Positions 1 through 64,000 of a stretch of 64,000 bases of DNA are shown here, one piece after another. Source of the stretch: Ostreococcus lucimarinus (taxonomy: Eukaryota); the NCBI GenBank assembly GCA_000092065.1, contig CP000581.1. The stretch is one strand, 5' to 3'. How positions within the stretch are numbered: the stretch's first letter is position 1; every line of letters begins with the position of its first letter. The position numbers and the translations under genes are program-made. The notes beneath the pieces were generated by a model. The model was not told the origin of the DNA and ran no database searches. It saw only the letters and a list, made by a program, of their open reading frames with translations.

Positions 1-1339
1 TACTGAGTGGTTTGGGTTTCGATCGAATCAAGTCAACCGCCTGACCGAGAGTTTTATACGGCAAGACACACAAAATCGGCGCGAAGAGCTCCGCGTTCAT
101 GAACGGTGACTTTTCGCTGGCGCACTTTACCACTGTTGGTTCAACCATGCGCCTTGTGACGTCATATCCTCCGCCGCATATGATCTGATCGCCCTCAACG
201 CCCGATTTCGCGTCGTCGAGCATCTTGCCAATCTTTGCCATCCGAGATGCCGGGTTAGGACCACCGATGCGCGCCATGGCGCCATCGACGGACGCGTCCG
301 GAACGAAGCGATTTGCCCATGTCTTACACAACTCCATGAAGCGGTCGGCGCGTGATTCATGACAAATCACGTACTCTGGTGCGATGCATTGTTGGCCGCA
401 ATTGATTGTGCGACCCCACATGCACTGCTTCGCCGCTATGTTGAGGTCCGCGCAATCTGTGACGACGACAGGATTCTTTCCTCCTAGCTCGAGCACCGTC
501 GGCGTCAAATTTTCGGCAGCGGCGCGCGCGACTATCTTCCCCACGGTCGTGGATCCAGTGAAAAATATCATGTCAAACTTTTCCTTCAGAACGGTCTGCA
601 TGACGTCTATTCCATCCCCTTTCACCTCGCTCCCTACGCACTGCACCACGCGCGGGTCGCAATACTGCCGCAACAACTTCACCAACAATGCCGTCGACAC
701 CGCACTTTCGTTCGATGGCTTCAACACCACAGTGTTCCCAGCCGCAATCGCGCCAGCCAACGGCACCAGACTCAACATGAATGGGAAATTCCAACTCGAG
801 CACACCAACGCGCAACCGCGTGGCTGCTTCTCCGTCCACTGACTCGAAGGCCACGTGATCAATCGCTGCGTCCACACCCTGCGTCTCCCCGTCCACGCGC
901 GCAGGTTATTCACCATCGCTTTAATCTCCGATCGAGGCAGTATCACATCGTAATACAACGCCTCCACGCCGACTCGAGACAAATCTTCTCGCAGCGCCGC
1001 CAACATCTCGGCTTCGTGCTCGCGAATCATCTTCAGCAGCGCCATGAGCTGCTGTCGCCGTTTCTGCAGCGGGAGCGACAACCCTGCCGCGAAACACGCG
1101 CGCATATCTTCACACACGTCTGGGATCTCGCTCAGCGTCGGTCCGCGCGCGACTTTCGCGGCGTCGTCGACGAATTTCAGCGTCAATCCGGGCAGTTGAA
1201 AGTATTGCGATTTCTTCGCGTACACCCCCGGCGTGGCGAAGAACCGAGCGATGAAGACGCATAGCAGCGCGACGATCACGGCCAGCACGTCGATTGCCAC
1301 CTCGCCGTTCTCTTCGACGTCGTAAAAAAAGTCGAGCAT
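1..1339 (-). CDS. Aldehyde dehydrogenase, ALDH3 (fatty aldehyde dehydrogenase-like) family. The C-terminal part runs off the left edge of the window.
   Basis: Manual minus-strand translation from the ATG at 1339 gives one continuous frame: MLDFFYDVEENGEVAIDVLAVIVALL...WNFPFMLSLVPLAGAIAAGNTVVLKPS...FFTGSTTVGKIVARAAAENLTPTVLELGGKNPVVV...NCGQQCIAPEYVICHE...ELFAPILCVLP. These match the ALDH motifs WNYP, GAIAAGN, ELGGK, GQxCxAPDY and EIFGP. The ORF is absent from the track because it is truncated at the edge. Track ORFs 573..896(-) and 384..842(+) are out-of-frame or antisense overlaps. Confidence 0.8.
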   Translation of the reverse strand, partial: MLDFFYDVEENGEVAIDVLAVIVALLCVFIARFFATPGVYAKKSQYFQLPGLTLKFVDDAAKVARGPTLSEIPDVCEDMRACFAAGLSLPLQKRRQQLMALLKMIREHEAEMLAALREDLSRVGVEALYYDVILPRSEIKAMVNNLRAWTGRRRVWTQRLITWPSSQWTEKQPRGCALVCSSWNFPFMLSLVPLAGAIAAGNTVVLKPSNESAVSTALLVKLLRQYCDPRVVQCVGSEVKGDGIDVMQTVLKEKFDMIFFTGSTTVGKIVARAAAENLTPTVLELGGKNPVVVTDCADLNIAAKQCMWGRTINCGQQCIAPEYVICHESRADRFMELCKTWANRFVPDASVDGAMARIGGPNPASRMAKIGKMLDDAKSGVEGDQIICGGGYDVTRRMVEPTVVKCASEKSPFMNAELFAPILCVLPYKTLGQAVDLIRSKPKPLS

Positions 1340-1485
1340 CGCGCGAAGGCTCACGCGAGCGCGCGAGTGCGGCAATCTGTCAAAGCAAAGCGCGACTACG
1401 AGCGAGAGGCGGGGTCATCGGTTACATATGAATAGCTGCGTCTCGATTTACAAAATCATCGCGGTGTGAGCGATGTGACGATGCG

Positions 1486-2352
1486 TTAGTTTTTCGCCGC
1501 CTTTTCCGCTTGCGGTCGGCCCTCGACGCGTCCAAACTCAGCGACGGTGCAACCGAGCGCCTCGAGATTTTGGAGAACGTACTTGTCGTCGACCGACGGG
1601 AACTCGGCGAGACCGGTGGGCAAATGCATGATGCACTCCAAAACGATATCCTTGCCGGATCGGTACTCGTCCATGTGACTCAACGTCACCCCCTTGGAGC
1701 ATAAGAATTCGGTGATTTCGTTCACCACGCCCTTTTTGAACGGCACGCTCATCGTCGCTTTACGCACATACGGCAAGAGCGGGGACGTCTCGCAGTACGG
1801 ACCCTTGATGTCTTGCACCGTGTTTTTCGCCGGAAACACGGAAAAGAAATCAAACACTTGTCCCTCGAATTGCTTTTTAAGCGCCATCGGGTCCACGTTC
1901 GTCACCAAGAACATGTTCGAAGCCCGACCGCCGAGTCGGACGTTGCGCGACTCCTTAATCTCTGCCCCCGACGCTTCGATCATGCGGTGCACCTCACTGA
2001 CGGGTTTTTGAGCTCCAATCATCGTCACCAGAAGCGGCGCGTCCGCGCTGGCCGCGAACGCGCGCGTCCCCGCGACGCGCGTTCCGATGGTTTGTCCAAG
2101 ACTCATCAGCGCGTTATCCACAAAAGACGCGCCCTCGGCGCGTCGCAACGCGCCCGCGGCGCGTCGGCACGCGTGACGCGCGGCGTACATAATTCGATGC
2201 GCGCTTCGATGCGGGCGATCGTCGTCGCGCGCGCGCGTCGCAGAATATCGCGCGTTCGACGAAGAAAATACCCGATTGAGCCCCCTCTCGAACGCGACGA
2301 TCCGCCGGAAAACGCGACGCGCGCGACCGCGCGAGGACGAGCGCGCCGGCAT
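1486..2352 (-). CDS. ACT-domain repeat protein with a probable organelle-targeting presequence. An internal Met at ~2190 is the more likely start.
   Basis: 288-aa ORF. The central and C-terminal part (LLVTMIGAQKPVSEVHRMIEASGAEIKES...; VLECIMHLPTGLAEFPSVDDKYVLQNLEALGCTVAEFG) resembles tandem ACT/regulatory ligand-binding folds. The N-terminus is Arg-rich. The track start codon at 2350-2352 shares the palindrome CATG with the COQ5 ATG at 2351, so the upstream-most start is doubtful. Confidence 0.4.
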   Translation of the reverse strand: MPARSSSRGRARRVFRRIVAFERGLNRVFSSSNARYSATRARDDDRPHRSAHRIMYAARHACRRAAGALRRAEGASFVDNALMSLGQTIGTRVAGTRAFAASADAPLLVTMIGAQKPVSEVHRMIEASGAEIKESRNVRLGGRASNMFLVTNVDPMALKKQFEGQVFDFFSVFPAKNTVQDIKGPYCETSPLLPYVRKATMSVPFKKGVVNEITEFLCSKGVTLSHMDEYRSGKDIVLECIMHLPTGLAEFPSVDDKYVLQNLEALGCTVAEFGRVEGRPQAEKAAKN

Positions 2353-3304
2353 GGCGCTCCGAGTGTTCGCGTCGAGATGTGCGCGCGGCGCGGCGCGCGT
2401 CTCGAGCGCGCGCGCGTTCGCGACGTCGCCGTCAACGACGGCGGACGAACCGCCGACGACAGCGGACGAAGCGTCGACGTCGTCGACGCATCGCGGCGAA
2501 GCGAAGACGGCGAGCTTCGGTTACGTCGAAGTCGACGCTCGGGAGAAGGAATCGCTCGTCAGGGGGGTGTTCGAGCGCGTGGCGCCGTCGTACGACGTGA
2601 TGAATGATTTGATGTCCGCGGGCGTGCACAGGCTGTGGAAGGATTACTTTGTGAGTAAAGTTGGCGTGTTCGCGGGGATGACGCACTTGGACGTCGCGGG
2701 AGGGACTGGGGACATCGCGTTTCGCGTGCTGCGAGCGCTGCAGAGAGTTGAGCGCGAGGCTGAGCTCGATGGCCAGGTTTTGGATGCGAATACGCGAGGT
2801 AAAGTCGTGGTGAGCGACATCAACCCGGCGATGTTGCGCGAGGGGATGAAACGAGCCACGCAGCGTGGGTTGAATCAAGAGCAATTAACCTGGCTGGAGG
2901 GCAACGCGGAAAAATTGCCCGTCGAGGACGAGTCCGTCGATGTGTACACGATCGCGTTCGGGTTGAGAAACGTAACGGATACGAGGGCGGCGATCGCAGA
3001 CGCCTACCGATGTCTGAAACCCGGAGGAAAGTACATGATTTTGGAGTTCAGTCACGTCGAGAACGAAATTCTTAAGCAAGTGTATGACTTTTATAGCTTC
3101 AACGTGATTCCAAAGCTCGGTGAGCTAGTCGCACGCGATAGAGGATCATATCAGTACTTGGTGGAAAGCATCAGGAAGTTTCCACCACAGGAAAAGTTGA
3201 AATCCATGATGCGAGACGTCGGCTTTAAGCACGTGAGTCATGAAAACTTGACCGGAGGTATGGTGGCCGTACACACCGGCTACAAGACCAAGGATCGAAT
3301 TTAG
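2351..3304 (+). CDS. COQ5: 2-methoxy-6-polyprenyl-1,4-benzoquinol methyltransferase (COQ5/UbiE family), with a mitochondrial-type presequence.
   Basis: ATG at 2351 (MALRVFASRC...). Canonical UbiE/COQ5 signature VFERVAPSYDVMNDLMSAGVHRLWKDY, SAM-binding motif LDVAGGTGDIAF, and the C-terminal LKPGGKYMILEFSHVENEILKQVYDFYSFNVIPKLGELVARDRGSYQYLVESIRKFP block. Confidence 0.85.
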   Translation: MALRVFASRCARGAARVSSARAFATSPSTTADEPPTTADEASTSSTHRGEAKTASFGYVEVDAREKESLVRGVFERVAPSYDVMNDLMSAGVHRLWKDYFVSKVGVFAGMTHLDVAGGTGDIAFRVLRALQRVEREAELDGQVLDANTRGKVVVSDINPAMLREGMKRATQRGLNQEQLTWLEGNAEKLPVEDESVDVYTIAFGLRNVTDTRAAIADAYRCLKPGGKYMILEFSHVENEILKQVYDFYSFNVIPKLGELVARDRGSYQYLVESIRKFPPQEKLKSMMRDVGFKHVSHENLTGGMVAVHTGYKTKDRI

Positions 3305-3337
3305 CATTTCTTCAGTTTTAAAACAAGCAAAGCATTT

Positions 3338-5011
3338 TTAAAGCGACGCTTCGGAATCGACGAATGCGAAAGGATCGAAATCTTCGTCGTCAGCCTCCAT
3401 GGCCAACGCGCGAACCTCATTCTTGAGTTCTTTCTTCGACCTTTTAGTCGTTTTCGCCTTCTTACGCGCAAGCGGTATTGCCGTCATCGGTCGCTTTGAA
3501 GCGATGGGCACTCGCTCATCCGGCGGAGACTCTTCGTCTTGACGAGGTTGAGGCCGCGAACGCGCCCGCCGCTTGCTCGAACCGAGATGCGGCGTCGGGA
3601 GTGCTTCTTCTCTTTGAGAACCCAATGATTTAGGACCCGAACGCTGCTTCGATCTCTGCTTGGGTGGTTTGGGCACTTCAAGTTCCTCATCGACAGTCTC
3701 ACGCGAACGTCGTAGCTCTTCGCGAAGTTCGTTGATCGAAGTCTCGAGCAAATCAATCTTTTCGTTTTTCGCCGCAAGCTGACGCGCATGCTCCTCGTCC
3801 TTCTTGTTGATCCATTCTTTGTTTTGCTTCGTCAGCAATTCTATTTGCTTTTCCATTTTTTCGTTCACTTTGGTTTCGTGCAGTTTATTCGTCGCCTCGT
3901 GTTTGCGCTCGAGAGCTTCGTACTCCTCTTTGAGTCGCGTTCGAGTCGACTCGATTTCAGCCGTCAAAGCTTCGATTTTTTCACGCTGTTCGGCACCAGA
4001 CGTTTCAAGCTTTTTATTTTGAGCGTGAAACATCTCACGTTCTTCCTCGGCGTGCTTCAGTTTCATCGCTAGATCGAGCTTTGCCTCATCTGCTTCAGCG
4101 ATTTTCTCCCTCATTGATTCGACTTGTTCGTTCATCTCCATTTCCGCTTGGTCTACTTTTTTCTTGTTTTCAGCATTTTCAGCTTTGATGGTGGCGAGCG
4201 ATCGCTTGATTTTATCGAGCTCTTTTGTTCTAGCAGCTAGTTGCGGCGTCAGCTCGTGTATCTGGCGCTCAAGTTCGACTTGCTTTTCTTCCCAACTGCT
4301 CGTTTGAGCCTGTGCGGCTGCCGACTTTTCACGCTCCCGTTCGAGCTCGTCGTCTTTCGCCGCTAGTTGCTTCTCCACTATTCGCAACTTTTCATCATGA
4401 AGCGATCGCAAACTTTTCTCTATCTTCTCGTGTTCCTGCTCGAGCCGCTTCATCATTTGCTCCTTCGTTTGCACGACTTCTTCGCTAGCTTTGAGTTGGA
4501 TTTCGACTTTGGCGGAGCGATCGCTCAAGGCGTTCAACTGCGTGTTCAGCGTCTCCTTTTCCGTCTCGAGCGCATTCAAGCGGACGTTCGCGTTGTCCAA
4601 TTTCAACTGCATTTCGCCCATATCAGCGCTCAACTTGCGCGTATGTCGCTTCATTCGATCGCACTCTTCCTTCTTCAACGCCAACTCTTCGGAGATCGAC
4701 GACACCCGCTCCATCATTTCCTTGTCATCCTTCAAGCGATCCTCCACCAATTTCGAGGACACGTCGTAATTTCCTTTCGCCTCCTCCAGTAAGACCCCCG
4801 CGCGCGCCTGGTTGGCTTTGATATCGTGTATGATCTCCTCCAACTCCTGCTGCTTCATCAACAATTCTCTTCGCTCTCGCTTTCCGCTCTCCAACGTCGC
4901 CTTCAAAGCCGCGCACTGCGCCAACGCCGCGCCGCGTTCGTGTTCTAATCGCTGGATCTCCTCTCTCTGTTCCTCGTTCATGCGCTTCAGATCATCGCTC
5001 GCAGCCTTCAT
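3338..5011 (-). CDS. Long coiled-coil protein of unknown function.
   Basis: 557-aa ORF from the ATG at 5011 (MKAASDDLKRMNEEQREEIQRLE...). Heptad-rich K/E/L/Q composition throughout, acidic C-terminus (DDEDFDPFAFVDSEASL). The coding strand has visibly lower GC than the antisense junk ORFs around it. Confidence 0.5.
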   Translation of the reverse strand: MKAASDDLKRMNEEQREEIQRLEHERGAALAQCAALKATLESGKRERRELLMKQQELEEIIHDIKANQARAGVLLEEAKGNYDVSSKLVEDRLKDDKEMMERVSSISEELALKKEECDRMKRHTRKLSADMGEMQLKLDNANVRLNALETEKETLNTQLNALSDRSAKVEIQLKASEEVVQTKEQMMKRLEQEHEKIEKSLRSLHDEKLRIVEKQLAAKDDELEREREKSAAAQAQTSSWEEKQVELERQIHELTPQLAARTKELDKIKRSLATIKAENAENKKKVDQAEMEMNEQVESMREKIAEADEAKLDLAMKLKHAEEEREMFHAQNKKLETSGAEQREKIEALTAEIESTRTRLKEEYEALERKHEATNKLHETKVNEKMEKQIELLTKQNKEWINKKDEEHARQLAAKNEKIDLLETSINELREELRRSRETVDEELEVPKPPKQRSKQRSGPKSLGSQREEALPTPHLGSSKRRARSRPQPRQDEESPPDERVPIASKRPMTAIPLARKKAKTTKRSKKELKNEVRALAMEADDEDFDPFAFVDSEASL

Positions 5012-5598
5012 CGCGATGTATTCCGACGCAATCCGTCCTACGCCGAGCGCGAGCGTGGCGATCGTCCGTCAGTCAGATCTGCCCGTCGTCCGTCGTCGAT
5101 CGGCGTGGCGCGCGTTCTCGGACAAAACGAGGCACCCGAGCGCGCACCAGTCTCCGCGCGTAACCCCGTGAGCGTGCCCGTCGCCTGGCTCGTCGGTGCG
5201 CTCAAAACGGTCGTGCGAGAAAACGAACGCATCTCCATCCGATCGCCGCGCGGCTCCGCGCTCGCGAACGCGAGTTCTCGTCCGCGAGCGCTCGCGGATG
5301 GGAGCTGCAATGAGGACGGTCGAGGCGCGACGTGTTTGCGAGCGACGTCGTCGACGACGCGCGGATGCGACATGGCGCGTCGGGCGAGAATCAACGGTAT
5401 CGGTCGAGACCTGTCTTCTATTCGAGCGTTGTCTCGCGCGCGTTGGTGCGCGTTGCGTCGAGTTGTGCGCGCTCGCGCGCGCGCGGTCTCGGAAGTGTCA
5501 GATCGTGAATAATCTTACTGTACGGTGCTAAATTTCGTTTGTTGGCGCCGAATGACGACGTCGTTTTCTATGTATGTGCGCGCTTGGAGCTCGAGCTG

Positions 5599-7386
5599 CT
5601 AGCGCTTCTCATCGCGCTTGCTCTGATCCTGCTTGGAGGATCCGCCGGTCCAGCCCGCCGGCTTTTGTTGCCCGCCGCCGCTCCCGCCGGCGGCCCAACC
5701 AGCCGTCTTACTGCCGCGATAACCGCTGTACGATCCACCGCTCGCGCCAGTTTTGATGTTCAAATTTGAGTAGCTTCCAGTCTTACCGCCTAAACTGTTC
5801 AAGCCACCGCCTATACTTCCGAATCCTCCCAAAGCGTTGCCGCCGCGATTGGCGTAAGACTGGTGCTGCTGCGGCGGACCACTTGACCAACCAGCAGCGG
5901 ACGACCCTGCGCCGTATCGACCACTGGGTGCAGATGGCACGCCCGGACGGCCACTACCACCAGGAGGCGGGCGACCACCTCCGGGCGGTCGTGGACCGCC
6001 AGGGCCGGGGCCTCGTCTCATATCCGTCGGAGGCGGAGGCGCTCTGCCGTCGTCGGTGCGTTGTCTCTTATTCTGCTGCTCCGCCGCGGCGCGCTTTGCC
6101 TCTTGACGGCGCTTTTTCGTTTGGAACTCGTGCGAAGGCTCGTACCGAGGCAGGTCTTCAGGCTCGCACGCGATCGGATCTTCCCAGAACCAATCTGAAT
6201 CTAAAGCTTGAATCGCCGTGATCCGCTTTGCCGGATCTAACGTCAAGAAACGCTCGACCAAATCCTTCGCGCTCGGGGAAAACCGGGCGAAAACTTCGCG
6301 CAGTCTTCGCGGATAATGCTTCTTTTGCTTGAAATGTTTCGCGTACGGCAGCTTGTCGGCGTCCGGCCAGTTCTCCGGCGTCGGAGTACCGCAGAGCCTA
6401 AAGATGAGATCCAGTTGTTCCATCTCGCCTTTCCCAGGAAGAATCGGTTTTCCGTGCACGAGTTCGGCGAAAATGCAACCCGCACTCCACATGTCGACGC
6501 TCGGACCGTACTGTGTCGCACCGAGTAACAGCTCGGGCGGACGATACCAAAGTGTGATGACTCGGTTCGTCAGCGGATTTGCGTTTTCGTTCGTAATCGA
6601 CTTCGCCAAACCAAAATCCGCCAGCTTCAGCACCCCGTTGTTGTTGATGAGCAAGTTACTTCCTTTGATATCGCGATGAAGAATATTGTTGATGTGACAG
6701 TAATGCAAACCCGTGAGCAGCTGCTTCATGTAACACTTTATCTGCGGCAAGCTAAACTTCATACCTGGCCGTTCCGCCAGCCCGGTGAGGTCGTGATCCA
6801 TGTACTCAAACACCAAGTAAATGCTCCCCTTGTGTCCATTCGACGCGTTCGCCTTAGAGGTGACGATCTCTTTCAAATCAACCACGTTTTTGTGCCGAAG
6901 TTTCTTCAAGATTTTAATCTCTCGAATAGCCGTGATTGGGAACCCTTCCTTCTCGTTGTCCATTCGAATCTTCTTTAGCGCCACGATGTCTTGCGTCTCC
7001 TTGCATCGAGCCATGTACACCTGCGTTAACAACGGAAACACGCTCGTCGGTGAGTCTCTTAGCTCGGGTCGGGCGCGACGGTGCGCGTTCGCGGCGGCGT
7101 CTATGTCTCGTCGCGATCTTCCATTCCTTCCCCTCGCGTTCGCTTTGTTCGCTTCGCGCGCGCGGCTCGCTCGTCACCTCGCACGCACCTGTCCGTACGT
7201 CCCCTCGCCCACTTGTTCGAGCTTCTCGTAGCACTCCACGCTGCGCGCGCCCCAGTTTTCGTAGCGACGCGGCGTCACACCGCCTTGCGCCGCGGTGGAT
7301 CTGTTGGCGGCGTCGACTTCGTTTCGTGCGCGCGCCGGCGCGCTCGCGCCCGGGGCGGCGTGCGGACCGCCTTGAGGTCCCGCCAT
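5599..7386 (-). CDS. CDKC: Cyclin-dependent kinase of the CDKC/CDK9-like class (PITAIRE motif). Two exons: complement(7189..7386) and complement(5599..7020).
   Basis: Exon 1 (ATG at 7386) ends ...YEKLEQVGEGTYGQ, followed by a GTGCGT donor. Exon 2 begins VYMARCKETQDIVALKKIRMDNEKEGFPITAIREIKILKKL after the acceptor ...gttaacgcag. Together they restore the glycine loop GEGTYGQVY and the PITAIRE helix. HRDIKGSNLL, DFGLA and WYRPPE are present. Low-complexity Gly/Pro/Ser-rich C-terminal tail. Confidence 0.85.
7021..7188 (-). other. Spliceosomal intron (168 nt) of the CDKC-like gene.
   Basis: Without splicing, the kinase lacks its ATP-binding glycine loop. The donor CAG|GTGCGT and acceptor CGCAG|GTG join the two exon frames exactly. 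Confidence 0.75.
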
Positions 7387-7583
7387 CGCGCTAAGCGGCG
7401 CTGCAACGCGAGTACGGACGCACGGAGGCGCGTCTCGTTCTGAGGATCGCGCGGCCTCGGCGCGTCGAAGCGCGAACGTGGCGCGTCGAGGCGCGCGAAC
7501 GCGACGCGCGGATGCGCGGATGCGCGAATGCGACCGAAGGAGAATACAAAGAAATAATACAGGCAATGCGATGTGCTAGGATG

Positions 7584-8009
7584 CTAATTTGCCAACACGC
7601 TCGCGTACGCGTCCAACGCCTCGTCGAACGCCGCGGACTCGAACGGTTCGAGCGGCGACAGCGCCGGATTCTTCACCACGTACTCGACGTATATGTTGGC
7701 GTATATGTGCCGCATGATGGCTTGGAGATCACCCGCGCGCACGTCCGTTGTGAGCATCATGCGTAACCCGGTGGCGGTTTCGAAGTAGTGCAGCTTGTAG
7801 TTGTTCGTCGTGAATGCATAAAAGTTGCACGCGCCGTGTTCGCCACCCGTCGGGTCCAGCTGGCGCGCGAAATCTTTCAGCGTGAAGAACAGCCCGAACA
7901 GGGTTTTATGTTCGGTGGTTTCATCCCCTCCCGCGCGCTCGCGGGCCCAGTTTCGGTAGTGCATGCACTCGCCTTTGGCGTTGAAGATGTAAAAGGTGAA
8001 GAGCTTCAT
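7584..8009 (-). CDS. TRAPPC1: TRAPP complex subunit 1 (Bet5/TRAPPC1, sybindin-like).
   Basis: Internal ATG at 8009 gives a 141-aa protein MKLFTFYIFNAKGECMHYRNWARE...LFGLFFTLKDFARQLDP...YKLHYFETATGLRMMLTTD...IYVEYVVKNPA, the sybindin/Bet5 fold pattern. The track ORF starts further upstream at 8171 with Arg-rich sequence. Confidence 0.75.
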   Translation of the reverse strand: MKLFTFYIFNAKGECMHYRNWARERAGGDETTEHKTLFGLFFTLKDFARQLDPTGGEHGACNFYAFTTNNYKLHYFETATGLRMMLTTDVRAGDLQAIMRHIYANIYVEYVVKNPALSPLEPFESAAFDEALDAYASVLAN

Positions 8010-8317
8010 CGACGTCGGTCGACGCGCGGCGGCGGCCTCGCTGGCTGTGAGCGATAACAGAAGTCCTCGCGATCGATGTGCGCGTTGCCTGCGCGCGCGA
8101 TCAGCGCCTCGGGTCGAGGCGTGCGGCGCGCACTGCGGGTGCTCGTCGCGCGAGTTTCGGTCGGTTTGCAAAAGCTCTGCGAGATATTACAAGGCGGCGA
8201 GACGCATTTGGCCGTTTAAGACGGCAGAATCGCCCTGGCGCGGCTACAAAATTGCAGAAGATACATGTTGCGGGATGTACAGTCCATTTTGGGACGGATT
8301 TGTGTACAGATAAACTA

Positions 8318-11300
8318 TCATGGGAGCAACGTTTTTACCGTCACCGGTTGCAGACTTGTCAAAGGCGACGGTTTACGCTCCCTACGACCTCGTTGGAACT
8401 GGGGGAATCCAGTCCACTTGTCGTTATTTCTCACCTTGTGAACCTGGAAAGAGTCTGGCGACGCCGGTCGCTCGAACGCATCCGCGTTGTCTGACGCGGC
8501 ATCTTCATAGCTATCTCGTCGGGGACGGTACTTTGGCGATGATGGCCGAGACGAATTCGCCGAGCCATCTGTGTTGACTACGCTCTGTTGCCCTTCGTCC
8601 GAAAGCCTGTACCAGTTCGATCGCATCACCATATCAAGTTCAAGCTTGCCCAGCTTCGCCGCCGCGCTCGCTGCGTCAACTGAGGGTGATACCAATGGCG
8701 CAAGCGCCGGAGCCAAGTTGCCAGGATTCACAGTCGTCGCATTGAACTTCTTCGCGACGGCTGGCACGGCGTCTGTGATGATCCCGAAAACGCCGAGCTC
8801 GACTTGCGTCGACGATGCAGCGACATCATCGTTACCTTCGCCGTATGTAGCGAGAAGTAAACCACTGTCTCGAACATCGGTCGCGTCGGACGGGCGCGAT
8901 ATAATCGCCTTGACGTTCGACACAACGCCACACAAGCCACCTTCGAGCGCGACTTCCATCGCGGCAGCGACTGAACGTCGACGCGGGTCGACGTGATGGG
9001 GCTCGGCATCGGTCAATATCATCACTGGATATGAGCCCTGGATGGCACGCATGAGTAGAGCGGCATCTGGATCGAAAGATGAGAACACGATTCTGCGACT
9101 GGGTTGCGCCATGCAAACCGCTAGAATGGCGCGGAGTTCCGCGACCAAGCGGCGCGTTTCACAGCTGTTCTCTTCGTCGAACTTGAGCTCGATGTTGAAG
9201 CCAAGCTCTTTCGGCGTGTTTCCAAGAATCTGTGCCAAAGTTGGGATCTCATCTTCGACTTCCATGACCCACGGTTGAGGTTCAAGATCGCCGCCGAACA
9301 CGCGATAAAATGTCACCTTGTTGTCGTCTTCGTCGTAATCGTCGTCGTCTTCGTCGTCTTCGTCGTCGGTGGTTAAAGGAACTGTCTTTTCAACACCGAG
9401 GGCGTTGGACGCTCGCGCGGCGGTAGCGCGCGCGGCGCGAGACAGTTCGCGCAGATCCGCCCAGTCAATCTCTCGAACGCTAAACGACTCCAAAGGTCCG
9501 AGTCCGCGACGAATGATGACGACGTCGTCGTGCCAAGCGACGGGAACACCGTCTGCGGTCACTTGAACGTCAAACTCACACCACTCCGCGCCACCAGCAG
9601 AAGCCGCGTTGAACGATGCTAGCGTGTTTTCACGAATACCGGCGCCAGAAGCGCGATTCGCTTGTAAACCTCTGTGCCCGATGACGGCGCAACCGGCGGG
9701 TTCGAACAGTCCCGGAAGATGCGAAGGAAACGGAGTAGAACCAATGATCGGATGACTGACTCGTCGCTGCTCGAACCCTTTCTTCGTGTTCTTCAACCGA
9801 GAGTTCAACGTTGGATCTTTTGCCTGCGCCTCTCGACGTCGAAACGCCAACATGTCTTCGCCGTCCATCGCCCACTCGCGTCGCGTTGCGACGCCGAAAT
9901 GATCGAGAATGGTTGGCGCTATGTCTGTGTCGCACGGTGACGGCAATAACTCACCAGACATTTCAACTCTCGGACCACTTTCAATCAACACCCATCCCGC
10001 GCTGTGTTGCGGTAACTCGAGGAGTCCACTCACACCGTTTGAGCGAAGCTGACGACCGCCGCCGTCGCTCCAATCGTACGCGTCGAATTGGCCTTGCATC
10101 CCGGCGGGCATATCGTGACGACACGTACCGCCTGAAGGCGAGGTGATGACGACGAGCCAATCCTCTTCTCGATGCATCGACTGCCGAGCACGCAAAGCCG
10201 CGATGACTTCGGCAAGCTTACGATCGGCCGATTCGATTGCGTCCATATAAGTGTCGACGTGCGGACCGAAGCCGTGCCTGAAACCGGTGTTTTGAATGTC
10301 GCCCAAATGCAACAGGAGCATGTCAGGCGTCGTCGGTTCCGCAAGACATTTCGCAATCGCTTCACTCGCCTCTGCATCTGTGCTCACGGACGACGCCAAG
10401 AGCGATTTCGTCTCTTTACGAATGATCTTGTCCAGATCTTCAGCCTCGCCTATGGCGCACGCGCCTTTGATCCACGAGCGTGTTTCCTTCAGTCTATCAT
10501 AAATGGACGACAACGTCGCATCTTCGTCTTCATCGATGGCCTTCAACACGCTCACCGATTGCCCCGTGAGTATTGGTAGCATCGGCGAGTTCGCACTCGT
10601 CGAGCACCGCATCGCGCTCGCATTCATGTCGAGCGAGAAGCACGCGTTCTTGTTACCGCGAATAAACGATTTAAGCGTCGGCGTATTCGCGGTGAGCATG
10701 GCGTCCACGCGACATCCCGCAACAGCGACGAGTAAAACCTTTCGGAGCGTCGGCACGGGATGCTCCGGCTGCACGTCCGACGCGCTCTCATCCGACGCAG
10801 ATCCCGCGGCGGCGGGTGTCATCAACATGTCCGCGTCGAGCTCGTCCGCATCCGTGTCCAAGTCTCTGTCGTTGAAGTTGCGGATGAGCTCATCCAAATT
10901 CGAGTCCGGCTTGAACATTCGACCGTCGATCTTGCGATCTTCTTTCGCGCGACACACCGGACAGCGACCAGGGAACAACGCCACTTTGCTCGCCGGCGTC
11001 TTCATGATGGGAGACCCCGTCTCGGCAAGATTTGCGATGTCGTTTAAATTCGTCACCGAAGCCGTCGTGATGAGCGGCGTGCTCGCCGACGGCGCGCTGT
11101 TGATGATGCACTTGAAGCAAAACTTATGTCTGCACGTCGGCAACACCACAGGATTGCTCAGCACCTCCTCGCACACCGGGCATATGGAGTCTTCGAGCAC
11201 CTTTGCCGACTTCGTCGGCGCCGCGTGCACGGCGAGCATTTCGGTCCGAGTCACCAACTTTGCCAACCCGAGCGAATAAAACATCGGCGACTCGCTCAGA

Positions 11301-11713
11301 ATGCTCACCGCATTTTCGCTACGGTTGCAATTCTTGTTAAATTTCTTCACCGCCTTGACGACGGCGGTATAATTCAACACCACAAACTCTCTCAACTCGC
11401 TCAACTCGGGATAAAACTCGCGCACGAGCGTCTTCTTCGCCCTTCGCAACGCCGTCGCGTCCACGCTATCGCTCCGAATGTCCGTCTCCAGCGCATCCAA
11501 CCTCTCCCTCAGCGCGCGCTCTTTCGTCGCGTAGAACCCATTCGCCTTGACGATCTCATCTCGCAGCGCGTTCAAAAACCTCCGCGCGCCCTCCTCGCCG
11601 TCCGCCCCGTCCTTGGCCTCGTACACCACCCTCTTCAGCGCGCGATAATCGATGTAATGCGCCGCCCACGACGGGAACGCCTCGCTCTCGAGCCTTCGCG
11701 CGAACTTCACCAT
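8318..11713 (-). CDS. Multidomain SPX-RING-phosphodiesterase protein. Order: N-terminal SPX domain, C3HC4 RING finger, type-I phosphodiesterase/nucleotide pyrophosphatase (alkaline-phosphatase superfamily) domain, glycerophosphodiester phosphodiesterase (GDPD) domain, low-complexity C-terminus.
   Basis: 1131-aa ORF from the ATG at 11713. SPX: MVKFARRLESEAFPSWAAHYIDYRALKRVV...LNYTAVVKAVKKFNKN. RING: CPVCEEVLSNPVVLPTCRHKFCFKCI...CPVCRAKEDRK. NPP-like: RKVLLVAVAGCRVDAML...TPTLKSF...DMLLLHLGDIQNTGFRHGFGPHVDTYMDAIESADRKLAEVIAAL...DTDIAPTILDHFGV. GDPD: IGHRGLQANRASGAGIRENTLASFNAA...EFDVQVTADGVPVAWHDD...LGFNIELKF...VFSSFDPDAA. Confidence 0.8.
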   Translation of the reverse strand: MVKFARRLESEAFPSWAAHYIDYRALKRVVYEAKDGADGEEGARRFLNALRDEIVKANGFYATKERALRERLDALETDIRSDSVDATALRRAKKTLVREFYPELSELREFVVLNYTAVVKAVKKFNKNCNRSENAVSILSESPMFYSLGLAKLVTRTEMLAVHAAPTKSAKVLEDSICPVCEEVLSNPVVLPTCRHKFCFKCIINSAPSASTPLITTASVTNLNDIANLAETGSPIMKTPASKVALFPGRCPVCRAKEDRKIDGRMFKPDSNLDELIRNFNDRDLDTDADELDADMLMTPAAAGSASDESASDVQPEHPVPTLRKVLLVAVAGCRVDAMLTANTPTLKSFIRGNKNACFSLDMNASAMRCSTSANSPMLPILTGQSVSVLKAIDEDEDATLSSIYDRLKETRSWIKGACAIGEAEDLDKIIRKETKSLLASSVSTDAEASEAIAKCLAEPTTPDMLLLHLGDIQNTGFRHGFGPHVDTYMDAIESADRKLAEVIAALRARQSMHREEDWLVVITSPSGGTCRHDMPAGMQGQFDAYDWSDGGGRQLRSNGVSGLLELPQHSAGWVLIESGPRVEMSGELLPSPCDTDIAPTILDHFGVATRREWAMDGEDMLAFRRREAQAKDPTLNSRLKNTKKGFEQRRVSHPIIGSTPFPSHLPGLFEPAGCAVIGHRGLQANRASGAGIRENTLASFNAASAGGAEWCEFDVQVTADGVPVAWHDDVVIIRRGLGPLESFSVREIDWADLRELSRAARATAARASNALGVEKTVPLTTDDEDDEDDDDYDEDDNKVTFYRVFGGDLEPQPWVMEVEDEIPTLAQILGNTPKELGFNIELKFDEENSCETRRLVAELRAILAVCMAQPSRRIVFSSFDPDAALLMRAIQGSYPVMILTDAEPHHVDPRRRSVAAAMEVALEGGLCGVVSNVKAIISRPSDATDVRDSGLLLATYGEGNDDVAASSTQVELGVFGIITDAVPAVAKKFNATTVNPGNLAPALAPLVSPSVDAASAAAKLGKLELDMVMRSNWYRLSDEGQQSVVNTDGSANSSRPSSPKYRPRRDSYEDAASDNADAFERPASPDSFQVHKVRNNDKWTGFPQFQRGRRERKPSPLTSLQPVTVKTLLP

Positions 11714-11811
11714 CCCTCTCGCCGAGCGCCGTCGTCCCTCGCGTCGTCGTCCTCGCGCGCGCGCTCAAAACGCGTCGCCGCGCGTCCCTCGAACGTTCGT
11801 CCTCGCCGTCG

Positions 11812-11870
11812 TCCCGTCGCCGTCGCGTCGCGTCGCGTCGCGCGTCGCGTCGCGTCGCGCGTCGCCGCGC
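11812..11870. repeat. Simple tandem repeat (CGTCGCG)n in the intergenic region upstream of the SPX gene.
   Basis: gtcgcgtcgcgtcgcgtcgcgcgtcgcgtcgcgtcgcgcgtcgcc. A mirrored (GTCGCGAC)n run lies at ~12055..12095. Confidence 0.6.
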
Positions 11871-12210
11871 CGTCGTCCGAGCCTCCGCGCGCGCGCGCGT
11901 TCGCCCGCGCGACGCGCGCGCGTCGCGTCCGCGTCTGCCGCGCGCGACGCGCGACGGTCGTCGCGCCCACGGCGCATGTGCCGTCCCGCGCGAACTCGTA
12001 CATGTGCGCTGACTGTTTACGCACACGCGACCGACCGCACGACCGCGCGGATTTTCCACGCGGCGTCGCGACGTCGCGACGTCGCGACGCCGGCGCGCAG
12101 ACGAGGGACGGCGCGACGACGCGACGGGACGACGACGACGGCGATGACGACGACGGCGACGACACGGCGCGAGGGACGACGACGGGCGCGGACGCACGAC
12201 GCGGACGCGG

Positions 12211-12513
12211 ATGGATGGCGCGGACGCGGATGACGCGGATGGCTCGAAAGATGCGAAATCGATGGTGATGGACGACGTCGGGGGGTGTCGCGCGGTGAGA
12301 GCGAAGGAGATTCTCGAGGCGAGCGGGTTTAAGCGCGTCGTCATCGTGCGAGGCGGCGCGAACGCGTGGAAGAGCGCGTGGGATTCGAACACGCGTCGCC
12401 GACAGCTTCCGGGCTCGTTCAGTCGCGGGTTCGACAATCCCATGTTTGCCGACAGTAACGTCGTCGCGGAAGAGTTCGGGGCGTCATCGGATGACACCGT
12501 GTGGATCGTGTGA
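12211..12513 (+). CDS. Rhodanese-like domain, C-terminal half only. Possibly a terminal exon of a gene whose 5' exons were not found.
   Basis: MDGADADD...VGGCRAVRAKEILEASGFKRVVIVRGGANAWKSAW matches the active-site-Cys loop and C-terminal helix of single-domain rhodaneses (CRSGxRS...GGxxAW). The first half of the domain is missing and the frame closes upstream at ~12142. Confidence 0.3.
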   Translation: MDGADADDADGSKDAKSMVMDDVGGCRAVRAKEILEASGFKRVVIVRGGANAWKSAWDSNTRRRQLPGSFSRGFDNPMFADSNVVAEEFGASSDDTVWIV

Positions 12514-12577
12514 ACGGTTCGCTAGACGCTACATTTTCTAATGCTAACGTTAGTACAATTTCTAGTCGCGCGAAACG

Positions 12578-14017
12578 CTACGAGACTTGCGAAAACCCGA
12601 GATCGTTGAGCTCTTCCCAAACGCTTTCAAACGGATCGTCGTCCAGAACGCGCGAAGATTCGCCGGCGCGCCGCGCGAAGGCGTCGTTTTTCTTCGATGC
12701 CGCGCCTTTGTTCTGCCCGCCAGACACCGGCGCCGGGGACGCCGCGGCGAGGAACGACGGTCGCGCCGAAACTCTAGGATCAACGAAGACGCGACGCTCG
12801 AGCTCGCGAGCAGTCTCGGCAGCTGATGCGGCGGCGCCACCACCGCCCTGAGCGTACTCTTCGTTTGTCGCCAGCGCGGCGCGGATGGCTTTCGCGGCGG
12901 CGAGCGCGGAGTCTGAAGCGCGATCGTCGCTCGTCGCCGTCGATTCGGCGTCGTCCTCCGCGGCCGGGGCGACGACTTTACGACCGACGAGGTCGAGTGT
13001 CCACGTCGTTCGTGCCTTACGCTTAGCTTCCTCCTCAGCCTCAGCCATTTCCTTCGCCTGCCTCTTTAGCTCTTCGCGTTCGGTCTCATCGAGCCAGGCG
13101 TTACCGTCGATTTCGTACCACTCGGACTGGTCGTCGATCACCGTCGTGCGCTTGGCGCTCGTTTGGTCGAAATGTACCAAACGATCTTTCGCCGCAACCG
13201 CCGCGGCGGTGGCCGCATCACCATCCGCCCGAGCGTCACTCGTGACTGTTCCCAAAGAAATTTTGCTCAGCTCTTCGAACACGTCTCGCGCCGCCGCCTC
13301 AGCTGTCGGCTTCGCGCCGCCGTCTCCCGCGTCCCCGCCGCGAAATCGCGTCACGCCGTCCGCGAGCATCACTTCCACGTACGCCCCACAAAACGTACAC
13401 CGCGCGCTACCCTCTAAAAATGCGAGCGCCGTTTGCGAAAGTACGCCGTCTTTCGCGCGTAAATCAAAAATTTTCCCGCACGCCAGACAGTTTACGCACG
13501 ACTTGGCCAAGTCCCCGGGCGCGAGCTCGTCCCCCGGTCGAATCGCGCGCTCACCTCGCGACGGCCCGCGCCGCGCTTTCAAAGGCTTTTCGACGAATCG
13601 CAGCGCCTTCGATTCCCGAGCGTGCGCGCGCTCGCGCGACGACTTGCCCGCTTTCGCGTTCGCGCCGGCGCCGTCTCGACTCGCCGCCGCCGTCGTCGTC
13701 GTCGTCGTCCCCACCGTCGCCCCATCGCCCGCTCGCGCGTCGTCGTCGCGCGTCGACCCGCTCGCGAACGCCGGCTCGCGCGCGCGCCCCCCCGCCGCGC
13801 CCTCGGGCGCGCGCGGCGCCCACGCGTCCGCGAGCGTCTCCATGGTTTCGCCGTCGAGCTCGCCCAAAAACGACCCGAGCGTCTCGCGCACGCCCGCGCG
13901 ATCGCCCCGCAAGCCGTCGAGCGACGCGCACACGCCCTCGAGCATCCACTCCTCCGCGTCGGCGTACGCTTCGCGCAGCGCGGCGAGCTCGGCGGACGAC
14001 ATGCTCGCGAGCGGCAT
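12578..14017 (-). CDS. Activating signal cointegrator 1 (ASC-1/TRIP4)-like zinc-finger protein, without an evident ASCH domain.
   Basis: SCVNCLACGKIFDLRAKDG...ARCTFCGAYV resembles the zf-C2HC5 finger. The downstream block VIDDQSEWYEIDGNAWLDETEREELKRQAKEMAEAEEEAKRKARTTWTLDLVGRKVV resembles the conserved post-finger region of TRIP4. The start is uncertain (ATG 14017 or 14002). Confidence 0.45.
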   Translation of the reverse strand: MPLASMSSAELAALREAYADAEEWMLEGVCASLDGLRGDRAGVRETLGSFLGELDGETMETLADAWAPRAPEGAAGGRAREPAFASGSTRDDDARAGDGATVGTTTTTTAAASRDGAGANAKAGKSSRERAHARESKALRFVEKPLKARRGPSRGERAIRPGDELAPGDLAKSCVNCLACGKIFDLRAKDGVLSQTALAFLEGSARCTFCGAYVEVMLADGVTRFRGGDAGDGGAKPTAEAAARDVFEELSKISLGTVTSDARADGDAATAAAVAAKDRLVHFDQTSAKRTTVIDDQSEWYEIDGNAWLDETEREELKRQAKEMAEAEEEAKRKARTTWTLDLVGRKVVAPAAEDDAESTATSDDRASDSALAAAKAIRAALATNEEYAQGGGGAAASAAETARELERRVFVDPRVSARPSFLAAASPAPVSGGQNKGAASKKNDAFARRAGESSRVLDDDPFESVWEELNDLGFSQVS

Positions 14018-14028
14018 AGACTGACGCG

Positions 14029-14844
14029 ATGCCGCGCGACGACGCGAAAGAAAACGTCGGCGTCGTCGACGCGGACGTCAGGGCGAACGCCAAGGCGCTG
14101 AACGCCGCGCGCGCGGACGCCGTGGCGCTGGCGACGGAGCTCGGCGCGACGGTCGAACGCAATCAAACGCTCGAGCGTTTGGCGCGCGAATTGCGACGAC
14201 GAAACGAAGAGCTCGAGCGCGCGAACGCGACGCTGGTGAAAACCATCGATGATGATTTAGTCGCCGTGCGCGAACGAGCGGAGGCGCAGGACGCGATGCG
14301 CGAGCGGGCGGTGTCCGAGCTCGCGCTGTACGAAGAGAGACAAAGTCTTTTGGAGACGAGTTGCGCGACGCACGAGCAGCGCGCGGCGCGGACGATGGAA
14401 GCGATGGCGAAGATGGAGGAACTGTGCGACGCGAGGGTGAAGATTATGGAAGAGCGCCAGCGCGCTCTGGAGCTGGAGCTGGAGGAGGCGCGAGTGGAGA
14501 TTGCGAAGCGACTCGAACGCGAAATAGAGCTGACGAAGGAGTTGAAGACGTTCGGTGACAAATTTGACGAGTTCCGAGAGGCGGTGAAGACGAACGAGTC
14601 GACGTATGACACTCTTCACGAGGAACTGGCACGGGCGAGGAACGAAGCGCTCTCGATTGAGAAGGCGAAGTTGGAGGCGCAGTTGATGAAGAAAAAATCA
14701 GACGCGGCGTTGATCGAACTCGTCGAAGAGCGCAACGCGCTGCGAGACAGAGTGGTTCGCTTAGAGAAACAGAATACTAGCTTAGAGGGATTGTCGCGAT
14801 CGTTGACTGAGCGTCTGAAAGTTGACGAAGAAGCGCGCGGGTGA
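14029..14844 (+). CDS. Coiled-coil protein of unknown function.
   Basis: 271-aa ORF with an uninterrupted heptad pattern (ERLARELRRRNEELERANATL...LELELEEARVEIAKRLEREIELTKELK...). Its ATG lies only 11 bp from the divergent ASC-1-like ATG, so one of the two starts is probably internal. Confidence 0.4.
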   Translation: MPRDDAKENVGVVDADVRANAKALNAARADAVALATELGATVERNQTLERLARELRRRNEELERANATLVKTIDDDLVAVRERAEAQDAMRERAVSELALYEERQSLLETSCATHEQRAARTMEAMAKMEELCDARVKIMEERQRALELELEEARVEIAKRLEREIELTKELKTFGDKFDEFREAVKTNESTYDTLHEELARARNEALSIEKAKLEAQLMKKKSDAALIELVEERNALRDRVVRLEKQNTSLEGLSRSLTERLKVDEEARG

Positions 14845-15059
14845 CGAGAAGGGGATTTGTATTTTTATAACAAACGCTGCTGCACTATTTGAACAAGCGA
14901 GCGCGCCCGCGCGACTTATTTTTGTACGATCTACTACCGCTCTTCCCAACGAACCTACGGATCCTTCGATCGTGGAGCATCCTTCTTTAAACACTCGCCG
15001 TTTGATATAGATGAACACGCGACGGGTCTTGGTAACGACGACGAGGGCACAGCCGGCGC

Positions 15060-17821
<2,762 letters not shown>

Positions 17822-17903
17822 TTGACGCGCGCGCATTAGCTATCGATGTGTGTCAATGTATGACAGAAATTCGTATTAACATGCCGTTAAAGACGTTCGC
17901 CGC

Positions 17904-20267
17904 CTACTTAGCCGAGACCCCCCACGACGCCTTCTTGCCGTCCGGAATGCTGAGCAAAACCATGGGCGTGTCCATGTTCACGTACACGCGATCGACGACG
18001 TAATAGCCCTTGCGTTCGATTTGAATGACGGTACCTCTGTTGTAAGCGCGCAAGTTTCCATCACCCTTCGCCATCGTGACGACCTCGGTGGTCGGGTTGA
18101 CGATGTCCTTGAACTCGTCAGACTCTTCTGGTTTTTTCTTCGTAATCATGTAGTCATAGTCCTTCAACTCGACCGGCACGAGCTCGTTCCAGTTCGCCAA
18201 CCAAGTCATCTTTAACTTGGTCGTCTTCACGTCGCCTTCCGGATTGATTTCGCAATCCATGGATTTTACGACGTCGCCCTCCTTGACGATGTTTTTGAAA
18301 AACGCGTTGCCCCAGCCCATCAACGTGCACTCCTCGCCCTCGCTAATGGCGCGCGCATCGGCTTGCTCGATGATGACTTCGTTCATGCGCAACACGACCT
18401 TGATGCCCAAATCTGGGTTCTTTTTGTGTTTCGGAGTCGTGAACCATTCTTCTCCCTCGGGTCCGTTGAGCACCTTGACGACTACGGCGTCGGCGTTGTC
18501 GATGCACACGTGGCGCGGGGCGATCGGATCGATGATCTTCTTATTCATCGCCCAGATTTTTGTCCACTCCATCAGGTTGTTATTCTTACTCGCACCCTGC
18601 GAAAGCATGAACTCCTTGAGCGCTTCGACTTGCATACCTCGACGAACGACGCCTTGCACCGTCGGGAAACGCGGATCGTCCCATCCAGTCGCGTGCTTGT
18701 TATCGACGAACCACTGAAGCTTACGCTTGGACAACGTGGTGTACTCCAAGTTCAATCGACTGTACTCCCAAATGTGCACCTTGCGCATTCCCATCGCTTC
18801 TTGAATCCACTTGTACTGATCTTCGCGATCGGCGTACTCTGAGGTGCGAAGCGCGTGCGTCACGCCTTCGTGCGCATCGACGAAAGGGCACGCGCAGTCA
18901 TAGGTCGGATAGACCTTATATTTCGTTCCCGTACGGTGATGCGGGGTCTCGACGTTGCATCTGAAAGCGACGGGATCGCGCATGCAGCCATTGTTGCTGG
19001 ACATGTCGATTTTGAAGCGCGCGGCGCACTCCGCGCCCTCCTTGGAGCCCGCCTTCATCTCCTTCCAAAGTCGCAAGTTTTCCTCGACGCTCTGGCTTCT
19101 GCACTTGGACTCGATCTTCTGCATACGCTCCGTACGCATGGTGTCGACGTCCGTGGTATCGATGTACATCTTGCCCTCTTTGATGAGTTTTTCGCCCATC
19201 TTGAGAATGGCGTCGAAGGAGTCTGACGTGTACGTGACGACGTCCGGATCCAGACCCAAAGTCGCGATGTCGCGCATGATACCATCGACAAAGTCGACGT
19301 TCTCTTTGTCCGGATTCGTGTCGTCGAAACGAACTATGAGCTTACCTTTGTATCGTCGAGCGAAGTAATGGTTGAGCAGCGCCGCCTTGGCGTGGCCAAT
19401 GTGCAAAATTCCGCTCGGTTCCGGGGGAAATCTCGTGACGACTTTCCCCTCCTCCGCTCCCGGAAGATCGACCTCGAACGAACCTGATGTCTTTGCACCG
19501 ACAACCTTACCGGTATCCGACACCGTCGTCGCCTTCTTGCTGAGAATCGGATTCCCCGCGTTTGCCGCAGCCACGACCGCTTGCGTTTCGGCGTCCGCGT
19601 TCATCGTAGCCAACCATCTCGCGAGGTTCCCGCACTTCCCTTTCTTCTCCACCACCGCCCACTGTCGATTCGTCGTAAACTCCGCCCAAAGCGCCAAATC
19701 CGCGAGCGTCACGTCGTGCCCGACGAGATACGTCCGCGTGGCGAGGTATTCGTTCACGCCCTCGCACTGCTTCTCGAACCCGCCCCCGGGCGCCAAGCTT
19801 CGGCATCTCGTCAGCCACTCAAACACCTCCTCCCGCGCCGCCGATCCCGCGCCGAGCAACCCCGTGCCCTCGCACGCGTCCTCCAACGCCTCCAACGCGT
19901 CGATCGCGCCCGAGACGTCCACTTTCCCATCCTTCGTCGTCGTCCGCGCCTCCGCCGGCGCCGTCTTGACCTGCTCGCCGCACGTCGTCTTCACCCCGAT
20001 CTTCGCGCACGCCGCCAGAAACGCCAGCGGCGCCCCGAACGGTCGGAACGCGACGTCCACGTCCGAGTTCGCCGCGATCTGCGTCGCTCGCTTCGTTCGC
20101 GTCGCGATCGTCAAGGTTTCGACGCGCTCCGCCGCGTCCGCCGCCGCATCCATCGCGCGCGCCGTCGTCGCGTCCGTCGCGTCCGTCGCGTCCGTCGCGC
20201 GCGCCGTCGTCGCGGTCGCGTCCGCGGTCGCGTCCGCGGTCGCGGGCTTGGACTCTTCGCCGCCCAT
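17904..20267 (-). CDS. Cytosolic glutamyl-tRNA synthetase (class I) with an N-terminal GST-C-like domain.
   Basis: ATG at ~20267 (MGGEESKP...). PEPSGILHIGHAKAALLNHYFARRYKGKLIVRFDDTNPDKE (HIGH region; AALLN and KGKLI.RFDDTNP are GluRS-like rather than GlnRS-like). KMSKS-type LSKRKL. C-terminal GTVIQIERKGYYVVD. N-terminal GST-C-like LADLALWAEF... Confidence 0.85.
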   Translation of the reverse strand: MGGEESKPATADATADATATTARATDATDATDATTARAMDAAADAAERVETLTIATRTKRATQIAANSDVDVAFRPFGAPLAFLAACAKIGVKTTCGEQVKTAPAEARTTTKDGKVDVSGAIDALEALEDACEGTGLLGAGSAAREEVFEWLTRCRSLAPGGGFEKQCEGVNEYLATRTYLVGHDVTLADLALWAEFTTNRQWAVVEKKGKCGNLARWLATMNADAETQAVVAAANAGNPILSKKATTVSDTGKVVGAKTSGSFEVDLPGAEEGKVVTRFPPEPSGILHIGHAKAALLNHYFARRYKGKLIVRFDDTNPDKENVDFVDGIMRDIATLGLDPDVVTYTSDSFDAILKMGEKLIKEGKMYIDTTDVDTMRTERMQKIESKCRSQSVEENLRLWKEMKAGSKEGAECAARFKIDMSSNNGCMRDPVAFRCNVETPHHRTGTKYKVYPTYDCACPFVDAHEGVTHALRTSEYADREDQYKWIQEAMGMRKVHIWEYSRLNLEYTTLSKRKLQWFVDNKHATGWDDPRFPTVQGVVRRGMQVEALKEFMLSQGASKNNNLMEWTKIWAMNKKIIDPIAPRHVCIDNADAVVVKVLNGPEGEEWFTTPKHKKNPDLGIKVVLRMNEVIIEQADARAISEGEECTLMGWGNAFFKNIVKEGDVVKSMDCEINPEGDVKTTKLKMTWLANWNELVPVELKDYDYMITKKKPEESDEFKDIVNPTTEVVTMAKGDGNLRAYNRGTVIQIERKGYYVVDRVYVNMDTPMVLLSIPDGKKASWGVSAK
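20160..20245. repeat. Coding tandem repeat (CGTCGCGTC / GTCGCGTCCGCG units) inside the GluRS N-terminal region.
   Basis: ccgtcgtcgcgtccgtcgcgtccgtcgcgtccgtcgcg...gcggtcgcgtccgcggtcgcgtccgcggtcgcg, translating on the minus strand to ADATADATATTARATDATDATDATTARA. Confidence 0.5.
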
Positions 20268-20353
20268 GTCGCGCGCGCGGCGTCGCGTCGCGTCGGCGCG
20301 TCGCGAAGTCGCGATCGACGCGACGCGACGCCGCGTTCGCACACGCGCGCGCG

Positions 20354-21529
20354 ATGGCGCGGGCGACGACGCGCGCGCGGGCGACGACGCGCGCGTCGCC
20401 GCGCGCGCGATCGACGCGCGTCCGCGCGCGACGGCGGCCGGCGCCGGCGCGCGCGCGGGCGACGAAGGATGATTTCGCCGCTCGAGATAGCGCTGGGACG
20501 ACGACGACGACGACGACGGACGACGGCGCGCGGTGCGATTGCTCTTACGCGTGGCGCGGACACGACGTGCGGTACGAACGCGCGGGACGCGCGGACAGCG
20601 CGAAGCACGTCGTGCTGCTGCCGGGGTTCGGCGTCGGGTCGTTTCACTACGACGCGCAGTTGGCGCGAGGCGCGCTCGGCGACGACGCGTGCGTGTGGGC
20701 GCTGGATTTCGTCGGACAAGGACGGTCGTGGCCGAGCGAGGCTGGTGACGTGGAGGGGTTTCAGTACTCCGTGGACGCGTGGCGGGAGCAGGTGGAGTAT
20801 TTCTTGAGCGAGGTGGTGGGCGAGCGAGCGTACTTGACGGGAAACTCGCTCGGCGGATTCGTGGCGACGTACGTCGCGGCCATGGCGCCCGAGCTGACGA
20901 AAGGGTTGATTTTAGTAAACGCGACGCCGTTTTGGGCGTTCGTGCCGAGCGATCCCAACGCGTGGGGAAGTAAGATCGCGCCTTGGCGAGGCGCGCTGCC
21001 GGCGCCGAAATGGATTCGCACGCCGATTAAAGCGTATTGGGAAAGCTTTCGAAGCGCGGCCAACGTGCGAGGATTACTTTCACTCGTCTACGCAAATTCC
21101 GCGCGAATCGACGACACGCTCGTTCGTCAAATCATCGAACCTACGGATAACGTTCACGCGCTGAGCACGTTTTGCTCCGTCGTGTGGTCGCCGAAAGCCG
21201 CGTTGAGCTTCGACGAAATGTTGAATCGAATTCCCGCCGATCTCCCGGTAGCCATGGTGTACGGAAAAGACGACCCGTGGGTCGTGCCGCTCTGGGGACA
21301 ACGATTAAAGCGCGTGATCCCTCGCGCCGATTATTACGAGCTCACGCCCAGCGGACACTGTCCGGCGCACGAAACGCCCGACGCGTTCAACTGCATCGTG
21401 AAATCTTACTTGGCGCATCGCGAAGACGGCGCCGAGCGCCCGACGCAATCGTCGTGTGGCACCGCCAAACTCATCGACGGCGCGCCCAGAAACATATTCG
21501 AACGCCTGGACGCCATGCGCGCCGCGTGA
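20354..21529 (+). CDS. Chloroplast-type alpha/beta hydrolase of the pheophytinase (PPH/CLD1)-like family.
   Basis: Transit-peptide-like N-terminus. VVLLPGFGVGSFHYDAQL...VWALDFVGQGRSWP matches the PPH signature (LPGFGVGSFHYEKQL...VWAIDFLGQG). Nucleophile elbow GNSLGG. Confidence 0.75.
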   Translation: MARATTRARATTRASPRARSTRVRARRRPAPARARATKDDFAARDSAGTTTTTTTDDGARCDCSYAWRGHDVRYERAGRADSAKHVVLLPGFGVGSFHYDAQLARGALGDDACVWALDFVGQGRSWPSEAGDVEGFQYSVDAWREQVEYFLSEVVGERAYLTGNSLGGFVATYVAAMAPELTKGLILVNATPFWAFVPSDPNAWGSKIAPWRGALPAPKWIRTPIKAYWESFRSAANVRGLLSLVYANSARIDDTLVRQIIEPTDNVHALSTFCSVVWSPKAALSFDEMLNRIPADLPVAMVYGKDDPWVVPLWGQRLKRVIPRADYYELTPSGHCPAHETPDAFNCIVKSYLAHREDGAERPTQSSCGTAKLIDGAPRNIFERLDAMRAA

Positions 21530-21604
21530 CGCGACGACTAGTCACATCTGTAACTGTATTCCGAGCCCGCGCCCAGTCGACGCCACTGCGCGCCTCCTCG
21601 CGCG

Positions 21605-22906
21605 ATGCGCGACGCGCGCGCGAGCGCCTCGACGTCCGCCGCCGTTATTCGAATCACCGCGGACGACGTCGCGCACTACGCCTACGCGCGCGAGGGCAAC
21701 GCCCACGTCGTGTTTCGTTACACCGGCCCGCGTCCCGAGCTTCGCGGCGCGCTGCTGCGCCTGTTAAAGACTCCCGCGGGCGCCCGCGGCGATCGCGCGT
21801 GGCGGTGTCACACCGTGGACGCGCTGGTGTGGGGCGCCGACCGCGATGAGGCGTCGTGGACGACGCTCGACGCGGCGGCGCGGGACGCGTTCTTCGCGAA
21901 CGCGCCGACGACGTCGGGACGCGCGGGATGGCGGGACGATCGGGCGGTCGTGCGCGTGGACGGCGACGCTTTGAATGCGTTGGCGCTGAAGACGACGCGC
22001 GATGCGGCGCACGAGACGGCGAGGGCGGAAGGTCGCGATGGACGCGTCGCAAACGCGGCGGAGGCGTTCGGGCAACTGTCGGAGGTCGCGGCGGAGACGA
22101 GCCGCGTCTTTGAGGACGACGTCGAGAACGCATGGGTGATTGAGATCAAGCCGAAATCGTTCGTCGGGGCCATCGTCAACGGGAGACGCGCGTGGAGATT
22201 TCCGGCACATCAGCGGTTGAAAGTCGCGCGCGGCGAGCGCGAGGCGGCGAGCTCGTACGTTCCGGTGGATTTATTGGGTGGAGACGCGGATGTTCGCCGC
22301 GCGTGCGAAGCGTTGATGGCGTGTCCGCAGAACAATCTGCGAGTCACGCGTGGTGCGCGTGTGTTCGTCGACGCGCGAGGTGTAACCGCCGACGCAGATG
22401 TTGTGTCCACGCTTTCTCGCGTACTCCCAAATCTTGTCATGAACGCGAGAGAAGTGTTCGAGTTTATATTTCACCACCAATTACGAGGCGGAGATGACGC
22501 CGTGAAGACATATCGTGACGTCCACGAATTATGCGAGCGACTGAATGCCACGCGCCAACGCGCTGGTGAGGTATCGGAAGATTTACTCGAGCGCTTACGC
22601 TCATTCGTGCTCGGTCAAATGGCGAAAGATTGCAGCGTGCTCTTCACCGTGACGTTTGATGTCAATGTTTCGGATATTGAATCGAGGGACGACGACTTGG
22701 TACGATTCGCGACCTTCGTCGACGCCGATGGAGCGACGCGCGCGTGTGCATATCGTGCACAAATCATCGACGCCTCATTAAAGTCCCTCGCGAAGACGTC
22801 CGCGTGGCTTCGCCTCGCCGAAGACATCGACGCCTCGTGCGTCGCCGACGCCGACGCCGACGACTCACGTCGCGATTTCGTCAACGCGCTGTTCGCTTCG
22901 ACATAG
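21605..22906 (+). CDS. IPK1: Inositol-pentakisphosphate 2-kinase (IPK1; InsP5 2-kinase).
   Basis: AYAREGNAHVVFRYTG (EGxANxV N-lobe motif), WVIEIKPKSFVG (EIKPK), ALMACPQNNLRVTRG (PQNNFRV), AKDCSVLFTVTF (AKDCS). All are hallmark IPK1 blocks. Confidence 0.8.
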   Translation: MRDARASASTSAAVIRITADDVAHYAYAREGNAHVVFRYTGPRPELRGALLRLLKTPAGARGDRAWRCHTVDALVWGADRDEASWTTLDAAARDAFFANAPTTSGRAGWRDDRAVVRVDGDALNALALKTTRDAAHETARAEGRDGRVANAAEAFGQLSEVAAETSRVFEDDVENAWVIEIKPKSFVGAIVNGRRAWRFPAHQRLKVARGEREAASSYVPVDLLGGDADVRRACEALMACPQNNLRVTRGARVFVDARGVTADADVVSTLSRVLPNLVMNAREVFEFIFHHQLRGGDDAVKTYRDVHELCERLNATRQRAGEVSEDLLERLRSFVLGQMAKDCSVLFTVTFDVNVSDIESRDDDLVRFATFVDADGATRACAYRAQIIDASLKSLAKTSAWLRLAEDIDASCVADADADDSRRDFVNALFAST

Positions 22907-23184
22907 AATTAAAGATAGGAGGAATGCATGATAGATTGCGAGCGTAGACGCGCGAACGGCGCTCGCACGAATCACGAACCTCCGCTCGCCGCTCGTCGCG
23001 CCTCCGTCCCTCGCGTTGGCGGCGAGGCGCGCCGCAGTCTTCGTCGCTCGCTGACTCGCTCGCGAGCTCGAACGCCGCGCTCGCGCGAACGAATCGTAAC
23101 CGTTCGCCGCGCTCGCGTCTGAGGCACCGCGCGCGTCGCGCTCGCGAGTCCGTCGTCGTCTTCGTCGCGCCGCCGCCGCCATAT

Positions 23185-23679
23185 ATGGGTAAATCGGCGC
23201 GCGCCGCGTGTAAGCGCGAAGTCCGCGCCTCGCGCCTGCACGCGCTCAACGAAACCGATGATGATCGCGCAAAGTTCGACGCGAAGCAAGCCGCGATGGC
23301 GCGCGCGATGGCGGCGCCGAAGGTACCCGTGGTGAACTCGCGGGCGCATCAGAACATGACCATGGAGACGGACGACGCGAACGACGCGCGGAGAAGTCGA
23401 GACGTCGTCGTCGACGCCGAGACGCTGGCGCGGGCCGAGGACGCGGCGAGACGAAACGACGAGGCGGTGGCTTGGGGGATGAACGCGGTCGGGAAGGCGG
23501 ATATATTTTTGAAAACAAAGAAGGGCAGCGGCGTGACGAAGAAGGGACGAAGGCCGGACGGCGCGCCGACTCCGAGACAGCTGGCGGCGCAGACGTTTCA
23601 AAACGATTCGAAGGCGCGAAAGAAGATGAAGAGACAGCTGAAACAAGTCAAGTCGGCGCGGTTGAAGGTACCGGCGTGA
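23185..23679 (+). CDS. Small basic/charged hypothetical protein.
   Basis: 164-aa ATG-initiated ORF (MGKSARAACKREV...KKMKRQLKQVKSARLKVPA) with protein-like K/E/R composition. The overlapping minus ORF 22972..23646 is Arg-rich junk. No family recognised. Confidence 0.3.
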   Translation: MGKSARAACKREVRASRLHALNETDDDRAKFDAKQAAMARAMAAPKVPVVNSRAHQNMTMETDDANDARRSRDVVVDAETLARAEDAARRNDEAVAWGMNAVGKADIFLKTKKGSGVTKKGRRPDGAPTPRQLAAQTFQNDSKARKKMKRQLKQVKSARLKVPA

Positions 23680-23752
23680 TAGCGTGGAGGAGATGTTTGT
23701 AACGTTGTGTTTTTAGATTTCATACCTCAAAACAATAATTATGTACACAGTG

Positions 23753-24742
23753 CTACGTGCTAGTGGCGGCGTGCGTCTCTTCTTCAGCGTTCGGCGCTTC
23801 GACAATCACCGCGGTCTCCTCCGGCGATGGTTCGAGTTTAATTTCAGGCGTCGGTCGGGGTGGATCTAAATCACTCATCGGTCGCGGCGCGGGCACGTCC
23901 CACGCCTCGGCGTCCGGTGGATGTTGGAAATCTGGTCCGAAATTAAACACCAACTTCGCCGGCTCCACGTCCGGGGCGGTGAAGAGTGAACCCGCGGGAA
24001 AGTACGCGCCGTCGTCGTCGTTCAGACCCACGTACGCCTTGCCTTGAAACGTCCCGTTTCGCGAGAAGGCGACGAAACTCGCGTTAGCGGGTTCGGGGGC
24101 GTCGCCGCTTTCTTCCTTCTTGAGGCTTTTCATCTTCATCTCTTCGACGAATATGTAACACCCAATGACATCGCCCTCTTTAAAAGGCTCGCCGTAAGGC
24201 GCCAGCGTCGATTCGTGCACCTTCTCCCCACCCACGTCCCTGTACCCGTACCCAAACTTGTCGAATCCGACGGGCGCGTTCGCCTCGCCCTTCTTCGACT
24301 TCCACCCCACTCTGGCGTGTCCGCTCTCCCCCAAGTATGCAATCGTAATCTCATAATAAAACGCACCGCATCGAACTCCGTGCGACGCCGCGCACGTGCG
24401 ATACCCTTTCGAGCTCGTGAACGTCTTACGATCCTCGCTCACCTCGCTCCCCTTCGGTTTCAGTTTCGGATTCAAACACACCGGCCAATACATCGCCGCC
24501 TCCCTCCGCTCGCGTTCGATGTTCGCCTTTTCTTCCTCCGTCATGGATATCGCCACCGCCTTCTCCACTCGATCCGCAAGCGTCTCTTTCGTTCGTTTCT
24601 TTCGTTCCTCGCCGTCGCGCTCGCGCTTCGGGTGCACCGCCGCCACCACCGCGTCCATCTGCTGTCGCATCTCTTCGAATATCGGGTTCCGTCGCACCTG
24701 CGCGCGCGTTCGCGTCGGCGTGTCATCGTCAGTGCGCGTCAT
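23753..24742 (-). CDS. ASH2-like SPRY-domain protein (COMPASS/Set1 complex subunit-like).
   Basis: SPRY core KGYRTCAASHGVRCGAFYYEITIAYLGESGHARVGWKSKKGEANAPVGFDKFGYGYRDVGGEKVHES...GDVIGCYIFV parallels the ASH2L SPRY motifs (RASHGVxxGxWYFEI...GYDKFSY...GDVLGFYI). The start is set at internal Met ~24742, because the track ORF N-terminus (to 25267) is Arg-rich and overlaps the divergent coiled-coil gene. Confidence 0.55.
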   Translation of the reverse strand: MTRTDDDTPTRTRAQVRRNPIFEEMRQQMDAVVAAVHPKRERDGEERKKRTKETLADRVEKAVAISMTEEEKANIERERREAAMYWPVCLNPKLKPKGSEVSEDRKTFTSSKGYRTCAASHGVRCGAFYYEITIAYLGESGHARVGWKSKKGEANAPVGFDKFGYGYRDVGGEKVHESTLAPYGEPFKEGDVIGCYIFVEEMKMKSLKKEESGDAPEPANASFVAFSRNGTFQGKAYVGLNDDDGAYFPAGSLFTAPDVEPAKLVFNFGPDFQHPPDAEAWDVPAPRPMSDLDPPRPTPEIKLEPSPEETAVIVEAPNAEEETHAATST

Positions 24743-25168
24743 CGTCGTCGTCGCGTCGCGCCGCGTCGTCGTCGTCGTCGTCGTCGCGCGCGCACCCTGA
24801 GCGCGGCGGGCGGCGGCCCGGGCTTGCGCGGTCGCTGCTTGTTCGGATCGCGCGGCCGCCCGCGCTTGCGTCCGGTGGGAACGTACGGCGCCATCGCGCC
24901 CGATCGACGCGCGCGGTCGACGGCGAGGCGGGTCGACGCGCCGCGCGGTGCCGACGCGACGCGCGAACCAATGCCGACGGCAGACCGGCGCGTCCGCGAG
25001 CGGACCGGCGCGATCGCGCGTCGATCGATCGCGCCGGTCGACATGCGCGAGGTCGACGACGTCGTCGTGCGATCGTCGTGGATATGGGCGCTCGCGGAGG
25101 AGGACGCGCGCGAAGGGGCGGGATTTCGGACGAGAGGGAAACAGACCGTTGAGCGCATTCGCGCGAGA

Positions 25169-26281
25169 ATGACGACGCCGACGTGCGCGGGAGGCGCCGA
25201 TGGCGGCGCGCGCGGCGACGCGAGTAAGCGCGGTGCCGGTGCGACTCGGAGACCGTTCGGCGCGCACGTGGGGGGGTATTCAGACGCGTCGAGCTCGGAC
25301 GGCGAGCCGACGCCGAGCGCGACGCGACCGCCGCGAGCGCACGCGCGCGCGGAAACGTCGAGACGCGACGGTGGGGCGTCGCGCGGCGCGACGACGTCGA
25401 GCGCAAAGCTTCGGGCGTTGTCCAAGGAGGCGGCTTGCTTTCGAGAGGAGTTGACGAAGGAGAAGCGTCGACGCGAGAGGGCGGAGGGAAAACTTGAGGA
25501 GCTCTCGGGAGAGTGCGTCAAGTTAAAGCGCGAGCACGCGGCGTTGAGATATTCGCACGATAAGTTAAAGGAGACGAAAGACGGGGATGATGACGAGCGT
25601 AAGCGACAGATTCGGGCTCTGAAGAAGAAGTTGACGAAGACTTTGGAGCGAGAATCAAAGCAAAGGCGCCGGTCAGTATCGACGCTCAAGATGGCGTTGG
25701 ATGCGCTGCGTTCGTTCGCGCCGACGGCGCCGAGCGGGCGCGCTCTGGGCGGTTCAGCCGTCAGCGCGGTCATCGCCGAGTTGAGCGCACTGACCGAGGC
25801 GATCGCGCTGAGAGATAGCTTGGCGATGGAGGAGGACGACAACGCGCCGGCGACGCGCGAAACCATCGCGTCGTCTTGGAGCGTCGCAGAAATAGAGCGA
25901 GCAAAGGCGCAAGTGGAGATTTTAGAGCGCGAGCTCGGCGACGCGCACGAAATCATCCGCACCTCCGAGAAGGAGAGGGTCATCTTAGAGCGAGAGTTGG
26001 CTTCGGCGCGAAGAGAAATTCACGCGCAGGCCGCGCGTCACGACGACGACATCCGCGTGGCGACGGAAGCCACGTCACGCGCGATAGAGATGGTGCGCGA
26101 ACAGCGCGAAGACGTCGAACAGCGCGACTCGAGGGCCGACGCACCGTCACCGCGCGTGTCTTCTCCTCCCTCGCCGCTCGCGCGCGACCTTCGCGCGGAC
26201 ATGGACGTCCTCGAGCGCGAACTGGCGCAGCTGCACCATCACATGGCCGAAGCCTTGGCGGAGGTGGAGGACATCGCCTGA
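25169..26281 (+). CDS. Coiled-coil protein of unknown function.
   Basis: Protein-like part of track ORF 24044..26281, starting at ATG 25169: ...KLRALSKEAACFREELTKEKRRRERAEGKLEELSGECVKLKREHAALRYSHDKLKE...ILERELASARREIHAQ... The upstream part of that ORF is antisense to the ASH2-like gene. Confidence 0.4.
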   Translation: MTTPTCAGGADGGARGDASKRGAGATRRPFGAHVGGYSDASSSDGEPTPSATRPPRAHARAETSRRDGGASRGATTSSAKLRALSKEAACFREELTKEKRRRERAEGKLEELSGECVKLKREHAALRYSHDKLKETKDGDDDERKRQIRALKKKLTKTLERESKQRRRSVSTLKMALDALRSFAPTAPSGRALGGSAVSAVIAELSALTEAIALRDSLAMEEDDNAPATRETIASSWSVAEIERAKAQVEILERELGDAHEIIRTSEKERVILERELASARREIHAQAARHDDDIRVATEATSRAIEMVREQREDVEQRDSRADAPSPRVSSPPSPLARDLRADMDVLERELAQLHHHMAEALAEVEDIA

Positions 26282-26444
26282 CGCAACTAGTTATTTATGC
26301 ACCCCACACCGCTGTAATCGATATCGTCCCATCGCCCGACCAATCCTTCGACGACTCCCTTCGGCGCCGTCTCGCCTCGACGTCACTACGCGCAGCGCGG
26401 CGTCCTCGACCGATCGTCGTCCCACCGATCGTCGTCCCTCGCCG

Positions 26445-27068
26445 ATGTCTCGCCACGTCGCGCGTCGCGCGTTCTCTCTCGCGACGTCCGTCGCGCCCGC
26501 GCGCGCCGCGCGCGCCGCGACCGCGCCGTCGACGTCGTTCGCGCGCGCCGTCGCCGCCTTCGCCCCGTCGTCGTCGTCGCCGTCGCCCTCGCCGCCGCTC
26601 GCGCGCGCGTTCGCGAGCGGACTCACGATCAACGGCGGCGTCACCCCCGCCGTGGACGCCGTGCCGGAATCCATCGTCCTCGTGCCGCGCGAGGAGGCGC
26701 CGGCGATCGACGCCGAGCGCGGCGTCGAGGTGCGCCCTAAAGACGTCTTCGGCGTCGTCGAGGTGCGGTCGCATCAGTTCAAGGTGTCCCCGGACGACTT
26801 GATATTCGTGGATAAGATAAAGGACGTCGAGGTGAACGATGTGGTGAGGTTGCCGCGGGTGCTGATGCTGGGGAGCAAGACGCGAACGGTGATCGGGCGG
26901 CCGACGGTGCCAGGGGCGGAGGTTCTCGCGTTGGTCGAGGAGCACGTGCGGGACGGGAAGAAGTTTATATTCAAGAAGAAGCGGCGGAAGAATTATCGAC
27001 GGATGAATGGGTACAGAGCGCAGCTCACGGGATTGAGAGTGTTGGAGGTTAGGGGCATTGAGGAGTAG
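26445..27068 (+). CDS. Organellar (bacterial-type) ribosomal protein bL21 precursor.
   Basis: Presequence, then FGVVEVRSHQFKVSPDDLIFVDKI...VLMLGSKTRTVIGRPTVPGAEVLALVEEHVRDGKKFIFKKKRRKNYRRMNGYRAQLTGLRVLEV, the bL21 pattern (YAVvEigGKQykV...kKKRRK.YrRk.GHRQ). Confidence 0.85.
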   Translation: MSRHVARRAFSLATSVAPARAARAATAPSTSFARAVAAFAPSSSSPSPSPPLARAFASGLTINGGVTPAVDAVPESIVLVPREEAPAIDAERGVEVRPKDVFGVVEVRSHQFKVSPDDLIFVDKIKDVEVNDVVRLPRVLMLGSKTRTVIGRPTVPGAEVLALVEEHVRDGKKFIFKKKRRKNYRRMNGYRAQLTGLRVLEVRGIEE

Positions 27069-27142
27069 TGCGTGCGCGCGATAGAAGACGATAGAGACGC
27101 GATTTGATTTTAAGATCTTCAGACGGTAGATTAACAACTTTG

Positions 27143-27940
27143 TCACGCGAACATGCGTCGGATATCGTGCGCGAAATTTGAATCCTTGAATTTTGGCGAG
27201 TCGTCCGCGCTGCTCATCGAGAAACGGGACTTGAGCGGCGCCATCGATTCTCGAATCGAATTCGCGTACGGCGTGAAGACGCGCTTCATCACCGTCGTCA
27301 CGTCGCCGATAGAGTGAATGCCGAGCGTTTTGCACGCCGTCAATGTTAAGCCCAAGGTACCCCAAACGGCCAACGTCCCCCCCCACGCCATGGCGCGTCC
27401 CGGCGTCGGATCCGGCATCAACTTGACTCGCTTGCCCGCGACTTCCACGAATGAGTTATCAACCATGTACCTCGCCGCGCGCGATTCCACCCCGTCCAGC
27501 GCTTGCTTAGGAACCTCCGACATGAGAGTCGTCGCTTTGTGTACGCTGAATATAGTCGCTCCCTCGACGCCACTCCCCGTCGTGCCCGCTACCCACTTAT
27601 TCTTCCCGAGCGTCACGCGTCCGCCGAGCAGAAACCCGTCCGTGTATCGCAAATTCGTCACCAAGTGGTGCTTCGTCATGAACTCACGATCTATCACGCG
27701 TTTCACGTGTTTCGCTTCCTCGACACCGTTCAGCCGTAACGAATGCGCCATGATCTGCGGTAACGCACTCGCGCCGACTGTTCGCTTCGCCGCGCGTTCG
27801 CTCGCCGCCGTCATGGCGGCGTCGTACCGTCCCTCCGCCTTCAGCTTGGCCACGTACCTTCGCACCTCGTGCTCTTGTTCCGTCTTGAAGAACTTTTCCT
27901 CGTGCGCGCGCCGCACGCCGTCGAGCGCGTTTCCACTCAT
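27143..27940 (-). CDS. Hypothetical protein, possibly mitochondrial.
   Basis: 265-aa ATG-initiated ORF with protein-like composition. No confident family assignment. Confidence 0.35.
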   Translation of the reverse strand: MSGNALDGVRRAHEEKFFKTEQEHEVRRYVAKLKAEGRYDAAMTAASERAAKRTVGASALPQIMAHSLRLNGVEEAKHVKRVIDREFMTKHHLVTNLRYTDGFLLGGRVTLGKNKWVAGTTGSGVEGATIFSVHKATTLMSEVPKQALDGVESRAARYMVDNSFVEVAGKRVKLMPDPTPGRAMAWGGTLAVWGTLGLTLTACKTLGIHSIGDVTTVMKRVFTPYANSIRESMAPLKSRFSMSSADDSPKFKDSNFAHDIRRMFA

Positions 27941-28299
27941 GGTTCACGCGCGTCGTCCTCGAGCGTTCGAGAAATTGCGAGAAATTTCCACGTCAGCGTC
28001 CGGCGGCGAAGAAAACGCGTCGACGACGTCGCGCGTCGGTCGCGCGTCGGTCGCGCTGAGTCGCAGATGGGCTCGAAAGGCCTCGATGGATCGCCGAGAG
28101 CGGCGATTGGTGATAGGGTGCGGGAAGTGACGCGCGGCGCGAGAGAAGGCGCTCTATCCTCTGAATCTTGTTAGTCGGCCCAACGCGCGGTTCAGAGCGA
28201 GCCACGAGGATAACGCGAGAAGAGCGGCAACGAGACGCGAAAACTGCGCCGGATTTACATCGAATGGATTAAACAAATTACAAAACGCCTCGAGGCGGT

Positions 28300-29004
28300 C
28301 TAGGAAGTGGGAATGGTGAACGATTGCGTGGACGTGTCTTCGTCGCCGACGGTGTATTGCGCGACGAAGCGCGAAGAATCCAACTCGCGAACGATCCAGA
28401 TGTGCATTTGAAAGGTTTTCACGATGCCTTGGTGTTGTGGATGTACGTCGACGTAGTGGACTTCGTTACCGTCGAAATCAACCCAGTAAAGCGACACCGC
28501 GGTGGGACGGGCGTTGTAGAAGATGGCCACTCGCTTTGCCAAACCCGGGACGGACTTCGACGACCCGTCGAACGGCCCGCCGGTGAAGCCCGAAATCGGC
28601 GATGACGTAGAGTATGCGTCTGATGCGTCGTCGACGCCCGCGCCATCGGTAACGGCATCTTGTGCATCGCTCGCCGCCGTACTCGCTTGCGCTTTCGCGA
28701 ATGACGTCGCCGCCGCCTGCGTCAGTTCGCTCAGCCGTTCCCGAAGCCCCCCGGCGTTTTCCTCCATCGCTATCGACAGCGCCCCTTGCGCGCCGTTCTT
28801 TTTGAAATACTTTACTAAATCGCTCACGTCGTCTAAACGCACGAGCGACACGCGCGATCGCCGAACGGAGGTCGCCTTGAGCGCAGTCGCGGCGTCGTCG
28901 CCGTCGGTCGCGCGTTCGTTTGACCCCCCCAGCGCTGCGCACGTCGGCCCCTCCAGAGACGAGCACGCATCGTCGCCATCGTACGCATCTCCCACGTTTC
29001 TCAC
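28300..29004 (-). CDS. Protein with a C-terminal von Hippel-Lindau (VHL) beta-domain. No alpha/elongin-binding domain follows.
   Basis: KRVAIFYNARPTAVSLYWVDFDGNEVHYVDVHPQHQGIVKTFQMHIWIVRELDSSRFVAQY aligns by eye to the human VHL beta-domain [61 protein letters not shown]. Confidence 0.55.
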   Translation of the reverse strand: MRNVGDAYDGDDACSSLEGPTCAALGGSNERATDGDDAATALKATSVRRSRVSLVRLDDVSDLVKYFKKNGAQGALSIAMEENAGGLRERLSELTQAAATSFAKAQASTAASDAQDAVTDGAGVDDASDAYSTSSPISGFTGGPFDGSSKSVPGLAKRVAIFYNARPTAVSLYWVDFDGNEVHYVDVHPQHQGIVKTFQMHIWIVRELDSSRFVAQYTVGDEDTSTQSFTIPTS

Positions 29005-29453
29005 GAGCGCCTAACCGATCGATAAGTAGAGATCGTCAGTCTGTCGCAGTCGAAGTCGTCCCGCGCGTGCGTCTCACGCGTCCCCGACCGCCCGAGTCCC
29101 TAAGCGCGCGTCGATCGAGCGTCGGCCTCACCTCTCTCGGGAACGCGACGTGTTTGGCGATCATGTCCGCGAGCGTCAGCCCTCGCAAAGGCGCGGACGA
29201 CGCTCTGGACGCGAGCGCGACTTCGTCCGTCGTCACGACGAATTCACCACACGCGCGCGTCGACGTCGCGAGCGCGAGCGCGCACGCGAGCGCGCAGCGC
29301 GCGAGCGAAATGCGCGCGAACGATGTGCCACGCGGCATCGTTGATCGAACTGAGCCGTCCGCGGAAGCCGAGTTGTGACGTTCAGGCGTCCTCGACGGCG
29401 CTTCGCGAGCGGGGACGAGGTTTGGTGTTATTGTGGTTGTTGCTCTGCATAAT

Positions 29454-30185
29454 CTACGCGCTCTTCACGGGTGGCGTGTTTTTTAGCACGCGAATCAGAG
29501 ATCGCATCTTGGACAGGTCGGTGAGGGAGTCGGGGACGAGATTTTCATCCGACACGTAGTTGGAAACCGCCTCCCAACCGCTGGCGTTCGCGAAGAGCTC
29601 TTCCTCCGCCGTTTGGCGCTCGCGGTTCGCCTGCTTGGCGCTCGAGATTTGCTTGGCGCGCTGCGAATCCATGAGTTCCAGCTCGGCCTGGGCTTCCTCT
29701 TTGATGCGTTCGATTTCGCGCTTCTCCGCCTCCTCGCGTTCGGCGAGTTGCTTGGCTTGCTCGGCGCGAAACGCCTGCAAGTGCGGCGAGTTGTACATGT
29801 TCACCGCCGGTTCCTCCGCCATCACCGATTGCTCAGGCGCCGCAAAATCGGATTCACTCAACGCACTCGCGGACCCGGCGTTAGACATGACCGCTACGGG
29901 TTCCATCGGCGCCTCCTCCGGCGCCGGCGCCGCGGGTTCGGCCGGCGCCGCGTGCTCCACCGCCATCTGCCCCACCTCCGCCGTCATCTGTTCCACCGCC
30001 GCCGGCTCCGCCGCAAAATCGCCGAAGTCATCCAATCCACCGTCCGCGTGCCCCGAGTCCTCCGCGCCCGCGTTCGTTCCGAAATCTTTCGACGCGCTCA
30101 GCGAGCTCACGCTCTGAAACGACGAATTCATCTGCATCTGCGCCTCCTGCGCGCCCGCGTCCTCGTGCACCGATCCATCGTCCAT
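29454..30185 (-). CDS. CLC: Clathrin light chain.
   Basis: ATG at ~30185 (MDDGSVHE...; the track start at 30215 is a GTG). Acidic N-terminus, then heavy-chain-binding coiled coil AFRAEQAKQLAEREEAEKREIERIKEEAQAELE, then C-terminal WEAVSNYV...DLSKMRSLIRVLKNTPP, matching the CLC consensus W.RV..L.D...D.SRMR.VL..LK. Confidence 0.7.
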   Translation of the reverse strand: MDDGSVHEDAGAQEAQMQMNSSFQSVSSLSASKDFGTNAGAEDSGHADGGLDDFGDFAAEPAAVEQMTAEVGQMAVEHAAPAEPAAPAPEEAPMEPVAVMSNAGSASALSESDFAAPEQSVMAEEPAVNMYNSPHLQAFRAEQAKQLAEREEAEKREIERIKEEAQAELELMDSQRAKQISSAKQANRERQTAEEELFANASGWEAVSNYVSDENLVPDSLTDLSKMRSLIRVLKNTPPVKSA

Positions 30186-30508
30186 GGTATCGTGCGCTGC
30201 GTCTCGAACACACACCCCTCGTCGTCGTCGTCAGTCTCCGCGCGCCGTCGCCGATTCGCGCGACCGCGCCGTCCGTCCGTTTTCAGATCGGCCGGCGCCT
30301 TCGCGCCGCGCGCGTCGCTTCGTCGTCGCGCGTCGCGTTCGCCGCGTCGCGCGCGCGCACCGCTCGCGCTCCCGCCGTCCGCGCCGGCGCTCACGACGGC
30401 CTGCGCGAAGTCCGCGGTCGAGTCCTCGCTCATGTTCGCGGTCGAATTCTGACGACCGACGCGACGCGACGCGACATCGCGACGCCGCGCGGCGCCGGCG
30501 CGGCCGAC

Positions 30509-31165
30509 ATGCCGCCCGCGCGCGACGTCGCGGACGGTGAATGCGTGCGCCTGTGGCGCACGACGGACGAGCGCAAGCGGTACGACGATTTCGCGACGCT
30601 GTACGCGCTCGCGCGCGCGCTCGAGAAGCTCGAGCGGGCGTACGTGCGGTCGAGCGTCGACGCGAAGGCGTACGAGCGCGCGTGCGTGGACCTGACGAGC
30701 AAGTTTAAGACGCTGCGGAGCGTGCTGCGCGATTCCGTGCCGGACCTCGATCGATTCTTGGAGACGTACGGGGCGAGGGTGCCGGCGGCGAGACGGAGGC
30801 TGGAGGCTGGGGTGCCGGCGACGGCGGAGCACGGAGGCGCGGCGAGAGGCACGGAGGCGGAGGGGAGGGCGGAGGCGCGCGCGGTGGCGGACGCGACGCA
30901 TTGTTTCATAGGGGTGATGGATACGGTGAAGCTGGACATGCGGGCGAAGGATCAGGTGGCGCCGGCGCTCGGGGACTTGTTGCTGGCGCTGTGCAAGGTG
31001 AGTCGGTTGCCGAACGATTTCGAGGGGACGAAGTGCGTGCGGAAGTGGGTTCTGAGACTAGATGAGATGCGCGCGTCGGAGGTTCTCGAGGAGGAGGAAA
31101 CGAGAGAGTTTTTGTATGAGATTGAAAACGCATACTCGACGTTTTTAGCGAGCCTCGGCGGATAG
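30509..31165 (+). CDS. VPS28: ESCRT-I subunit VPS28.
   Basis: N-terminal domain ERKRYDDFATLYALARALEKLERAYVRSSVDAKAYERACVDLTSKFK. C-terminal four-helix domain RLPNDFEGTKCVRKWVLRLDEMRASEVLEEEETREFLYEIENAYSTFLASLGG. Confidence 0.85.
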   Translation: MPPARDVADGECVRLWRTTDERKRYDDFATLYALARALEKLERAYVRSSVDAKAYERACVDLTSKFKTLRSVLRDSVPDLDRFLETYGARVPAARRRLEAGVPATAEHGGAARGTEAEGRAEARAVADATHCFIGVMDTVKLDMRAKDQVAPALGDLLLALCKVSRLPNDFEGTKCVRKWVLRLDEMRASEVLEEEETREFLYEIENAYSTFLASLGG

Positions 31166-31250
31166 CGCTCGAGACAAATTTGTAGTTGTAATGTACTCGG
31201 TGTCACCCTCAAGCGCCGGCGACGAGCAGACTGGCAGACTATCTATCAGA

Positions 31251-32348
31251 CTAAACGAGCGGAGTGGATTCATCTTTGTCACCGCACGATTGCACTTTGC
31301 GCGTTTCGGCCGAACGACGCTTCAAGAGACCGAAGAGGGCGACGATGAGGGTTAATAACACACCGCATCCGACGACTCGAGCGACGCGGTTGCCGTCGAT
31401 GGATACGACGCCCGAAGCGCTCTGCAGAGAGAATCTAGCGTTGGCGTGGGGACAGTGGGCGAGTTCACCCGGAATCTCGTCGAGGTTGGCGCTGGTGAAG
31501 TTCCCGACGAGGTAGGAGGCTGCGTAATGATCCTTGAAACATCCCAGAAAGTGACAGACGCTCGCGCCGCGACTCGTCGCCTCCGCCTTTGACGCGCAAG
31601 GACTTCCAATGTGGCACGCGTCGTGCTCGCGGAGAACGCCCGCGTTTGCGTATTTCGGCATGACGTATCGGATAAACGCCCCTTGTTCATACTTACCCCC
31701 GCTGTACGCGCACGTCCCGTCGCGACTTTCGTCGTTGCACGTCCAACTTGTGTTGTCCGGGTTCATTCGCCAGTTTTGTCTCGGGTACAGTTGAGCCCAC
31801 GTGTCCATGATTTCCCGGCCTTTGGTGGAATTATTCACCCCCCAAACCCCGGCGTTAAATTTTGCCACCCAATTCAGCCCCACCGGACACGTCACCGCGG
31901 TATGCCCAGCGTAAAAAAACTCCGCGCCGTTGAAGAGCTCGTCCGCCACAGCCGACACGCCCGCCCGCGTCGCGCCGTCGCACCTTCGGACCCCGTCGTC
32001 ATCGACGCTCTCGCACACGCTCCGCCCGAGATGCAACGTTGCATCCGAATCCAACCAAATCACTCGATCGCACGACCCAGAGCGGAGAAGATCGCGAACG
32101 AGAAACACTTTCGCCCAATACGGCGACGCCGACTCCGGCGGCCGCTCCAACCGGTACGAACACGACGGCCCGTCGCCCTCGCACGTCGCTCGATTGTGCG
32201 CCATCAGCCGTCCTTCCATCGCATCGAACGCCGGTCGACCGATTCGGGTATCCGACTGCGACACGCACGTCGTCGTCGTCGTCGTCGTCGACGCCGTCTC
32301 GTCAACAGCATCGACTTCGCGTTCACGGTGCATCGCGCGCGCGCGCAT
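31251..32348 (-). CDS. Glycosyltransferase family 34-like (GMA12/MNN10-type nucleotide-sugar transferase).
   Basis: PYWAKVFLVRDLL...CDRVIWLDSDATL (P.WaK and DxD-containing WLDSDA motif typical of GT34). C-terminal hydrophobic segment VVGCGVLLTLIVALFGLL. Confidence 0.45.
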   Translation of the reverse strand: MRARAMHREREVDAVDETASTTTTTTTCVSQSDTRIGRPAFDAMEGRLMAHNRATCEGDGPSCSYRLERPPESASPYWAKVFLVRDLLRSGSCDRVIWLDSDATLHLGRSVCESVDDDGVRRCDGATRAGVSAVADELFNGAEFFYAGHTAVTCPVGLNWVAKFNAGVWGVNNSTKGREIMDTWAQLYPRQNWRMNPDNTSWTCNDESRDGTCAYSGGKYEQGAFIRYVMPKYANAGVLREHDACHIGSPCASKAEATSRGASVCHFLGCFKDHYAASYLVGNFTSANLDEIPGELAHCPHANARFSLQSASGVVSIDGNRVARVVGCGVLLTLIVALFGLLKRRSAETRKVQSCGDKDESTPLV

Positions 32349-32601
32349 CGATCGTACTCCTCGTCACGCGTCGTCGTCGCGCGGTGTCGAAGACGATCGA
32401 CGCCACCCTTGCGCTTTACTCAAACCCGCGTCGTCGTCGTCGGCGGCGGCTCCGGCGTCACGGCCGTCGATCGGCGCAGTTCTGTCGACGCGTTTCGTGT
32501 TGGGAGTGGATCCGAGCTTTTACTTTGACGCGGATTCTAATCGAAGTTTGCTCGTAACACCCACACGCGTTGGTTTTCGCGACGTAACGAGAGTCCGTTC
32601 T

Positions 32602-32674
32602 GAGGAGGAGGAAACGAGAGAGTTTTTGTATGAGATTGCAAACGCATACTCGACGCTTTTAGCGAGCCTCGGCG
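32602..32674. repeat. Second copy of a 73-bp segment whose first copy (31088..31160) encodes the C-terminal tail of VPS28. About 97% identical, same orientation, 1.5 kb apart.
   Basis: Both copies read gaggaggaggaaacgagagagtttttgtatgagattg[a/c]aaacgcatactcgacg[t/c]ttttagcgagcctcggcg. Copy 2 overlaps the last five codons and TAA stop of the opposite-strand GTPBP1 gene. Confidence 0.7.
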
Positions 32675-34443
32675 ACGTGCGCGCTCTCGACGGTAGCTAT
32701 GTGTGTGGTTTTGTAAGTCCTCGGTGGCGTACGCGGTACGTCGGCACAAATCGTTCGAATCACGCCGACGCCTTTCGTTCGTCCTTCGCGGAAAATGATG
32801 CGCGTCCCTTCGCACAAAAATTCAGGCCTGTGGCACCACTCGAATGTCACCATGGCTCGATCGCCCATGCGTAACAAGTCTTTGCCTTCGATTGCGCTGA
32901 TACGCGCCGCTTGTCGCACGGTGAGAGCGTGTAGCACTGGCGAATAGTTCACCCGAAGCGTGGTCGGGTGCGCCAAGATGATGACTTCTGCCTTGAATAC
33001 CCACGTAGCTTTCGGCTGAACGCTCGCGTCGCACAAAACCATGCCTTTACGAATTTCTTCCTTATGGATGTGCCCTTTCTTCGGCTTAATGGCGAAGCTT
33101 GCCGTGTTCCCTTGACCGACTGCTTCGACCGCCACACGCTTATTTTGGATGCTCTTTACCTGCACTGGCGTGAATGCGCCGCGGCCATCAGGCCCGAGTA
33201 ACATCGACGCGTGCGTCGTAATTTTTCCGCTCACGACGAGACCGCTCACCACCGTGCCGATACCTTGCACACTGAAAGATTCATCCAAGTGCACAAGCGC
33301 GCGGTCGCCTTCAAGCGGCTTGAATGTCCGCCTGCTTGGAATGTGATTCAAGAACATCCTTATCAGATCGAGTCCTAGTCCCGTGACGCACGACGCCTGA
33401 AATATCGGCGTGATCACGCCGCCGGCGATGTTCTTTACAGATGTCATGACATCGATGTCATCGCGCACGAGGATGGGCGTTTTATGTACGCCCGGGCGCT
33501 TGAGCATCTTCATAAGAGCGTCTAGCGTCGCCACTCTGTTCTCTTCGCTCGCCATGTCAACCTTGGTGACGATGACGAAAAAAGGTACCTTCAAGCCGAG
33601 CATAATTGATAAATGCTCCCGCGTCATGCCTATGATTCCGCCTCTGTTCGCGTCTACGCACATGAGCGCGAAATCAGGCAGCGACCCAGCGATGCCATGC
33701 ATCGTCGTTCGTAAGTACTTTTCGTGCCCGCACAAGTCGCTAAAATGCACGACTTTCGACGACGCCGCGCAGATTTGCTCCCACCTCAACTGATGTGCCT
33801 CTCGTACGTCTGGGTTGGAGTAGTTGATTATATTTCCTTTCGCATCGAATCCCATAATTTGCGACGAGATCGAACTCGTCCTTCCGCTCTCGAGCTCGTG
33901 TTTATGTCGAAACACGCCCCCGCGCGCCAGTCCTCGACCGTTATCCAAACCACCTTTTGTGAGCACGCCCAAAACCGTTGATTTCCCGGAATCCACATTT
34001 CCCAACGTCGTTATTCTGATCTCTTTGTGTTCGCTCGAGCACGGGCGTCGACGCACCAAAAACGTCGCGATTCGCTTTCCCGTCTTCGTCCGCCGTTCGC
34101 ACACCACCGACACATCGCACTCGATAGCCTCTGCCATTCGTTTCAACGTCGCCACGCTCTCCTCCATCTCGCATTCGCTCAATCCGAACACCGTCCCGTC
34201 GTCGTCCACTCCTAAATCGTACAACGCCTCGCCCGCGCCCTCCGCGAGGCAGCGCCAGTGGAGCTGCGTCACGAGTTCCTCGAATCGCTCGGGGGCGACG
34301 TCCACCAAACGCCGCTTGTACTCGCGATTTCCATCGTCGCGCTCGGGTTCGAGCGCGCGCGCGAGCTGATCGAACCCGAACGCGTCCGTCGGCGAGCTCG
34401 ACGATTTTTTGGCGGCCGCGGTCGCTGACGCGGCATCCGTCAT
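32659..34443 (-). CDS. GTPBP1: GTP-binding protein 1 (GTPBP1/GTPBP2 family translational GTPase).
   Basis: NREYKRRLVD, G1 GNVDSGKST, G3 DLCGHEKY, G4 TKVD, followed by EF-Tu-like beta-barrel domains. Overall collinearity with GTPBP1. Confidence 0.8.
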   Translation of the reverse strand: MTDAASATAAAKKSSSSPTDAFGFDQLARALEPERDDGNREYKRRLVDVAPERFEELVTQLHWRCLAEGAGEALYDLGVDDDGTVFGLSECEMEESVATLKRMAEAIECDVSVVCERRTKTGKRIATFLVRRRPCSSEHKEIRITTLGNVDSGKSTVLGVLTKGGLDNGRGLARGGVFRHKHELESGRTSSISSQIMGFDAKGNIINYSNPDVREAHQLRWEQICAASSKVVHFSDLCGHEKYLRTTMHGIAGSLPDFALMCVDANRGGIIGMTREHLSIMLGLKVPFFVIVTKVDMASEENRVATLDALMKMLKRPGVHKTPILVRDDIDVMTSVKNIAGGVITPIFQASCVTGLGLDLIRMFLNHIPSRRTFKPLEGDRALVHLDESFSVQGIGTVVSGLVVSGKITTHASMLLGPDGRGAFTPVQVKSIQNKRVAVEAVGQGNTASFAIKPKKGHIHKEEIRKGMVLCDASVQPKATWVFKAEVIILAHPTTLRVNYSPVLHALTVRQAARISAIEGKDLLRMGDRAMVTFEWCHRPEFLCEGTRIIFREGRTKGVGVIRTICADVPRTPPRTYKTTHIATVESAHVAEAR

Positions 34444-34620
34444 GAATGTCGCCGGCGCGTCGCGCGCGCGCGGTTCGCGCGGTCCGCGACGCGCGCGCGC
34501 GGTTCGCGCGTGATTTAGTCGCGCGAGCGCGAGAACGACGCGGGCGGGCGTCGAGAAGTGCGGGACGTCGTGGTTGCTGAATCGAAGCGAGTTGGTTACA
34601 ACCGTCTGACCGTGCCGCCG

Positions 34621-37600
34621 TCACGAGACGGAGACCGAGGTCATGTTCCACTCTAAGATGTCGACGGCTTGCCAGAGATCTCCCGTGGCGGCGGTGAAGC
34701 CGACCCACGCGCTGCCGCTCGTGGCGGAGTCGCGCAAGATGCTCTCGATGTTGAAAGGGACGCTCATCAGCGGTGAGGACATGTCGTCGAGGTAGACGGA
34801 GACGACTCCGAGGGAGTCGGCGGTGTGCGCGCTGAGGGCGGTGGACAAACCGGTGATTTCACCGGACTCGATGGCGAAAAACATCTCCTCAGAGGTGATG
34901 TTGGGCTTGTACGTGATGAAGACTTCGTGAATCTGACCGTCGGTGATGCTCGTCGTGGGCACGGAACCGTCAAGAGCGACGGTCGCGAGGCTCGCCGCCG
35001 AATGCGCCGTGTTTGGGGATTTACCGCGAGTGTGAATCGCGACGTGACTCTCACGTGGTTCGTTATATGCTGCGGTGAACACGGTGTCGAACTCGAACGC
35101 AATCGAATTGGTGATGCCACCGTATCCCAATCCGGGACCATCGAACCCGATGTCTGTCGCTCCCGGCGCCGAAGCGCTATCGTCGCGAATGACAAACGCA
35201 AAGCCGTCGCCGCCCGAAGTCGTACACTTTTCATAGAGCTTAGTGTGTAAAGACTGCACGAACGCACCGCTGACGCTCTCGGCGTAGTCACATGTGACTG
35301 TCGGTTGCGTGATCATGAACTTGAAGGTCACGTTGAATCCTTGCGCGACTTGCTGTTGCTGTGGATACCACACCGCGCCGCTCGCGTTTCGCACGGGATC
35401 GATGACCCGTAGTGCTTTGTAGTCGCACGCCCCGAGCTCGTCGGTTTCTTGGCTCGCCGTACGCGAGAGTCGTGTGCGCAGCGTCCCAAATGAGTCTATA
35501 CGTCTTGGTCCGCGAGCAGCATTTTGCGTGGTCGTCGTTTTCTGCCCAAAGTCTTGCGTCCACCAACCACCCGTAACGCGCCACGAGCCGCTCGCCCAGC
35601 TCCGCTCCATCTTTGAACTTTTCTTTTCCTCGCTCGCTTGCAGCCAAACCCGCTCACATGTTGGAGGTACGGGCTCGGGTTCAGTTCTCCAGTCGGCGAC
35701 GCACGTACACCGCTGATCGGCCCATTCTGCGACGTAGTCCAACACTCTCTCCGAATACGGGTTCCAGTCACGATCGAGACGTGACTGTGCCTCGGTCCAG
35801 TCTTCCGGCATACTCGCGCTCGTGGTGATGATTCCTAAATAGTTCGACCCCGTTTTCTTGCCGTGCAGTCTATGACCAGCCCGATACGTCGCCCCCGTGC
35901 AAAACGGATAAATAACACCGACGAATTCCGGTTTCACTTGCAACGCTTGATATTCGCTCGTATTCGTCACTCGACTACCAGTGACGACGACTGTGTTCAC
36001 CGTGTTCGGCACGCTCGTGGAGCTGATCACATCCGCTCGTCCGCTCACAAAAATCGACTGCCAAGAATCTAAATATTCTTGCTCGACGGAAGTGTAGCCG
36101 TATTCGACGCTTTCAGTGACATCAATAACTGCAGCGTTAGCAATCTGCGAATCCGGCTCGATGGTGTAGATCGTCTCCGTGTTCGTCGACGATTCGGTGT
36201 ACGTCAAAGATCCTCCTCGGATCTGTTCTTTCGTGAATGGACCGATCACTACACCGCTTGGAAGTTTAACGAGGAAGATTTCTTCGCACGCATTCGCGTT
36301 GGTCTTCCTATCCGTGGCATCCGCCGCTAAACACGAGCCACATGCGTCGAGCGTTTTACCGCTATTCGGCACGCCGTCACAACCGCAACATCCGCCGCCC
36401 CCCGCTGCACACGCGGTGATGAAAGCATCGGGGTCGCTACACCCGCTACCAACCTCGCCAACTTGTACGAGCAGCGTCTTCGCTCCCGAAACGGCGTCGA
36501 TACTATACATTCTTGTGTCGTCAGAGTCGTAGCACGCGTCTTGCACTTTACCGCTCGCGACGATGCCGTCGCAACCGACGCAATCCAAGCCGTTGCTACT
36601 CCCTCCACAAATCCCACACACATCCACCTCAGTCGATCCACCACACACATCGCAATCATCTGGATACAAGCCCTCTAACGGCCCTACCGGAAGCGGCGTC
36701 GCGCTCGTCGCACAACCTAAACAAGACGAAAGCTGCCCCTTGCAAACGCCGCACGCGTCGCGATTGTTTGTCACTTGCGGTAAAGCCGTGAGCTCTGGAT
36801 AGCACATCGTCGTACCTGGAACAGCGGCCTGCGTGGCGACGAGCGCCCATGCATCTTTGAACGCCTGTTCTGCCTGTTCATAGAGCGTCTGCGCCGCAGC
36901 CTTGTGTCTTGGTTCTACCAGCGCGCGAAACGTCGTCATCGTCGCCGCCGCCGCCGCGAACGCCTCTTGCCCTTGCGTCCATAAATTTTCTATCTGCGTG
37001 TGCTCGGCTGGTTTCACACCGTTGGGGTAGTACGATGCGCCGTCGATGCATTCACAACACAAATCTTGCGCGCTCGTCCCGAAAGCCACGCCGGCGCAAT
37101 CGCAGCACCAGCTCCACAGCGACGGATCCGTTCCCGAGCACCCGTTCCCGCCGCACACCCCGCACACGTCCATCACCGCTCCGCTATTCGCGACTCCATC
37201 GCACCCGACGCAGCCACCGAGATGATGATCCGGGACCCCCTCTCGCGAAAACGTCGCGTCCGTCGGCGCTTTACAATTCCCGCACGCGTCCGTCGTCGCG
37301 GCGCCGCCCGTGACGCTCGCGCAGTCCTCGCACGTGGCGTTAAACGTACACGTTATGGACGTATCGCTCTTATCGCACGCCGTCCCGCACGCCCCGCACG
37401 CATCGAACACCTTCCCACTGTTCGTCACGCCATCGCATCCCTGACACGCCGCGCCGTCCCCGCCGCACGTCCCGCACGCGTCCACGACGCGTTCGCGAAA
37501 CGCCGCCGTCCCCGCGTACGTCACCGTCGTCCCCGTCCCCGTCGACGGCATCACGCTGAACGCCCCTCGCGCCGGCACCGCGACGCTCGCGAGCGCGAGC

Positions 37601-37650
37601 ACCCCCCCCACGATCGCCCGCGCCGCCGTCGCCGGTCGTCGCCGTCCCAT
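34621..37650 (-). CDS. Secreted multidomain protein: signal peptide, a run of cysteine-rich CGxCGG-type modules, a central domain of unknown function, and a C-terminal legume-type (L-type) lectin domain.
   Basis: ATG at 37650 (MGRRRPATAARAIVGGVLALASVAVPARG). Repeated DACGTCGGDGAACQGCDGVTNSGKVFDACGACG / GCVGCDGVANSGAVMDVCGVCGGNGC motifs. C-terminus GDGFAFVIRDDSASAPGATDIGFDGPGLGYGGITNSIAFEFDTV...HVAIHT...VFITY...AWVGFTAATGDLWQAVDILEW matches the legume-lectin beta-sandwich motifs. Confidence 0.65.
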   Translation of the reverse strand: MGRRRPATAARAIVGGVLALASVAVPARGAFSVMPSTGTGTTVTYAGTAAFRERVVDACGTCGGDGAACQGCDGVTNSGKVFDACGACGTACDKSDTSITCTFNATCEDCASVTGGAATTDACGNCKAPTDATFSREGVPDHHLGGCVGCDGVANSGAVMDVCGVCGGNGCSGTDPSLWSWCCDCAGVAFGTSAQDLCCECIDGASYYPNGVKPAEHTQIENLWTQGQEAFAAAAATMTTFRALVEPRHKAAAQTLYEQAEQAFKDAWALVATQAAVPGTTMCYPELTALPQVTNNRDACGVCKGQLSSCLGCATSATPLPVGPLEGLYPDDCDVCGGSTEVDVCGICGGSSNGLDCVGCDGIVASGKVQDACYDSDDTRMYSIDAVSGAKTLLVQVGEVGSGCSDPDAFITACAAGGGGCCGCDGVPNSGKTLDACGSCLAADATDRKTNANACEEIFLVKLPSGVVIGPFTKEQIRGGSLTYTESSTNTETIYTIEPDSQIANAAVIDVTESVEYGYTSVEQEYLDSWQSIFVSGRADVISSTSVPNTVNTVVVTGSRVTNTSEYQALQVKPEFVGVIYPFCTGATYRAGHRLHGKKTGSNYLGIITTSASMPEDWTEAQSRLDRDWNPYSERVLDYVAEWADQRCTCVADWRTEPEPVPPTCERVWLQASEEKKSSKMERSWASGSWRVTGGWWTQDFGQKTTTTQNAARGPRRIDSFGTLRTRLSRTASQETDELGACDYKALRVIDPVRNASGAVWYPQQQQVAQGFNVTFKFMITQPTVTCDYAESVSGAFVQSLHTKLYEKCTTSGGDGFAFVIRDDSASAPGATDIGFDGPGLGYGGITNSIAFEFDTVFTAAYNEPRESHVAIHTRGKSPNTAHSAASLATVALDGSVPTTSITDGQIHEVFITYKPNITSEEMFFAIESGEITGLSTALSAHTADSLGVVSVYLDDMSSPLMSVPFNIESILRDSATSGSAWVGFTAATGDLWQAVDILEWNMTSVSVS

Positions 37651-38104
37651 CGCGCGTCGTCGTCGCGTCGCGTCCCAACGACTCGCGCGTTGCGCGCGCG
37701 CCCGCCGCACCGCGACGCGCCCGCGCGCCCGCGGCGCGGTCGTCCGAGCGCGACCGCGCGTCGCGGGCCTCGCGTCGCGATCCGCGGCGTCGCGGCGCCG
37801 GCGCGCGCGCGTCCGCGCGCGCGGGCCGCCCGCGGCGGTCGCGCGGGCGCGACGGCCGCGGGTGTTCGGACATTTCGTAGCTGCACAAACAGTGTGACGA
37901 AAACTACCGATTGCACGCGCCACGCATAGAACGCAAAAAAACCCGATCGAGGTCCGCGCGCGGTGCGTTTTATATCGAGCAAATCTCGCGCGGCGAAGAT
38001 ACGATAACGGCGAAGATACGAGGCGCGACGACGCCCGTCGGCGCGCGGCACACTCGCGCGGGCCCGGCGCGACGCGCGCGCCGCACGCGACGACGACGCG
38101 AACG

Positions 38105-40030
38105 ATGGCGATGGCGCCCGCGCGCGCGGCGACGCGCGGCGCGACGACGATGCGGCGAAACGCGACGCTCGGCGGAGGACGAACGATGGGACGCGCGATG
38201 GTCGTCGCGGGACGCGACGCGGGACGACGACGCGCGGTGGGGACGCGCGCGGTGCAGACGCCGATGAAACCGGCGGAGGAACGCGAGTCCACGGAAGAAG
38301 CGGCGCCGTTCGAGAGGGAGTATAAGGATTACGCGACGGGATACGCGTCGGTGCCGGGGCTGGCGTACGAAAACATGGGTTGGGTGACCGAGGTGGAGGG
38401 CGAGATCCCGAAGGAGATGGTCGGGACGCTGCTGCGCAACGGGCCGGCGATGTACGAGAGAGATGGGTTCGTGAAGAGTTATCTCGATGGGGACGGTATG
38501 GTGACGTCGATCGCGATCAAGGATGGGAAGGCGTACTTTCGGAACAAGTTCGTGCGCACGGAGCACTTCGATAAGGAGGAGGAACTCGGGAAGTATACCG
38601 AACCGAGCATCTTCACCGCGAGCGATCCGAGAAAGCCTGCGTTCTTTTATAGATTGTTTAACGATATTTTGGGGGGGGATCTCTCGCGTAAGCAAAACGG
38701 GGCGTACAACGTGTTGAACTGGGGCGATTCGCTCGTCGCCGTGGATTACAAAAAACCGTACGCGTTGAACCCGGATACTTTGGAAACTATCGGTCACGGT
38801 GCGTGCGATTTGTCTTCCGTCATGCACACGTCTCACTACCGCACTGTCACCGAGCCCGATGGTAGCCGTCGTTGCGTGGCGTTCTTGAATGAAGTCGACT
38901 GGCGCGCCAACGCTGGCGTCGGGACTACGAAAGCCGTCTTCTATGAGTTTGACGAACAAGGCAAGGAAGTGTCTCGTCGTGCGTACGACTACCCGGCTTC
39001 ATACGTGCACGATTTGGTCGTCACCGAAAACTACTACATCTTGTTCGATTGCCCGATCAAGATAGATTTCCCGGCCGTCTTCACAAAGTACATCTTTGAA
39101 AGATCGTGCTTGTCCGAGCTCATCTGCGAAGACACCGAACGACGCCCATTATTCCGTATTTTCCCGCGCCGTGGTGATTCGAGAGAAGTTCAAACCGCTC
39201 CGGCCGATTATTGGTGCTACGCCTACCACCATGTGAACGGTTTTGAAGATAAGGATGGCAACGTCGTCTTCGACACGTGTACTTGGGATAAGTTCACGTT
39301 GTACTTTACCGATATTTGCAACCCGAACGGTAAGGACAACTACCCGCGTATGAAGTTGAGCCGATTCTTGATTGATATGAAGAAGCTCGAAGCCAAGCAC
39401 ACTGAGTTAAGCGACGTTCCGTGCGAGCTCCCGATTACTAGCTGGGACTACACTGGGGCGCCGTATGAGCACATGTACCTCAGCACCTCCGTCGGTCGAA
39501 CCGCAGAAGGTGTCAACGGCCCGATGCAGGCGCTCACCAAGGCGTCGCTCAAATCTGATGGTGATAAGCTCTACTACGAGGAACAGTGGGTGCCGGGTGA
39601 CAGAAAGTTCGCCATGGAGCCCTTCTTCGTGCCACGGCCTGGAGGCACGGCGGAGGACGATGGTTGGGTCGTCGCGCTCGTCCACGATGCTGCGTACGAT
39701 AAGAGTACGTTCGGTGGTCGTGGTACCGAGATGGTGATCATTGATGCTCAAAAGTTCTCCGAAGGTCCGGTCGCGCGACTTCGCTTGCCCACGTACGTGC
39801 CGTTCGGCGTGCACGGTTCGTGGAGCCCGAAGTACGTCGCGGGTCCGCCCAAGGAAGACGAGCTTGCGAGATTAGCTGAGATGCGCGCGAGAAACGACGG
39901 CAAGGCCATCAGTCTCGGCGCGAGTGCGGCAGAACCGGTGATTCACAACACGCCGACGCCGCAGGCGATCGGTCTGACCGTCGCCGGTATCGCCCTCGGC
40001 ATCACCGCGTTCAGCACGATTCTTCAATAA
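38105..40030 (+). CDS. CCD: Carotenoid cleavage dioxygenase (RPE65/CCD family) with a transit-peptide-like N-terminus and a C-terminal extension ending in a hydrophobic segment.
   Basis: HDLVVTENYYILFDCP, WCYAYHHVNGFED, EPFFVPRPGG. The conserved His positions are spaced as in CCDs. The C-terminal tail AIGLTVAGIALGITAFSTIL looks like a membrane anchor. Confidence 0.85.
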   Translation: MAMAPARAATRGATTMRRNATLGGGRTMGRAMVVAGRDAGRRRAVGTRAVQTPMKPAEERESTEEAAPFEREYKDYATGYASVPGLAYENMGWVTEVEGEIPKEMVGTLLRNGPAMYERDGFVKSYLDGDGMVTSIAIKDGKAYFRNKFVRTEHFDKEEELGKYTEPSIFTASDPRKPAFFYRLFNDILGGDLSRKQNGAYNVLNWGDSLVAVDYKKPYALNPDTLETIGHGACDLSSVMHTSHYRTVTEPDGSRRCVAFLNEVDWRANAGVGTTKAVFYEFDEQGKEVSRRAYDYPASYVHDLVVTENYYILFDCPIKIDFPAVFTKYIFERSCLSELICEDTERRPLFRIFPRRGDSREVQTAPADYWCYAYHHVNGFEDKDGNVVFDTCTWDKFTLYFTDICNPNGKDNYPRMKLSRFLIDMKKLEAKHTELSDVPCELPITSWDYTGAPYEHMYLSTSVGRTAEGVNGPMQALTKASLKSDGDKLYYEEQWVPGDRKFAMEPFFVPRPGGTAEDDGWVVALVHDAAYDKSTFGGRGTEMVIIDAQKFSEGPVARLRLPTYVPFGVHGSWSPKYVAGPPKEDELARLAEMRARNDGKAISLGASAAEPVIHNTPTPQAIGLTVAGIALGITAFSTILQ

Positions 40031-40155
40031 GTCGATTCGTGTCGACAAGCAAAAACTTATTACTCGTCGTACCTTAGTAGCAAGCAAGATGCAAACGTAT
40101 ATGTAGAACTATTCAAGAACAAACCATCTAAATCTTTTGTTACAAGAGCGCCACC

Positions 40156-41820
40156 TCATCTACTCCTCGCCTTGAGCAGGTCCTCGTCTGAATCGACAAA
40201 TTTGATATTTGTCTTCAACTCGCTAATGTGTAAATTGGACAACGCGTCCAGTTCGTTCGGTGAATCCGTGAGCGCGCGTTCGACACTGTAACGTTCACAA
40301 AACGTCTCAATGCGATCCCACGCGTTCTGCAATTCGTCATCTGGAACTGTAATCACTAGACGTAAGTATCCGGGCGCGTGAAAGCACGTGCCCGGCAACA
40401 CGAGTACTGATTCCTCCGCAAGCAGGCGCTTGGCGAAGGTGACATCAGTGAAAAACCCATTTGCGTCCTTGAACGCATCACCATTCATTTTCAACAGCAC
40501 ATACATCGCTCCTTGAGGTTCACAAGGAACAGTCAAACCACGAACTCGCGCACAGCGTTCGACGCAGCGCTGGCTTGCGCGACGCAAGACGCCGAGCGTA
40601 GCCTTTAGCCACTCCGTCTCGTTGGCTTTGAAAATTCCCGGAATCGCGGCTTGGATCGGCGTCGGCGGACCTAACGACACCTGACACAAGTTGTTAATCG
40701 CAAGCTGCACGCCTGCAGTCTGTAGAATATGATCGTAGTCGTGAAGGACAAGCCAACCAATGCGCCATCCGGGCGCGAGCCAGCGCTTGCTCAACGCACT
40801 CACCACCATGACGGGAACTCTACCACTAAAAGCTGCGATCGACAGAAACGGCCTGTCTTCATCGAAAGCGACGTCTTCGTACACTTCATCGGCGATGATT
40901 GGCAAGCGCAACTCGTGGCAAGTCTCGCAAATTTCTCGCAGGTGACCTTCACTAAACACCGCGCCGCAAGGATTGCTCGGGTTATTCACGACGATCGCCA
41001 CCGTGTTTTCGTCCCGAAGCCTGCGAACATCGTCAATCTTGACTTCCCATCCATTTTCGTCGTCTAAATCATAAAACTTGTATCCCAAACCGTGCCTATG
41101 ACACAAAGTTTCATACAACGGAAAACCGGGCCTCGGCAGTAAAATGTTTGCTCCCTCCACCGCCATCGCCGCGAACGAGTGTGAGAGCGCCTCGGAGCAA
41201 CCAACTGTCATGAAAACGTCCTCTGTTCTCAACGGTGGACGATCGGGTAACGAATACCGCATCGCCACCGCCGCCCGCGCGGTCGCCGAACCCGCGCTCG
41301 CCGTGTACCCGTTGTGCGCGCTCGTCGAGAACGCCCCAGCCACCTCATCCATCGCCGTCTTCGGCGGCAAAAGGTGTCCAAACACCGTCGGATCTCCTTG
41401 CGCGAGCGATATCAGCCTCTTCTCGGGATTCGCCAACCCGACCATCTCGTCCACGATTCGCCGAATGGGATTACACAGCTCCTTCAGCGCGCTCGCTCGA
41501 ACGTTCCACCCGTCTCTGTGATAGCCATCGACGCTTCGTCGTCGCTCGACCGTCATCGACCGACGTCCCGTGGACGCCTTCCCCTCGAGCTCGTGCGCGC
41601 TGGCGGTCATGACGCTTCGCGCGTTCGCAGCGCTATTTCGGGCGAGCCGCCGGTCGTCGTCGAACGCGACGCCGCGCCGCGCGTTCGGCGCGCGCGTTCG
41701 ATGCGAGCGCGCGGGAAAGCGGTCTACTGCTTTCGCCTCGCGCGTCGTTCGCGTCGCGCGCGGTGGTGCGCGCGCAAGAGGCGCGTTTTGACGGCTGATG
41801 GGCGTAAGGGACGACGTCAC
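40156..41820 (-). CDS. TAT: Tyrosine (nicotianamine-type) aminotransferase, PLP-dependent class I.
   Basis: WNVRASALKELCNPIRRIVDEM, LAQGDPTVFGHL, NPSNPCGAVFSEGHLREI, and SALSKRWLAPGWRIGWLV (PLP-lysine SKR motif). The exact start is uncertain. Confidence 0.75.
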   Translation of the reverse strand: MTSSLTPISRQNAPLARAPPRATRTTREAKAVDRFPARSHRTRAPNARRGVAFDDDRRLARNSAANARSVMTASAHELEGKASTGRRSMTVERRRSVDGYHRDGWNVRASALKELCNPIRRIVDEMVGLANPEKRLISLAQGDPTVFGHLLPPKTAMDEVAGAFSTSAHNGYTASAGSATARAAVAMRYSLPDRPPLRTEDVFMTVGCSEALSHSFAAMAVEGANILLPRPGFPLYETLCHRHGLGYKFYDLDDENGWEVKIDDVRRLRDENTVAIVVNNPSNPCGAVFSEGHLREICETCHELRLPIIADEVYEDVAFDEDRPFLSIAAFSGRVPVMVVSALSKRWLAPGWRIGWLVLHDYDHILQTAGVQLAINNLCQVSLGPPTPIQAAIPGIFKANETEWLKATLGVLRRASQRCVERCARVRGLTVPCEPQGAMYVLLKMNGDAFKDANGFFTDVTFAKRLLAEESVLVLPGTCFHAPGYLRLVITVPDDELQNAWDRIETFCERYSVERALTDSPNELDALSNLHISELKTNIKFVDSDEDLLKARSR

Positions 41821-41933
41821 CTCGATAAGGCGTTCAGGCGTTTGCCTCGAAAACGCCGACCGCGCCTCGAACGTGTACCTAAATGCATCTTCTATGACAC
41901 GCGAGAACTAAATCTAAGAACTAAGATGGAATG

Positions 41934-42896
41934 CTAAAGTTTCGAGCGCGCGCGGATGACGTCGTCACCGCGCGCGGCGTCGAAGAAATCGAGCGCCGAG
42001 CGCGCCACGTCTCGAGGAATTTCCATCGGCGCCAAGTGGCCGTTATCCGGAAATTCAATCAGACGACCGTCGCGCACGGCGGCCGCGATCGCGGGAGCGA
42101 TGACCGCGGAATATATGGGCGACGCCCCGTCGGGCGTCGTCGACCTTCCTCGCGCGATGGCGACCGGGCACGCTATACTTTTCAACTCTCCGAACGCCGT
42201 CGTCTCCTTATCGCCCGCTCGATAGATACCAATCTCTGTCTCCGTCGAGCACGCCAACCGCACGCCGCCATCATCGTCCGGAACAAAACCGCCTTTATTC
42301 ACGTACGCGTCCAGCGCGTCTTCGCTCCAGGCGCTCATCGGCGGCTTGCTCTTATACGCGTTCAACGCCTCGGCCGCGTTCGCGAATCTCGCCCTTCGCC
42401 TCGACGCGCTCTTCACCATGTACGCCGTGCTCGCCATCAGCGGTGATCCCGGCGAGACGTCCAGCGTCGGCACATCGCTCGAAGAAACCACAAAAATCGG
42501 TTCGAACGCGTAAATCGCGCGAAACGTCCCGGGTCTGCGCGCCTCGCACATCAACAACGCGTGTCCGCCGCACGAGTGCCCGAACGCCGCGCATCGGTGC
42601 AACCCGAGCGCGGTGACCACCGCCGCGCAATCGTCCGCGAGCGCACCCCACGTCAGCGCATCGACGCTCACGGCGTCGCTCGCGCCGTGCCCGCGGAAAT
42701 CGAGCGCGTAGCACGCGTAGCCGCGGTCGCAGAGCGCGCGCGCGAGCGGCTCGAAGACACCGCCGTGAAAGCCGTTCGCGTGCGCGAGCACCACCTTGGG
42801 GGCGCGCTCGCGCGCGACGTCGCGCGAGAGCGCGCGCGGGAGGTACTCGCGCACGTGCACGCCCGCGCCGTCGGCGGACGTCACGCGCGACGACAT
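41934..42896 (-). CDS. Alpha/beta hydrolase-fold protein.
   Basis: Oxyanion region VVLAHANGFHGGVFEP. Nucleophile elbow GHSCGG. C-terminal FPDNGHLAPME (catalytic His). Confidence 0.55.
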   Translation of the reverse strand: MSSRVTSADGAGVHVREYLPRALSRDVARERAPKVVLAHANGFHGGVFEPLARALCDRGYACYALDFRGHGASDAVSVDALTWGALADDCAAVVTALGLHRCAAFGHSCGGHALLMCEARRPGTFRAIYAFEPIFVVSSSDVPTLDVSPGSPLMASTAYMVKSASRRRARFANAAEALNAYKSKPPMSAWSEDALDAYVNKGGFVPDDDGGVRLACSTETEIGIYRAGDKETTAFGELKSIACPVAIARGRSTTPDGASPIYSAVIAPAIAAAVRDGRLIEFPDNGHLAPMEIPRDVARSALDFFDAARGDDVIRARSKL

Positions 42897-43181
42897 CTGC
42901 GGCGCCGTGCGGTTGGCGTCACGTATAAAGGCACATAAAACCCCATCATTTCAAGGGGACCGAAGTGGTCGTTTGAAATCGAAGCGCTTCGCGCGCGCGC
43001 CGCACTCACCGACGCGACGCGGTCGTGCTTCGCGCGCGCGCACGCGCTCCCAAACTTCTTTCGCGCGCGTGCGTTCGTCGCGCTCGGCGCGCGAGGCGCG
43101 GGACGCGACGAGACGCGACGAGACGCGTCGTGAAAATTTGAATTCGAGACGCCGCGCGGGACGCCGCGGCTCACGCGCGCG

Positions 43182-44081
43182 ATGACGCTGTCGCGCATCG
43201 ATGAGACGGCGACCCAGCGCGTGGGGTCGCTGGAAGTCATTTTCGGCCCGATGTTCAGCGGGAAGTCCACGGAACTGCAGCGACGATTGCGCAGGCACAC
43301 GATGGCGAGTCGACGCGTGCTCGTGGTGAAGTACGCGGGAGATAACAGATACGACGACGCGGTCGGGACGACGACGGCGGCGGTGACGCACGATTTGGCG
43401 ACGATGCCGGCGCTGCCGACGAAAGATTTGAGGAATATCGATAACGTGGCGCACAATTACGACGTGATCGGAATCGACGAGGGACAGTTTTTCGACGACG
43501 TCGCCGCGTTTTGCGAAAAGTGGGCGCACGCGGGTAAGACTGTCATTGTCGCGGCGCTCGACGCGACGTTTCAGCGCAAGCCGTTCAATTCGGTGCTTCA
43601 ACTGGTGCCGTTGGCAGAAAATGTGACCAAGTTGACGGCGGTGTGCACGGATTGCGCGGCGGATGCCGCTTTCACGGCGCGCACGACAAAGGAGACGAGC
43701 GTCGAACTCATCGGCGGGGCGTCGCAGTACAAGGCGGTGTGCCGGGCGTGTTACGGTAAGTACGCGGCCGAGGCGCACGAAAACGGTGCAACGGAGGCTG
43801 CTGCGACGACGACAGTGACGCCGCTTGCGAAACGCGTGGCGGATCGCATGAGCGAACTTAGCTTGAAAACGCCCGCACCGACGGATGGCTCGTTCACTTT
43901 CGCCACGCCAGCGACGCCCAATCTGGGACGCGCGACGAGTCAAAAAGTCGAAAATGTGGACGGGTCGGTGTTAAAGAGCGCCAAGAAGTCGCGAGGCTTC
44001 GGCGGGCCGGGACGCTCGCCGTTAAACGACTTCATCACCGGCGCTGGTTTCCATCGTTCGCCGCTCAGCACTCTGAGGTAG
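43182..44081 (+). CDS. TK1: Thymidine kinase (TK1 type) with a ~100-aa C-terminal extension.
   Basis: P-loop GPMFSGKSTEL, VIGIDEGQFFDD, zinc-ribbon CTDCAADAAFTARTTKE...CRACY. Confidence 0.9.
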   Translation: MTLSRIDETATQRVGSLEVIFGPMFSGKSTELQRRLRRHTMASRRVLVVKYAGDNRYDDAVGTTTAAVTHDLATMPALPTKDLRNIDNVAHNYDVIGIDEGQFFDDVAAFCEKWAHAGKTVIVAALDATFQRKPFNSVLQLVPLAENVTKLTAVCTDCAADAAFTARTTKETSVELIGGASQYKAVCRACYGKYAAEAHENGATEAAATTTVTPLAKRVADRMSELSLKTPAPTDGSFTFATPATPNLGRATSQKVENVDGSVLKSAKKSRGFGGPGRSPLNDFITGAGFHRSPLSTLR

Positions 44082-44193
44082 TCTGCGCGCGACGACGATG
44101 GTTTATTAGACTTAAATCCCGCCTCGCGCTGTAAAGTACGCGAGTAGCAAGTTTGTAGAACGCTATTAGTCTCTCATCACACTCTCGTCACAA

Positions 44194-46119
44194 CTAGTTT
44201 CTAAAACGATCCCCGAGCCCACCCCCGGCGCGCTTCAACATTTCTTCGGGTTTCAACTGCCCAGGCTTCTTCAGCTTGAGATCGGTGTCACGGTCGAACG
44301 GTCGATACTCCCAGTTCGTACCATCGTTCGGATCGTCCCTCTTCTTATCCCTGTCCTTTTCCTTTTTATCCTTCTTGTCCTTTTTTTCTCGCTTCGTAGA
44401 TTCACGTTGCCTCTCTTGGTGAATTTCCACTAACGATTTAGACCGTCGAGTCGCGTTGAACTCTTCGACTAAACGCTTCGTCTCTTCCTCCTTTGCCTTC
44501 GCCGCGGGCAATGCGTATTGCTGTTCTTGAGCTTGTAAAAATAGCTGTTTCTCGCGTTCAGCCGCTTGTTGTGGCGTGTCTGTCCACGCTGCTTCCATTT
44601 CAGCCGTGCGCGCAACCTTTTCTGTTTTGGAAAACGCCGTGACATTCGCCGTCGGGGGTCCTTGGTTCGGACGCTTCTCCGGGGGTAGGTGCGTCATCCA
44701 CTCTTCTCTGGTGTTGCCGTCGTCTTTCGCCCCATCTAGCAACTCGTCGTCCCCGGGTAAGGGCGTACCCTTCATGCGGCGCCATGCCGCCTTTTCGCGC
44801 TCGCCGGCTAGCCACTGCTCAAACTCTTCGCGCTCGTTCGCCTCATTTCGCTTCGCATCCACAACTGCGCGTTGCGTTGGATCTGACAACGCGCTGTGCG
44901 CCTTTTTGATGGCGTCGAACGCATCCTTAGCGTCTTCGTGCGCGCACTTGTCCGGGTGCACCATGAGCGAAAGCTTCCAGTATTTCTTCTTGATAAAGCC
45001 TGCGGTATCTTCCGGAGAAACACCAAGTATGTCGTACGCATCGCCCCCGCGCCTCAGCGTACGCACAAGTCGCATGGCACACGCTTCCCGACTCTCATCA
45101 CTCGTACTCTCCATTTCGGCGACAAGTTCTGGAGGTGGCGGCCCGAATGTGACATCAAACGCTAAATCCGCCGCAGCGGCCTCAAGCATACTTTTCGGCG
45201 GCGCCATTGGTCCGAGAACACGCTTCGCCGACAAGTCCGTGTCAGCACCGCTCGTGACCGGCGGTGGGCGCGAGCTGGGACCGATGTCTGCGCTCGCTGA
45301 GGCCGGCGGCCTCTGCGTGGGACCCGGCGCAGAAGGTTTGGGCTCATCTCGCTCACTATCACTTTCGCGCTCGGCCATGAATGCGTGCGCTTCTTCGCCA
45401 GTCAAAACCTGTATTTCCGTCGACGGTTTCGCATTCGCGCGCTTCGCCGCTCTGGCCTCGTCCTTTTTCGCCTTCGCCGCGGCGACGACTTCGGGATCGA
45501 GTCCGAGCCAAGGCTCGCGAGCGCGCGACAGACTCGCCAACGCGTCCGGTGTCTCGTCGAAGACCGCACCGAATCTACTAGACAAACTCAAATCACCATC
45601 ACCGAGCGCCCACGCCCCGGTCTTGGACGATCTCACCAAGCACGCGTTATCAAAGAAATACTCCAAGTATTTCCGCACGCGCTCGTCGGCGACGCCCGCC
45701 GTGGCCACCCCTCGTCCACCATCCACCGCGCGCAGCAGCTCCCTAAAGCTCTCGCGTTCGCTCGGAAATTTCGCGAGCATGTGCCTCAACGCCTCCGCCG
45801 CGTCCCTTCCCCTCGATACTTGTTCCCGAACGCTTCGCCGCTCGTCCCGCTCGTCGCTCGACGACGCGCTCGACGACGTCCCGCTCGACGACGTCCCATC
45901 CCGTCGCCGCCGTTTCGTCCCTCGCTCCCGCTCGCGTTTCCTCTTTTTCTCCTTGCTCGTCTTCTTTCTCTTCTTCTTCTCCTTCTTCCGCCGTCGCCGT
46001 TCGTCGTCGTCGTCGTCGTCGCCGCCGCGAAGTTTCTCTCTTTGATGCGCCGCGTACGCCGCGTTCAGCGCTTGCACGCTCGTCAGCGCCGCGGACAGCT
46101 GCGGATGATTCCCCACCAT
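44194..46119 (-). CDS. J-domain (DnaJ) protein with a long charged N-terminal region and a K/E/R-rich C-terminus.
   Basis: ATG at ~46119 (MVGNHPQL...). J-domain YDILGVSPEDTAGFIKKKYWKLSLMVHPDKCAHEDAKDAFDAIKKAHSALSD with the HPD motif. The upstream part of track ORF 44194..46677 is antisense to PLPBP. Confidence 0.7.
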   Translation of the reverse strand: MVGNHPQLSAALTSVQALNAAYAAHQREKLRGGDDDDDDERRRRKKEKKKRKKTSKEKKRKRERERGTKRRRRDGTSSSGTSSSASSSDERDERRSVREQVSRGRDAAEALRHMLAKFPSERESFRELLRAVDGGRGVATAGVADERVRKYLEYFFDNACLVRSSKTGAWALGDGDLSLSSRFGAVFDETPDALASLSRAREPWLGLDPEVVAAAKAKKDEARAAKRANAKPSTEIQVLTGEEAHAFMAERESDSERDEPKPSAPGPTQRPPASASADIGPSSRPPPVTSGADTDLSAKRVLGPMAPPKSMLEAAAADLAFDVTFGPPPPELVAEMESTSDESREACAMRLVRTLRRGGDAYDILGVSPEDTAGFIKKKYWKLSLMVHPDKCAHEDAKDAFDAIKKAHSALSDPTQRAVVDAKRNEANEREEFEQWLAGEREKAAWRRMKGTPLPGDDELLDGAKDDGNTREEWMTHLPPEKRPNQGPPTANVTAFSKTEKVARTAEMEAAWTDTPQQAAEREKQLFLQAQEQQYALPAAKAKEEETKRLVEEFNATRRSKSLVEIHQERQRESTKREKKDKKDKKEKDRDKKRDDPNDGTNWEYRPFDRDTDLKLKKPGQLKPEEMLKRAGGGLGDRFRN

Positions 46120-46215
46120 CGCGCGCGTGCGTTCGCGCGCGCGCGCGTCGCGCAGTACCGCCGGCGTCGGCGAATCGCGCGCGTCGCGCGGCATTCGTCG
46201 TCGCGCCCGAGCGCC

Positions 46216-46935
46216 ATGGTCATGGCGTCGCAAACCGCGCGTCAACTCAGCGACGTCGTCGCGCGCGTCGCCAGCGCCGCGGCGAAGGCGAACCGCGCGC
46301 AGGGCGCCGTGCGCTTGGTCGCGGTGAGCAAAACGAAACCCGTGGAACAGCTCAAGGAGTGCTACGACGCGGGACATCGCGACTTCGGTGAAAACTACGT
46401 GCAAGAGATGATCGAAAAAGTGCCGCGCATGCCCGAAGACACGCGCTGGCACTTCATCGGACACCTGCAGAGCAATAAATGTAAGGCCCTGCTCGAGGCG
46501 TGCCCGCGGCTGGCGATGCTGGAGACGGTGGACAGCGCGAAGCTGGCGAATAAGCTGAACGCGGCGGTGCCGGAGGGGCGCGTCGACGCGCTGCGAGTGC
46601 TGGTGCAGGTGAATACGAGCGGGGAAGCGTCGAAACACGGCGTCGAACCGGGTGATTGCGTGACGCTGGCGAAACACATCGTGAGCGAGTGCCCGCGGTT
46701 GAAGTTTGCGGGATTGATGACGATCGGGATGCCGGATTACACGAGCAAGCCGGAAAATTTCGAGACGCTGCGCAAGTGCCGGGAAGAGGTGTGCGCGGCG
46801 CTCGGGATGAGCGAGAGCGAGTGTGAGTTGAGCATGGGGATGAGCGGGGATTTCGAAGCGGCGATAGCGATGGGGAGCACGAACGTGCGCGTGGGGAGCA
46901 CGATCTTCGGTGCGCGGGATTACTCTAAGAAATAG
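46216..46935 (+). CDS. PLPBP: Pyridoxal-phosphate homeostasis protein (YggS/PROSC/PLPBP family).
   Basis: ATG at 46216 (MVMASQTARQL...). VRLVAVSKTKP (PLP-lysine), GENYVQE, WHFIGHLQSNK, SMGMSGDFEAAI. Confidence 0.85.
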   Translation: MVMASQTARQLSDVVARVASAAAKANRAQGAVRLVAVSKTKPVEQLKECYDAGHRDFGENYVQEMIEKVPRMPEDTRWHFIGHLQSNKCKALLEACPRLAMLETVDSAKLANKLNAAVPEGRVDALRVLVQVNTSGEASKHGVEPGDCVTLAKHIVSECPRLKFAGLMTIGMPDYTSKPENFETLRKCREEVCAALGMSESECELSMGMSGDFEAAIAMGSTNVRVGSTIFGARDYSKK

Positions 46936-47407
46936 TCGCGACGCTCTCGCGCGCGCTTTTTAATTCTTCGCTTGCATTCTTTTTACGTTGTTCGCCGCAC
47001 TTCCAGCCTCGGCGACGCGCGCGCGGAGGTCGGCGCGCGCGCGCGCGATGGCTGGTAAGTCCAACGCTCCCATCGCGCTCGCGCTCGCCGCGTTCGCGAG
47101 CGCGACGTTCGCGTTCCCGCTGTGGTACTGCTACGCCCCGAGCAAACCGATGTGGACGCAGGACGAGAGTCTGAGCGTGGCGGCGGTGCGACGAGGGGCG
47201 TTCATGAACAGCGGATCGCGAGACGTCGGACTCGATCGAGGGAAACCGGCGTGAGCGTCGATGGACGGCGACAGGGTAAGGTACGGCGAGGTACGGCGAC
47301 AGGTGTAAAGTAGGCGAGAGGTGTAAAAACAAAAAAAATTGAAATCAACGACAACGGGTCTGTCTACTGTCCTAACGAAGAGATTCCGCGCGCATTCGAT
47401 CGCTCGG

Positions 47408-48457
47408 TCATTCGCCCGCGGCGGCGATGACACCCGCCACGATGGCGGCGACGGCGCCCGCCGACGCGACGCGAAGCTCGGGATCGAAGACGCTCTTGCC
47501 GTGCTCCGCCGCCTTGGAGATGGCTGGGTCGAGTGGAACTTTACCCAGAAACGGCACGTTGAACTGCGCGCACATGGCTTCGGCGCCGCCTTTCGAGGGC
47601 GCAAATACGTCCGTGCGCGCGCTGAGCGAATCCGCGAGCTCGGGCGCGTGCGTCGCCAAAAGCTCGCGCACGCGACTCGTCTCATCCGCGCCCGTGTCCT
47701 CGTTCACGAACGACATCTCGCGCATGGGCACGCGAAGTCCGGACATGTTTTCCACCACCCCCAAAACCTTGATGCCGGTCTTTTTGCAAAAGTTGAGCTC
47801 CTTGCGCACGTCCGCCACCGCCACCTCTTGCGGCGTCGTCACCACCAGCGCGCCGTCCACGCCCGCCTCCTTCAAATACTGCACCACGCTCAAGTGCTCG
47901 TCCGACGTCCCGGGCGGCGCGTCGACGATCAAGTAATCCAGCTCCCCCCACTCCGTGTCCGCCAAGAACTGCTTGATCAAACCATTCTTCCTCGGCCCTC
48001 GCCAAATCACCGCGTCGTCTCGATTCGGCAGCATGAACCCGATCGACATCACCGCCAGATTCTCCTCCACGTACACCGGCGACCACCCAGAGTTACTCTT
48101 GTGCACCTCCGCCTCCGCGTCGCCGCACATCGTCGGCACCGACGGTCCGCAGATGTCCACGTCCAGCAGTCCAACCTCTTTCCCTCGTCCCGCGAGCCCG
48201 AACGCCAACTGCGCCGCGAACGTGCTCTTCCCGACCCCGCCCTTGCCGCTCAGCACCAATATCTTTCGCCGCACCCCGCGCAGGCGCTCGGCGACGCGCG
48301 TCGCGTCCGCGTCGGTGCCCTCGCGCGCTTTCGCCGCCTCGCCCGACGCGCACGCCGCGCGATTGGGACACCCCGCGCACGACGCCTCGCGCCCGGCGCG
48401 CGCGCTCGCGGTTCCCGGGCACGCCTCCGGCGCGTTCTCGGGCCTGTCGTCCGCCAT
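47408..48457 (-). CDS. NBP35: Cytosolic Fe-S cluster assembly factor NBP35 (Mrp/NBP35 P-loop ATPase).
   Basis: ATG at 48457. N-terminal four-Cys motif [25 protein letters not shown]-loop [22 protein letters not shown]. Mrp signature through VENMSG. The upstream track ORF (to 49045) is antisense to the next gene. Confidence 0.85.
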
Positions 48458-48599
48458 CGTCGCGCGCGGCGACGCGACGCGCGCGCGAGTGCGGCGGACG
48501 GCGCCGACCTCCAGCGCAACACCATCCGGAAGAAAACGCGGCAGAAGCGCGCGCGCAGCGTCGGCCGCTCGAGCGCGCGGCGCTCGAGCCGCGCGCGCG

Positions 48600-51500
48600 A
48601 TGACGGACAACGCGCACGCGCACGCGCGGCGCGGCCGCGCGAGCGAAGACGCGAACGAGCGCGCGAGGACGGCGCGACGAAGCGTCGATGCGTGGGCGAT
48701 GCACGACGCGGCGAGACCGCTCGACGGCGCCGTGGGCGACGCGAATCGCGAGCGTCGGGCGTCGGGAAGCGAGACGACGTCGGTGACGCTATCCGTCGGC
48801 GATGGACGCGCGCGAACGGGCGAGGGAGGGGCGCCGCGAGCGCCGCCGGGGGCGTTCGCGATGCAATCGCGCGCGCTCGCGGAGGAGGAAAAACGCGTGT
48901 ACGAGACGAGACGGACGTCGTGGGAGGCGCTGGCGCGCGAAGCGCGCGAAAAATGCGCGCAAGGGACGCTGCGGGACGTGTGGTTGCGCGAAAGGCTGTC
49001 GAACATCACGAGAAAGACGCACGAGGGGGAGCGGACGGCGCTCATGACTGATTACTTCGCCGACGCGGACGATCGCGTGGCGGTGGAGGGAGTTGATGGC
49101 GTGCGAAGAGGGATGACGCATCGTGAATTGCGAGTTTTGATCGATCGAGTGTGTGAAAAAGATATGCCCGAGTGGGGCGTGCGCGCGCACGGTGGGAGAA
49201 TCGCGGTGGTGGTGCCAAACGGGCCCGAACTCATGACTTCTTTGATGTGCGTGTTGCAGCGACACTGCGCGGTGCCCATCAATCCGGTGACGACGCAAGA
49301 GGAGATTGAAGAAGAGCTGTTGAATACGAACGCGAAAGTGTTGTTGTATCAACGTGACGGGGGTAAGGGCGATGTTAAGATGCGTCGGTTGTGCAAGAAG
49401 CTCAAGTTGACGCCTTTGATCATCACGCCGAGCCCGACAGTGGCGGGCGATTTCACTCTCATCGGCGATCCGTACGGCTTAGCCACAGAAGAGGACTCGG
49501 CTGGGAACGACATCGAGCTCATGCAAGCCGACCGCTTGGCTTTGATTCTACACACGTCTGGGAGCACGGGGAAAAAGAAGGTTGTTCCCATTGCGATGTC
49601 GCAAATCCTTATCGGCGCCGCCGCCATCGCGGCGTCTTGCGGCTTGAATGAAGACGATATTTGCTGCAACTTCATGCCGTTGTTCCACGTCGGAGGTATC
49701 TTAAGAAATGTACTGGCGCCAATCATGTCCGGTGGATCCACGGTTGCTATGCCTTTCTTCGATGTCGACAACTTTTGGGAAGTCCTCGAGAGCAAAAAGT
49801 GCACGTGGTACTACGGCGCGCCGACTATGCACATGCTCATCGTAAAGTCCGCGGAAACCATGGCGAAGAACGACAAGGGATCAGTAAAGACATGTGTGAG
49901 GTTTGTCGCCAACGCTGCGGGCCCGTTACAACCGGCGACCGCGACGGAACTTCGACGCTTGTTCAACAACGCCTCGGTTTTGCCTTCGTACGGTATGACG
50001 GAGTGCATGCCTATCTCGTGCCCGCCCATGGGATACGCGTTAGAGCGCCCGGGGACTTCTGGTCGATCAATCGGGCCGGAAATCGGCATCATAGACGATA
50101 GCGGTAATCTTTGCCCTTCTGGTGCGGTTGGGAACATCATGGTGCGTGGCCCTCTCGTGTTGACCGGGTACGAGGGCGAAGCGCCCGGTTCGAGCGGATT
50201 TGAGCCGGGAGGCTGGTTTAACACTGGCGACATGGGTAGGATGGATGATGATGGTTATTTGTACGTCACTGGTCGGACGAAAGAAGTCATTAATAGAGGA
50301 GGGGAAATCATCTCGCCGGTTGAGATTGAGGAAGCGCTCGCGTCGCTACCGGCAGTGTCTGAGTGCGTCGCCATCTCTGTCCCACACGGTACGCTTCAAG
50401 AAGTTGTTGGGGTCTTGGTTGTTCCAGTGAAAGGTGGACAAGTTCCCGGTATGCGGCAAATCGTACAGCACGTCGCCAAACGTTTGCCACCGTCCAAGTG
50501 GCCGCAGTGCCTTATTTTAGCGAGTGGCATTCCGAAGTCCATCACGGGAAAAGTGAGTCGCAGCGTGATCACTAGGCAGCTGCGACTACCTTCGCTCGAA
50601 GATGGTATGCGGGAGTTAGAAACAACGTTTGAAGCAGACTTTGCGGACAACGCCCTCTCTGGGGCACAGGCATTGAATGTAGACAACGCCTCGTCAGAAG
50701 TCGTGCAAGCGCTTCTTCTAGTGCCTGGCGTCAACGACGCCGGAGCTTGGATGGATAGCACCGGCTCAATCATCGCTGTCGTTACCCCGAAAACGCTCGA
50801 TGCGTCATCGGTGAGCTCGGCATCCACGCGTTACCTTCCTGGTTATCTTGAACCAAAGGAAATCTTGCCCGTGGCGTCAGTCCCACGAGATGCGCAAGGC
50901 GCCATCGAAGTTTCCAAAGTTTACGAAATGATGCGCCAAGATTTGACAGACGCTCCAGCGAACCCCAATCAAGAGCTTCTCGCGCATTTGTGGGGCGAAG
51001 TGCTCGGTACGGATTCGAGCATGATATCCATCAAGGATGATTTCTTCCTGAGCGGCGGCTCGTCCATTGCGGCGGGTCAACTCGCGGGTTTGATTCGCAA
51101 GAAGTTTGAAGTCAACATCACCGGAGCGGATATGTTCGAGCTTCGCACGATTCAAAGAATTGCGCAGATGATCGACAAGCGTACGAAGGAGGCGGAGAGC
51201 TCGGATAGTAAGCCGACGCACGCTCCACGACCCGTCGGCCCGGTTGACTGGGTCACGCCGAAGTCAAGCTTGGGCATCATCCCGAGCATCGTGCAGCTAA
51301 TGCCCTTGTACCTGATCAAGCCATTCTACAACATGGCACGTTGGGTTTTGTTCTTGATGTGCTGGTCGCACGTGTTCCACTACCTCGGTCCGAGCTTGCA
51401 TTGGATGAGGCGCGAGCACTTCATGGCTAAGGCTCAAAAGTTTGGCATGAATGAGGCGCATTCGCACTTTTACAGTACCGTGCAGCTTCTGTCGTTCTTC

Positions 51501-53759
51501 GTGGCGATATTCTTTGTAGCTTTGATCGTGTCGATACTGTTCCCACTTAGCGCGATCGTGTTCAAGTGGGTAGTGTTGGGGCGATTACAAGCGGGATCGT
51601 ATCCACTTTGGGGGCAGTACTACTTGCGATGGTTCTTAGTCGAGCAAGTGACCAAGATTGCGGGTCTCGGCATTTTTGATCTTTCTCCATGGTTGTTCAC
51701 TTGGTACATGCGCATGATGGGGGCTTCGATTGGAAAAAGTTCATATGTTAGCCCGAAAGCCATCATCGGCGACTTTGATCTTATCACGATTGAAAAGAAC
51801 ACCACTGTAGATGAAGGGTGCAACATTCGCGCCTTTGAAGCGCGTCGCGGCGGTATGCGTCTGTCGCCAATTTTCATCGGTGAAGGTTGCACGCTGTGCG
51901 TCCACGCGGTGTGCGGGCCGGGCGCATACGTTCCAGCTGGTTCGACACTTGCCGCTTTCACATCCTGGAGAGAGATGGATCCGCAACAAGTCCGGCCCGT
52001 GAGCACGAAAACGGCACAAATGCACTCGGAAACGCCGCGGTTGGCGTCGCGTTTGTTCGTCGCGTTTCCCATCGTTTTCACGTGCTTCTTCGTTCGTTGG
52101 CTGCCGTGGGTTTTAGTGCTGCGCGTCGTCCAGCAACACTCCATCGGAGATAACTTACTCACGCACGCGGGTATGGCAAACTGGAGACAAGAGCTCGACA
52201 CACTTGACAACGACTACGACGCGCTCGAAGTGTTCGTCACGCTGCTCGGGCGTTTGAGCTGGACGGATTGCATCGAATGGTTTATGGACCCGTTTCGGCT
52301 GGGTTGCATAGCGCTTGCGCGTCTGATGCACGCGACTGCCGGCCCGTTTGTACAGCTTTTCGCGACGATTCTAGTCAAGCGCGTCATCATTGGTAAGTTT
52401 AAATCTGGCGGCTTACCGCAAGCGCCGGCGGCGCGCGAGTGGGAATTGACACGTCGCTACATCATGCGTAAACTTTGCCCTAATGGCAAGTTTTACGGTG
52501 CGACGGATCTACTAGGTAAGCATTACCAGTACACAACGTATATTTACCGTGCGCTTGGCGCGACGGTTGGTGAGCGCATATTCTGGCCAGGCTCTGGCGT
52601 CATCGTCGGGGACGGAATGTACGATCTTTTGCACATAGAAGACGATGTCGTGTGGGGATCACGTTCTGCGGTGTATCCAGCAGATACCATCGGAGCTCTT
52701 CCCATACGTATTCGGCGTGGCGCGAACATCAGCGACCGTTGCGTCATCTTTGGAGGCGTTACTGTGATGCCGAACGCGTGCCTCGGCTCTGGGAGCGTCG
52801 CCGCTCGCAAGATGACGATTGCGAGCGGGTCGATTTGGGTCGGCAGTCGCAATGGCGTAGCCGTACAACTCGACCCTGGCGGTGCGTCGAGTATGATGGA
52901 TGAGCGCCAGACCGCGAAGCCATTCGGACGTGCAACGTACTTGGGACAAGCGACGTACCCCGTCGTCCCGTGGTACTTCATGCCCGTGATTTGTATCAGC
53001 GTGCAAATTTTCAAAGCCGCCGCGAACATGTTGCCGATTTACGTCGCGTGGTACGCCACCGCGTACATCTCCAGAGTATACCTTGACGAAGATTGGCAAA
53101 CTCTCGACGCGACACGGTACTTGAGCATCTTGTTCGTCGTATTCTTGATTTTGCGCGGTGTTCAAACGACGTTCAATCTCGTGAATTCCATCTTTCTGAA
53201 GTGGATCATCGTCGGTCGACGCACGCCCGGAAACTATCCGTGGGACACTAGTTCGTATTGTTTCCGCTGGAAACTGTGCGATATCATGAGCGACACGACA
53301 GATTTAATGCTTCTCTCCGGAAGCGAACATTTGTGCCGATACTTCCGCGCGAAAGGAGCCAACATTGGGCAGAACGTTTGTTTGTACCCCACGGGAGCGG
53401 ATCCGCCCATGCCCGAACCAGACTTGGTCACTATTGGCGACGGCGCGTGCATCAATTTCGCCCACGTCATCGCGCACACGAATACGTTGGGCGCTTTTGC
53501 GCTGAACAACATTCTCATTCGCGAACGCTCGACCCTCTGCATGGAGAGTCGTGTCATGGGTGGCACGAAAGTCGGAGCAGATTCCATTCTCCTCGAACAC
53601 ACGCTCGCAATGGTGGGTGACGATGTTGAACGCGGGGGGATCTGGCAAGGATGGCCCGTACAAATGGTTTTGAATTCGTGCGAACGCCCGCGCGGAAAGT
53701 CGTCGCCGTCAGGCCCCGAGAAGGCAAGTCCGATGGCCAAATCATATGGGGCCATGTAA
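48600..53759 (+). CDS. Pls-type (epsilon-poly-L-lysine synthetase-like) single-module nonribosomal synthetase. Domains: adenylation (~49100..50570), thiolation/PCP (~50960..51190), then a membrane region with six predicted transmembrane helices interleaved with three tandem hexapeptide-repeat (LbH) modules C1 (~51700..51960), C2 (~52550..52830) and C3 (~53350..53640).
   Basis: Single 1719-codon exon from ATG 48600 (alternative start 48861). A-domain cores: [15 protein letters not shown] (A3), SYGMTEC (A5), [39 protein letters not shown] (A7/A8), [11 protein letters not shown] (A10). Carrier motif [15 protein letters not shown]-terminal 850 aa are an internal triplication, each unit holding a pair of hydrophobic helices followed by the motif (K/R)W(V/I)(V/I)(L/V)GR..(A/P)G.YP and then [LIV]GxxxxI-type hexapeptide repeats. 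Confidence 0.8.
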
Positions 53760-53857
53760 ATACTGTATCTACTATAGACACATCACATATTCTATTCGTT
53801 TCAATTTGGTTTTTGTTTTTGCCGTTGTGAATGTAAAAATGTTTTGTCACACTTCAC

Positions 53858-54832
53858 CTACTCTGGAAACCAGTCGACGCCCGCGTCGAAGGCGCCGTCG
53901 CCTCGCTCCATTTCTTTCGCTATCAACTCTAAGCCTAAAGGATAATTATTCGATAACACTCGCGATATCAACGCCACCTCGTCCCAGTGCGTTTTCAGCG
54001 CCGCCTCCACGCCCTCGGACTCACCGTGCGCCTCGCGAATGCTCTTCGCCCACTCGTCGGCGAGCACGATTTTTCCAAGGTGTTTGCGCAACGCGGGATC
54101 GAGCAACGCCGTCATCTGTGCCTCCGCGGTGACCCCCGGCGGTTTCGCCTTCATCGGCGCACGCATTTCCTTCGCGAAATACCACACCGTAAACATGAAA
54201 CGTTCGCGCATCGCCGGCATCACGCGATGCAATCCAAACTCGGACGAAAAAATCACCACTCGTCCCGCCTTCGGCGCGATCGTCACCCGTCCTCGCGGAA
54301 AAGGGTACAACGCCAGCGCGCCGCCGTCCCTCGCCTCGCACCAGTCTTCGTCCAAGTACGCGCACATCGTCACCCGCCTCGAATCTAAACTCGCGTCGCT
54401 GTCGAAGTGCAGCGGAAAACATCCGCCCGCGCCTTCGTTCACTTGCAGTTTCGTCGACGTTCTATCGAGCGCGCCGCCGCCGAGCGCGCCGAACGCCTCG
54501 TTCAGCGCCTCCATCACCGACGTCTCTTTCGCCAGCTCGTTCACCAACGGCGCGCTCGCCGCGTCTTCCTTCGACAACCGATGCACCTCGCACTCGTACA
54601 CGTGCGGTTTCGCGAGCGCGACGACGCCCTCGCGCGCGAACAGCGACGCGTTCGCGACGAACGCACCGCGTCGCCGCAGCGCGTTGAATTCATCTTTCAG
54701 CGCGCGCGCGCGCGCGACGTCGAAGGCGTCGTCCAAAACGACGTAACCGTGTCGCGCGAGTCGCGCCTTGGCGTCGCCGGCGACGAGCGCGCGCGCGATC
54801 GCGGCGTAGGCGCCGGTGAAGCGCCGCGACAT
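53858..54832 (-). CDS. 2-oxoglutarate/Fe(II)-dependent dioxygenase, prolyl 4-hydroxylase-like.
   Basis: HxD...H iron triad (FPLHFDSD...GLHRV) and the RxS 2OG-binding region (RERFMFTVWY) within a double-stranded beta-helix pattern. Confidence 0.55.
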   Translation of the reverse strand: MSRRFTGAYAAIARALVAGDAKARLARHGYVVLDDAFDVARARALKDEFNALRRRGAFVANASLFAREGVVALAKPHVYECEVHRLSKEDAASAPLVNELAKETSVMEALNEAFGALGGGALDRTSTKLQVNEGAGGCFPLHFDSDASLDSRRVTMCAYLDEDWCEARDGGALALYPFPRGRVTIAPKAGRVVIFSSEFGLHRVMPAMRERFMFTVWYFAKEMRAPMKAKPPGVTAEAQMTALLDPALRKHLGKIVLADEWAKSIREAHGESEGVEAALKTHWDEVALISRVLSNNYPLGLELIAKEMERGDGAFDAGVDWFPE

Positions 54833-54878
54833 GTCGTTCGGGACGAACCGTTAAAAAACGTCGAGACAGCGCGACGCG

Positions 54879-56282
54879 ATGGCGCCCGACGACGTCGAGC
54901 GCGCGGTGCCTCTCGAGGACGACGTCGAGCGGCCGCTTCGCGACGTCGCGAGCGACGGCGACGACGACGACGACGACGCGAGCGAGGACGCGCGCGCGTC
55001 GGCCGGAGACTTGGCGACGATTTTCGCGCTGTGGAACACGATGGTCGGCAGCGCGGTGCTCGCGGTGCCGTGGGCGTTCACGGAGAGCGGATTAGCGCTG
55101 GGCGCGGCGAGCGCGGTCGTTATGACGTGCGCGATGGCGTACACGGCGACGCTGGTGCTGCGGTACGGCGCGCGGGGAGGGCACGACGACTTGGCGGGGA
55201 TGTGCGGCGCGGCGCTGGGACCGCGAGCGAGAGCGGGGTGCAACGCGGCGATGGCGCTGATGATGGCGCAGTGCGTGGTGGTGTTCGACATGATGCTGTC
55301 GACGAGCGTGTACGGCATCGTCAAGGGGTTCGCAGATTTGGCGAAAATGCCGGCGACCGGTGGCGGCGGGACGACGGCGCTGGCGGCGACGCTCGCGTCT
55401 TCGAATTCCACGGGCTGGGCGACGTGCACGAACGCCGCGAAAGACGCCGCGAAGTGTTGGAATCCGTTCACGGCGGTGGGTGTCACCGCCGTTGCGCTGA
55501 TGTGTCTCGGAAGTCTGAAGAATCTCGACGGTTTCGTCGCCGTGAGCGTGCTCGGGCCCTTCTTCATGACGTACTTGATTTTGTTCATCGTATTCAAATC
55601 AGTCGTGGCGTCGGCGCCCGTGGCGCCGATCGCGCCGTACGCGAACTTTTCGACGTTTAAAAAGACGGCGGGGGTGTTGTCGAGCTGTTTATTTTCCCAT
55701 CACGCCGTGATTCCGGTGTGCCGGGCGAACAGTAAGTCGAAAAATAACGGGCGGAATCTTCTCGTCGCGTACGTGTTGGCGCTGATGTCGTACCTGGCGC
55801 CGGCGTTGGCTGGGAATTTCAGCGCTGCGTACGTCGCCGTGCGACGGGGGCCGAACGGTTCGTCTCGGGCGGCAAATTTCTTGCGCGTGTTTCCACCGAG
55901 CGATTACTATACTCTATCCGCGCACGTGGCGGTGACGGTACAGTTCTTGACCATGGTCCCGCTGCTCTTGTACATTCTGCGAACGCAAGTCTTTGGCCTG
56001 CTTCCGCAATTTCCAGCCAAGTACCACGGCGCGGCGTCGTTCGCGGTCAACTTTGCCGCGATCGCTCTCGGCTCCTTCTGCGCGGCGCATCCCGACATCG
56101 ACATCGGTATGATTCTTTCCAAGTGCGGCGCCGTGTTCGGCTTGATTTTCGCCTACGCGGCCCCCGTGCTCGTACACGTATTCGGACGCCGAGGAAATCG
56201 TCACCCTCTGTGGAACCACATCGCGCACGGCACCATTCTCGCCGTCGGCGTCGCCATCGCCCTCGCGCAATTCGTCGATTGA
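54879..56282 (+). CDS. Amino acid transporter of the Aa_trans (AAAP/vacuolar amino-acid transporter-like) family, about 11 predicted TM helices.
   Basis: N-terminal ATIFALWNTMVGSAVLAVPWAF signature, then repeated hydrophobic segments to the C-terminus. The ATG is only 47 bp from the divergent oxygenase ATG. Confidence 0.75.
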   Translation: MAPDDVERAVPLEDDVERPLRDVASDGDDDDDDASEDARASAGDLATIFALWNTMVGSAVLAVPWAFTESGLALGAASAVVMTCAMAYTATLVLRYGARGGHDDLAGMCGAALGPRARAGCNAAMALMMAQCVVVFDMMLSTSVYGIVKGFADLAKMPATGGGGTTALAATLASSNSTGWATCTNAAKDAAKCWNPFTAVGVTAVALMCLGSLKNLDGFVAVSVLGPFFMTYLILFIVFKSVVASAPVAPIAPYANFSTFKKTAGVLSSCLFSHHAVIPVCRANSKSKNNGRNLLVAYVLALMSYLAPALAGNFSAAYVAVRRGPNGSSRAANFLRVFPPSDYYTLSAHVAVTVQFLTMVPLLLYILRTQVFGLLPQFPAKYHGAASFAVNFAAIALGSFCAAHPDIDIGMILSKCGAVFGLIFAYAAPVLVHVFGRRGNRHPLWNHIAHGTILAVGVAIALAQFVD

Positions 56283-56366
56283 ACGACCGTCGCTCGCGCA
56301 GTATGTATTTATTTCTTCTCGCGAGACGACGCGCTGTTGTACCATGTCACCATTCTCGAGCCACCT

Positions 56367-56392
56367 CACAACCTTCACAACCTTCACAACCT
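56367..56392. repeat. (CACAACCTT)x3 tandem 9-mer immediately upstream of the tail-anchored protein gene.
   Basis: ccacctcacaaccttcacaaccttcacaacctcgcg. Confidence 0.5.
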
Positions 56393-56408
56393 CGCGCGTC
56401 TGAACGCG

Positions 56409-56937
56409 ATGTCGTCGTTCACCCTCGCGTCGAGCGCGCCCTCAAAGACGATCGCGCGCGCCCACGCGCGGCGCGGCGCCGCGCGCGGCGCCCGCGTCGT
56501 CGTGCACGCGGCGAAAAAGAAGCAAGATGCCACCGAAGAGGACGAGGCGAAGATCGACTTCAAAGGCTTGAAGCAGCTCATAAGCATGGGCCTCGGCACG
56601 ATCAGCGGGGACATCACGGAAATTAACTTGGACGATCCCACGAGAACGGTCGTGATGGAGCTCGGTGCGTCGCGTCGATCGCCTTCGCCGCGCGCGGCGC
56701 GACGGCTGGATATGTTTTTGGGAGCGCGGCGTTATCCCGGACGACTGACGATGCGTTTGCGCGCGCGACGACGCAGAGGCGAATAATTTTGAAGACAAAG
56801 ATGGCAAACCGTTGAATTTTATCAATAACGATGGGTTCGTCGGCGAGAAAGGGGAGAGTGTTAGCGTTTTGAATTACGCGGTGCCTGTGCTCTTGGGGGC
56901 GGCGTCCATAGCGGGCGTCGTGGCCACGCTTAAAGCG
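56409..56937 (+). CDS. Small tail-anchored protein with a transit-peptide-like N-terminus. Two exons: 56409..56655 and 56768..56937.
   Basis: Exon 1 MSSFTLASSAPSKTIARAHARRGAARGARVVVHAAKKKQD...KIDFKGLKQLISMGLGTISGDITEINLDDPTRTVVMEL, then donor G|GTGCGT. Acceptor ...gacgcag|AG restores the frame into EANNFEDKDGKPLNFINNDGFVGEKGESVSVLNYAVPVLLGAASIAGVVATLKALA*. Unspliced read-through gives only Arg-rich junk. No family recognised. Confidence 0.45.
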
Positions 56938-56987
56938 CTCGCGTAAGTGTTGTATTACCTACTGATGATGTTCGTGTGTGATTGCGA

Positions 56988-57788
56988 TTACAAATCGTCG
57001 TCGCGCACGTCGACGTCGGCATCGTCGCACGCGCCGGCGAAGATGGGGTTACGCACGACGATTTTAGCTCCGTCGCGCGTCGTCCAGTCCGTTTCAAGGC
57101 GTTCTGAATACTCATTCGCGTCGTCGAGTTCGGCGCGATCACGAAGGTAACGACGTCGTAGACGTACGTTTTCGTCGGTGACTACCTTCAGTCGTCGCGC
57201 GAGCGCCTGCGCGTCTTCCATCATTCGGCGTAATCGAGCCGCCGCATGCGTCGCCGCCGCGTCTCTTCGCTTGGCCCATTCTTCGATGAGCCTCGCGCGC
57301 TCGTTCGAAGCCTTCAACTCGCCTCGCGCGTCCTTCACATCCTTTTTCGCGTCTTGCACCATCTCCATCAGCGCCTTTCGCGCTTTCGCTCCGCGTTCGA
57401 GCTCGTACCGCGCCTTACGCTCTGAGTCTAAATTAAGCCTCTGCGCTCGTCCAAGCTCCCTTCGCAACGATTGGCACGCCGCCGTCGCCGCGTTCGCCCG
57501 CTCGCGCTCGCATTTCGCCTCCTTCCCCGCGCACTCTAGCGCGTCTCTCGCCTCCGCGAGCGCCCGCGCCGTCTCCGTCGCGCGTCGCGCGTGATACTCC
57601 ATCCTCGCCACGAGCGCATTCTGTTGTCGGTTCGTCTTCTCCATCTCCATCGCCGCGTCCGCGCCGGCGACGCGCGTCATCGTCACCACCGCCGGCATCG
57701 CCGTCGTCGTTCGCGCGCGTCCGCGCCCTCGCGACGCCGCCGTCGCGCGCGCGCGCGTCGTTATCTCGCGCCAATCGCGCGACTCCAA
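56988..57788 (-). CDS. Coiled-coil protein of unknown function.
   Basis: 266-aa ORF with a heptad pattern (ARALAEARDALECAGKEAKCERERANAATAACQSLRRELGRAQRLNLDSERKARYELERGAKARKALMEMVQDAKKDVKDARGELKASNERARLIEEW...). Confidence 0.35.
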   Translation of the reverse strand: MESRDWREITTRARATAASRGRGRARTTTAMPAVVTMTRVAGADAAMEMEKTNRQQNALVARMEYHARRATETARALAEARDALECAGKEAKCERERANAATAACQSLRRELGRAQRLNLDSERKARYELERGAKARKALMEMVQDAKKDVKDARGELKASNERARLIEEWAKRRDAAATHAAARLRRMMEDAQALARRLKVVTDENVRLRRRYLRDRAELDDANEYSERLETDWTTRDGAKIVVRNPIFAGACDDADVDVRDDDL

Positions 57789-58024
57789 AAGTCACCCGAG
57801 AGAAACCGCGCGGCCGAAAGTCGACACCCGGCACGGCCTGGAGACGCGCGCCGCACGACGCGACGCGGCGCCGCGACGACGGCCGCGACCTCGCGCGACC
57901 GCTCGAGAGGAATCGCGCGCGCGCTCAAATCGCCGTCGACGTCGAATCGCCGTCGACGTCGACGCGCGCGACGGAGGCGCCGCGAAGAGAAACGACGCGA
58001 ACGACGCGTGACGTCGACCGGGAC

Positions 58025-61000
58025 GTGATGGGAAAACACGACACGAAGTCGGACGACGCGACGCCGGATGACGCGGAAGCGCGCGACGTGAAGACGGAGA
58101 TGGTGCCGCTGTCGACGATGTTTCGATTTTACGAGCCGGTGGACATGGCGCTGCTCGCGGCCGGGGCGTTGTTCTCGGCGCTGGGCGGAGCGCTTTTCCC
58201 GGCCGTCAACGTGGCGTTCGGGAACATGCTCGATTCGACGGCGGTGGGGGACGTGGGATCGAAGATTAACAACGCGGTGATCGCGATGGAAATCGTGGCG
58301 GTGTCTCTTGGAGTGAGCTTGACGCTCGGGTACTGGTTCACGTCGTGGGGGGCGGCGCGCGCGGCGAGAAATATGCGAAGCGCGTTCGTGCGAGCGATGT
58401 TGGCGCAGGATATCAACTTTTTTGAAAGCAAAAAGGCCGGGGAAATCGCGACTCTCACGGGGGCAACCGTGAACGACTTTCAAACGGGAATGTCGAAGAA
58501 ATTTGCGGAGCTCATTCAGAGTGGCTTCAGTATGGCTGGTGGCTTTGGCGTCGGATTTTACTTCAATGCCGAATTATCCGGCGTGATTCTCGCCACCGTT
58601 CCTCTTCTCGGTTTCGCGACGTTTTTTCTGATTAAATCGATCCAGGATATGCAGAAAGGGAACGTGGAGTACGAAAGTGCTGCAGCCGTGGCGACGGAGA
58701 CCATCGGAGCCATTCGCGTGACGAACGCGTTGAATTATCAAAACGTCGCGACGAATCGCTTCAAGGCAAATTTAGGCAAGGCGCAGCGACACGGCGCAAA
58801 GCAAATTTGGAAAGCGTCTTTCGCGGGTGGGGGGCTCTTTGCTTCGATGTTCATCATGTATGCCTTAGGTTTGTGGTACGGTGCCAAGCTCATCGCCGAT
58901 AGTAAGGTGGACGCCATCGCGAGCTACCCACCGCCTGCCGGTTTGACCGATGTCACCGACGCGACGTGGGGCGCGCACGCGACGTTCGCGCGTCAAATGT
59001 GTGTTTACACGAATGAACCAACGAAAAACTACACCGGCGAAGCACTATTACAATGTGCGTGCGGATTGGATTACAGTATGGCGCTCCTGACAACATCACC
59101 AAACTGCGGTTGCGGTTATCGACTGTCGACGACGTTCGGAGGCGTTCTTGACTCGGCCGCATCGCCATGCCTGACGGGCGGTACCATTGTGATGGTCTTC
59201 TTTTCAATCTTGTTCGGTGGCTTCGCCCTGGGACAGGCTGGTCCTGCGATCGAGGCTCTAGCGAAAGCAAGGATGGCCGCGTTTAAAATCTACGGCGTCA
59301 TCGATCGCAAACCTGAAAACGGAATAGACACGCGTAAACCTACAGGCGTCGATCCAATCACGCCCATGCGTGGTGAAATAGTCTTCAAAGACGTTGACTT
59401 TGAGTACTCGCCACAGCGACCAGTGTTCAGCGGTCTCAATCTCACCATCGAGGGAGGTGCAGTGGTTGCGCTCGTCGGCGCTTCAGGATGCGGTAAGAGT
59501 ACGATTACGAAGCTCGTCGAACGCTTTTACGACCCGATGAGCGGTACCATCTTTCTTGATGGTGTCGACTTGCGAAATATTCGCATCGATAAATTACGCG
59601 CGAATATTGGCATCGTCTCTCAGGAACCACTTCTCTTTGAGGCATCTATCGCCGACAACATCGCCGCCGGACGCCCTCAAGCGATAGGTGGTTCGAAAGC
59701 TTCTATGGACGAAATCGTCGCTGCCGCCGAAGCAGCGTGCGCGCATGAATTCATCATGTCGTTTCCGAATGGATACAATACCATGGTCGGTGGGAAGAAC
59801 TCCAAACTATCTGGAGGACAAAAGCAACGCATCGCCATCGCCCGCGCCGCGCTGCGCAACCCGGCAATATTGATTCTCGACGAGGCGACTTCAGCGCTCG
59901 ACACCGAAAATGAGATGCTTGTGCAAGACGCTCTCGATGGATTAGTGCACTCTGTCGCTGGTGGGCAACGCACTACCATCGTCATCGCACACAGATTGAC
60001 AACAGTTCGTGACGCCAACAAGATCGTCGTGCTTGGCAGCAAGGATGCCGCCGCTGGGTTGGCGGGTGGTGGTGGTGGTGCACATGGCTCAATTGTTCTC
60101 GAACAGGGCACGCACGACGAGCTCATGGCGCTCGGCTCAAAGGGCATGTACAGAAACCTGGTTGGGTTGACCAAGGATGATGGCTCTAAGCGCGTCAAGC
60201 GATCTGCGTCACTCTCCTCCTTTCAGTCAGTGCGTCGCGAAACGAGCGAATTCGGCGAAGAATTCACAAAGAAAGACGTTCAAGTTACGGCAAATAAGCC
60301 GACCGAGGTGTACAAAGTGAGCGCGGCGCGCGTGTGGAAGTACAGCAAGGAGGACGTTCCTTTGCTCATCACTGGCATGTTCTTCGCCATCGCGAATGGC
60401 TGCGTCATGCCATCCGTCGCCTTCGTCTTCGCCGAGCTGTTGACTGTCTTTTACATGGATGACATTACTTACATGCGAGAAAGATCCGCTGTTCTTTCGG
60501 GTGCGATGGGTGCCGTCGCCGTCGGAGCGTTTTTGGTAATGGGAACGCAAGGGGGTATTTTTGGTAACATCGGCGAGCGTCTCACGACGCGTTTACGCAT
60601 TCACTTATTCAGATCAATCATGCGCCAAGATGTTGCCTTCTTTGACGAGAAGGAGAACACCGTTGGCGCGTTGACGACACTTCTCCAAGCCGACACGACA
60701 AAAGTTCGCACTATGACGGGTCAAAGTTTTGGAAGCGTGATTCAAGCCGCCGCCGCGCTTACGTTTGGTCTCACTGTGAGCCTCACAGCGTCGTGGAAGT
60801 ACGGTCTCGTGCTGCTTGCATGCGTTCCCGTTTTGAGTATCGGTGAAATGCTGAATATGAAAAATCTTGCTGATAGCACGTCGCTGGACGAAACCGTCGC
60901 CGAAGGTTCCGCTCGGGTGTCCGAGACGGTGACGATGATTAAAGACGTACACGCCTTCGGTCTTGAGGATAAAATGGCGGAGAATTACGATGCAGCTATA

Positions 61001-62224
61001 TCGACGACGACGGCGGAAGAGCGACGCAAGGCTTTGCGCACTGGTGGTTCGTTTGGCCTCGCGCAAGCTTTGACGATGGGCTTCTACGGGTTCGCCTTTT
61101 GGTGGGGTGGGCAGTTGATCGGCAAAGGAGAGCTCACTTTCATGGATTTCATGAAGTCGCTTTGGGCGCTGGGCTTCTGCGCTGCAGGCGCGGGGCAAGC
61201 GGCTACTTTTGCCGGCGATAATCGCGATGGCACGGCATCGGCCGGGCGTATTTTCAAGATGATCGATCGCGTGCCGCCGGTGAACGCGCAACCGTTCATT
61301 CAAGTCTCCGGCATTGAGGAGACCGCTCGCCAAGTCCCGACTTCGTCGAGCGACACTGACGAGAAGAAGTTTGGCAAAGTCATCGACAACTTGAAGGGAA
61401 AGATCGAGTTCAAGGGCGTGTTCTTTAGCTACCCAACTCGTGATGCGCCAGTTCTTGGGGGATTGGACCTCCAAGTGAATCCGGGGCAGACTGTGGCGCT
61501 GATCGGGCAATCAGGAAGCGGTAAGTCGACGGCGATTCAACTCCTCGAACGGTTTTATGAAATCGTTCGCGTCAGTCAACGAATCACAGACGACGATAAC
61601 GGTAACGATTTCAAGATTGCGATCGAAGGCGCGGGGTCAGCGGGTAAGATTTACATCGATGGCGTCGATCTCTCTGAGTTAGACTTGATGTGGTTCAGAA
61701 GCAATGTGGGTTTAGTCGAGCAAGAACCGACGCTCTTTTCAGGAAGCGTGCACGATAACATCGCGGCGGGCATGCCCGGCGGCATCGCAACTCGCGACCA
61801 AGTCATCGCTGCGGCGAAAACAGCCAATGCACACGAATTCATCGTTCGCATGCCCGACGGTTACGATTCCGACGTCGGCATCGGTGGTGGCCGTGTCTCT
61901 GGGGGCCAAAAGCAGCGCATCTCCATCGCGCGTGCCATCGTCAACGATCCCCGCATCTTACTCCTCGACGAAGCTACCTCGGCGCTCGATAACGAGTCAG
62001 AACGTCTCGTTCAAGCCGCTCTTGACGGTTTACTCGCCGACGGCAGCAAGCGCTCGACAATCGTCATCGCCCATCGCCTGTCGACGATTCGAAACGCCGA
62101 CAAGATTTTCCTGCTCGAAAATGTCGACAACGCCGGCGGCGTCGTCGCCGAGAGCGGCACTCACGCCGAGCTCATCCGCGCCGGCGGCAAATATAAAGCA
62201 TTGACGTCTGCATACGACCAGTGA
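58025..62224 (+). CDS. ABCB: Full-length ABC transporter, subfamily B (MDR/P-glycoprotein type; TMD-NBD-TMD-NBD).
   Basis: Two NBDs with Walker A GASGCGKST / GQSGSGKST, signatures LSGGQKQRIAIARA / VSGGQKQRISIARA, and Walker B ILILDEATSALD / ILLLDEATSALD, plus two 6-TM domains. A Cys-rich ~90-aa insertion sits in the first extracellular loop, and a ~27-aa insertion in NBD2 between RFYE and IYIDG. Confidence 0.9.
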   Translation: MMGKHDTKSDDATPDDAEARDVKTEMVPLSTMFRFYEPVDMALLAAGALFSALGGALFPAVNVAFGNMLDSTAVGDVGSKINNAVIAMEIVAVSLGVSLTLGYWFTSWGAARAARNMRSAFVRAMLAQDINFFESKKAGEIATLTGATVNDFQTGMSKKFAELIQSGFSMAGGFGVGFYFNAELSGVILATVPLLGFATFFLIKSIQDMQKGNVEYESAAAVATETIGAIRVTNALNYQNVATNRFKANLGKAQRHGAKQIWKASFAGGGLFASMFIMYALGLWYGAKLIADSKVDAIASYPPPAGLTDVTDATWGAHATFARQMCVYTNEPTKNYTGEALLQCACGLDYSMALLTTSPNCGCGYRLSTTFGGVLDSAASPCLTGGTIVMVFFSILFGGFALGQAGPAIEALAKARMAAFKIYGVIDRKPENGIDTRKPTGVDPITPMRGEIVFKDVDFEYSPQRPVFSGLNLTIEGGAVVALVGASGCGKSTITKLVERFYDPMSGTIFLDGVDLRNIRIDKLRANIGIVSQEPLLFEASIADNIAAGRPQAIGGSKASMDEIVAAAEAACAHEFIMSFPNGYNTMVGGKNSKLSGGQKQRIAIARAALRNPAILILDEATSALDTENEMLVQDALDGLVHSVAGGQRTTIVIAHRLTTVRDANKIVVLGSKDAAAGLAGGGGGAHGSIVLEQGTHDELMALGSKGMYRNLVGLTKDDGSKRVKRSASLSSFQSVRRETSEFGEEFTKKDVQVTANKPTEVYKVSAARVWKYSKEDVPLLITGMFFAIANGCVMPSVAFVFAELLTVFYMDDITYMRERSAVLSGAMGAVAVGAFLVMGTQGGIFGNIGERLTTRLRIHLFRSIMRQDVAFFDEKENTVGALTTLLQADTTKVRTMTGQSFGSVIQAAAALTFGLTVSLTASWKYGLVLLACVPVLSIGEMLNMKNLADSTSLDETVAEGSARVSETVTMIKDVHAFGLEDKMAENYDAAISTTTAEERRKALRTGGSFGLAQALTMGFYGFAFWWGGQLIGKGELTFMDFMKSLWALGFCAAGAGQAATFAGDNRDGTASAGRIFKMIDRVPPVNAQPFIQVSGIEETARQVPTSSSDTDEKKFGKVIDNLKGKIEFKGVFFSYPTRDAPVLGGLDLQVNPGQTVALIGQSGSGKSTAIQLLERFYEIVRVSQRITDDDNGNDFKIAIEGAGSAGKIYIDGVDLSELDLMWFRSNVGLVEQEPTLFSGSVHDNIAAGMPGGIATRDQVIAAAKTANAHEFIVRMPDGYDSDVGIGGGRVSGGQKQRISIARAIVNDPRILLLDEATSALDNESERLVQAALDGLLADGSKRSTIVIAHRLSTIRNADKIFLLENVDNAGGVVAESGTHAELIRAGGKYKALTSAYDQ

Positions 62225-62356
62225 TCGTGTCTTGTAAATCACGCACCATTTTTTACTCCAGCTGTGCTTTGATTCGCGCCGCGACTCGGCCCGCGCGTTC
62301 TCAGCTGTCGCTCGAAGTGTCCAAGAATTCAAACTCACGCTTCACATCGCACCGCG

Positions 62357-64000
62357 ATGTCTTCGCCGTCGCGCGATCGTTCGGGAGTTGTGGACACGAC
62401 CAACGCGCACGCGATGCCGTCGCCGACGCGCGCGTCTAAGTCGCCGACGCGCGCGGTAGCGACAATCGACTTGACGAATTCAAATTTCGGTCCGAACGCG
62501 ACGACGACGACGACGAGTAAGAAGCGCAAGGTGGACGCGGCGAAGGAGGCGGAGAAGCTCGCCAAGGCGCAGGCGGCGCAGGCGGCGAAGGAGGCGAAGG
62601 AGGCGGCCAAGGCGGAGAAGGCGCGACGCCGCGAGGAGGAGAAGGCGGCCAAGGAAGCGGCCAAGGCGGAGAAGGAACTAGAAATGGCGAGGGCGAAGGC
62701 GGCGAAGGAAGCGGCCAAGGTGGAGAAGGAACTAGAAATGGCGAGGGCGAAGGCGGAGAAGGAAGCGGCCAATGCGGAGAAGGAACGCGAAGCGGCGGCG
62801 CTGAAGGCAGAGAAGGCGAAATCGAAGGCGGAGAAGGAGGCGGCGGAGAAGGCGAAATTAGAGGAGAAGCGGCGACTCGAGGCGAAAAAGGCCAAGGAAG
62901 CGAACGTTTTCGCGCAATTTTTTGTGAAGTCGCCAGCGGTGAAATCGAAACCCGTGGTGACGCCGGAAGTGCGAACGCCGGAGGTTTCGCGAGAGGTGCG
63001 GGAAAAGTTGGATGATATCGTGCGCGCGGAGGATGCCGTCGAGGATATGGACGCGATTCGTGAAACGTCTTTGAAACGTTGGAAGACCAAGCGTAAAGAA
63101 TGTAGAATTGAGAAACGATGGGGTGCGCGACGCATCCAACGGGACGTCGAGGTGACATCTGTGCTTTGCTTTTCTTTGCTGAGTAAGCGCAAGCGCGACG
63201 ATGACGGGATGGTTCACAAGAGTGCGCGTCAACGCCGCTTGTTTGATATCGATGTCGCCTTATACGAGCGCCCCGCATTTTGGGGAACTGGACCGTTTCC
63301 AAACCGTCCGGCGAACGCATCCGTTGTGACTGGAAGAAGGCCGTTCGGACAAGAAAAAGATGTTGATTACGAATATGATTCCGCGGAGGAATGGGAAGGC
63401 GCTGACCAAGGCGAAAGCCTTTCGGATGAAGACATCGACGAAGAAGACGACATGCCGCAGGCTTCAGATGATGAGGACGATGGTTTTATCGCAGGCGACG
63501 ACGAGATGGCCGATGAACCCAGGCATTTCGACGCTGCAGCTATTGGCGATGATGCGGAAATGACGCAAAAGCGAAGCACGATGGCGATGCTTGCCAACCG
63601 TTCACGCCGCTCGGCGGCTCCGCTCGTGATTTCTAAATTAGCCACGACAGTTGCTGAAAATGGCGGAGAATCAAGTTTGTTACGCCTGTTCGCGTTGGAG
63701 GCGCCGTTTTCGAACGCGCCGCGCATTAGCCTCAAAGTGTCAACTTCACAGCCGGCGTCGGCGGTGAAAGCGTCGAAGACGGTTTCGAAAGCGGCCAAGA
63801 CTGCCACAAAAAAGAGTGCGGACGACATACTTCAGGAAAATCTCCGAATGCTGGTCATCTTCCTTTTGAGAAACCCGTCGTTGAAAGTGAACCAGGTGAA
63901 AGCCAAGTTCCTCGAAGAAGCTTGTCACTCAATCGCCGGTTTGAATCACTCGGCGGTGAAACGAAAGATCATGGAAATTGCGACGCATGTGTCGAATCGC
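62357..64000 (+). CDS. CAF1A: Chromatin assembly factor 1 large subunit (CAF1A/p150/FAS1-like). The C-terminal part runs off the right edge of the window.
   Basis: Continuous frame from ATG 62357 to the window end (absent from the track because truncated). K/E/A-rich KER-type coiled coil. Then the conserved CAF1A block RPAFWGTGPFPNRP...KDVDYEYDSAEEWEGADQGESLSDEDIDEEDDMPQASDDEDDGFIAGDDEM. Confidence 0.7.
   Translation, partial: MSSPSRDRSGVVDTTNAHAMPSPTRASKSPTRAVATIDLTNSNFGPNATTTTTSKKRKVDAAKEAEKLAKAQAAQAAKEAKEAAKAEKARRREEEKAAKEAAKAEKELEMARAKAAKEAAKVEKELEMARAKAEKEAANAEKEREAAALKAEKAKSKAEKEAAEKAKLEEKRRLEAKKAKEANVFAQFFVKSPAVKSKPVVTPEVRTPEVSREVREKLDDIVRAEDAVEDMDAIRETSLKRWKTKRKECRIEKRWGARRIQRDVEVTSVLCFSLLSKRKRDDDGMVHKSARQRRLFDIDVALYERPAFWGTGPFPNRPANASVVTGRRPFGQEKDVDYEYDSAEEWEGADQGESLSDEDIDEEDDMPQASDDEDDGFIAGDDEMADEPRHFDAAAIGDDAEMTQKRSTMAMLANRSRRSAAPLVISKLATTVAENGGESSLLRLFALEAPFSNAPRISLKVSTSQPASAVKASKTVSKAAKTATKKSADDILQENLRMLVIFLLRNPSLKVNQVKAKFLEEACHSIAGLNHSAVKRKIMEIATHVSNR
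62651..62790. repeat. 54-bp tandem repeat (~2.6 copies) inside the CAF1A KER region.
   Basis: Unit aaggaagcggccaagg[c/t]ggagaaggaactagaaatggcgagggcgaaggcgg repeated head-to-tail at 62651, 62705 and 62759. It encodes KEAAKAEKELEMARAKAA. Confidence 0.6.

Follow-up and report, generated by a model that had tools for sequence, protein, structure and literature searches.

The window analyzed here, a stretch of 64,000 nucleotides from Ostreococcus lucimarinus (contig CP000581.1, assembly GCA_000092065.1), contains a plus-strand gene for a 1719-aa protein. Its product consists of an ACS-type adenylation (A) domain with its own Asub, a second Asub-like segment, a carrier (T/PCP) domain, and a membrane-embedded C-terminal domain (Table 1). 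The same start codon is called in P0001, a 99%-identical protein, and in the comparison with the sister species conservation starts near residue 82. The nearest named relative is from Bathycoccus prasinos (49%). Its neighbors in the window have housekeeping functions (ParA/Mrp-like, 2OG oxygenase, amino-acid transporter, and ABC transporter) and give no clue to a pathway. An initial annotation had quoted several adenylation motifs between positions 49100 and 50600. We found all of them in a single plus-strand frame of this gene, and they are invariant or nearly so across 120 homologs. Since the motifs sit inside a Pfam AMP-binding match (183.9 bits, E-value 5.4e-54) accompanied by AMP-binding_C (52.1 bits, 1.3e-13; both above thresholds) and then by PP-binding (1.2e-12), their resemblance to adenylation motifs is not due to chance. 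Motifs A3, A5, A7, and A8 and the A10 Lys are all present and are conserved in 121 sequences.

Table 1. Features of the synthetase-like gene; positions are those of the window.
Feature	Position	Strand	Basis or remark
Whole CDS	48600..53759	+	1719 aa plus stop; intron not apparent
ACS-type adenylation domain, Acore and own Asub, complete	49047..50603	+	Residues 150-668; Pfam, NCBIfam, PDB, AF2/Foldseek
A3 / P-loop, 10 residues	49551..49580	+	Motif location, homolog alignment
A4-equivalent motif (PLFH type)	49668..49709	+	Contains H363, V364, G365, R369; quoted 12-residue string at 49668-49703
H363	49686-49688	+	Gate residue
V364	49689-49691	+	FDxS Asp site
R369	49704-49706	+	Invariant
A5 motif	49986..50015	+	SYGMTE at 49986-50003; G465-M466 = AAE3 A313-M314; P471 included
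A7/A8, WFNTGD...VEIE	50214..50330	+	Motif location, homolog alignment
A10 catalytic Lys K651, ACS-type Asub	50550..50552	+	Invariant in 121/121 sequences
Degenerate second Asub-like segment	50649..50942	+	Residues 684-781; hhalign
Carrier (T/PCP) domain	50976..51173	+	Pfam PP-binding
Phosphopantetheine Ser822, predicted	51063-51065	+	Invariant among aligned homologs
Membrane-embedded polymerization-type domain	51252..53669	+	TIGR02353, tblastn relatives, AF2, Foldseek, shared invariant residues, hydropathy
Helix pairs (three)	about 51276-51575, 52041-52391, 52977-53213	+	AF2 model, hydropathy
Left-handed beta-helix repeats (three), one after each helix pair	about 51594-51959, 52629-52874, 53229-53606	+	AF2 model
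H1626	53475-53477	+	Conserved in both clades

Judged by sequence and predicted structure, the loading domain is of the acyl-CoA-ligase type and not of the amino-acid type, and it falls in the acyl-CoA-synthetase (ACS)-like branch of the ANL superfamily. The initial annotation had proposed as much from the motifs, and Pfam, NCBIfam, a PDB sequence search, BLASTP, and Foldseek agree on it. The best NCBIfam model for the A domain is a FadD7-family acyl-CoA ligase (1.8e-77), and the best match in the PDB sequence search is the oxalate-CoA ligase AAE3 (5ie0, 2e-68), followed by Pcs60 and MatB. The same three proteins lead the Foldseek search with the AF2 model of the A domain (pLDDT 75.9), and no amino-acid A domain is among the top 50. 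By BLASTP, identity is 31% to AAE3, compared to 23% to PheA and 23-28% to Pls-type A domains. Furthermore, the amino-acid adenylation model TIGR01733 (cutoff 317 bits) is not in the 25 best NCBIfam matches, the lowest of which scores 139 bits, whereas a control Pls-type protein (L011) reaches 453 bits on this model.

The oxalyl-CoA synthetases AAE3, Pcs60, and LsOCS (5IE0-5IE3, 8AFF, 6QJZ) and the malonyl-CoA synthetase MatB (4FUT) are thus the closest solved relatives, with a predicted-fold TM of about 0.75, and they have PLFHV, a GMTE-type A5, and GRxKExINRGGE in common with the window protein. These enzymes are free-standing and make CoA thioesters, whereas the A domain described here is fused to a carrier domain. 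DhbE (1MD9), an aryl-acid A domain, is also ACS-like, loads a carrier protein rather than CoA, and has a His234-type A4; however, it takes aromatic substrates, is a stand-alone enzyme, and is much less related. The initial annotation had likened the motifs to those of the fatty-acyl-AMP ligase (FAAL)/FACL branch. The acyl-ligase type stands, but the hint at fatty acids is the weakest part of that comparison. Closest to the domain are ligases for short dicarboxylates (oxalyl- and malonyl-CoA synthetases) and FadD7-like ligases. No FAAL model or structure is among the matches listed from NCBIfam, the PDB sequence search, or Foldseek.

In amino-acid A domains, the Asp of the FDxS motif anchors the alpha-amino group of the substrate. 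We aligned the window protein to PheA (1AMU residues 182-526), AAE3, and DhbE and found H363-V364 at this site, with no Asp there or adjacent, so that the motif is absent as had been noted earlier. H363, the gate residue, lies opposite PheA F234, AAE3 H214, and DhbE H234, and V364 occupies the place of the FDxS Asp (PheA D235). Rather than a conserved Asp and a Lys- or Orn-type code, the alignment gives the pocket code V-G-(L/R)-Y-A-A-S-P-I-K. G365 is equivalent to position 236, where AAE3 carries H216. Four residues beyond this Gly lies an invariant Arg, R369, which aligns without gaps opposite DhbE S240. The equivalent of PheA position 239 depends on the alignment, being R369 in one MAFFT run and L368 in the run with DhbE added. 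The surrounding residues of the inferred pocket (V364, G365, A439, A440, and G465) are small, and R369 is a candidate that may bind a second carboxylate of the substrate.

Oxalate was considered as a substrate. Ser289 and His319 of AAE3 position oxalate and are conserved in oxalyl-CoA synthetases only (PMC8905533). In the window protein, these residues are replaced by A440 and P471, and the replacement is family-wide. Oxalate is therefore not predicted to be the substrate, and we rejected it; the pocket appears to be larger. For several family members from fungi, the annotation reads "Oxalate--CoA ligase", a label that covers the N-terminal domain only and is unlikely to hold as a description of the substrate.

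The A-domain profile matched approximately 360 proteins, among them sequences of bacteria, algae, diatoms, fungi, and Physarum, and the pocket string HVGRY(A/C)AASGMPIK or a close variant of it is kept across them. A Physarum protein, P0026, has the same pocket residues in the MAFFT alignment. Recovered genuine Pls/PosA-type relatives gave the codes DAESIGTVIK, DFEG(D/E)GTITK, and DGES(V/I)SVVNK, which resemble listed CHPA codes such as DGESISVVNK and DIESIGTVTK (PMC10522769). The window protein has neither Asp235 nor the Glu239 typical of the Pls/PosA clade.

We found that the segment between the A and T domains (residues 684-781) matches the Asub of Pls/PosA-type proteins by hhalign (probability 99.3, E-value 1.3e-20, 91 columns) and matches the family's own ACS Asub with an E-value of 1.3e-10. 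An A9-like LPGYLEP is retained, and the A10 Lys column is mostly S, T, A, or E. Two Asub matches per protein are found in most bacterial members of the clade. The segment is most similar to the NRPS-type Asub and has the look of a remnant from an amino-acid-type A domain in an ancestor. Such a degenerate NRPS-like Asub, left in place ahead of the T domain, suggests an origin of the clade from a Pls-like ancestor through replacement of its A domain. A fused carrier in which Ser822 is invariant points to loading in cis rather than to release of a CoA thioester. In Novosphingobium, the gene directly 3' of the synthetase gene encodes a phosphopantetheinyl transferase at two loci, which fits a working carrier domain.

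By profile searches and modeling, the C-terminal half is a distant homolog of the Pls/PosA polymerization domain that falls outside the TIGR02353 equivalog. TIGR02353 matches in five stretches with 188.1 bits (2.5e-55), below its curated cutoff of 423.1 bits; the scores of an Aureobasidium relative (P0365) and of the control L011 are 199 and 655.5 bits, respectively. In tblastn searches, canonical Pls/PosA members are matched with E-values of 1e-16 to 1e-31. The AF2 model (pLDDT 74.7, pTM 0.77) and hydropathy place six TM helices after the carrier domain, in three pairs that alternate with three beta-helix repeats in the model. PosA has been described with a threefold repeating pattern (PMC10522769), and the AF2 secondary structure here also repeats three times. 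Foldseek with this model returned hexapeptide acyltransferases only. The C-terminal domains of canonical Pls/PosA proteins and of the clade with the window gene have 40 invariant residues in common, and H1626 and E1606 are conserved in both. Other invariant positions are clade-specific (S1354>D, G1374>R, D1379>N, N1628>F, and G1631>R) and form no simple charge pattern. The net charge of the domain is alike in both clades (+1.6 versus +1.6 to +2.3 per 100 residues), in a comparison for which the carrier-motif pattern missed most bacterial sequences.

These two clades make up the superfamily among bacterial and archaeal relatives. The canonical Pls/PosA-type clade has FDxSxEE and D..E codes, and the clade with the window gene has NxMPLFHxGGIxRN and S/GYGMTE. 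PLFHxGG and S/GYGMTE are found in 8/8 recovered ACS-type loci (L001-L006, L008, and L010; the incomplete L007 and L009 were left out of the scoring), and all recovered canonical loci (L011-L025) have FDxSxEE with TYGPTE or VYGPTE. Pls/PosA (TIGR02353; A domains PDB 7WEW, 8G95-8G98) and the window protein have the same single A-T module and a homologous C-terminal domain, and neither has a separate condensation or thioesterase domain. However, their A domains belong to different ANL branches, and the window protein has the extra degenerate Asub. Pls/PosA enzymes take a cationic substrate and form an isopeptide bond, whereas an anionic substrate and an ester bond are predicted for the window protein.

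A link to a product comes from Aureobasidium. Reviews summarizing Wang et al. 2020 (PMC11286673, PMC9210645, PMC11905612) describe the polymalate synthetase PMAs of Aureobasidium melanogenum (QHD40385.1) as an A-like, T, and C-like protein with six transmembrane regions and no TE, encoded by a 5049-bp gene. According to these reviews, deletion of the gene abolished polymalate production, and the assignment was made by genetics, not by in vitro chemistry (PMC11286673, PMC9210645, PMC11905612). We found one Aureobasidium cluster with the architecture described here (1685-1690 aa). Its 1690-aa member (THW02430.1, P0365) and the window protein are 31% identical in an end-to-end alignment of 1644 residues, and only 1/14 pocket positions differs. 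Matched by size and described architecture, this member is very probably PMAs, although QHD40385.1 was not seen among the cluster accessions listed. PMAs and the window gene have the same described architecture and a similar size (5049 versus 5160 bp), but the former is from a black yeast and the latter from a green picoalga; no report of polymalate in algae was found in the literature searched. The end-to-end homology and near-identical pocket support two further suggestions of the initial annotation, namely a substrate without an alpha-amino group and a product other than poly-lysine. Sequence and model comparisons point to a small acidic hydroxy-acid rather than a fatty acid as the probable substrate.

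The gene is best read as a new member of a known but poorly characterized kind of enzyme. We consider it reasonably probable that it encodes a single-module, membrane-anchored synthetase of Pls/PosA architecture in which the A domain has been replaced by an ACS-type ligase and which converts L-malate to a polyester. The architecture follows from sequence and models, and the chemistry is inferred. The ACS-type domain would adenylate a small carboxylic acid without an alpha-amino group, most likely L-malate, with the invariant R369 perhaps holding the second carboxylate. Ser822 of the fused carrier, through its phosphopantetheine arm, would then receive the acyl group, which would not go to free CoA. 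In the C-terminal domain, with the conserved H1626 and E1606, the hydroxyl of a free acceptor, either a monomer or the growing chain, would attack the thioester. Iteration would build up poly(beta-L-malate), a polyester and polyanion, at the membrane.

It is rather unlikely, but not far-fetched, that the same architecture serves another small acid (for instance malonate, tartrate, glycerate, lactate, or some other dicarboxylate or hydroxy-acid), or that the acyl group is transferred just once, to a non-polymer acceptor such as a sugar, lipid, or protein. Oxalate and malonate are the substrates of the nearest enzymes of known structure, the beta-helix repeats are similar to those of O- and N-acyltransferases with a single turnover, and polymalate is tied to the family through one genetically studied member by an inferential sequence match. 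However, the oxalate-specific residues are missing, the pocket hardly differs from the one in the Aureobasidium protein, and the 40 invariant residues and triple-repeat layout are those of the iterative Pls/PosA polymerases. We regard it as improbable that Asp or Glu is activated at the side-chain carboxyl to give a beta- or gamma-linked polyanionic polyamide. The scaffold family does make isopeptide-linked homopolymers (PMC10522769), a pocket Arg could hold the alpha-carboxylate, and activation of the omega-carboxyl needs no Asp235. Yet all measures place the A domain among ligases that do not act on amino acids, the inferred code offers no acidic residue for an amino group, and the Aureobasidium phenotype is polymalate (PMC11286673). 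A FAAL-like loader with a lipidated product, the analogy drawn by the initial annotation, has still less in its favor and is very improbable: fatty-acid-CoA ligases are among the top NCBIfam names, all below their cutoffs, but the best structural and sequence neighbors are oxalyl- and malonyl-CoA synthetases, and both an Arg and a Tyr are invariant in the inferred pocket. An ordinary epsilon-poly-lysine or delta-poly-ornithine synthetase with unusual-looking motifs is scarcely credible and is contradicted by the alignments, since the A-T-membrane-domain layout and TIGR02353 match come with neither Asp235 nor the clade-typical Glu239, with 188 bits where the cutoff is 423, and with TIGR01733 outside the best 25, where the control Pls-type protein reached 656 and 453 bits.

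With the L-malate polyester synthetase as our preferred reading, the family would be an acidic-substrate sister clade of the poly-lysine and poly-ornithine synthetases. The sister-clade relationship predicts malate or a close analog as substrate, R369 as a carboxylate binder at the pocket position that holds Glu in Pls/PosA (an equivalence that is alignment-dependent), and a polyester product. None of the pipeline labels for the family ("acetyl-CoA synthetase-like", "oxalate--CoA ligase", and "NRPS-like") describes the whole protein. The clade extends over prasinophytes, diatoms, cryptophytes, all major fungal phyla, Physarum, and a few bacteria. It is possible, though short of probable, that the whole clade is a polyanionic-polyester synthetase family across eukaryotes and a few bacteria, created once when a Pls-like A domain was replaced by a dicarboxylate-type ligase and a fossil Asub was left behind.

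Few polymalate producers are known, among them Aureobasidium, Physarum, and Penicillium. Should the proposal be true, P0026 would be the Physarum polymalate (PMLA) synthetase, an enzyme that reviews list as unidentified (PMC9210645), and the picophytoplankton of the sea would be producing an acidic polyester not reported to date. Polymalate-like polymers may then be far commoner than the known producers suggest, with diatoms and the abundant marine picoalgae possibly among the makers. In these organisms, such a polyanion could matter for metal binding or for dissolved organic matter.

The flagged interval (49100-50600) lies within a single long plus-strand ORF, where every A-domain string quoted in the initial annotation was found in its place. 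The encoded protein comprises 1719 residues, from a start at 48600, as in P0001 (a 99% identical database protein), to 53759, and consists of an acyl-CoA-ligase-type adenylation (A) domain, a carrier (T) domain and a Pls/PosA-type C-terminal membrane domain. The four sister-species proteins are conserved from about residue 82 onward, and each has an uninterrupted frame starting at its first Met. Ahead of the likely start the frame continues without a stop for approximately 650 nt (47955-48599, plus strand), in a region where long ORFs overlap on both strands (47339-49051, plus; 47408-49045, minus). Since 99%-identical contigs have a minus-strand ParA/Mrp-like ATPase gene called there (about 47.4-48.45 kb, by offset), the upstream plus frame looks like a GC-rich open-frame artefact rather than coding sequence. 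Within the gene, the A-domain half (48-50 kb) has a GC content of 0.64 and the carrier/membrane-domain half (50-54 kb) a lower one of 0.54. Bins over the whole window span 0.54 to 0.69, and the drop may stem from amino-acid composition or from general heterogeneity instead of a mosaic origin. The three downstream genes listed below are included as positional neighbors.

Features of the synthetase gene and its surroundings, with substrate-pocket correspondences
Feature	Position	Strand	Basis or correspondence
A3 motif [10 protein letters not shown]	49551-49580	+	located in ORF translation
Motif [12 protein letters not shown]	49668-49703	+	located in ORF translation
A5 SYGMTE	49986-50003	+	located in ORF translation
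A7/A8	50214-50330	+	located in ORF translation
Degenerate second Asub-like segment	50649-50942 (residues 684-781)	+	between working A domain and carrier domain
Carrier motif FFLSGGSS	51042-51065	+	located in ORF translation
2OG-Fe(II) oxygenase	about 53858-54832	-	inferred from near-identical contigs
Aa_trans amino-acid transporter	about 55000-56300	+	inferred from near-identical contigs
Full-length ABC transporter	about 58000-62000	+	inferred from near-identical contigs
Pocket residue	H363		PheA F234 / AAE3 H214 / DhbE H234; L-INS-i
Pocket residue	V364		PheA D235; L-INS-i
Pocket residue	G365		PheA A236 / AAE3 H216; L-INS-i
Pocket residue	Y405		position 278; L-INS-i
Pocket residue	A437		position 299; L-INS-i
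Pocket residue	A439		position 301 (AAE3 C288); L-INS-i
Pocket residue	A440		AAE3 S289; L-INS-i
Pocket residue	S463		position 322; L-INS-i
Pocket residues	G465-M466		AAE3 A313-M314; L-INS-i
Pocket residue	P471		position 330 (AAE3 H319); L-INS-i
Pocket residue	I472		position 331; L-INS-i
Pocket residue	K651		position 517; L-INS-i

Our data show that the A domain is acyl-CoA-ligase-like and not of the amino-acid NRPS type, as initially proposed. Pfam identified AMP-binding (5.4e-54), AMP-binding_C and PP-binding, and the top NCBIfam models were acyl-CoA ligases, with the FadD7 family (1.8e-77) ahead of long-chain, o-succinylbenzoate and malonyl-CoA ligases, and each scored under its own equivalog cutoff; TIGR01733 (amino-acid adenylation) was absent among the best 25 NCBIfam matches. 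The best PDB sequence matches were the oxalate-CoA ligases AtAAE3 (5ie0, 2e-68), LsOCS (6qjz) and yeast Pcs60 (8aff), followed by one fatty-acyl-CoA and one feruloyl-CoA synthetase (8weu, 8wev) and then malonyl-CoA synthetases. BLASTP identity was 31% to AAE3, 23% to PheA and 23-28% to canonical Pls/PosA-type A domains. The structural modeling suggested at that stage agreed: an AlphaFold2 model of residues 150-671 (pLDDT 75.9) matched AAE3, Pcs60, LsOCS and MatB first in Foldseek, with no amino-acid A domain in the first 50 matches. The earlier placement in the fatty-acyl/acyl-CoA branch stands, refined in that small-dicarboxylate (oxalate-/malonyl-CoA) ligases, not fatty-acyl ones, are the relevant relatives. 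Across all 120 homologues the A-domain motifs show little or no variation.

We mapped the substrate pocket in L-INS-i alignments with PheA, AAE3 and DhbE, whose sequences and numbering were recovered from structures (residues 182-526, 28-508 and 188-529, respectively; PheA code DAWTIAAICK). In the same alignment the canonical relatives read DAESIGTVIK, DFEG(D/E)GTITK and DGES(V/I)SVVNK, which resemble the published codes of the Pls/PosA class (PMC10522769) and thereby support the procedure. Checked against PheA, DhbE and these relatives for a conserved FDxS Asp with a Lys/Orn-type code, the protein lacks the α-amino anchor Asp (D217 in PosA; PMC10522769), since valine occupies the D235 position. 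Together with the TIGR01733 result, this sustains the proposal that the substrate may carry no α-amino group. S289 and H319, which define oxalyl-CoA synthetases (PMC8905533), are likewise both absent, replaced by A440 and P471. These oxalate-specific residues are missing family-wide, including in members publicly labeled 'Oxalate--CoA ligase' (full-length fungal proteins P0276, P0298, P0300 and P0316; Erysiphe necator, Acrodontium, Pseudocercospora and Fulvia fulva), a label that leaves two thirds of the protein unaccounted for. R369 is invariant and aligns without gaps to DhbE S240, a substrate contact regarded in work on DhbE as the counterpart of PheA position 239; opposite position 239 itself, MAFFT placed R369 or L368 depending on the sequences included. 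In Pls/PosA enzymes position 239 is a Glu that binds the substrate side-chain amine (PMC10522769). Judging from sequence, an Arg at this position would match a carboxylate on the substrate.

The approximately 800 residues after the carrier domain match TIGR02353 (Pls/PosA terminal domain) at 2.5e-55, with 188 bits against a 423-bit cutoff. A PDB sequence search with this region returned only weak hexapeptide transferase matches. Its AlphaFold2 model (pLDDT 74.7, pTM 0.77) contains three repeats, each with a long helix pair, short helices and a short-strand beta-helix, the same arrangement as predicted for PosA (PMC10522769); Foldseek matches to this model were confined to left-handed beta-helix acyltransferases, none of them an analogue of the whole domain.

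Scanning one genome per bacterial or archaeal species with the C-terminal domain alignment yielded 25 loci. Ten are close (tblastn about 1e-81 to 1e-122; Novosphingobium, Myxococcota, Planctomycetota, Kitasatospora and a Dormiibacterota MAG), and those with an intact A domain all carry NMMPLFHxGGIxRN and S/GYGMTE. The other 15 are distant (1e-16 to 1e-31; Methanothrix, Phycisphaerae, Humibacillus and others) and all carry FDxSxEE, TYGPTE/VYGPTE and GRxDxQ(V/I)K; a control from this group reached 656 bits with TIGR02353 and 453 bits with TIGR01733. The two clades have 40 invariant C-terminal residues in common, H1626 and E1606 among them. In two Novosphingobium loci an Sfp-type phosphopantetheinyl transferase gene directly follows the synthetase gene (L001, 8138-8929; L002, 8327-9082), and an ORF of approximately 875 aa precedes the synthetase gene (L001, 839-3457; L002, 981-3617), with no Pfam match for either copy and no NCBIfam match for the L001 copy; its product may act together with the synthetase.

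Residues 684-781 matched the Asub, from A8 to A10, of Pls/PosA-type A domains (hhalign probability 99.3, E 1.3e-20, 91 columns) better than the family's own functional Asub (E 1.3e-10). The segment retains an A9-like LPGYLEP but has lost the catalytic A10 Lys, most members having S/T/A/E in that column, and it occurs across the family, including most bacterial members, remaining closest to the NRPS type. A profile of this relic gave two matches per protein in most bacterial clade members, strong on the relic and weak on the working Asub, and one per canonical protein; it scored the Asub of PheA at 41 bits and that of AAE3 at 34 bits. The simplest reading, moderately supported, is that the Acore of a Pls-like ancestor was exchanged for a complete ACS-type ligase, with the ancestral Asub remaining in place.

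Homologues occur in Bathycoccus (49%), Mesostigma, Coccomyxa, Guillardia, diatoms, chytrids, Mucoromycota, Basidiomycota, Physarum polycephalum and a myxobacterium. A basidiomycete C-terminal domain, used in a representative search, gave 326 clusters at E<=1e-30, of which ten were named, among them the ascomycetes Hortaea, Erysiphe, Zopfia, Ophiocordyceps, Verticillium and Geopyxis. The Hortaea protein led to an Aureobasidium cluster of 126 members, including 1688-aa A. melanogenum proteins; its 1690-aa representative, THW02430.1, is 31% identical to the Ostreococcus protein over 1644 residues, shows the same pattern of NCBIfam matches and departs from it at a single pocket position out of 14. 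The A. melanogenum polymalate (PMA) synthetase is described in reviews as an NRPS-like protein with A-like, T and C-like domains and six transmembrane regions, without thioesterase, encoded by a 5049-bp gene whose deletion abolishes polymalate production; antiSMASH labels it 'NRPS-like', not 'NAPAA' (PMC11286673; PMC9210645; PMC11905612). Its described size and architecture match the THW02430.1 cluster and not a Pls-type protein, and on these grounds the cluster is very probably the published PMA synthetase. Physarum is the classical polymalate producer whose synthetase is listed as not yet identified (PMC9210645); its family member P0026 (eukprot Phypoly_transcript_00199) has the same pocket residues as the Ostreococcus protein. 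The P0026 A domain carries a large insertion.

The initial view that the product would not be plain poly-lysine holds, with PMA synthetase as the probable characterized relative. By analogy with Pls/PosA and PMA synthetase, an acyl group, probably from malate, would be loaded onto Ser822, and the C-terminal domain would form an ester, iteratively. Neither the division into two clades nor the Arg-containing conserved pocket nor the relic Asub appeared in the literature searched; the algal gene is a new member of a known, barely characterized kind of enzyme.
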